Origin: Bugula neritina
Taxonomy: Eukaryota; Animalia; Bryozoa
DNA: 49,203 nt
Assembly (NCBI GenBank): GCA_964035545.1
Contig: CAXIUT010000246.1
Span: forward strand, 1-49,203
Direction of reading: 5' to 3'
Part shown: positions 1-49,203 of the stretch, one piece after another
Position numbering within the stretch: the stretch's first letter is position 1
How the letters are laid out: each line of letters starts with the position of its first letter
The notes under the pieces: generated by a model
Told to the model about the DNA's origin: nothing
Database searches by the model: none
Seen by the model: only the letters and a program-made list of their open reading frames with translations
Made by a program: the position numbers and the translations under genes

Positions 1-74
1 CCCAACCCCAACCCCAACCCCAACCCCAACCCCAACCCCAACCCCAACCCAACCCCAACCCCAACCCCAACCCC
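1..74 (+). repeat. Left telomere, (CCCCAA)n
   Basis: About 12 tandem CCCCAA units at the 5' end, the oligohymenophorean C4A2 repeat in the correct terminal orientation. Confidence 0.98.
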
Positions 75-175
75 CTTCTTATATTTTAATTACAAATTCT
101 ACTAATTTAATATTAACTTAATTAATATGAACACATAAATATGAGTTATTTGAGGTAATAATAAAATTATTCTTA

Positions 176-1790
176 ATGTCATATTTTAGTGCTTCAGAAC
201 GCAAAACAAACATGGCAAAACTAGGCTCTCCTTCACCTTGTAACCATCTTATCATAAAGGTGACTATATTCCAGGCTCAACACACGCAAAAAACTTTGCA
301 CATGTTCCATTCGGGTCAACTCAAAAATTGAATAGATCTTTAACTTTTCAACAAAATAACAACCAATAACAAACTAATAAAAGCCACAGAAGAACAACTC
401 AATGTCTTCAGTGATTTCAATACCAACGCAATCAATTAATTGAAATCTAAAATGAAACATGAAATGCAAATATCATCAGGATTCAAATCAGGAACCCAAA
501 GATTCAAAAATACAATAGAATAACAACCAGGGACCAGGGTAATATTAAGTCCTCAACAACTCAATGTCCAAGTCCCGTTCTCACAATGTCCCTTCCACAG
601 ACACAACCATGTACACTAAACATACAGTCCCATCTATTCCAGTCGACAACCTAGGTTTCAAATAGGACTAAAACAACAAGATGTCAAAAGTAATTCCATA
701 AGATAACTCAAATAAATATATTTATGTTCCTCCTTCTACACTACAAAACAAAGGAGTGGTAGCTTGGAAAACCTAAAGAATGGTAAAGAGATAAAATGAG
801 AGATATCCAGGTCCAGGATAATATCAACATGAATCAAAAGCCAACAAATCAATATCATCATGTTTCGCCTCATCATCTGATAGATTTGGTAAGGCAAAGA
901 AGATAAAATAGTAGAAAATACCTGGGCCTGGAGCATACAATTCAAATAATAGTAAGAAACTTAGTTATAATAAGAGTACATAGGCATTTTCAATTCAAAA
1001 ACATCAAGATTCGATCGAGACACGATAGATAGAAGTCTAGGACCTGGAACTTATTTTGATAAAAAAAATAAATCACATTCCGTACATCAAATCAAAAAAG
1101 TTATACATAGATAAGATGATATCCTACCTAAAACTATACAAAAAACTAGTATTTTTTGATATCAATAATAAAAATCCAGGTCCCGGACAATACAAAAACA
1201 ACTTCGGCATCTCACATCAACTAACTAAGATGTTAATAAAAAAACAAACAACAGATGTATTACCAAAATAAAAAAGATAAATATTTTAAAATAAATAATC
1301 AATCATGAATCCAGGTCCAGGATCATACCAAACACCCATAGTAAAGAACAAACCTAAAGGCAAACTATGGAAGAAAACCTAGATAATAAACCTCAAACAG
1401 TAATAATAAACAACTCCATCACCAGCAGATTATACTCACTCAAATAACACAATATAATAGAAAATAAAACACATGAATTCAAAATTAACACTAACTGATG
1501 AAAAACCATTTAATTCAGGAACATAGAGATTCAAACATTACTCAGATAATAAAGTTAATCCATAATATATAGTTTAATAAGATAAAAATCAAACTTAAAT
1601 GGAAATGGGCAAAACATAAAATAAAAAAGTTAAAAGACTAGTTATGACAGTAGTCAAAGTTAGAGTTCCCTTCGGTATGTCATCTAATAAGTACAATGAT
1701 AAAAATAACAACTACTAAGGCCCAGATTTTTATAATAAAAATAAATAATGGCTAAAACCTTCATTCAATATCAAAGGAAAAATACAATGA
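176..1790 (+). CDS. Sperm-tail PG-rich (SHIPPO/STPG-like) repeat protein
   Basis: Repeated PGPGxY motifs (PGPGAY, LGPGTY, PGPGQY, PGPGSY) and VPFG motifs in table 30; ends WLKPSFNIKGKIQ-TGA; several apparent indels, so the start is approximate. Confidence 0.75.
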
Positions 1791-1890
1791 TCCTACTATT
1801 AGTTATTATTTGCTATTATTATATATCAATTTATATCTATTTCTATTACTGATTTTCGATTATTAATAATTTCTATAAAAAACCATTCAA

Positions 1891-4340
1891 ATGGGTTCTA
1901 CCTGCGCCTGTCCCTCAAATTAAAGTCCCATCACCCCCAGACCACCACCTCAACAACATCCCTCCCAAGCTACTTCTACACATCGTAGTTGTAAATTTGT
2001 TGATATCAACCCAACGGATAATTATGATCTAAACGATACGGATAATAACATCCTCAAACTGACAAAACAAATAACCCAATTGTATCGATTAGTATCAGAA
2101 TAATAATGGTTAGATATCGAGTAGAATAGGTTTATTTAATTAGGAATAATATCGAAAATCAGCCATAATATGACTTTTTGTTCGACTCCTGTTTAGTAAA
2201 CTAATAAAAATATCATATTTAGAACCTAAAATAGTAGATAACTGTCAGAAATATCTAACTAAACATTCATTTCAAACTATAAGAATCATATATTTCAAGC
2301 AAAAATGCTACATAACCACTATAATTCAATGATAAAAGCTGTCTACTATCACAACCAAGTTGCATCCTATCTAACTCCATCTTCACAGATAGAAATCAAT
2401 AAAAATATATATTCTATGCCAAATATAATCACATCGGAAACATACAACTATCATAATGGACAGATATCAATAGAATTTCATATATTATTCAAAATCATTA
2501 ACTCTATCACCTATATACAAATAATTAGTATCATAAACTACAACTTACTATGCTAGCTATCAAAAACTATTCATAACATCATTAAGTCAACCTGATCTCT
2601 TATACTACTCATCCATCTGGGATAAAAAGTGCACTATAATGGACAAAAAAGATTACTACCTGTAGATATGTAGTAAAATAACAAACCTGGATTAGATAAA
2701 ATAATATAAACAGCAGGTCCATAACTATAACAGTATTAGATATCATAGATAACATACTATTTCTGTGGATGGATTCCATAACAACTAAAAATGTCAGACA
2801 TAAAAAGCTATCAAGGTATTTTCTAAAAACTATCAAATAATCTAAAAGATGGCAACATCATGATCTACTTCAGCAAAACATAACTACAAATCACATAATA
2901 TGTCTTACTCACTAAAGTAGATATGCATGCTGGCTTAATTACTGTAAATACATGCAAAAGAAAACAACCATTCCTTCGATGTTGATCTAGTATTCAGATA
3001 AAGAACAAGGATTGCTGACTTTCAAATTATAAATATTTATTGAGATATTTGATATCATTCATCTCAACTGGAACCCAATAGTTTACGACAATATAATAAG
3101 CAGATAAGGATAAATGAATAAAGACATATTAATAAATAAATTTTTATTAGTTATTCCTCCAAGTAGCCAATAAATATAAATTCGCTTATTCTGCAAAAAC
3201 ATCATCGCTGCTAAAAAAACAAAAAACACAAAAAAGTATTAATTAAATTATACTAATATTAAAGTTGTAGAGATATTAGATATGCATCAGCAATCAGAAT
3301 TATCTAAGCTGATTAAAATATAGTTTCAGATGTTTTTATTTTTTAGCCTTGTAAAAATAAAACTAGGTATCTTATTACCTTATAACCTATTGATAAATAT
3401 CAAAATTGCTAATAACTATTCAGTACCATAACCTTGCTTTCTTTTGTTTAAATATCTTTCAATCTTCTTAAATAATATTCTGTTCTTAAATAAATAATGA
3501 TTTAAAGTTATATTAAACCATAAAATCAAGGTTTTGGCATAAATTCTCCTCATTTTGATAAAAATCTACAATATTTATGTTAAGTTTAAAATAAAAAATA
3601 ACTAACTGTATCTGTCAATGTAGATTTGGACTAACATATGAGATTTGTTTAATTCCTAACCCAGATAAAGTAGATTTTATGACTAAAGTTAAATTGTAAG
3701 ATATTATCAATCATTCTATGATATCAGACTAATTAAATGGACCTGGTAGCTTTACTATTGACACCCAATATTCTCATTACATTTTAGTTATTAACTCTTT
3801 TTCTGTATATAAAGGACCTTTAGAAATAAAAATGACCTTAAATGGTTAAAAAACATATCTGAAGAATAAATACTAAGCCTTAAAGAATTAAGAAAGGTAA
3901 ATAATGTCTATTTTTACTCAAAATATAAAATGGACTTAAATAACTCAGGCCCAAGAAAGAGATTAAAATTCAATAGCATCTAAACTTTTCAACCTGCTGA
4001 ACACTTTTCATAATATTTCAATAATCCTTTAATCGATAAATCTTTAAAAAAGGTAAATATCAATTTTATATTCAAAATATATCATTCCAAGATTATTTTG
4101 ATTAGTTAGATTAAATAGAAGATAAAAGTTAATGCTAGCCACCAGCATTATCCATGTCAGTCTTTAAAATATAAATGAATAGTTTTAAATACTTATCGAT
4201 GATGCTTTTTATGTACCTTTCGGAATTGGATTTTGGACAAGATAAATATAATTATAGTCTGGATAGTATCGATTCATTTGTCCCAAATGGAAAAAAGTTA
4301 TGCCACAGGAATCTTTGGAATAATCAAAGCATGAGTCTAG
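1891..4340 (+). CDS. Hypothetical protein with N-terminal acylation motif (possibly a degenerate calpain-like protein)
   Basis: Starts MGSTCAC (G2 myristoylation plus Cys palmitoylation pattern); long TGA-free frames with shifts; 3' end and whether it is one or two genes are uncertain. Confidence 0.4.
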
Positions 4341-4379
4341 TTATTTAATATTTTATGATAATTTATATTTGATTTTTCA

Positions 4380-6362
4380 TCATTTCTTTTTGTTTCTTTT
4401 CTTGTTGGGCTCAACTTATGACTTAGATACTTATTTCTTCATCTCAACCTTTGGCTTCTACTTTCTTGCAGAAGATTCTTTCTTTTAGACCTCTTTTTCC
4501 TACTCAGATTCTTCTGCTTTCTTTTTCTTCTTGCCTCCTTTTTCAACTTTCTTCTCCTCAACTTTATCTTCAGCAATGGCTGAACTCTTCTTTTTCTTAT
4601 TAGTAGCTTATTTAGGAGATTTATCACCTTCATCAACTATAGCTGAAGAATTTTGCTTTTTACTCTTGTCTTCTTTTTTATTTTTTTAAGCATCAGCTTT
4701 CTTCTTCTTTTCAGGTTTAAATTCAGGATAAGATCGAACATATTCTTCCAATTTAGAGTTTAATTGTTGGAGATTTTTTCTTTTTAAATAAGAGTTCTTC
4801 TTCAAGAGCCTTATTCTTTTCTTCTTGTTTTTTCTTTTAGTTTTCTAAATCTCTGAGATAATTATTTTCTCCCCATTCAAGTTTTTCTCTATCTTGAGCC
4901 AAATTTTAATTTTCTTCAGTAATTTCTTCAATTATCTTTGATATTTCACTAAATCTTTCATTATTTGCGATAATAGTAGAAATCTTTTTATTCATGTTGT
5001 CAATAACAGCTGGAGGAACAAGTCTTTACATTTCAGCAACTTCCATCTAAACCTTTTGATTTATCTTTCTGATGTCTTTTTTTAATAACATCATTCTTTG
5101 ATTGAATCGCTAGCAATTCTTCAGGCACTTTTTCTTCATATTTTATAACTTTCTTTTCTTCTGATGAATTTTATAAAGCTGTTATTTATTATCTAATCTT
5201 TTATCTTGTTTGAAAGTAAGTCTTCTATCTTGTTTTTCAAATCATTAACTTTCTTTTATCTTTTTTTGTTGTCCTCTTTTGACATACCAGCTTCCTTTGA
5301 TTTTTATAATATCTGAGCCTCAATTTTCTTATTTTCTTATTTAAAGACTGACCTAGATCTTTAGCTTTATTAATTTCTTTTAACATTGAAGAATCATCTG
5401 CTTTAGCACTAGGAGTCTCCCTTTTCTTTGATATCAGCTAGCTCTTTTTTTTTATTGTTAATAATTTATTTTACTTGAGCAATTTTCAATGACATTTAAG
5501 TTTTCTTTCTAAGTTATTCTTGCATTTAGCTTGCTTGATTATTTTTCATCTCTTAAATCTTCTTATTTATTTAAATTTTGGCTAATTTCTATTTTAAATA
5601 TTGTTTAAAACTTCTTTTTTTACTTCCAACGAGGCTATTTCTTTCTTATTCAAAGATTATAAGTTCTCTTCTTCTTTTTTAACTTTTTCTCTCATATCAT
5701 TTAGCTTACTATCATTACTAGATTTTTTTTTATTGATTAGCTTTGTTTTTATCTGCAATTTGCATTTTTAATTGATTGATTTGTTAAAGAATCTTTGCTT
5801 TCTCTGATTGTTTCTTTCCTTTTCAAATTTAACAAGATTTATTTTTTAATTCATTTGATTATTCTTTTGTCTTAACTATTCTAGTTCTCTTTGAATATTT
5901 TTCATTTACTTCTTCACTTTTATTTTAATTTTGTAAGACATTTTGCTTGGCTTCCCATTCTTTTTAAAGTTTTTCTTTTCTTCTATCAAAGGGCCTCATT
6001 TAGATATTCAAAGTAGCAAATTTCTCTTCTTGATTGACATGAATTTTTTTACAATATCTAATTTACCCTTATAGACTCCAGGCGATTGAGGTCTTCTACC
6101 ACTTCCACTATTCTAAATAAAATAAAAGATACATTAGATCTTGGACTTCAATATTTCTTTTTTAGAAGTACTATTTTAATCTCCTTGAGAAGTTGGACTT
6201 TTTGGAGAACTGATATCTTCAGTTTTTGTTTAAATCTATTTGAGAGAAGTTTATTTTTTCTCTACTTTTTCAGGCTAGTTCAAACTGGATGAGGGGATTT
6301 AGTGTTTTAGAAACATCAGTGCTATTAGTCTCTGAAGGATTACTTTAGACTTAGTTTGACAT
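4380..6362 (-). CDS. K/E-rich coiled-coil protein
   Basis: A-rich minus strand encodes long E/K-rich heptad-like sequence; contains a 20-nt GT-AG intron (gtatcttttattttatttag); ends KRNKKK-TGA-TGA. Confidence 0.6.
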
Positions 6363-6551
6363 AAAGTTGATATATATTATCTCACGTGTTATTTTAAATT
6401 CTCATCAAATGATATCCAGTCATAGATAAATCTATCAAAAATATTATTTTATACATTTATCAATAATGAAGGTTTTATTTTCAATCAACAAATATTTATT
6501 CAATAATTAAACAAACTAATTATTTTCAACGCTCCTTGTAATTTAAATCAA

Positions 6552-7955
6552 ATGATAAAAGAACAATAAGACCCAAAGCTTTTAAGAACCTTTAAAGGCC
6601 ATAAAGACGAAATCAACTCCATTGCTTTTCATCCTCAATGGTACTTTCTACAATATACAGCAAACAAATCGCCACTGCCTCAAATGATAGCATGGTATTC
6701 GTTTGGAATCTCAACCAATCTGGCAACATCTATAAATATATCGGACATAGAGTATTCAATTTATTATTCAGGATGCAGTTACTGATGTTAAATTTTCACC
6801 TCTTGGAAATCAACTTGCAAGTTGTTCAAAAGATGAGACAGTTAAAATATGGACAATACTTCTGAAGGAAATTCCTTCACCATTAAAGCTCATAATGCTC
6901 CAATTAGAGCTCTTGATTATAGCTATGACGGAAAACTTCTTCTCACAGGATCAGATGATAAAACCCTCAAAGTTCACAGGATAGAAGACAAAAAGTTATA
7001 CTTTACTCTGACTGGTCATAAAAAATTGGATCAAAACTACAAGCTTTTCTCCTGATAATCGACTTATCTGCTCAGGTGGAGAAGATAAAACAGTTATCTT
7101 ATGGGATACTTAATCACAAAAGGTTCTATATAGTTTTAATGATCACCTGGGAGCCATTAATGACTGCAAATTTAATTCTGATGGAACTTGCTTAGCATCC
7201 TGCTCAACTGATAAAAAAGTCAAGCTTTATGACCTAAGATGTAAAAGATTAATTCAAAATTATGATGCTCACGGATAATCAGTGAGTAAAGTTGACTTTC
7301 ATCCTAAAAACAATTATATGCTGACTACTTCACTTGACTCTAAAATCAAAATATGGGAAATTAATAGAGGAACACTTGATTATACACTTTATGGACATAA
7401 TGGAAGTACTAACACTTGCGCTTTCTCCAATATGGAGATTATTTTGCGACAGGAGGTAGTGATTCTCTTGCAATGATCTGGAAAACAAATCTTGAAGTTG
7501 AACAGACTTATTTATAACTACTCTTGATGGGCCTAAAGCCAACAAATATCAAAGGTAAAAAGTTCAAAGAAACTTAAAAATGCAACAAGCAGAGTGTAAC
7601 AACAAGAAAATATGAACAAAAGCAAGACAAGTACATTAAAATAAATACCAAAATAGCAACCATCAGAAATATAAATGCCTTAAGATTAGATTTAGATTCC
7701 TCCGGAAGTTGAGTAAGTAGTTGATAAATATCATAACAATTAGCTTTGATTATAAAGTCTTTACAGACTATGGAAGATAGAGTATCAAAAAGTTAGGAAA
7801 GAATCTCTAAATTAAATTTAGTAATATTCAAACGATTAAGTTAAAAGAGACAATTAAAGAAGAAAATAATGAACCTTTAATAACTTTAAGAGCAAGAATT
7901 AAAAGTAACCATGAAACATACTAAACATCTGCCCTCATAATAAAATGTCAATTGA
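6552..7955 (+). CDS. POC1: POC1 centriolar/basal-body WD40 protein
   Basis: N-term [25 protein letters not shown]40 repeats (GH...SxDxTvkiW) and a C-terminal Poc1-type coiled coil ([24 protein letters not shown]); 20-nt introns at 6641-6660 and 6752-6771; 1-nt indels near 7020 and 7428. Confidence 0.9.
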
Positions 7956-8029
7956 TATTTTTATACATAAACCTATCATTTGATAACTATTTATTGCAAG
8001 TCAATATTATACTTCATATCTAATTATTG

Positions 8030-9805
8030 GAAATACCCCAAACAATCAACCTCGCACACTCAGAGCCTCATTCATCTGTCTTCGAATCTTCCTTCACTTC
8101 GACGATGAGATTACTTACTCAAACATTTCAAACGCCTATGTCCGATTCAGCTCTTGGAGAAAGTCAAGATGGACATGAAGGCAATCAAATTTGCCATGAC
8201 ACTAAACCTACTCATTCACCTCAATGCCTTCAACAAGAAGAAATCAATACTATTTATGAAGATTCTCCTGAAGTCTCAAAGCGAATTAATTCTAGCCAAA
8301 GAGATGAATGGAGACTCAATTAAGGCAATGTATGTTCAATTGTTCTTATCTCTAAAGAACTCGTCTCTTTCTCTGAAAAATGTCAAGTGGATTCTTAAAG
8401 AAATTCGGATTCTTTACAACAGTCTTCTCAATCCTAAAAGTTTCCTCAACAATGCTTTAAAGAAAGGGGTCTTGATTGGTTATCAAAATTCTCGCCTTAT
8501 TTTAACTGAAGAATGTTAGCTTAGTGAATTATATGATGATTATGAAATCTACCTCTATAAACTAACTGATAAAGACATTGTCAAAGAGTGCACTGTCATT
8601 GGTTGTGAAATTCAAAAATTTATACACAGATATAAATAGGAAATTACTTAAAAGAATACCAAATAGCTTTCTCTGAATATATTTGATCGATTTCTTGAAA
8701 GCTTGTCACAAAATGATGGAAATATAAGAAGAAAATCACTTTCAGCCTGGAAATCTTCAGTAAAAATGTCATTTTTGTTGTCAAAAATTATATAAGAAGA
8801 AGAATACAACATCGAAAATAGCTCTAATAAGGAAGAAAAAGACATTATCGAAGTTTCTCAAGATCAAACTGAGCAAGTAATAAGTGAAAAAATAAAAGAT
8901 GGAAATAACTGATCCTTGATGAATAGTCTTCTACTGAACATCTCACATGCCTGTAATGAGTCAATATATTCTTAAAGATAACAAATCTAAGAAATGTAAA
9001 ATAAAAAACTGATCTACCAATTATAGTTCAAAATTTAGAAGAATTATAAACTGAACCAATCGAAGCGAATCCTTAAATTATTGACCTAATGGTTCAAAAT
9101 TAAACCTACAAGATAATGAAAATAACTAATAGCGTGAAAGGTAAATCCTTTCTAGTACTATGGATACTATCATCCATCTCCAAATCTTGATAACTAAGAA
9201 AATCCAATTATAATTTTAGAAAATGAGGAATAAAACAAAGAGATTTCAATTTGTGAATATTGATGAATAGGCTTCTTGTGTTCGACATAGTTCTTGTGTA
9301 GTTTAAATTTCTGATCAATATTAACCAGTTTTGAAACTCTTGAATTTTCTAAAGATGAAGATTAAATCTACCAGCCAGAAGTTGTTAACAAACAAGATGA
9401 TCTTTTCCAAGTCTCAGCAGAGGTAGTTGAAAGCATTCCATAATAAAATATATAAGGAAAAATAAGACAATCTCTTTGAACTGAATGTAGAGAATAAAAT
9501 CGAGTCCAATATTGAGGAAAAAGGTGAAATCAATCTATAATAAAATTCTGAATAGATTTCTTCAGATAAAATTGATTTATTTGAGTAAAACTTAAAAATT
9601 ACCTCAAAGAAAAAAAGATGCTATGCGAATAAGAGAAGATCGATGAGACATATGAGCCAATTGTTCAAAAGATAGTAGAGTTGGCAAAAGAATGAAAGCA
9701 GATGAATAACAGGTTGAACATTTGATTGAGTAGCAGATGGATTCGTTGGTTGAAGCTGTTGAGATATAGACCGTAGAAGTGAATCCCAATAAAGAGTATG
9801 TATGA
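8030..9805 (+). CDS. Hypothetical Glu-rich protein
   Basis: The 8154 ORF continues through TAR codons as an acidic protein and ends EVNPNKEYV-TGA; start uncertain. Confidence 0.5.
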
Positions 9806-9847
9806 TCGTATGAGAATATGATAAATTTATATTAACTGTTTTTATTC

Positions 9848-10774
9848 ATGAGTGAAGGAGGCCTAGTTATTAATACTATTTATCAATATGATAAATCATC
9901 AGAATATTCCTTGGAACATAGTCGAGTATCAGCCAGTTAGATAATATTTGGATCCAGCTCATCAAATTTCATAAAGAAATAGATAAAATGGACAATACAA
10001 TTCTTCTAGATATGTTACTAAAAGAGGTTCTTTTATCGACCAACATATCAAAAATATAAAAAACTTACCTGCTCCATGTATTATTTCTTTATCAGGCGCA
10101 TATTAATTTCCAAGTGAATTTTGATCAGACATAAAATAAAAAACTTAAGCCAAAAAATTAAAATAGATTTCAAATTAAGAAAAAATAGCTATCTTGAACA
10201 AATATAAGCTTAAGCTAAAATACATAAAAGTCCAGGTGTTGGAATATATCATCTTTAAAATTCATAAAAAAAGAAATCAAAGAAAAAGAAAAGAACAATT
10301 GATAACAAAAGATACTTCTATGAAGATTCATAATTTCTATCAACTACTATTCCAGGATCAGGATGCTATTATCTCATGATGAAGGTCATTCATATTAAAA
10401 AATAAAGAACGAATCATGATTTTTGGAAATAAAAACACTCAAAATAAAAATAAAAACATCGAAAAAGAAGTCTAAAAGATCCAGATCCTGGAACTTATCG
10501 TCCTGTATCAGCATCTTTTAACTCTTTTGATAGAATGAAAGTAGATAATTAAAAAAGACTAAAAAAATTATCAAATAAAAAACCTTTAAGCGGATTTGGC
10601 TCATCTGATTCTAAGTTTGAATACTGCAGAACTAAAAAAAGCCTTGGAGAAACAAGACCAGACCCTTGTAATTACAACACCATGATAGAATGGAAAGGAA
10701 AAGGCAAAGATATAAAAAAGAATAATTGGGTGAGATGTCTATCAGCTGGACCAACTAGAAATGTTTATCATTGA
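9848..10774 (+). CDS. PG-rich (SHIPPO/ODF3-like) repeat protein
   Basis: PGVGIY, PDPGTY, PDPCNY repeats; ends LSAGPTRNVYH-TGA. Confidence 0.65.
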
Positions 10775-10809
10775 TTTATTCGATAAGTTTATTTATAGCC
10801 AATTAAAAA

Positions 10810-12984
10810 TCATAATTACTACTCAAAAGTTTACTTTACATCCTTTTCTTATTTTTATTATTAAAATTACTGTTGCCTGTACTTTTAACCTAAATTCATC
10901 ACATTTAAAAGTACAATCTCATGATTGGCTTCATTTAGTAACTTCCAACCTTGATGAGCTTCATTACTGACTCCCATCAACTTATTACCAACTCTCTTCA
11001 ACTACCTATTCATATCCTGACATTTCTTTTAAAGATAATCTTGATGGATGCGAAGAATATGACTTTCTTATACTCTTTGCTTTTATTTGATTTTTAAAAT
11101 CTATAATTCTTTAACGTTTTAATGCAATTATTTAAGTTTTTCTATTCCTTTTTATCTATCGTACTATCCTTTTTCAAAAAATAAAAGCATCAAATCTTTT
11201 TATCTTGTTTAATATTTAATAACTTATTTTTACAACTATTCTATTCTATTTTTAAGTTATTTCAACTCAGTCTAGTATATTTATTTCTCATGAACTTAAT
11301 CTTGTAACTTATCTTCATATTAATCTTAAATATTTTCTCTTTCAAAAGATTTATTTACAATATCTTCTCCATGTTAGCGTTATCTTTGTTGAAGTTAACT
11401 AATTATGACCTAAAACTCTTCTATTTTATTAGAAAGTATCAAAATTTATTTTTCTTTTACTGCAAGTAAAGATTTTATTTAAAATATTTATATGTCAGAC
11501 TTTGCTTGTTTCTATCTTAACTCTTCATTTTTGATTGCACTCTTTTATTTTTGAGTTATGAATTAATCTATTTTAAGCTTTAATTTTTAGATTTGATGAT
11601 TCAAATGACTAATCTAGATATCACCTTCTTATACCTTTTTATTAGTTTATTATTTCTATTAAAGCAAAGTCAAACAAATCTTCTTCTATTCTATTATTTC
11701 TTTCTTCATCTATTTTATCTTTTATTCATATTATTTTTACTTCTCTTCAAAGTTATTTTTACTCTTAGCTTCAGCTATCTGCTTTGCTTCTCTTAATTAA
11801 TTAGATAAACTATCAATAGTTTTATTTTTCTAGATAATTATTTTACTTTTATCCCAAATTTATTTATTTTTTTAACTGATCTCCCTTGATTTATCTTAAT
11901 TCTATCTTTGTAAAATCATATTTTTATAGTCAATCTATCTCTTAGCACCACCATCTTCACTCTTTTCTTCTTCCATCTTTTTTATTCCCCTTTGTTCCAT
12001 TAATTTATTCAAATAAGCGTTTTTATTTTTCTATTTCTAGAATATCTAACTTGCTTTAATATTGACATTCTTTAAAGTATCATTTTCCCTTTAAACATTA
12101 CTTAGCGTTCGATCAATATGTTTTCTACTTGATGTTATTCCAACATGAGGAGATTCTTTCCTTACCTGATTATCACCAACAATAGAATTTTTAAATACAC
12201 TAGCATTAGTAGCTATTGCTGAACTATTCGATTTCAATGGCATTTTGCTTTGAGTTGATGAAAAATTCAAAGAAGTTGGCTTATCTTCAATCGTATTTTT
12301 AAAAGGTTGTGAAATATTAAAACCTTATGTCGATATCTCTTCATTCTACTTTTTTCTTTTCGATTGATTCGAATCATACTTGGGCATCGAAGGATACGGT
12401 GTTCGACTAAATTGAAATCCAGAAGGAGTACTAACATTGCTAACATTAGTATTCATTGGTTGACTAGTTGAATAATCAATATTCGGTCGATAAGTTTGAG
12501 TTGGAATTTGAAAATAACAATCTTACTTGATATTTTTACCCATTATCGACTAACTTCTTCTACTTTCTTTGATATTATCAATTCCTTCTTCAAAAGTTAA
12601 TCCAGCCGATGACCTCTTATCCTAAATAGGTGAGACATGGATATATTTTTTTTACTCCACCATTGGTCGAAACCCAGTTTGTGCGCCAGTAATCTGATGA
12701 TATGGACTCTCAGATCGTTGCCAGTAAGGTGAAGGATTTTGATGTACTATTGCAGGATTTCTTTGATAGTTATCTTGGTTTGATGTTAAATAGTTCGATA
12801 GCTAAGATCTCGTCTAACCCATTCTCATTTATGGATGTTGATTTATCTTTGAATAATTATTATTGTTCGTCATGACAGGAGAACGAGAAGGAATAGATGT
12901 TTGACCTTGGTCAAATGTTTGACTAATAAATTTCATATTGTTTGGGTCACTCGGAAAACCATTTACAGGTCGATAGGATTGCAT
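10810..12984 (-). CDS. Hypothetical protein with S/N/P-rich N-terminus and long coiled coil
   Basis: Starts MQSYRPVNGF; low-complexity region followed by an E/K/I-rich coiled coil; exact stop uncertain. Confidence 0.55.
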
Positions 12985-13007
12985 AATGTTAATAATTTAA
13001 GTAATAA

Positions 13008-13685
13008 TCACTGTTTAAACGAAACGTTATATCCCCCGTTAGATCCTTGCTACATCTTAAAATTATCCAAACTTAGTCCGAAATAGCCAAGTATATTATT
13101 ACCTATATTCTTCAACCCATCGATTGCTTATTTTTTTTGTTTTTCATTTTTCTCCTAAACCCTTTTCTCCAGTTATTTTACCTTTAAAATGATAGTCACA
13201 TTCTTTGGATCTTCCTCTAAGATCTTTTTATTTTGTTCTAACGCCTCATCAAGTTCATCCAATTTTTAATATAAAATTGCTAGTCTAGCCTGAGCTTTTT
13301 GATATTTCGGATCCTTAAATAAAGAAATAAATACGGATTCTGATGATTTTATACAATAAGAAAGGGCATCTTTAAAGTTTTATAGTTTAGATAAACAAGC
13401 AGATATGTTGCAATAGAGGATAGCTCTATGTTTGTTTTATTTTTTATCAGCATATCTTAATCCTTCTTGGTATTTGCCAATTGCTTCCATATATTCTTGG
13501 CTTTTGAAAAGTTAATTCCCTTCTACTTTAAGTTATTGTGATAGCTCAATATTTGATTCTATAAATTGTTCTCCAACTGGCTCGATTGGTTCTTTTGCCT
13601 CCTCTCCTTTAACTTCATGAATATCCTCTTATTTAGAAGGAATTTCTTCCTCTTCAAGATGTTCTTACTTATCTTTTTCACTCAT
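13008..13685 (-). CDS. TTC1: Tetratricopeptide repeat protein 1-like co-chaperone
   Basis: LKVEGNELFKSQEYMEAIGKY TPR plus the TTC1-type C-terminus LKNIGNNILGYFGLSLDNFKMEQGSNGGYNVSFKQ-TGA; 21-nt intron at 13314-13334. Confidence 0.85.
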
Positions 13686-13746
13686 AATAGCTAATATATA
13701 ATTATAGTAATAGCTTATGATCAGAAGTAAATAAAATAACATATAT

Positions 13747-14217
13747 TCATTTGATATTCTCCAATATTTTTTAAAGTTCTTGGATTTATACAAGAATTTT
13801 TTATTGTTCTTTAATTTGTTTTTCAGATTTATTCAAAAGCAACCACTCCATCGATTCAACATTATCAAACATAGAATTACTCGATAAACTACTTTTACTA
13901 CTCCTGCTATCAATTATATTTTAAATTTATCGAGTCAAAGATACCACTCCCTTATCCAACTTCTCATATAAATAATTTTATCCGCTCTTCTGCAACCAAT
14001 TATTTCCAACAAATCTAAAGCGTTACTTCATCAGCTACTTATACTACTATTGCTTGTCTTTTCTCTTTTTATCTAATTATTGAACCTATGTATAAAGATG
14101 ACTGCCCTACCATTCACTCACTCCGTCAAGCAAAGCTTCCTGTTTTTGTAGTTTCTATTTTAGTTATGCTATTTCTTTTTTAAGTTCTGAATGAATATCA
14201 TTATCCTACTATTCCAT
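13747..14217 (-). CDS. Small hypothetical coiled-coil protein
   Basis: MEEEDNDIHSELKK... to ...ILENIK-TGA in table 30; needs indel corrections. Confidence 0.4.
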
Positions 14218-14279
14218 CTATTAATATTACATTAAATTAAAAGAAGATATAAATATTGTTAATTATTGAGTAAAAAGAA

Positions 14280-14984
14280 AAAGTTGTTGAAATTATACTA
14301 TAATAAAGGAGTTTTTAAATAAGTTTTTCTCATAATCACGATCTCAAACTATACTTCTGATGTTCTTATCGACTAAGGTTATTATTTATTTTTATATACA
14401 TTTTAAAACATCAAAGACGTCATGTTTTATACTTATTATTTGACTTTATTTTATTTAGTTTTCAATTTATAATTATCCAGATTTTATATTTCGAATATTG
14501 ATTTTTAAAAGAGCTTATTAATTCTTTATTTTTTATATCTGGACTTATAGTTCTTTTATCCTCTATATAAGATTTAACATCATTGAGTCTTGATGGTCAA
14601 TATGGGTTATTTATTAATATTTCGAAAGTAATTCATCTTAGTTCATATTCTTTATTTAAATTTATCTCAAGTAGATTTGTTCCATTTCTAATCTAAGTTA
14701 TATTTTTATTGTTAGTTTCTGTTTCAATTAGCTTTGTCGTAGCAACTATTTGTCTTAAGTTGACTAAACAATATTGTAATTGTATGAAACTGCACTTAAA
14801 CAGTTTCTAGATTTCTCTTATTCAATAATATAGAATTCTAGCTTTCTCTGATACTCCATCCTTAAAGTTGATAAACTCAATCTTTGTTTTGATTTTTCCT
14901 CTTCCTAAATCCCTCTATCCCGCGATGATTGTCTAGCCTCCAAAAATTTAAATATAGCAATTTTAAATCTAACCGTTCAGACAT
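14280..14984 (-). CDS. Hypothetical coiled-coil protein
   Basis: TGA-free frame over about 14350-14940 (EARQSSRDRGIEEEEKSKQR...); both ends uncertain. Confidence 0.4.
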
Positions 14985-15172
14985 AAATTATAATCTTTAT
15001 TGAATTTATTTATTGCTTTCTAAAAATATATAAAATAAATTGATGTAATACAGAATGGAATAATAACTGCTAGACATTATAAAATAATATATGACTAACC
15101 TTCATAACTAGTGTTATATTTAGGATAAAATAAATATCTAATTTATTTATGCATACAAATTACTCCAATCAC

Positions 15173-15925
15173 TCAAAGCATAATTCGCTCAATATTCCTT
15201 TATATTTATTCCATTTATTATTCCAATTAATCATCCTTTTCATCTTTTTCTTACTTTATAGGAGTCTCTTAGAAATAAACCAAATCAATATTAGCCCAAA
15301 CACTCTCATTTTCAAATAATCCTCCTCGCTTGCTCTATATAAACATCCATATACCTAGCAACTTGCTGTCGCCTCAGTGTTCTTATATCGTTTTACTAAA
15401 GGACTTACACTTGGAAGTTCTTCTTTTTCCTTCTATTTTTCAGGAGTTCTCTAAAAAATATTGTCAGGACTTTTTTGCTGAGAGATCCAGGCTTCAGAGA
15501 GAGGATTTTTTTTATGAGATTAACTCTGATGTTTAAGATGTGAATTCAAAGAGGGAAAGTTTTATTTTTCAGGTTGATAGTAGTACTGTTGAGGAAGACA
15601 GTTGTAGTAGTAGGTAGATATCCTTTAATTTTCTTCTCTGGTTTGTAATTTGCAACGATTGCATTTCTTCCTAAATGAGAAGTTAAGGTTATTACAATGT
15701 AGACAGACCCAATCTCCATCCCTGCCTTGAATACTAGATTTTGGATACCTCTGCATATTAGTTGAGCTTTCTTTAAGAGGAGTCGTATACTAATTCATCC
15801 ACTCTTTCTTCTTCTTTTGGATTTAAATTATACTTTAATATTAACGAATTCCTAATCAGCAGATCTATCCATCTCCTCATCTGTAGTATTTCCTATTTAC
15901 TCAACTAAATATTAAGATTCTTCAT
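15173..15925 (-). CDS. RanBP2-type zinc finger protein
   Basis: RDGDWVCLHCNNLNFSFRKKCNRCK matches the W-x-C-x2-C-x3-N-x6-C-x2-C motif. Confidence 0.8.
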
Positions 15926-15951
15926 TAATATACTTTAATTATAGATCATAA

Positions 15952-17817
15952 TCAATTATTGCTCATCATTTATCTTATCCTTTACACATTCTACATAGCT
16001 CTTTTCTCAGGAACTATATGCTAAAGACGGCCCATATTGTGCTTTATCCTTCCCTCTTGATCTTTCTTTGTATAAATTCTGACTTTAAACTCTTGGAAGT
16101 AGTAGTCCTCAACTACTTCTTTTATCTGTTTCTCATCAAACTTCATCAACTTAAAAATAACTCCATCTTAATCCCAAAAGATCTTTTTGGCTTGTTCATC
16201 ATAAGCTGTTGTATATATAGATCCGAATCCATCACTCAACTCGGCACCCATAATGAAATGAGGTACTGTATTTTAAACATATTTTCCACAAAGACAAGAA
16301 GTATTCTTTTAGGCAGATTTATTGCAATGAGGACAACCTTAATAATACCATTTCTTCATCGATAACCTGTTAACATAAACATCAACATCAGTTTTTAATG
16401 TTTATCCTATTATTAGCATATCAATTGCATTACTAAGCTCTTTAAAATGTTTAAAGACTTATCCACTTGCATTTTCTTCTTCTTTTATTCTTCTATCAGA
16501 TAAACCTTCATAACCTTTGTAGTCTTGCATCACAGCATCTAAGTGCTTTTCATAAGCTGGATATTCAGCTATTTGAATACTAGATCTGGCTCTTGAGTTG
16601 AGAGTCAAACTTCCATTATAGTTATGAAGAACAAATCGACTCAAAATAACAGTTTTTCCTATAAGCGAGTAATCAGCTTTAATTTTATCATTCCACAAAA
16701 CCGCATTAATCTTTTTTTGTTGAACTGGATCAATGATGACCCAATTCCACCTAACCAATACTTTATTATCCTTTGTAATTTATTTTGGCTCTTCTATCTA
16801 AGCTAAAATACCAATAATATCAAACTATTGATCTTAAATCGACTTGATCAGTAGTTAATTGAGAGTGATGGCTGAATCTTCTGATTTAGAAATGATATTA
16901 ACATCTGATACTTCTTCAAAAATTGAACTAGTGTGAAAATTGAGTTTAAAAGGAGATAGTTTATTGTTTTTGCTATTATTATAAGTTTAGTTAACAATCC
17001 AACCTTCTGATATTTTGTAAACACTATTTAGTTTTAGTTAATCTTTAAATTTATCAGCTGCATCATAGAAAAAGTAACCAGATATTTTCACTTCAGAACG
17101 ATCCACTAACTACAATGCTAACATTCGAACCATCTTATCAGAATTCTTCTTTTTAAACTCACTATAGTCCATTTTTGTTATTCTACATAATAAATGCCAG
17201 TTTTTCAAACCGACAAATAAGCCCTTTATTGTTTAATAATCTTTTATACTACCATTGAGAGGTCTAGAATCAGGAACTCTCATCTATTTTCGATCTTCTT
17301 TCTTTACGACTGATTTCTATTCTTTTTTTATTGGTTTAGAGTTAGATTTCATCATTGATTCAGTCAAAGGTTCTCCTTTACTACCATACATTGAGATGTG
17401 TTGAGTTTTTATTTGTTAAGTTTATATTTAGAAGACTTTTGCATCTTATGGGTTGATAGTTATGTTATCATCTAGAGGTTAAGGAGTTCCCAATAGTTTT
17501 CCATATTAACAGATCAATTCGAATTCAATAATTCCTAATTTTTTACCAGTATCAGCCACTACATGTTATTTAATGCAAATAATCGCATTTTCGTGTTTCT
17601 CTTGTATTAATTGAAAGTTACCTGGTTTTAGAGATTCTTTTTCTTTGAGAAAAGCCTTGACACAGTGAGATCCATCAGAAATCAAACATGATAGTTTACC
17701 ACTTTTATTGAGTGCAATCTTATAAACCTGAACAACAATGAACTCTTCTTCTTTAGGAGCCGAGCAGAGTTCAATGATGGCACTTTTGTTGAGCTGTCTG
17801 TATTATTCTTTCAGCAT
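15952..17817 (-). CDS. Replication protein A 70 kDa subunit family (RPA1 or ciliate paralog)
   Basis: N-terminal OB (CLISDGSH), DBD-A (NWHLLCRITK...FFYDAADKF), DBD-B (DIIGI...NAVLWN...LSRFVLHNYNGSLTL) and DBD-C with a C4 zinc ribbon (CPHC...CGKC). Confidence 0.85.
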
Positions 17818-17925
17818 TTGGATTATTTTTGAGCGCGAAAAACTAATATAATATTAACCTTCTGCCTAAATTGCTTGAATCACTGTTATTAGTAGCCCAG
17901 TTATATTCAAATAATTATACAGATC

Positions 17926-19494
17926 ATGCTCTTACCCGAATAACTTTATACTCATATGCCTAAAAAAGTCACATCATGGAAACCCGAAGATGTACAAACC
18001 TGGTTTCTTCTTCACTCCATTCCAATCGATCCTACCTTCAACTGTATATTAATCAATATGTAGTCAACGAATAACAGTTTGATGGTCCTTCCTTTTAAAG
18101 AGTTTCTCCATAGTATTTGTACTCTAAATGCGGAATTACTTCGAATTTTATGGTCAAAAAAATTATTGAATGGATTGAAGAAGATATTAGATAATTTTAG
18201 GAATATGTTGATTCTCAAAGTTCATAAAATGTTCTTTAATTTCACAAGAAGGATGTAAAAGTAGAAGATTATGAATAGAAAAATTAAAAGAACTAAAAAA
18301 ATAAAGAAAACTTTAATAAAAATAAGTAATAATAATAAGGCAGCTCAAAACACTCTTAAGGGATTATACCAATTGATAATATAAAGCAATGGAAAAGAGC
18401 TAAACCAAAAGCTCTCTCATACTAACAAAAAAAAATATTCAAGTAAAAAGTATATTCCTACGACTCTCAAAAAGTAATATCAAACGATAACTAATATATG
18501 AAATATGCCCAAAGCTAATACTAAATATGTTAGCATTATCTTTAATTCTCATATTAGCTACAAAATATAAGAATATCTAAAAGTGGGTACATTGGAAGAT
18601 ATCAAAAGAACGACGTTATGATCATACACGATTCAGTTTCAAGAGATCATGCTCAGGCTATCAAAATAGGAAATTAATATTATCTCAAAGATATTGGTTC
18701 TAAGTATGGCACCTATGTAGAAATTGGAAAAGATTGTAGAAAAGCAATAGAAGAAGGAAATATTTTATCATTTGATGATTATCAAATTGAAATAGAAAAA
18801 ATAAAAATATACAAACAAAAAGGAAAGTATTGTTTCGATCTTAAAATAAGAATGCTGAACTCTTCATCGTCAATAAAAACATTTTTTGCCAAACAATTTG
18901 TTTCTATTGGAAGATAGGATAAAGATATTAGTTTAAATTATCCTTAGATAAGTCAAAATCATGCAAGGATAGTAATATAAAATGATCAAAAACTATATTT
19001 GGTACGGGAAGAAGGTCAATCATTTTTGCGTTTGAAAAAAGATGAGCTTTATCCTTTAAGAAATGATCAAACTCTTTGTTTTGGTCTTCAAGCAGTAAAT
19101 GTAAGTATTATAAAAATAAGCAAACCAATGAATATTTCAGAGTTTTAGTCTTATAAACTGTAATGATTTTGCTATCCTAAATATTTATTAAATAAATATT
19201 ACATAATTATCAGAACAAATGATCTTAATCATCATCATTATTTGTCAGATCATCATAATGTAATGGTTTCAATATCTTTGGAAGAGTCTATCGTTCCCTA
19301 TATTGCCTATCTGTCAAAAAATAATTTTAAAAACTATCACTATTCGTTATGTATCTCCAATATCAAAATATGATTCCAAACTAATAAAAATAAAAATATT
19401 GCTGAATGGTATTTAAATTATCAAGGGTCATCAAACAAGCTATTTTGATATTGATAACTTCCTCTTACAATAAACAAATAACATAATCAACTGA
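17926..19494 (+). CDS. SAM + tandem FHA domain protein
   Basis: WKPEDVQTWF is SAM-like; FHA motifs VSRDHA...KDIGSKYGTYV and FSIGR...ISQNHARI; 3' end approximate. Confidence 0.75.
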
Positions 19495-19510
19495 ATAAAA
19501 AAAAGATATA

Positions 19511-21108
19511 ATGAGCCAAAGATCAAAAATTTTCCATCATTTGCTCTCTTTCAGCACTATGTTTCACTAACAATCGAAAAATATAAAAAAAAGTGATAAA
19601 GTAAAATAGCCCTATTAATGTTAATATAAATCACAATATTTAGGTTAAAAATTCCCTTCAAACAGCAAATAGATAATTCTAAATGCCTGGACGTTTATTA
19701 AATATGAATATGAAGAAGCCTAGAGGGAAAGAAAGACTAAAATAAAACAATTTGAAAATAGAGTCAATTTGGTTTTATATATAAAATTAAATAATTTAAA
19801 ACAAAGAACTATCGAGCTATTGGTCCTGAAATAGCTTCTTTACTTGATTATTTGCTTCAATTACTACTATTTTCATTAAAAATCTAATAAATACAATTAA
19901 TTTTAATCGTTTTTTATGCTAATATTGCCATATTATTATACAATTCTGCAATTATAATTTGGTAAATAATGGAAAGACAATCAAAAATGCCTGGTCTTTT
20001 AGAGGAAATAGTCAAGCAAAAAATGGAAAACATTACTCAGAAATCTAAATCATCAGTGTTTAAAAAGTTCAAAAGTATACATGAAGAATTTTTAAGGTTA
20101 AAATTCCCTGTCTTTGAAGATCTTCGTCTTGAAATCATTGAATTCATTAATAAAGAACAAAAACTCTTTAAATAAACACTTGTTGGCTTAATGTATGATG
20201 AGGATAAAATGGTACTGAACAATTAAATAAGTAAATATTTTGACGATAAGATCAGTCAATAATCTTCTCCTTCTGACAAATCTTATTGGAGTAATTTAAA
20301 AAGAGATTTTATCAAATAGCAAGAATAGAAAAGCAACAATCTTTTTGAAGATCTAAAATTGTCCATTGAATTACTATTATAAAGGTATTCGTAATTTGAA
20401 TAAAGAGTATCTTAGTCTTTTTAATACACTTCAAAAAATCTAAAAACACTATTTCACTAAAACTACCTTCGTTTTTATTCGAAAATAATTTCTTTGTATC
20501 AATAAATGCTCTACTAAAGTAATCCTAAATAAAACATGCTCCTAATTGAGTCAAATTCAGATTTATCAACTCCATAAAAATATAAGTAAATTGATGAAGT
20601 AAAATTGGACTTTAAAGGTTGGGTTTAAATGTAAATACTTTTGCCAAATAATGGTATTTATAAAGCTTTTAAAAGATAAACTGACCTCTTTGAAACAGTT
20701 TATGATTAAATATTCTCCTTTACAAAAGTTTCTAAAAACGATTTTGTTTTTTACTATAAATTCCCAAATGAAATTTAGACAGAAGGAGATTCTATGACTA
20801 AGAATCGAAGAAGGATGTCTATCATACACCAATGTACTAATCGAGAGAAGATCTTACTAGATGAGTAGGAATATGTTGAAATTTTACAATCTGATCAGAT
20901 TTCATCCTGGACGGGATACATCAATAAAGTAAAATGTAACTATTCTAAATCTTATGGAGAAAAGATGTCCCTCAAAATTGAACCTTTGAATATCACATTA
21001 TATTTTCTACCTGGAGACAGCTTTTCCTAAATTCAAGAAAGAATCAATCATTAGAAAAAATTTGTTAATTCAAATGTTCAATTAAAAGCAATAATCAATG
21101 ATATATGA
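19511..21108 (+). CDS. Hypothetical protein
   Basis: Includes the 19969 ORF extended through TAR=Glu codons; ends KAIINDI-TGA. Confidence 0.5.
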
Positions 21109-21224
21109 TTAAACAAAAATATTTTTTTATTATTTTTGTATAAGTTAATGTTTCTATTTATTTTTGTTAAATTTATCAGATATTTATCATAATATAGATT
21201 ATTCTAAATTATTTCATGTACAAA

Positions 21225-22462
21225 TCATTGATAACTTTCAGCACAAAGTCTTTTAAAAGCTACAGATTGGAAAAATGTAGAAACAACTCTTGAATCTTTA
21301 TTAAATAGAGTTTCAGTCTTTATTCCAGCCTATCTTACCCAAGCCTAATCTTCATTCAAACGACCATAATCCCTAATCGGAATAATTCCCTCTGCATTTG
21401 ATTCAATAACTGGAGCACGATAACTTTTTTCATCTTGAATAATAAACTTCTTATTTGTCTTTCTATTTGACAATCTATTTTGCTTGTAAAAAATATTATA
21501 ATCTTCAGCACTTATTAGACTGTTTTGATGTTCTGTTGAAGGATGAGTCAAAAGCAATAAATGCTGACTAGGAGGCCAAAAGTTACTTGTCATATTTGGC
21601 ATCTCACCTCCATACTGTACTTCTACTGATTTTTTATCCATGTGTTTCCACATATCATTGTGATATCCATCACCTGTAATCTTTAATTTCTTCAAAGTAT
21701 TTTCTGAAACAAAATTCGATACAATAGCCTACCAACCCCATCGAATAACTGTAGGCATTGATAAAATATAACTAGCAAAAAGTCTTCCTCTATAGGCATT
21801 GCTCGTAAAAGAAAGAATTTTCATTATTACCTTAATTAACATAAAAAATACCCCTCTTAAGCTAAAACTAGCAGCTTCCAAATTCATAATCAAGACATAA
21901 TTTTAAACCTGACCTTCAATTAACAACTACTTTATCATAAATTCCATTATTGTGACTAATGACTTCTGAATCGACTCGTTTTAATCATCATCTGAATCGA
22001 ATTTACCAATATCCACTACTAATATAGGTCGATATTGACTATCTCTTCCACAAAAATAGAATGCTCCTGAGCTCTGAGTTATTATATATTTTACTAACAT
22101 CTTCTATGTCTGCAAATCCATTTTCAGTGGAAAACTAGTTGATCTCCATTTCGTTGTCTCAGTCATCGAATCAATAGTTTTTGATGTTTTGAACTTATTT
22201 GCCTGTAAAAATCTTAGCTTATTAGGTATATCGAACCATGGATCAATACTGATTCTTTTCACCTACATTTGATCATCTAATTTCGCAAGTGCTTTCTCTT
22301 AAAAATGATTAAATTGCTGTCCTCCTTAGAATATTTTCCGCCATTGCTTTTCTCCTTCACCAATTATGATTTACTAGCCTGTATTTGATCGAATCTACCT
22401 TGGGGAAAGTACAAAAATGCCTCATCTGGAATATACTTCCATTCTTCAACGTAATCCTTCAT
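21225..22462 (-). CDS. CRAL-TRIO (Sec14-like) lipid-binding protein
   Basis: KLRFLQANKF, GAFYFCGRD..YRPI, GQVENY, YRGRLF, VEVQYGGEMPN; 21-nt introns at 21831-21851 and 22074-22094. Confidence 0.88.
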
Positions 22463-22509
22463 AGTTTTATAAGTTATAAATAGAATTTAGCTATAGCATA
22501 TGTAAATGA

Positions 22510-23404
22510 ATCATTATTATAGAAACAATAAGAGGTTCTCTCATTTTTACGTTCCATTTAGAACACGAATTTTTTGCATAAACTTATGAGAAATAATGAT
22601 ATAAACATCAACAAAGACTTATTTGTTCCTCATATTTCTTAAATTTTTATTTTTAAAGGTTTTTTTAGACAGAATTAACCTTTTGCGGAGATGAGATGCA
22701 TCATCATGCAAAGTGAGATTCGTCTTAAAGACAGTGAGGAAGCACTTTTGGCTGAAAGAGATCAGGTACAGTGTATTGAGTAGAAGAAGGAGTCGAGAGA
22801 GGTGTGTTTGAGGTTTAAAAAAGATTATAGGATTGATTGTTGAAGGTTTATCCCATAATATAATGAGATTCGGTTTATATTTATAGATGTAATTTTTGAG
22901 TTTCTATCAAGACTGTACTCTTACAGGGTCATTTCTATAGTCTTCTCTTATTATTTGCATCAGCAAATAAGACAACATTTCAATCTAGGATGATAAAAAG
23001 AACGTTCATATTCATAACGGGGAAATCGGAAAAACTACTTCGGTAGTTCTTTCCAGGATGATCATCCTTTGCAGTTTTCTGCATTGTGAGAATATGAACG
23101 AGTATGACTAGATTCCCTACTTAAACAAAAAAAATAACTTATTTATTCACTTATTACTCTTATTATCATTCTTAATAGAACTAGATCAAGATTAGGCTAA
23201 TTTTTTAGTTGCCTATAAGATAGTTTTGAATTCTTCTGATGAAAAAAGAGTCTTTATTGAAGCATATCCCTTCACAAAAGATTCTTCTTTTCTGATAACC
23301 ACATCTCTTAGTTTATTTTCAGGAATATCCATAACAACTGGAGACTGTCTAATCATTTCAGATTCTCTTTGTTCATTTTTATTATTCTGTTGGTTTTATG
23401 GCAT
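22510..23404 (-). CDS. Hypothetical protein
   Basis: MPENQQNNKNEQRESEMIRQSP... open frames on the minus strand with a probable 20-nt intron; 3' end uncertain. Confidence 0.4.
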
Positions 23405-23558
23405 TCTTCAAATAAACAAATAATTACAGTTAACTATTAATGCTAAGGGAAATATTTAATATGAACAATAGATTATTTTTTATAAAAATAAATAAATACT
23501 CTTGATAAATATAATCATATTGTTTAATTCTTCTTTTACAATAATATCTTAAAAAACA

Positions 23559-25067
23559 ATGAAATAAAAAGTTGAAGAGAACCTATATTTTGTTGATAAA
23601 ATCCTTAAAATCTAATAGGTCAATGGAGAACTCAATGCTATCGTAAAATGGGAAAATTACAACTATAGAGAAACTACTAAATAACCTGTCTAGGTTCTAA
23701 AACTTAATCCTGCAATCCGTGAATAAGTCTAAAAGCACTAAGCTTTATTTAAATCAAGGCGCTAAACCAAAAAATTCGACTAACAAATAAATCTAGAAAC
23801 ATAAATGTTGAATTAAAGAGTTTTTGGAAAGAAACTATCATCCAAATATGATAGATATGAAGTATATCCTAAAGATGAAAACAAAAAGAAAAGTACAGAA
23901 CCAAGCAAATAGAAGAAAAATATATAACAAACAAAGAAATAGATTGAAAAAATAACTCCAGATCATCTTATTCACTGTCATTTGGTAGCAAAACAAAGAA
24001 TCAAGAAAAAAATTGCTTAAGGATTAGGATCAATGTCAAAATAAGACTACTTTCAACTTTCAGATTTATGTCAAAAAGCCTATGAATAAAGTAAAAAGAA
24101 AAAAATGTCTTCTAATCCAACAGAACCTGATATTCAGCAAGTTAAAGGGATCATAAAAGAGTAAAATAAGTATCTATTTTTACTTTTAATTCAAAATAAA
24201 ATGATAGTTTCCTGTCCAACTTTGAAAATGCTTGAATTTGCTCCAACTCATCTTTACAATTACCTTGTTGAGCTCTTAAAAAATGTTAGATTTATGATGA
24301 AAGATGATATATTAAGATAAGAATAAAGAATAAAAAAGAGAAAAATAAAAAATAGAGCAATAGACTCAGTCGTTAAGGCCTTTAATATGAATAAAAAAAT
24401 ACAAGCATAAAAGAATGCAGTTCACTTTGGTCTAGATTAAGAAGATACTTTGAATAATATTCGATAATATAAAGAACAATTTTTATAAAGGAACATTAAT
24501 TTTGATGATCAAAAATCTCGATCATCAGGACTTTCAAAAAGTTTATCAAAAGATTCTTCAAAACAAAGAGAAAAATCAAACAAAAAAGTTAATTAAGTAG
24601 GAGTAAAGAAAGTTTCTGAAGTTGAATAATTATATTTAGCTATCAAAAGTGACCTAGATAGACTTCAAAGAGGAAAAAAATAATAAAAATAAGCATTATA
24701 ACAAAAATAAAAAATAACTAAAAAAATTATAAATAAGCAACAAAAAGTAAATAAAAAGAATATTTAGAAAAATTCTAGCAATTTAGGATAAAAAAATAGT
24801 TCAAGTAAAAGCAAATCTTGTTCTAAAAGTCCTATTTCTTCTTATCATGAATCAAGTCATAAGAAATCTCAGAAATCTTAAGAAAACATAAATGATTCAT
24901 CAGTGCGAAGATCTCAGAGAATTGTGTCCAGGAAAAAGTCATAAAATCTAATGGAGAGTTAAAGTGAATTGAGTAGTTCAGATGAGCCTGATTAATCAAG
25001 CAAATTCAAAAGAAAAAGAACTCCATAAGAATATTTCCCGAAAAAACGTTTAAAAGACGACAATTGA
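23559..25067 (+). CDS. Chromodomain protein, HP1-like (chromo plus possible chromoshadow, long K/S-rich tail)
   Basis: LYFVDKILKI...AIVKWENYNYRETTKEPVEVL chromodomain; PDIQQVKGII...YLFLLLI...FAPTHLYNYLVELL resembles a chromoshadow domain. Confidence 0.75.
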
Positions 25068-25132
25068 TGATAAATATGTATTTACTTAAAAGTATAATTA
25101 CTAGAAAATTATTTTATTTATAATGAAATCTA

Positions 25133-26518
25133 TCAAAAATCTCCATCTTAACTAAACTAACTTATATAATATAAACTTAATACTTAACCATAATAATTAA
25201 TGACACTAGCCATCCTATTCGATGAATATATAATTTTAAGAATTCTATCGCTGACATGATTACAACTATTGCATTATAAGTATCTTAAATTTCTTAAAGT
25301 TTTGTTATTTTGTGTATTAATTTTTAATAAATCAGCTGTTTTAGGCTATAACATATCATATATTTCATCAGGCTGATATTATTTTAGTCTATTTAACTTT
25401 TTAAAATCAAACCTTAGTTGATCATAGAGTTTTTAATTAAAAGCTTATTTAGGTATGTTATACTACTCAAAAGCCTCATCACTCAAAGATTTAATTCCAT
25501 TCAAAACCAATCTTTCCAGAGAAGTACACTTTGATACAATACTTTTGACCGAATAGTTTGTAACTTAGTTACACCAACTAATATTCAAACACTTTAAATT
25601 AACTGCATATTATGATAGTGTCAATAAATGCTCATCTCTCAGATGTAAGGCTTCTGTAAGATCTAATTTTTATAGATTTTTAGATGATATTTTATTAATG
25701 ATATCATTTAACTCTAAATCGTAACACTTAGTTAAAGTAAGTTAAACGACTTATTTGCTCATACTTGAAGATATAGCTTATGGATTTATATATTTTTACA
25801 TATGAAAGAGACGTAATCTCTTTATATGAGGCAAGTTTCTCGTTATTTTTGTTAGTAACTCTTCAGAGCATTACTCAACATCTATCTAGAGTTATGTTAG
25901 CTGATTCAAGTTTTCATCTACTAGAATTTTTAGTAAAACTTAATAGTTAATTTGATATGGCTTTAGAATTAGACTTTACAAAGGTTCTTTTATACATTTA
26001 TCAAGGGTTTCTGCCCTAAAATCTAAAGAATCAACATTTATTTCAATATTCTTCACTTTTGTGCAGCTTTTCAACATTGCTTAAAGAAGTTAATCAGAAG
26101 TAGATTGAGAATGGAATATAATAGAGTGAATATTTGGACAAGAATGAGCTACAGCAAGATGTAAAAGACTACTACTACATCTTATTTAGATCTTTTATAC
26201 ATAATTTCTAGGTTTTAAAAATAATCCAAGTAATTACTTTTCTTCTTCATGCTATTCATCTGTTAAAAAGATAGATATCTCTTTTGGTTCGATTATTTAA
26301 ATATACTTACAAATCCATTTGATATACTAAGGCCATTTTACAGGCTTCATATAATCTTGTATAAGAAATTGATGAAACGTATTAGGTCGATAAATGATAT
26401 TTCTTAATAGACCACATGTAGAGGCTAGTGATATTTTATCTGAAGTTGTTAGATATTTTGTAAGGTTAGGAAACGATCTGCCTAGATCAAAGGGAAATTT
26501 TTATTCTTTACTCTCCAT
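25133..26518 (-). CDS. F-box/leucine-rich repeat protein
   Basis: N-terminal F-box-like KYLTTSDKISLASTC and cysteine-containing LRRs (LKCLNISWCNEVTNYSVKSIVSKCTSLERLVL). Confidence 0.8.
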
Positions 26519-26622
26519 ATAAGATTCAAAATTATAGAATCATTTGCTTTCAAAAATAATCAATTTATATCAATTTATTAAAAATATGAAAAAAAGTTAT
26601 TTTTGATGTCCTTTATTTTAAG

Positions 26623-27114
26623 ATGCTTTCTTACATTTTTGAAGAGAGTTATAATAATTATTTATATAGCATGCCTCATCTAAAACATAAAAGTCCATGT
26701 ATGACAGGTGGTAGGTTTTCTTTATTCAATTTGCTCTCGCGCCAAATTGCCCTCCTTACGATCAACCACTCAGATGATATCGTCAAAGAGTTGATGATTT
26801 CTTAAACTTTCAAAATAAATCCCCAAAAACAAACTCAATGGAGACAACTCTCTGAGAAAAGAGCCTAGATTCCAATCATAGCCAGATAAAAGATCCAAAA
26901 CCTGAGCTTTGCAAGAGACTAAGACAATGATTTCTAGGAATCTGGATAAAAGAATTAATCTTTTATTCATGTTTTACAACTAGAGGATGAGTATGATGTC
27001 AATGATATTGAAACAGTTCAATCAGAATGCATAAGTAGACAAAGAAAATATTCTGATTTTAGCATTGATGGCAGCATATACTCTATTTCATCTGAAACAG
27101 CTTCAATCAAATGA
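26623..27114 (+). CDS. Hypothetical protein (163 aa)
   Basis: Uninterrupted table-30 ORF from ATG to TGA with an acidic C-terminus. Confidence 0.5.
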
Positions 27115-27175
27115 TTATATGAGCTTCTATATTGAAAAATAACTTTATATATAGCAATACAATCGATCAAAGACC

Positions 27176-28330
27176 TCAATTTCTTTTATTGAACCTAGAA
27201 TGTTGATAGTTAGATGAATATCCATAATAACTCCCAGAAGAAGAACTGTTATTTACATAATAAGTTGAATTATTTGAAGAAATTCCGTTATTTCCTGAAG
27301 ATTATCCATAATCACTACTTTGAAGGTATTGATAGAGTGGACCTTTCTGATAATAGCCATGTGGAGGAACTATACTTTGTACATTTCCGAAACTATGGAA
27401 TTTTTGTGGCTGTGCTATAGGAATACCATAAATAGAATTCAAATTTTCTTCGAAAGGTTGACTTCCAAGTAAATTTCTCAATTGAAAATATGTTTTGATA
27501 GTAAGCAAGCTATCACTACCTGCTTGATGTTTTGGTCCTACTCTATAACACTAAATAAATCAAAGAATACTCCTATTTTTTGAGCTATTGAATTCAAGCC
27601 ACCTTATTTCAGATGATCTTATTTACTAACTATTTATTTAAGATCGTAAATGTTTGGAAAGTAAATGTGAATAGATTTGTAGAAGTCTTATGGCTTTTGA
27701 GGAAGCGGCTAATCTCTAAGAAGTTTGAGTAAATAGCCAAAATCATAGCATCCATGGAAAACAATCCATTTAAGAGTTTTATTCAAAATAAGACCTGAAT
27801 AAAAGTAAAAAAACCTGAGGAAATAAAGGCCTAAGCAAATCTTGAAGGAGGGATACCATGTTGTTTTAAACTATCAAAGGGAATACCTGCTTATTGAAGC
27901 AAAGCTATTGATTCTGGAACTAAATTTTCTGAATGAAGATCAAAAGCAAGATGAAATTGCCAAGTAGCCGGGTAAGGTTGTTTGCCTGATGAGTCTGCTA
28001 TAGTTAGTCCTATTTGTATTAATTTAGTTTTTTCAATATTGTGCCAGATGAGCTGATAATCTATTTCTTCAAGAGCATAGTATGGAGCAATACTGTTCCT
28101 TTTAACAAAGTTTCCTGGAAATTCAGTATCCTAATTGTATAATTATGTACTAATGCAATAACAGAGTAGTTTTTAGTCAATGCAGAAATGGTCTATAGGT
28201 GCTGATCGAGGTTGTGAGCCCATACATCGATGATAGGAGTATTAAAAGAAGAATTTGAAGTAAATTAAAGGTCTTAATCTCCTCCATCTTCAGTATCAGC
28301 ATTGCTTCGACTGTGATTTTTATTTCTCAT
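27176..28330 (-). CDS. CAF1: CAF1/POP2 deadenylase (CCR4-NOT subunit, DEDD nuclease)
   Basis: IIDVWAHNL...VIAL|[33 protein letters not shown]; a 20-nt intron at 28131-28150 splits AL/DTEFPG. Confidence 0.92.
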
Positions 28331-28458
28331 AGGTCGTTGTATTACTTTATTAATATAAAAAACCAAGACCTATATTATCAAAGATCAATACTTCAACTGC
28401 AAAGCTTTATTTCTTATTAATATTAAAAATTAGACGATGCTTAAATTTACTCCATAAC

Positions 28459-29254
28459 ATGAACTCAATCTATCACCCACCTACGATCATAAACTGCACA
28501 CTCAACTCACCATCTTCAACCCTTCCTCAAGACCAGCTCCCTTTAAAGTACCTTTCCTTTCATTTAGGTCAAATCAACTCGTCCATCTCTATTCCACATC
28601 GAACCTCCAACCGGTATCCTCTTACCTCATCAACAAACCCAAGTTTAAATCTTCACTAGAAATACAAACTCACCACAACTCGCCCACTAAATTTCATATC
28701 ACAATAAATTTATGATAGAATTCGCATTGTTAGAAAGAGTACCAGAATCTCTTGAAGAAGGACTCAGACAAATAAACTAAGATAACCGTCAAGAACATCG
28801 CCTATTTTTAGCTAGTGTTAGTAAAAATGATGCAAATGATGCCCGAGATGATCGATCTGGCATATCCAATCAATACACCTACAGAACAGTCCAAAACTAA
28901 GATACTCATATGGTAAGGAGTCGTTTTAACAGATAAAATACAGATACTATGAACAGTGATCAAAAATTTGACTTTCTAACTAGAGAAATCGATAGATTAG
29001 AAAAATAAAAGTCAGAACTAATGATGACATCAAAACCAAAACAATCTAAAAATATACTGAAAATAATAATTATAGTTATTATCGCAATTGTCTTAGGAAA
29101 TTTGGCAGGACGTTCCTTAGGTCTGGGATAAAAGAAAGTAAAGCATCATCAGAAGAAAGATACCTCATGGTCTTCCTATCTCGGTATTGATAAATGGTTT
29201 TAAAAGTCTCCTCCTCCTCAATAATAAAATGCCTGGTGGTAATTTTGGAAATGA
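28459..29254 (+). CDS. Hypothetical single-pass membrane protein
   Basis: S/P-rich N-terminus, short coiled coil, hydrophobic IIIIVIIAIVLG segment; ends PPPQEENAWWEFWK-TGA, 73 bp before a telomere tract. Confidence 0.55.
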
Positions 29255-29327
29255 TATTGATATTATCTCTAATATATCTGATTTAATTTCTTAATTTATC
29301 TTATTTCTTTATAATTAGAAATAATAT

Positions 29328-29409
29328 GGGGTTGGGGTTGGGGTTGGGGTTGGGGTTGGGGTTGGGGTTGGGGTTGGGGTTGGGGTTGGGGTTGGGGTTG
29401 GGGTTGGGG
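29328..29409 (+). repeat. Internal telomeric tract (GGGGTT)n
   Basis: About 13-14 perfect GGGGTT units oriented as a right-hand telomere for segment 1-29409. Confidence 0.97.
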
Positions 29410-30095
29410 GAGAACTTGAAGAACAAACAAACTTGATTATTAATGATCTTTAACAAGAAGTCAAATAAACTAAAAGAAAAAATGATCAGCAAAACAGATA
29501 AATAAATGAGCTAAAAGTAAATAATGAATAAATTAGTAAAAAAGTAAATCTTTTAAAAGTTCTATTCAAAGAGAAGTAGATTTAGCCCAAAAATAAAGAA
29601 ATTAGTTCAAAACTAAATTCATATAATTTGAAAAGAAAGTTATTTAGCTATAAATAGTAAATTAAAGCATCTAATCATAAGTTTAAGTTATAATATTTAG
29701 CTAAGAGCAACAAAATATCGTCTTTCTTAATACGAATCTCAAATATAAAAAACAATGGAATAATTGGCTTTAGCTCAACTCGAACAAGAATAAACCAAAT
29801 AAAGTAATAAATAGTCAGTAGCCAGGTTAAAAAATCAATTGAAATAAGCATAGGAATAACTCTTTGCTATGCATAGAATAAAACAAAAATAAACATAGAT
29901 ACCTAAATAATAAGTTCCTATCCAACCATAAGTCTAATCGAAAAAATAAAAATAACTCTTCAGATAAACTATGAAAGGAATAAGAACTTATATTTAAAGT
30001 CTAGACACCAAAAAAGCATAAGCCAGACAAATGATTCTTAAAATATCCTCTCAATGAATTAAATACATTGCTATTTTACAAAATCATTGAATTAT
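29410..30095 (+). CDS. 5'-truncated fragment of a coiled-coil protein gene
   Basis: Frame GELEEQTNLIINDLEQEVKELKEKM... starts immediately after the telomere tract with no ATG or promoter space. Confidence 0.4.
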
Positions 30096-30099
30096 CTTA

Positions 30100-30177
30100 G
30101 TTGGGGTTGGGGTTGGGGTTGGGGTTGGGGTTGGGGTTGGGGTTGGGGTTGGGGTTGGGGTTGGGGTTGGGGTTGGG
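30100..30177 (+). repeat. Internal telomeric tract (GGGGTT)n
   Basis: About 13 perfect units, same orientation as the 29328 tract. Confidence 0.97.
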
Positions 30178-33100
30178 ATTCAAACGTTCAACTTGATATT
30201 CCTGTTCAGTTATCGGTACTCCAGCTTTTAGAATCAGTTACATAGCAACTATATGATCATTAGTAGTTGAAGATAGATTCAAAATACCAACAAACATTTT
30301 TTTTTGATATTTCATCACTATTTTATATGATCCGTTATCTTACTCAAGAGAATCTTCATAAATATCTATTATGCTTTTAGAACTATTGATCTCTTCATTT
30401 TGCATTCCAATCTATAAACATAATTTAAAATTAACTACAACTTGAGATTTTAATTTCCATTGAGGAACAACTTACAAAGGAATCAATTATTCAACTACAA
30501 CTAAGACTGTTTCAAAATTAACAGCAGGTCTATTCAAAGTCAAAAAGTTAAGACTCATAACTGTATTTTTATTGAAAAAGAAAAATGATTGTTTGATTTA
30601 TTAATTAAGAGTTTATTTAGTTTTGATGATAGATTGTATGAGTTATGAACTATCTGATGAACTTTTTATTTTTTATTTGAATAAAAATCCTCGATTACTG
30701 TTTTTAAAAATATATTAAGGAAAATATATTTATGTATTAAATTGACTTCCATGAATCATCAATATTTACTATCCTTCAAGAACCTTCAAAACATATTGAT
30801 GTAACTTTTTATCAAAACAATATATTTATCTCAATTTGAGATATTATTTTTATTTCAAATTTTTAATATCATGCTGAAATATCACATCTGATTTACCTAA
30901 AATAGTCAATCCCTCAGTATATAGTGGATGGTATATTAAAGCATATGTTTGAGTTAGAAAAGTATCAATCGCTAATAGATTTTATTCAGATAAAGAAACC
31001 ATTGCTCCTTATAAATTCACGAATTTTTAAGCTTGTTATTGATCAAGTGAAAAAGACAACTTTAAAGATATTGGGTTGTTTTATTAACCTAATAAAGCTA
31101 CAGAAGATTGATGTATTCCTCTATAAGAACTAATTTTCAAATATAATTTTTAGTTTTACCTGATGTTGAGAGGAACCTACCCTTCTTTTTAAGTTTATCC
31201 AACTCCTATTTCATATTTCTTTGAAAAAGTCATTCTCTTATCAAGATCATTATATTTAAGAGTAAATGCCAAAAATGCTAATGAATTAGGATTAGATACA
31301 GTTTAAGCGGTATTAATATGTCTGTTTTGAGCTGTTCTAATTGTAGGTAAATAAGAATCTCCCTTAGTCCTCACTGGACCTCTAAGATTTACTGGCACTA
31401 AGTTATTTAATTTCAATTTTTTAATACTAACTATTAAACCTTTCTCGAAAACTATCATATATCCTTGATTGCTAAGAATAGAATAAGGACGAATATATTT
31501 TTGACCAACACCTCCTACAAGAAATATTTGTTAATATCCAGAATCATGTCCTTTTTGGTAAACTTAATATTAAACTCTAGGTCTAATTAAATCATTATTA
31601 ATACTTTTAACAAAAGAATTTCCAAATGAAAAGTAAAATTATTTAGGAATTGTCTATAATGTAATAGAATTTGAAAGTATATTTAATACAGATACATCTG
31701 TCTGAAAGTCTACATAATTTTTAAATCCATTATAAAAACCTCCAAATATATATATAGCTTCACTGTTGTTTGGCTGATAGCAAGTACAACCTGATCTAGG
31801 ATATATTTTGGCCTAATTACTTGGAATAACTGAAGATAGATAAAAAGGTTGATCTCTAGGTGCTATAAATATTAATGAAGTGATCAAAGGTTCATACATT
31901 AGACCTGCAAAAGAAGCAAGAAGAGCAGCTCTTTGATCATAGAGTTTAGGCCAAAAGAGAATAACCCATTTTTAGGTTTAACAAAAATTATATTAACAAA
32001 AATGTTGATGAGGACCCATTTCATATTATTTTTGAATAAGACTAATCTAATGTAGAACAACTCTTCCCTAACAACTATTTTATAGCTTACTATCGATAAA
32101 TCCAACATAGTTACAAAGAGTTGGACTGTTGTTGTCAGGTAAATGATTCATAAGAAAAATAGTAGAAGACGGATAATAACGTTTATTGCTCAATAAAATT
32201 TGAGAATTAGGATTGATACTTAGAGGTACACTTCCAGGTTTAGATTTTAATTAAAATTACAATGCAATAAGGTCATAGTTATTAAGCTATTCGTTATTAA
32301 ATTGAGGAAGTCTTGTAATATATTTAATAGTCTACTTTTATTTTTACTTTCCAACTCTAAGAGAATACTTTTCAATAAAAGAATTCCAATGTTCCTAGAA
32401 ATACAAACCATATCTACTTTTAATTAAACTAACTATTGAACAAAACTGATGCTGATCTGACTAAAATATTTCATTTATATTATTTAATAGAGATCTATAA
32501 TACAGAGATCCATGAATAGATTTAAAAGATTATTACTAAAGTAGTTTTTTAATATTTTTGATCTATTTCGATATTATAAAAATCTATTCCTATATTTTTA
32601 AACAGTAGGGTGATTTTGACTTATTTTACGTAATAATTTATCAGCATATTAAAGTATTTTATAATTCTAATAATTTTGTTAAATATCTTAAAAACAGCTT
32701 TATTCCCTATTCAAACTATAAGTCCCAGATCCTATTTTCAAAAACATCGATATTCTATGCAAAAGATCCACATCTATTCCTAGTTGTTGATTATCCAAAT
32801 GACCATTTTTATGATTTTATTAATTTTATTGATATTTAGTCAAATGACAATAAAACATCAATTTAAAATTAGTTATCATTGCCAATTCCTTCAACATCAC
32901 TTAGAAATGTTTTTACTGTATATTAATTGTATTAGAATAAGATATAATAACCAACGATGGATTGAATTCTTTTATCTGGTGAAACAACATTTCTTTCATC
33001 ATAAATAAAAATAAAACTCGAATAGTAAGGCGATATATCAGATAAATTTAGTTTTTAACTTAAGTATTTAGAAAATAAAGGAAATACTAATAATCTTTTA

Positions 33101-34209
33101 TAATATTATAAGAGTTATTTCTATGATTTATCTTTTCCTTTGTATATTTTAGATTATTATCTTATTTTTTATTATGTCAAATCACCAGTAAGAAACAGTT
33201 CAGACAAAGAAGATGAATTATCAATTGGAAAGGATATATATTGGAGATATCTGCTTAGATATTAGCTAGATAGATATTTAAAGGATTTTATTAACCATCT
33301 AAATTGATAAAAGTTATTTTAGAACAGTTATAGTGTCCAATCTAATCAAATATACTTTATTTTTTATAATTATCTGAAGAAGTAGGACTTTTTATTTGAT
33401 TTTTAATACAACAATATGCACTGATCAACAAAGGATGAATAAAGTTATCAATTTATTAACTCGAGGTGATAGATGTATAAATGATGAGCCAATCCAACAC
33501 TACTGTATTCCTCTCATCTGTTTCTACATTATTTGAACATATCTAGTCAACTAGCCTACTTACTAAGGATAATTATATTAATTTGTTTGATTATTTATTC
33601 TAAAAAGTTAAGAAATAAGTTCTATGCCATATTGAAATGATTTTGTTAGTTATTATTTAATTTATTTTGTTTTTTATAGTTGTTTATTTATCTAGTTATT
33701 TGGACAAGATATATTATTACTTATTGAACCAAATTTCTTACTTTTTAATATTCAATTTGACCATTTTCTATAGTTGCCTGCCCAATAGTTCTCAATTTTT
33801 AAATTTTTAATAATTTCATCTTAAATATTCCTTCATCTTCGTGTTCATTTTTATACTTCTACAAAAATCTCATCATTAGATGACTTGAAGAGTTATATTT
33901 AGATTTTTTTGAATTATTTTCTTAAGAATTCTAACAAATAGCCACTAGATCCAGTTTAGTAAAAACATTACAAAGAGTTTAGTTCGATCATTAGCAAGTA
34001 CAGTCAAAGAATGTTCAGGTTTGGGATGTTCTGCTTGAAGAATATTTTGAGGATGAAGAAGCTATTGTTTTTTATCTTTGAAGCATATGAGGAGTTTTTT
34101 GGATAGTAAAAGATTAGATCTTTTTATCAAGACTATCTAGCATGTAGGTACTATTTTCAAAGATTATTCTTTATGCCATTCTGATGTCTGAATAGTAATC
34201 ATTTTTCAT
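30178..34209 (-). CDS. Large kelch-repeat protein, 3'-truncated at the telomere junction
   Basis: Kelch motifs PRSGCTCY...IYIFGGF and IFLVGG near 31500-31800; frame runs ...EQEYQVERLN into the CCCCAA tract with no stop; may be more than one gene. Confidence 0.5.
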
Positions 34210-34317
34210 TATTTTTAAATTATAAATCTAGTTTTAAATGTTGACAATAGATATGATATTCAATATATATTAGATTTAATGATATATTTATCATAAGTGC
34301 TTCAAAATATGAAGAAA

Positions 34318-37300
34318 TCACCATTAATCGAACTACTTGGGTCTGATTTCTCTTTTATCGATGGCAATTTATTGTTTTATTTCTGGAGTTCTATTGGTTC
34401 CTTTCTTCATCTCCTTTATAAAAAACTTTTCAACCTCCCGATATTCTGACAAACACACCTCAATCACCTTTAACTTCTTTTTATCAATTTATGGAGTTTT
34501 AACTAAAATAATAATAGTATTACATTAACTTTAGGGGATAATTCTATGACAAAAACTAGTTTTTTTTCCAATATGATCATGTTCATAAGAAATTAATTAA
34601 ATCTAGAATGTCTTCTTATCACTTCTTTTTTATTGGTATACTCATTCTCTTTGTTTATCATTTTTATTTTATCAGGCATCCATAGTTCAGAATTACACTT
34701 CTATGATTTTAACTCATCAATCTCAAATTCTATTTTACTTATTGATAAGTCTTTGTAATCCTTGTCTCTCATTTAACAAACACTTTTATTAAAAGATAAT
34801 TATTCTATTAAAGTTGTAGATTTTTGATGTTTTTGAAGATTTTTCTGTCCTCTCATATAACTTTATCTTCATCTTTTTATATAAATGCTTATCAAAAGAA
34901 GGATGTAACTTTGAAATGTTTTTAAGGTGATAATCTCGTTGTTCAATGGAAAGTATTTTTATAATATCTGCATATCTAGTAAGAATTTAGTTATTGCTTA
35001 TAGTTGTTATTTGCTGTGGTATTGATCCTTTTTCTTCAGGAAGAGCATCTTTATAAATTCTAAAAGCTAAAAGATGATGAAAAACATATCTCACGTTATA
35101 GCTCCAATGAAGAAATACATTATTAAATGCTGATCCCAAAAAGTACATTGATATATTTCTTCTAAAATCGATATTAAACAAAGTAAAATTCGTATATATT
35201 AGTGTCAAAGCAGCTGTCACAGCCATAGCAGAATCTCCTTAAATAATAATCTTAAGAGCCTTAAAGAAAATTCCATAATTAAAGTTGATAGGAAGGTGTC
35301 CTTTAAGATAATTTCCAACCGACTTGAATATCATTCCCAATATATCAAATAAACGAATAACTGTAGTTGTATCATAAGAATTTACTTTTGATATTAGAAT
35401 TTTAATCATAGGATTTATCAATCTCACATTTTTAAGAAGTTTCATAGTTGATTCTACCAATGCATCCGGATATTCAAGAATAGGTCTTTATTGTAATTCA
35501 AGTAAAATTCCTTTGACAAGACGATTATAACCTGGGAAGTTATTCCATTGATAATCTTGAGAGTTAGGAAGATGACTTTCAACATATGTTACCCAATATT
35601 TAATGAAATAAAAGAAAGCAAGACCTCTCTTAATAAATCTATCTTTCCATGAACTTTTGACTAATATCTAGTTTAAAGTTATATTATTTCCTTCAATCTC
35701 ATCATTTCTTTTAAGAAATTTGTAAAAATGATACTACCAATCGAAAATTTCCATAAATGTATTATTCTTATCTCTTTCTTCTGTTTAACTAATATCTTCA
35801 TGTAAATTGAAATCAATTCCTCTCCACTAATTTATTTCAGGATCACTTTACTTCAAAATCAATCGAACAATCTACTTCTGAACTATGGGATTCTAAAATA
35901 AGCATATGCACTAAAGACTTCAGCAAAAGTACGTTAATATTCAGATCCTTTATGATCAATCGAATTAAGAGCAAGATCCAAAAGATTAATCAAGAATACT
36001 TATACATAATAGCAACTTCTTCCTTGAAAAGAAGAAATTAATCAAAATTATTTTTCTTGATTTGATTTTTATGTTTTTAACTGAAACCCATATGATAAAG
36101 AGAAAACTATGATCTTTTAATTAAAGAAATAAGAATTAAAAAGTTAAGATCTTTAATAATTGGGTCCTATATTTCAATATATTGAGTTATTTTTATACCT
36201 AACTATATTAAGATTTTCTGTCCTTCAATAAGTTATCTTTCTGATAGATATTGATACAAAAAAGAAGGACTATGAGAGGATTTTTCTAACAATTTATATA
36301 TTTCAACCAATTAATCTTCAATAGATTCTTTTAATTTTCTATTATCTTCTCTAGAATCTTAGTCAATATGATGTTTATTAAGAGCTATCATATTTTGTTC
36401 AATAGAATGACTAATATCAAGAAGATCATGAAGCTAAGGACATTTATCTGTAGTTTGAGTTTCCTAAACTCCAAAAATAGGGTTGCTTTTAAGTATACCA
36501 ACTTAAGTTTGCACACATATTTGATACTGTTTAAAATAAGATTGATTTACAATAGTAAAGTGAAAACAACCAGTTCCAAATACTTTTCCACTATGCTCAA
36601 GCTTTTATGTCATTTTTATATTTCTTGATTAGTATTATTTTCCTCCCTTACGAAATACCTTAGCATCAGTTCCCAATAATTTATACACTGAGACATAACT
36701 ATCCACGAATAGCTACATGTTGGTTGATAATTAACTTTGATATTTCCAAACCAATACTTGTAAATATATATTTTGTAACTATGAAGCGACAACTTTTGTT
36801 TAAATATTAGGTAATTCACCTCCATCTTGAGTCCATTTAAGCTATCCGCCTTCTTAAATCTATTTAGTCGATTATCTTTTACTCTTTTTTCGAACCAAAC
36901 CACGTTCACTATCTAATTTCAACATTAATCAAGTTATTTTTAATTTTATGGTTAATTTTGAAGCAAAACAACTGCAGGATAACTCGATTCGCTTTATACT
37001 GTTGATCCAGATACACCATTCTAAGTATTAAATATCTTACGATGGTTTTAATAGAAAAAGCAAAACTATTATCCAGGAATGTTTCTTAGTTAAAAATAAT
37101 TCTGATTCTAAACTCTATATTTTTAGATTTATTATCTGAGACATTTTGATCTCAAAACTTATTCTTCCTGTCTTCTCTTAAGGAAAATGCAACGCAAAGT
37201 CTTGATGAAAAGGACTCGGTTGCTAATCATAAATAAATTAATTCTTATATCAGCTACATGTATTTCATGTTAGTTGAGTATTGAAACCTCCAAAAACTGT

Positions 37301-37640
37301 TTTCTTAGTTCGTACTCAGTCATTTGGAAGTCAAAAGTCTCACTTATTTTCCACTAAATAATTTAATAAATACCATGATTGTTCCTCGATCTCCTCTGTT
37401 TTTTCTCAGAAAGAGCAAAACTTTAACCTTCCCTCACCCGAAAATAGGCCAGTAGCACTTGCCTACATATTTTTAGAAAGTTACATATGGATATTGTTTC
37501 AATTTGACGTTTGCCAAATTAGCATGAAATAACAATTTAGGCAGATTCTTGTCTTTAAGAGCCTCAGTACCCACTGGCTAGCATTCAAAAGAAAAAGGCT
37601 TTCGATTAGTGGACTTATCACCTGTTGCACATTGACCCAT
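34318..37640 (-). CDS. N-acylated protein with C2-like N-terminus and DUF1765-like domain
   Basis: Starts MGQCATG; AYAYFRIPEF, EWRG, WNNFPGY, VFLHWSYNVRYVFHHLLAFRIY motifs; ends KEFDEW-TGA. Confidence 0.65.
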
Positions 37641-37800
37641 AACTATTCAAAATTAGAATTCTAGACAAAAAGTGTCAGAAAAGAATGTCATAATATAACC
37701 AACAACAATATTCTCTCTTTATCAAAAAGAATTATTTCCTATTTCTCATCAAATAAAATAAATCTATAAATACATCTCAAGAACATCAAATTCATAGTTA

Positions 37801-38928
37801 TCATTTTGAAAACGTTATATCTTCTAGGATTTGGTAACCATGTCTCTCATTATTGAGGTATTTATTGAGTTGTTCTTTTTCTTTAAACAAAACTGAACCT
37901 AAAAATCCTAAATTATCATATCTATACCAACTGCATTTACCGATATTTCATTAAAAGCTTTTTCTTTTCTACGAGGAACCATTAAAATAAACTACTCACA
38001 ACCAATCAAATTGTAAGGAGTGGCCTAGTCTTCTTCTTTTTCAATCAATAAACGATACAACTTTTCATAAGCCTTATGACTTCTTTCTTTATAGAGAGAA
38101 AGTTTGTTATGAAGTTTATCAAAGTATTATTTTCCCTTATCACTTTAGCTTTCACTATATTGACCACTTTATCCAACAATAACAATGCCATGTTTAAAGT
38201 TAAAAGGAGGATACTAAATAACTTGTGTATCTTCAAGATTTAAGTTCTGAAAATCTTTATCATAACTTCTTTTAACGACAAAACTCAAGGACATTCTTGA
38301 AAATAGGTAAATCTCTTCCTTCATTAGGAAATACCTGAATATGTTTATGCTTCTGAGAAGCACCAGCTGTAGGTCCACTATTGAAAAAAATATAAGCCTT
38401 TATTCGCTTTAAAAGCATAGATTGATTGCTTAAAATCATCTTTGGTCAAAGGTATTGATTGAAGTTAGAATTACTTAGTTGTAACTAAAAGATGACTCTC
38501 AAAGACATTGTATTTATTAAAAAGTAGTCGATGTGTCTTGCCAAGATCCTGGATAAAAATCCCCTTAATATTAAAGGTAATACTTCATCAAAAGGTGGTT
38601 TAAAAGGATTTCTCACAGCTTCATTAGTACTTCTTTATTTAACTTAAGTTTGAAACCAAGTGTACATCATAGCTATTTATCTACTTTCCATTTGATGTTG
38701 TTCTTAAATAATAAGTGGTTAAAGGCTTTTTTCACTATTTTATAAACTTTTTCTGATATTTGCGGCAATATTATGAATGTGTTGAGTGGAAGGACTTCTA
38801 TGTAAATGAAGATATCTCAGGAATAAATAAGAACCTCCAACAAAAGTAGCCACTCCAATTGTAGTTAAGACCTCTTTGTTTCTAAAAAAATTAAAAACTT
38901 TTTCTTTGTACTCTTAGAACGAAGACAT
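37801..38928 (-). CDS. Ap4A phosphorylase / ATP adenylyltransferase (Apa1/Apa2 family)
   Basis: NPFKPP, HRLLFNKYNVFESHLLVTT, FFNSGPTAGASQKHKHIQ (HxHxQ), PYNL, VNAVGIDMI; N-terminal hydrophobic segment; 20-nt intron at 38564-38583. Confidence 0.9.
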
Positions 38929-39039
38929 AATTAAAAATTAATTTATAAATAAATAATCAATTCTTTTATAGTTAGATCAATAGAAACTAATTATCAATAA
39001 GTTTGATTTGTTTTAATTGATTTATACAACTTATTTAAA

Positions 39040-41017
39040 ATGGCACCCAAACCTGCCCCAAAATTAACAAAGAAACAATTGGCTGAACTTGCAAAAGAGG
39101 AAGCAAAAAAAAAAGAGGAGTTATAAAAACAAAGAAGAGAAGAAGAGGAAGCTAGACAAAGAGAACAATAGCGATTAGATTAGATCGAACGTTAAAAGAA
39201 AACTTAATAATAAAGAGTAAGAATTGTCCTTGAAAAAGAACAATATAGAGACTACATACTAGGTAAAAAGAAATAAGAATAAACTGCTCTTCAAAAACAT
39301 ACCTAAGAACAAAATTGGGATCATCTTACTCTTGAATATCATAAAGACTATGATACTTCAGGTCCCAAACTATCAACATTCATAAATGCATTCCAAGAAG
39401 AGCCATATGAAGGACCTTAAAAGACTCTTAAAAGTTTATAAGAAGCATAAATCTATGTCAAAAATATTGGATATAGGATGCTTGAAAGAAGAAGTGAACA
39501 TGATGAAGCTAGATAGAAGTATTATTAAAAATCTATCAAGGAAATTAGGAAAATATAGCTTGAGAAATTATAAAGAGTGATGATATAGATGGCAAACACA
39601 GCATAAGAAATGGAAGATAAGAATAGTGAGATAAGTAAAAAAGGATAACCAAACAAAAAGGTATAAGGACAAAAAATACTAGAATATAAACACTGCATGA
39701 ATCTTTTCTCTAAAATAGGAATGTTCCTTAATTCTCCTACAACAAAAAATCTTAATAAATTCAGACCCATTGAAATAAAAGAATTTGGACTCAATACAGA
39801 AATACCTTCCAAATGGATGAACATGAATACTATTGCTAAATTCGAATGGATCAACTACAATCCTTATTTCTAGGATTAATCAAGCAAGTTTAATATCATT
39901 GGTGGTGTTTACATTCTTTAGTTCTTTGATTTAGTTATGGGATCAAAGAAGATTAATAACATTGTGCTCAAAAAGAATTACAAAGGACCTTAAATTCTTA
40001 TGAAACACTCTCCTAATCTTATCAAATAACCTTTCAATGTTACTTACCAAATCCCAAAATATGTATTTCTTCATACTTTCGATCAAGAATCAATAAAACT
40101 AGCACAATATGATACCACCACTTCTAAATGGTCACCTCTTCCCAGCGATACTCTGATCGAATACGATACTAAATAAAAAAAAGCTACTTGCAGAATATAT
40201 AAACCAGAACCTATTGCTTACATTCAAGATAGATGTACTGACTATCCTTATGTTGCCTGGTAACTAAGATGTGTTGAAGAAGGAGTTGCTCATCTGGATA
40301 TTTAATTAAAACGTTGTCATCTAAAAAAAAGTGATAGTTAATAATAATAAAACAACAACACTCTTATGTAGCATTTAATCTATTTAGACTTAAATTTTAA
40401 ATCACTTCTCATACAGTTAAACTTATAACTTCTTAAAGTTATCCCTAACTTTAAGATTTATAATCAGGTAACTGGACTCCATCATCCATCCTCTACGAAC
40501 TTTCAGAAAGAGGAATTCATCTACTACCTATCAACTAAGACTACTAAGAAGCTAAATTACCTGTTAAAGATAGAGAAGCCGAATAAAATGCCATTAGAGA
40601 TATTGCATATGCGATAGAATCTTTTTATATTCGAAGCTAAGTCAACGATTCTAGTGATATTAAAGTGAAGATAAGAGAAAATTTGTAATATTAGAGAGTT
40701 TTTTTGGAAGATCAAGAAAAAGATTGGAAATATATTCGTTGGCTTTCAAATAATAGATGTTAAGTAACCAACAGAAATATTGAAAAAAGACACCTAAACC
40801 TCTAAGTATAAATTTTAACATTAAGATTTTATTATAGACTTATGATTTCTGCCTTCCACAATGTCTTACTCGAATGAAATTCAATAAAAATTATTTATTC
40901 AAGAGAAACATCATGCAAATGCTTAAACTGACTAGAATTCTGAGCTTTACAACTTGTGAAGAAAGACATAGTCAACTTAGAAAAATCCTCAGAGAAAAAT
41001 AGCTTGTATCATATTGA
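39040..41017 (+). CDS. CASC1/DNAI7 (CFAP94)-like axonemal dynein-associated protein
   Basis: MAPKPAPKLTKK followed by an E/K/R-rich helix; IAYIQDRCTDYPYVAWELR motif; C-terminal TRILSF. Confidence 0.7.
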
Positions 41018-41243
41018 TTATTCATCAGTATCAATCAAAATTTATTCATTAATAACTATTTTACAATGATATCAACTCAATATTAATCATCAAATATTAA
41101 TATTATTTCGAGGTATTAGTTATTTTTCACCTATTATTGACCATTTATATAAATCAATGATAATATTTATCATTTTAATCTTTGATAGCTTTAATTCATA
41201 CTATTTATTGAAGTTAAAGCTATTCGATATAATATATATTTGA

Positions 41244-43143
41244 ATGGACGAAGGGAAACAAACTGATAAAGAGGCAAATATCGACCAAGCCATCATCTAA
41301 GAAAAGATTACCAAAACTAACGGATAAGTAGTCATCAAAAAGTACTCTAAAGGAAAAGCTCTTGGAAGAGGAGGCTTTGCTAAGTGTTATGAAGTGACCA
41401 ACTTATAAACCAAAAAAATATCTGCAGCCAAAATAATTGCTAAAAGTTCTCTGAATCGTTCAAGAGCTAAACAGAAAGTAATAATCATGTCATTCAGTTG
41501 ATTACTTAAATTAAAATTCACAAATCCCTAAGTCATCATACCATCGTTAAGTTCTAACATGTGTTTTAAGACCATGAAAATGTCTATATTTTGTTGGAAA
41601 TCTGTTCCAATCAGACTCTGAATGAACTAATCAAGAGACGTAAGCGTCTAACAGAAATGGAAGTCATGTATTACTTACATCAAATCACTAACTCTTTAGT
41701 CTATCTTCATCAAAACAAAGTCATCCATAGAGAGTATTGCTTCTTTAACTTAGTTTGAAACTTGGAAATCTCTTCCTTAACGATAATATGGAAATCAAAC
41801 TTGGAGATTTTGGGCTAGCAACAAGACTATAATATAATGAAGAAAAAAAGAAGACTATCTGTGGAACTCCTAACTATATCGCTCCCTAAATTCTTTAAGG
41901 AAAAGGACATTCTTACGAAGTTGATATCTGGTCAGTTGGTGTTATCATGTACTTATAACTCTATTTAGTTATACTCAATTGATAGGTAAACCTCCATTTT
42001 AAACTCCTGAAGTTAAAACTACATACAAAAAAATCAAAGCTTGTAGTTATAGTTTCCCTTAACATGTTACTATTTCTGAAAATGCAAGAAATCTTATAAG
42101 CAAAATATTAGTTTTAGACCCTTCGAAAAGACCAAGTCTTGAAGACATTCTCAGTGATCCTTTTATGAGTGATCCTATTCCAAAAACAATCCCAAGAAGT
42201 ACTTTAGCCTGTCCTCCGGCTAAAAACTTTACTGACCAATACACTAAAACATCTCAAGGAACTCAACCAGCAGCCAGTCAACAACTATCTCAAAAACCAA
42301 GTACAAGCAATTTTGAAAAGGTAAGAAACAAAGAAGTTTAAAAAGAATTTAAACCTTTAAGCAAAGAAGTTGCTACTTCTAAGGTACCTTAAAACTTTGG
42401 ATCAAGTGGAAGTAATTTTAGATCATCTTCTAAAGATATAAAACAACCAAGCAATAAAAACATTCCTTTTAAAGCTTAGCCAACATCTAGTAAAAAAGGT
42501 ATATATCTCATAATATATAGAAAAAGGAACAGTTCATTCTGAAATTCATGTTAAGAAATGGGTAGATTACTCAACTAAATACGGATTAGGTTATTTACTT
42601 TCAGATGGCTCAACAGGTGTTTATTTCAATGACTCAACAAAGATAATAGTAGACCGCAATGGATAAAACTTCTAATACATCTAAAAGAAGCAAGGAGACA
42701 AAGCTGACACAATAACTCCATATAAAATGAGTGAATATCCATCAGAAAGATAGCTCCAAAAGAAAGTGACCTTACTTCAACACTTCAGAAACTATCTATA
42801 TGCTGATTCCAAGATATAATTCGATAAATAAACAGCTCCTGATAGCAGCTATTGCTATGTTAAAAAATGGATGAAAACCAAACATGCCATCATGTTCAGA
42901 TTAAGCAATAAAATTGTCCAAGTCAACTTCACAGATAAAACCTAAATTATCTTGTCCAGCTAACAAAAACTAGTTACCTACATCAACTTGAAAGGATAAC
43001 GTAGTTAGTATCCTCTAGCTACTGCTCTTGATAGCAAAAACGCAGAAATGGCCAAAAGACTTAAATATACAAAAGAAATTCTCACTCACATGCTCAATGG
43101 TACTAATGTACCCACCAACACCGGAGCATAAGATCTCAACTGA
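41244..43143 (+). CDS. PLK1: Polo-like kinase
   Basis: [39 protein letters not shown]; polo boxes [14 protein letters not shown] and [23 protein letters not shown]; introns at 41478-41497, 41734-41753, 41949-41968, 42499-42520. Confidence 0.97.
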
Positions 43144-43183
43144 TCCTCATTCATTAAATTTATTCAATTATTAAAAATATCAA

Positions 43184-45154
43184 TCAAATAATATCATTAT
43201 AATACAAATGAATCTACTCATAGGAATCCTTTTAATCTATTCCACCTTTTGTTTCACTGTATAGATCAACAATATCCATAATGGATATCGCAATATCTAC
43301 AAAGGAAAAGTTACTATCAAAAATACTAACTTGCTTCTCCACGATTATGTACTTTTTTATCTAAAAGAAACTCACAAAATATGAACTTACTTCAGAATAA
43401 ATCGAGTTTTTAAAAGTATAAACAACCAGTATTTCACTTAATTTTGATAATTTTGTGAGACAATACTAAGAAGAAGAACTAGACCCATCCGCACCTTTAC
43501 TCACATTTAGATACTTTAATCGTATATTTCTCTTAAAACAGAACCAACTATAGTTTTAACCTTGTCTTCTGAAGAATAAAAAGATGACTAAGTCCAAATT
43601 CTTCACTTGATTGTGCCACTTGGAAAAGATATGAATGATTTAGATATGTGAATAAGATTCTTAATACTATCATTACCACTCTTAGTCTAAAAACTATCTG
43701 ATTTTCCATAGTATCTAATCTGAGAGTTTGTCTTTAGGTTGATGCAAAGATGGCTCTGCAATAAAGTCATAATGCATGTTATTGATTTTATAATTCGATT
43801 ATAAGACAGTTCTCACTCTCTATATGATAGATCCACTCAAACTGAGCTAATCAACAGTATGACCTTCAATCTCCTTCAACAATTAAAGGTATAACTCATA
43901 GTTTCTTTGTTTTATTTTTTGTCTATGCATTTCAGAATTGCTTCTAAATTTTCCAATTTCTTGAATATTATCAGAACTGATAACTTTGTAATTTTTACGT
44001 CGAATATCGCTAGTTAAAGGTCTATCGTTCTTTAGATAGTGAACCATTTTCTTATAATCATCCTTTTTATGGCTTTTAGTCTTATAAAAATTACCCATAG
44101 TCGATATCACCTCCCTAGAATAATTCTCACTTCTAGTAAAAGTTCTTTAAGCATTTATTGATACATTCTATTCTTGTTTCACAGAATGAGTTTTCTTTCT
44201 TTTCATATTTTTACTGAATGTTCTCTTTCCCAGACCTTTAGTCAAATGACTATGATTTATATTTTGACTGATAAAAATATCTTAATGGTCATCTTTTTTC
44301 TTTTCACTACCCTGAACTTCACATCTTGGACATGAAAAATGAACTTATTTCTCTTTTTTGTCTGTCTAAGAATGAATTAAAGTTCCTCTGGAAGCAGTCG
44401 CCTATTTCTATCTGATAGGTGAACTAATATCTCGATTCCTTTTATGTTTAATTTTAGAATGAAGACCAATTATTGACTAAAATTTATTTTATATTGAAGA
44501 CAAATTAATACTATAATTAGTTTTATCTTTTTTAGACATAGTGCCTTCTAAGTAGTCACTCCACTTGGGTAGAATTTGCATTTATTTTTCTGGTAGACTA
44601 TTTTCCATAGATATGAATCTGGGTCTTGTTTAACTAATAGATTATTTATTTTTTTACTAAAAACGTACTTTTCTATTAGAATTAATTTTAATCATTTATA
44701 AGTTTTTTTAGCTTTCTTTTAAATCATCTCCCATTTGCAAATTATCATCATGTTTATATTTTTACTAGAACTGCTGCAATAGTTTATAGAGGACAGGATT
44801 TCTCATTTTATGTCTTCTTTTTTATGTTTTTTTGAATAAATTATTGTATTTATTCTACAACTTCTAGTTCTGTAACCTCCTACGATAAACCTCCACTTTA
44901 TCCTTATAACCCAAATGAGCAGTCGTCTACTCCTAGTTTTATTACTCAGATATAGAAGGTACTGTATAAGATTAAGAATCGATCTTGTAGTACTTTTTCC
45001 TATCATTATATATCTATATAACATATGTCTTTACATTTCCCATATTTTAAATTTGCTCCTGGTCGATCAAAGATACCCTCAAGTGAGCTTCATTGGTCTT
45101 CAAATCTTTAACAAACTTCAACTTTCCTCGATTATATGGATACACTTGCCACAT
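43184..45154 (-). CDS. Hypothetical protein
   Basis: MWQVYPYNRGKLKFVK... long K/E/R-rich frames including the 43883 ORF; ends HLYYNDII-TGA. Confidence 0.5.
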
Positions 45155-45212
45155 TTTTATTTTATATAACTTTAATACTAATAATAATAATGAAATTACA
45201 ATTTACATCAGT

Positions 45213-46966
45213 TCAAGGCAAATCCTACAACTACACATCATTGTTACGAATTGATCGTAAAATCAATAATAAATTCTATGGAATCCCTTGCATCCTTGTA
45301 AACCTTTGCAACATAGCCTAACGATGACTACTTCTATTCTCACCTTCAAGAGCTATCTTTCTCTTTGCAGCTTGATGAGTACTCTAAATATATAATAATT
45401 TACTATTAGCATTAACTGTCTTCCGCTTTCGTAAATAACAGAATTAGAAGGTCCAACACTTTATATAGTTACACTCTATCCCTCAAATTTATGTTTATAG
45501 ACTATTTTACCAGATTTCAAACTAAAATAGTAGATATAATTTTGCCAGTTAAAACATCTCAACCACTATGGACTCATCACATGACTCATGCCCAAGATCT
45601 TACCCATCAAACTATTGTTCTAGTCATAAGAAAATAACCCTATTGGAAAATCACGCAGGTTCAAATAATGTCTTGATCTTTCCATCATACAACCACTGTT
45701 ATTTAATTTGATTATCTAGTATTCTAAAGAAGGAGATTCTTTTGAACATTCTGACCTATCACCTCGATATTTGCTCTAGAATGAACGAGCTATAAGTAAT
45801 ATTAAGTAGTTTTTACATTTAGAGTTCATAAGTTCTTATATGCGAAATAATTTTTAAGTTTACCAAAAGACACCAGCTTTCTAAACAAGACCATCAAATT
45901 TAATGACATATTTTTGATTTTGAGTCAACCCATAATAATTATCATATTGATTATCCATCTAGCTCATCAACAACTTCATTTTCTAAGATTGCAAAGTCAT
46001 AGTGATAGTTTTCAAAGGCTAGTTGATAGGAAACATTAACTTATGCTAAATTATAAACTACATTCCCTTAAGAACAATTTTAACAGCCATAAATTTATTT
46101 TGACTACAAGATAAAACATAAATGATATGTTTTCTAGCATCCCCTGCAAAATAAATAGAATGATAAAGTATCTAATCTTTCCCCATCTTAATATCCTGAA
46201 GATTCTATAACGAAGATACCTGGTAAAACATCAACTTGTTTCTTTTTGTCAACAAAACCACCATGTCATCATTCAACCATCTCACACTCACCACCTTCTA
46301 TCTTGGTTATAGTTTTATCATACTCGGTCTGCTGTCACTAGCTTATAGAATATACAGATTATTATGGTTATCTAGCATGCATAGATTCTATTTTTAGTCA
46401 ATATCTATCAACTAAATATATTTGCTCTACAAGCCCAACTATAAAACTCTATGGATAGGAATCTGTATCTTCACTTTCACACTAAATAACTCCTGAATTG
46501 ATTTCTATACCTCGTAGTACTCTTTCATGCCCTTATACCCTCTTTTCTAGACCAACATATCCCCATCATCTTACTACTAAGGCATCATTGATGATAAATA
46601 ACTGATCATCGACTAATAATCTTTGGATTAGTGGATTATTTAATTTATTCTGGTTTGGATGTCAGTTTATTGTTATTTTACTAATTTTATTTTATTAGAA
46701 TCTTAAGGATTCGTAGCTGTTTTTTTATTAAACTAATTCTAAAAAACACTTAAAGTGTTCTTCAATCCAAGAGTATCTAATAAACATTTTATAAAATTTT
46801 GTTGTTTAAGTAAATGACCATTAGATTATTATTCTTGATTAACATTCTCATTGATTTCATGTTATTATATTTATTAGTTAAGAATGAGAGAAGAAACACT
46901 TTTATTTTATTAACTTTTCATTTTGGTCTATTTCTTTTATGTTTATTATGCACTATCCTATATCAT
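45213..46966 (-). CDS. Hypothetical protein with LisH-like motif and possible degenerate beta-propeller
   Basis: FIKCLLDTLGLKNTLSVFENEF is LisH-like; long TGA-free minus frame (~45500-46600) with VVSVRWLNDDMVVLLT. Confidence 0.45.
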
Positions 46967-47020
46967 AATTTTATAAGTTTTTATATTAGAAAAGATAATT
47001 ATAAAATAAAAACTAATTGA

Positions 47021-48277
47021 TCACTATTCTTCTTATTATACGTAAGATCCATACTATTAGTAATCTTAATCGGTCGGTTGCATATATTAAGAAGCCAAAT
47101 CATTCATATTAGACTATACCTCAGTAAATTCCATCTAGTCCATTCCAGCAGACATATAGTAATGAATAAAAGCTTTTCTTCTAAAACTATTTGTAAACTT
47201 TTAACCTATTTTGCTAAATATATGTTTAGAATGATAGCCATTGTAAAATATTGTTGCGCTTTATTCCTTCAAAGGAGAATGCATACTCAAATGACTATTG
47301 CCTGGTAGCCATTAGATATACTTATAATTTTTTTTATTAAATTAACTTTGAAATTCAGTCAATATCTCAGTTTATGAACGCCAATTGGTTCTCATTCCAA
47401 TATATGTATTAAAAAAACTATTATCATTTGATAGATAATTACTCAAAAAACAATTTTTAGGGTCCAAAGCCGAAACAAAAAGATTTTATCCTGATTTGTA
47501 TCTACTACTACTAAAAGATAAAAAATGCATTCTAGGAAATAAAACCATATTAGTAGCCAACTTCCTTTGACTAGTATTCAACTCCCCTCCAAACCGATAA
47601 GCAATAGTAGAATCAGCAATAGTCGTTCCTATCTTAGCATTCACATCCTCAAGAGAAGGTTTAATATTTCCATCCGCCAACAACATCGGATACACAGCTG
47701 CTGAGTCAAATAGGAAAGTCATATCTACATATTATGCCTCATAGAAAATACCAAATACAGTATTGTAGATCTATATCGGATGAGTATATTGATTGATTTA
47801 AGGGAGTTGCCTGAAAGTTTGAAAGATAGGCGATGGATGGTTCTATCTCATGATTGTTTACACTTGACATGTCAAACCACAACTTGAGCCTTCTGATAAT
47901 GATGATATCAACAAAAATCCTGATATGTTATCGCACATCTACACCTATTTCAATAACTTATCTGAGATTTAATCTTTATATGTTGAATCTAGCCTATAAC
48001 GAGATTCTCCATAAATTCCTTTCGAAAAAGTGTTGGCATTGAAGATATTTTACTTTCTGTCAAAGGGATATTCTGAAGGTTTTTATTTTTGTGGGAAGGT
48101 ATGATTAAGATCAAAAGATAAAGATCTAGGATAAATACTAGCTGATTTTTAATTAAAGAAAGATCGAATAATGCCCTTTGGCTATTCATTTTAGAAATGC
48201 TGCTTTTTAAGTATTTTCCAAAATGACTATGAAATAGAGATGCCAGTTTGTCCTATATTAATGTTAATTATATCCAT
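47021..48277 (-). CDS. Divergent beta-tubulin-like protein (418 aa)
   Basis: Intronless intact ORF: MDIININIGQTG, RFGGELNTSQRKLATNMVLFPRMHF, EWLP, FRRKAFIHYY..GMDEMEFTEVESNMNDLASEY, acidic tail VEEEEE-TGA. Confidence 0.9.
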
Positions 48278-48407
48278 CTTTATAATATCAATAAACCAAC
48301 CCGATAAAAACCTTTTTATTACTTTTTTTGTTAATTGTTAATTGATAATTGTCAGGTTTAAATACTGTTTTGAGATTATATTCAACACTTTATATCATAT
48401 ATTTATC

Positions 48408-48994
48408 ATGGCCTCAATCCTCAGGAAAGCAGCCAACTATAAACGGATAAGTACGGTTCTCATCGAAGGAGAAGCTCACCTCAAGGACCCACTCATGCCT
48501 CCACCTCAAATCCTAAAACCAATCTAAACATCCAAAAGTCCTTCCCCTGATGATGTCACCGACTTCCCAGCATACAAAACAATACCCATTCCATAAAGCA
48601 TTCCCTACAGATAAGGAAAATATCGTCCTCCCAGTATTCCCTTCATTCAAGGTACTAGTGTCGTCATCCAGGATGGTTCCCTTACAATACATACCTGCAA
48701 CAGGGCAAAGTGTACAGTTGGTGTGCTTGCGGTATGAGTCTAACGAATCCCAGCTGTGATGGTACATGCAATGCAGCAGTCACTCGATGCAGACCAGTTT
48801 CTTTCAATGTTAGTGAGAGCGGATACTATAAGTTATGTAATTGCAAAAATTCAGCTAATGCACCCTTCTGCAACGGCACTCACAGAGAAATGATAAAGTT
48901 CCATCATAAGACTCACAGAGGATTCTACTAGATTTGGGGAGATATTTCATTCTGGCTAGGATTCGTATATATGTACTGGAATTGGTATACGTGA
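48408..48994 (+). CDS. Mitochondrial CDGSH iron-sulfur protein (CISD3/MiNT-like; possible ciliate complex IV Fe-S subunit)
   Basis: WCACGMSLTNPSCDGTC and LCNCKNSANAPFCNGTH domains, basic N-terminus MASILRKAA, C-terminal aromatic TM segment; one 1-nt indel near 48650. Confidence 0.85.
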
Positions 48995-49099
48995 TCCAAT
49001 ATCAATCTAATAGATCATCAAGTATCCTTAATAGATCATACCTATCATAATCAACTATTATTCATATTTATTAATTTATATATTTTAAATAAAATTGAA

Positions 49100-49203
49100 G
49101 GGGTTGGGGTTGGGGTTGGGGTTGGGGTTGGGGTTGGGGTTGGGGTTGGGGTTGGGGTTGGGGTTGGGGTTGGGGTTGGGGTTGGGGTTGGGGTTGGGTT
49201 GGG
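49100..49203 (+). repeat. Right telomere, (GGGGTT)n
   Basis: About 17 GGGGTT units at the 3' end. Confidence 0.98.

Follow-up and report, generated by a model that had tools for sequence, protein, structure and literature searches.

The window, by which we mean the whole stretch of 49,203 nt analyzed here, raises the question of what TAA and TAG stand for in genes whose reading frames run through them. Under the standard code, the six frames contain 6 open reading frames of at least 100 codons, the longest having 137 codons; with TGA as the sole stop there are 236, the longest having 941 codons. This pattern of in-frame TAA and TAG is far above chance. The initial annotation had proposed that both codons encode glutamate and that TGA is the only stop, and codon-pair and C-terminus tests on 17 genes of the window bear this out. 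We conclude with high confidence that the window is a ciliate macronuclear chromosome and that its nuclear genes use NCBI table 30.

The chromosome and its genes

The window is a ciliate somatic chromosome that is capped by C4A2/G4T2 telomeres at both ends, in agreement with the repeat type named by the initial annotation. CCCCAA repeats form the left end (positions 1–70, forward strand) and GGGGTT repeats form the right end (49104–49203, forward strand). It also has the gene density, the AT-richness (GC content of approximately 0.28), and the tiny introns of a ciliate macronuclear chromosome. The contig that carries the Polo-like kinase (PLK) gene of a relative (L024) begins with the same telomere repeat. 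Pfam searches with stop-free pieces of the window identified kinase, WD40, CRAL-TRIO, and CDGSH domains, matches that give the identity of a domain without residue-level information; alignments of single pieces to PDB entries end at the piece boundary and do not cover the residue under a stop codon. The only structured RNA in the window is a U3 snoRNA. The window has no rRNA gene and no recognizable eRF1 gene, and a scan of it and of 27 related loci found no tRNA gene.

The PLK gene (41244–43143, forward strand, with its TGA stop at 43141–43143) comprises exons at 41244–41477, 41498–41733, 41754–41948, 41969–42498, and 42521–43143, separated by introns of 20, 20, 20, and 22 nt. In-frame TAA codons lie opposite glutamates of spirotrich PLKs in the segments LMSEI, GFEHFFED, KLEF, APE, PPFET, and FPEH. 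The APE motif is written gct ccc TAA (41881–41889, the TAA being at 41887–41889), and further TAA codons supply the glutamate of PPFET (42000–42002) and that of LITEIKIH (41507–41509). With the spirotrich PLKs alone as reference, TAA is paired with glutamate in 24 of 42 pairs, the APE motif among them.

The second informative gene encodes a divergent β-like tubulin in one exon of 418 codons plus TGA (47021–48277, reverse strand; TGA at 47021–47023). It contains 19 TAA and 9 TAG codons in frame, including those in the string GMD-TAG-MEFTEV-TAG-SNMNDLAS-TAA-Y. TAG stands for the glutamate of GMD-E-MEF (47135–47137) and of TEV-E-SNM (47114–47116), and TAA for that of AS-E-Y (47087–47089) and of I-E-WLP (47312–47314); the acidic tail and the stop read TAA TAA GAA GAA TAG TGA. 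The kinase and tubulin motifs that the initial annotation had cited (APE, PPFET, LITEIKIH, GMDEMEFTEAESNM, and SEY) were all correct, coordinates included. Among the other strings that it listed, GQVEN of Sec14 and TKEP of the chromodomain are present outside 41244–48277, but GNELF of TTC1 was not located.

Between and beyond these two genes, a conserved gene to which no function was assigned (43673–45262, reverse strand, ending in TGA at 43670–43672) contains many in-frame TAA and TAG codons and has 45% identity to its orthologue in L007. A conserved neighbor, also without an assigned function (45266–47020, reverse strand), has 24 TAA and 28 TAG codons in frame and is syntenic with tubulin in L005, L007, and L009. 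The CDGSH iron-sulfur domain gene (48400–48994, forward strand, TGA stop at 48992–48994) likewise contains in-frame TAA and TAG and is 85% identical to the L009 orthologue. The genes outside 41244–48277 that entered the codon test lie between 9900 and 40665 on both strands and include, with others, a SHIPPO-like gene (9900–10771, forward), RPA1 (15955–17973, reverse), an FHA-domain gene (17793–19163, forward), the Sec14/CRAL-TRIO gene (21228–22421, reverse), an LRR gene (25136–26539, reverse), two genes at 34726–36928 (reverse), and a coiled-coil gene (39007–40665, forward).

Meaning of TAA and TAG

The 17 genes were aligned codon by codon with orthologues from metagenome contigs and a spirotrich genome, a comparison that covers 245 TAA and 107 TAG sites, all in frame. 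Both codons have glutamate as their partner in 42–58% of sense pairs, a share similar to that of GAA and GAG. In a self-calibrated likelihood for codon assignment, glutamate is ahead of aspartate, glutamine, and lysine by 50–336 nats, differences that overstate the evidence because the relatives are not independent. For the right half of the window, 7 genes were compared with 10 loci; the partner is glutamate in 128 of 220 sense pairs for TAA (106 sites), as compared with 132 of 223 for GAA, and in 45 of 84 for TAG (49 sites). There, glutamate leads for TAA by 202 nats over aspartate, 256 over glutamine, and 336 over lysine, and for TAG by 78 over aspartate and 90 over glutamine. For the left and middle parts, where 10 genes were compared with 6 other relatives, glutamate accounts for 90 of 214 pairs with TAA (139 sites) and 34 of 78 with TAG (58 sites); the leads over aspartate and glutamine are 141 and 156 nats for TAA and 52 and 70 nats for TAG. 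In both gene sets, no other amino acid comes within 141 nats of glutamate for TAA.

The method recovers known assignments. When each codon was left out in turn in a first run with 6 genes, its own amino acid was recovered for 33 of 36 well-sampled sense codons. The misses were ATG, TGG, and GTG (assigned to isoleucine); a miss is to be expected for the first two, which are the sole codons of their amino acids. TGG itself is paired with tryptophan in 52 of 63 pairs in the right half and 75 of 101 in the left and middle parts, consistent with the earlier observation that conserved tryptophans are written TGG. In the tubulin gene, column log-odds from 150 distant homologues, with controls correct, are +3.7 for glutamate, −6.1 for aspartate, and −9.9 for glutamine at TAA and +17.0 for glutamate at TAG. 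As evidence to the contrary, a few TAA codons fall on columns that are hydrophobic in homologues; at tubulin codons 140 and 160, which are TAA, both orthologues have leucine. A search of the ESM Atlas with a piece of the tubulin gave no usable match. Together, TAA and TAG make up about half of all glutamate codons in the window.

Table 6, the common ciliate code in which UAA and UAG are read as glutamine, is used by Tetrahymena, Paramecium, and Oxytricha, all of which terminate at TGA alone; telomeres of the C4A2 type occur in Tetrahymena and Paramecium. It resembles the code of the window in that both UAR codons are reassigned together and UGA is the sole stop, but the assigned residue is glutamate here and glutamine there. 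The telomere type and TGA-only termination are compatible with this code, and glutamine is a minor partner in the right half (12 of 220 pairs for TAA and 7 of 84 for TAG). However, glutamine trails glutamate by 70–256 nats across the two codons; CAA and CAG pair with glutamine as expected, whereas TAA and TAG behave as GAA and GAG; and the invariant glutamates of APE, GMDEMEF, and SEY would become glutamines. A glutamine code therefore has almost no probability. The same holds for a split code such as that of Oligohymenophorea sp. PL0344, an oligohymenophorean ciliate in which UAA encodes lysine and UAG encodes glutamate (PMC10553269). It shares UAG as glutamate and UGA as a stop with the window and differs in UAA. 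Lysine does occur opposite TAA now and then (8 of 141 pairs in the run with 6 genes), but TAA is paired with glutamate as frequently as GAA is, lysine loses by 183 nats in that run and by 336 in the right half, and TAA occupies the glutamates of APE, PPFET, and SEY. The alignment check that the initial annotation had suggested for glutamine or lysine at TAA and TAG columns thus returned glutamate as the top partner, and both alternatives are rejected.

It is very improbable that TAA and TAG are removed or changed by RNA editing or splicing before translation, or that the genes are pseudogenes in decay. Introns of only 20–22 nt do exist in this organism, but the alignments to orthologues are unbroken across each UAR codon, and the opposite residue is mostly glutamate. 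The metagenome relatives carry the same in-frame TAA and TAG, and TAA, TAG, GAA, and GAG are interchanged among relatives at the DNA level. Strain SNPs from other runs are mostly synonymous (in tubulin, 14 of 21 are synonymous and 7 are conservative); none falls at a TAA or TAG codon, so that they provide no direct case of synonymous exchange. In published work on peritrichs, transcriptomes were translated with UAR read as sense. Purifying selection acts on the reading frames that run through TAA and TAG.

Termination at TGA

Each of the 15 gene ends examined has TGA at the close of its reading frame. For 13 of 16 genes, homology with at least one relative ends 0–6 codons before TGA in the window and the relative alike, which places TGA at conserved C termini as judged from the alignments. 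The alignments in the true frame each lie inside a TGA-free stretch, some of more than 500 codons. These comparisons support UGA as the only stop codon.

A context-dependent code, in which UAR is glutamate inside genes and a stop near mRNA ends, as in Condylostoma and karyorelicts, or a code of the Blastocrithidia type, is improbable, although less so than the alternatives above. In 3 of 15 genes a UAR codon directly precedes TGA, and DNA alone cannot tell which of the two terminates. However, UAR makes up 27 of 300 codons (9.0%) among the last 20 of each gene as compared with 234 of 4151 (5.6%) upstream; it is not depleted near gene ends, and therefore there is no sign of context-dependent termination. 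The presence of TGA at every gene end, the end of homology there in most genes, the long TGA-free alignments, and tryptophan written as TGG also argue against such codes. In table 31, that of Blastocrithidia, UAR is glutamate or stop and UGA is tryptophan, so that UAR as glutamate is possible in both; in contrast, in the window UGA terminates, tryptophan is TGG, UAR shows no sign of acting as a stop, and the owner is a ciliate that has macronuclear telomeres.

Relation to known codes and the likely owner

Glutamate at UAR is the published code of peritrichs (PMC11687900, PMC10553269), and NCBI table 30 has been reported for Campanella umbellaria and Carchesium polypinum (PMC10553269, PMC11687900). 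The code of the window is identical to table 30, as the initial annotation had proposed, in all four features: TAA is glutamate, TAG is glutamate, TGA is the only stop, and other codons are standard. The window therefore represents one more genome with a catalogued code, already described for peritrich ciliates. UAA and UAG are thus ordinary glutamate codons, UGA is the only terminator, and the other tested codons keep their standard meanings. By analogy with published ciliate biology, UAR may be decoded by suppressor tRNAs of the glutamate type whose anticodons are UUA and/or CUA, and the release factor eRF1 would be restricted to UGA.

The owner is probably a peritrich ciliate living with the sequenced host. 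The C4A2 telomeres and the 20–22-nt introns are compatible with a peritrich but fall short of proof, and a literature search for the peritrich telomere repeat found nothing useful. The closest protein matches are metagenome fragments, in a word search whose length filter left out full-length named ciliate proteins. It is unlikely that the owner belongs to a separate, non-peritrich lineage that reached glutamate at UAR with UGA as stop independently; if it did, the metagenome relatives would mark a widespread, unrecognized clade with this code. Only a position outside Peritrichia, established by rRNA or phylogenomics, would make the code biologically interesting. Its practical value lies in annotation, because every gene of these contigs would be broken up or mistranslated under table 6 or the standard code. 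The orthologues of relatives in public protein collections are only fragments of 50–190 amino acids, because the gene callers used an unsuitable code.

Chromosome and homologues

The window bears CCCCAA repeats at 1–70 and GGGGTT repeats at 49104–49203 and has a GC content of about 0.28 along its whole length. These features identify it as a macronuclear chromosome of a ciliate, 49,203 bp long. Two internal GGGGTT tracts (29328–29410 and 30102–30177) are oriented like the right-end telomere, so that this "chromosome" resembles three telomere-ended pieces joined head-to-tail; the tracts could be alternative fragmentation sites or could come from chimeric reads or assembly. The second is crossed uninterrupted by a long TGA-free frame. 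A long TGA-free frame also encloses a U3 snoRNA gene (22909–23112, plus strand; Rfam RF00012, 81.6 bits), the sole match in an Rfam search of the window, which returned no rRNA gene; no tRNA genes were found in the window by ARAGORN.

Homologue searches were run with stop-free protein pieces of the window genes. An 81-residue tubulin piece returned 150 tubulin relatives, the closest being metagenome fragments of 80–190 residues, whose contigs supplied orthologous loci (L001–L016) that also contain in-frame TAA and TAG and share part of the gene order of window 37.9–49 kb. A 106-residue RPA1 piece compared with metagenome contigs gave 12 further loci with orthologues of genes at 9.9–36.9 kb. 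A 62-residue kinase piece found close relatives at 81–95% identity and also matched contigs of GCA_003202625.1, which are read as spirotrich nanochromosomes because of the C4A4 telomere repeats at their start. Two of these, L017 and L018, with a GC content of 55%, open with CCCCAAAA repeats; we read them as spirotrich nanochromosomes carrying the polo-like kinase (PLK) gene.

Assignment of TAA and TAG

The initial annotation proposed that TAA and TAG (UAR) both encode Glu. The window and loci were translated with X at TAA and TAG, true-frame open reading frames were aligned, the residue opposite each window codon was counted, and the sense codons of the window itself served to calibrate the codon-assignment likelihoods. 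In the right part of the window (seven genes, 10 loci), the 106 TAA sites face Glu in 128 of 220 sense pairs, with Glu favored over Asp and Gln by 202 and 256 nats, and the 49 TAG sites face Glu in 45 of 84 (78 and 90 nats). The left and middle parts, compared with six other relatives over 10 genes, gave 90/214 for TAA (139 sites; 141 and 156 nats) and 34/78 for TAG (58 sites; 52 and 70 nats). In the right-part comparison 132 of 223 GAA pairs and 35 of 60 GAG pairs have Glu opposite, and the codons most often facing TAA are GAG (71), GAA (57), TAA (22), and TAG (17). When single codons were left out in the first run of six genes, 33 of 36 sense codons were assigned their own amino acid; the misses were GTG (assigned to Ile) and ATG and TGG, the latter two being expected for single-codon amino acids. 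Against the spirotrich PLKs alone, which use standard Glu codons, TAA is opposite Glu in 24 of 42 pairs, including those in LMSEI, GFEHFFED, KLEF, APE, PPFET, and FPEH. In tubulin columns compared with 150 distant homologues, the log-odds for TAA are +3.7 for Glu, −6.1 for Asp, and −9.9 for Gln, and that of Glu for TAG is +17.0; the controls GAA, GAG, CAA, AAA, GAT, TTA, and TAT were each recovered correctly. Codon-pair tables, likelihoods, and tubulin columns thus all favor Glu for both codons, and Glu is preferred over the alternatives Gln (by 70–256 nats) and, for TAA, Lys (by 183–336 nats). Aligned coding sequence contains 245 TAA, 107 TAG, 258 GAA, and 80 GAG sites, so that UAR writes about half of the glutamates.

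TAA is opposite Leu in 13 of 259 pairs overall, as compared with fewer than 7 for GAA. At tubulin codons 140 (47858–47860) and 160 (47798–47800), TAA faces Leu in both orthologues, and the wider tubulin family has Ile/Leu or Ser. The excess could be a mutational-neighbor effect, TTA and TAA being one step apart, or have another cause.

Reading frames, introns, and termination

Under the standard code the six frames of the window hold six open reading frames of at least 100 codons (longest, 137), as against 236 (longest, 941) with TGA as sole stop. Most motifs named in the initial annotation were confirmed: in PLK (41244–43143, plus strand), in-frame TAA writes the Glu of APE (gct ccc TAA, 41881–41889), PPFET (42000–42002), and LITEIKIH (41507–41509); tubulin (47021–48277, minus strand) reads GMD-TAG-MEFTEV-TAG-SNMNDLAS-TAA-Y and ends in TAA TAA GAA GAA TAG TGA. 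Sec14 GQVEN and chromodomain TKEP were found elsewhere in the window, but the TTC1 string GNELF was not located.

PLK has four GT..AG introns, three of 20 nt (41478–41497, 41734–41753, and 41949–41968) and one of 22 nt (42499–42520), lengths that are among the shortest known for spliceosomal introns. With these taken out, the alignment to spirotrich PLK is continuous. The UAR codons cannot be lost through splicing, because every one of them is aligned to a residue. The tubulin is a very divergent β-like paralogue (GQTGISIS where GQCGNQIG is usual), with orthologues of 37–45% identity in many metagenomes, often adjoined by the neighboring gene (45266–47020, minus strand); it seems to be a conserved, lineage-specific form of tubulin. 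Contigs of five sequencing runs, with three organism labels and from three studies, contain the same locus (window 42991–48990) at about 99% identity, so the ciliate either accompanies several sequenced samples or contaminates them. In the contigs from the two other organism labels and two other studies, tubulin differs from that of the window at 21 places, 14 synonymous and seven conservative, spread to either side of the in-frame TAA and TAG codons; this is the pattern expected of a frame translated straight through them.

The claim that TGA is the sole stop is likewise supported at the sequence level. In 13 of 16 genes, including RPA1, the FHA-domain gene, Sec14, PLK, CDGSH, the SHIPPO-like gene, and G1/G2, homology stops 0–6 codons before TGA in the window and in at least one relative, and each true-frame alignment sits inside a TGA-free stretch, some exceeding 500 codons. 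Conserved Trp is written TGG, as proposed (52/63 pairs in the right part, 75/101 in the left and middle parts). Codes of the Condylostoma type use position-dependent termination, whereas the window genes show no sign of it, UAR occupying 27 of 300 positions in the last 20 codons and 234 of 4151 upstream.

TAA or TAG immediately precedes TGA in tubulin (47024–47026), the FHA-domain gene (19161–19163), and the gene at 44 kb (43673–43675), and UAR does so in the tubulin orthologue of locus L008. In this small sample (three of 15 genes), these codons may be fossil stops predating the reassignment.

Relation to the peritrich code

UAR as Glu with UGA as stop is the published code of the peritrichs Campanella umbellaria and Carchesium polypinum (PMC10553269, PMC11687900), and several peritrich genomes have been sequenced since (PMC12411067, PMC13685798). 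The assignment to NCBI table 30 stands as that of a code already known, and its main use is in annotation. By analogy with the peritrich literature, decoding would depend on Glu-type tRNAs with UUA and/or CUA anticodons and on an eRF1 restricted to UGA. The nearest variant code is that of Oligohymenophorea sp. PL0344, in which UAG is Glu but UAA is Lys (PMC10553269); it is excluded for the window, where Lys at TAA loses to Glu by 183 nats in the six-gene first run and by 336 nats in the right part with C4A2-type relatives. An owner outside the peritrichs, for which we see a small residual chance, would be the only other source of interest. The tiny introns and C4A2 telomeres are consistent with a peritrich without being diagnostic of one. 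Such telomeres are common to the relative L024, which has a CCCCAA telomere at 1–68 with its PLK gene 68 bp away, unlike the position of PLK on the window's chromosome.
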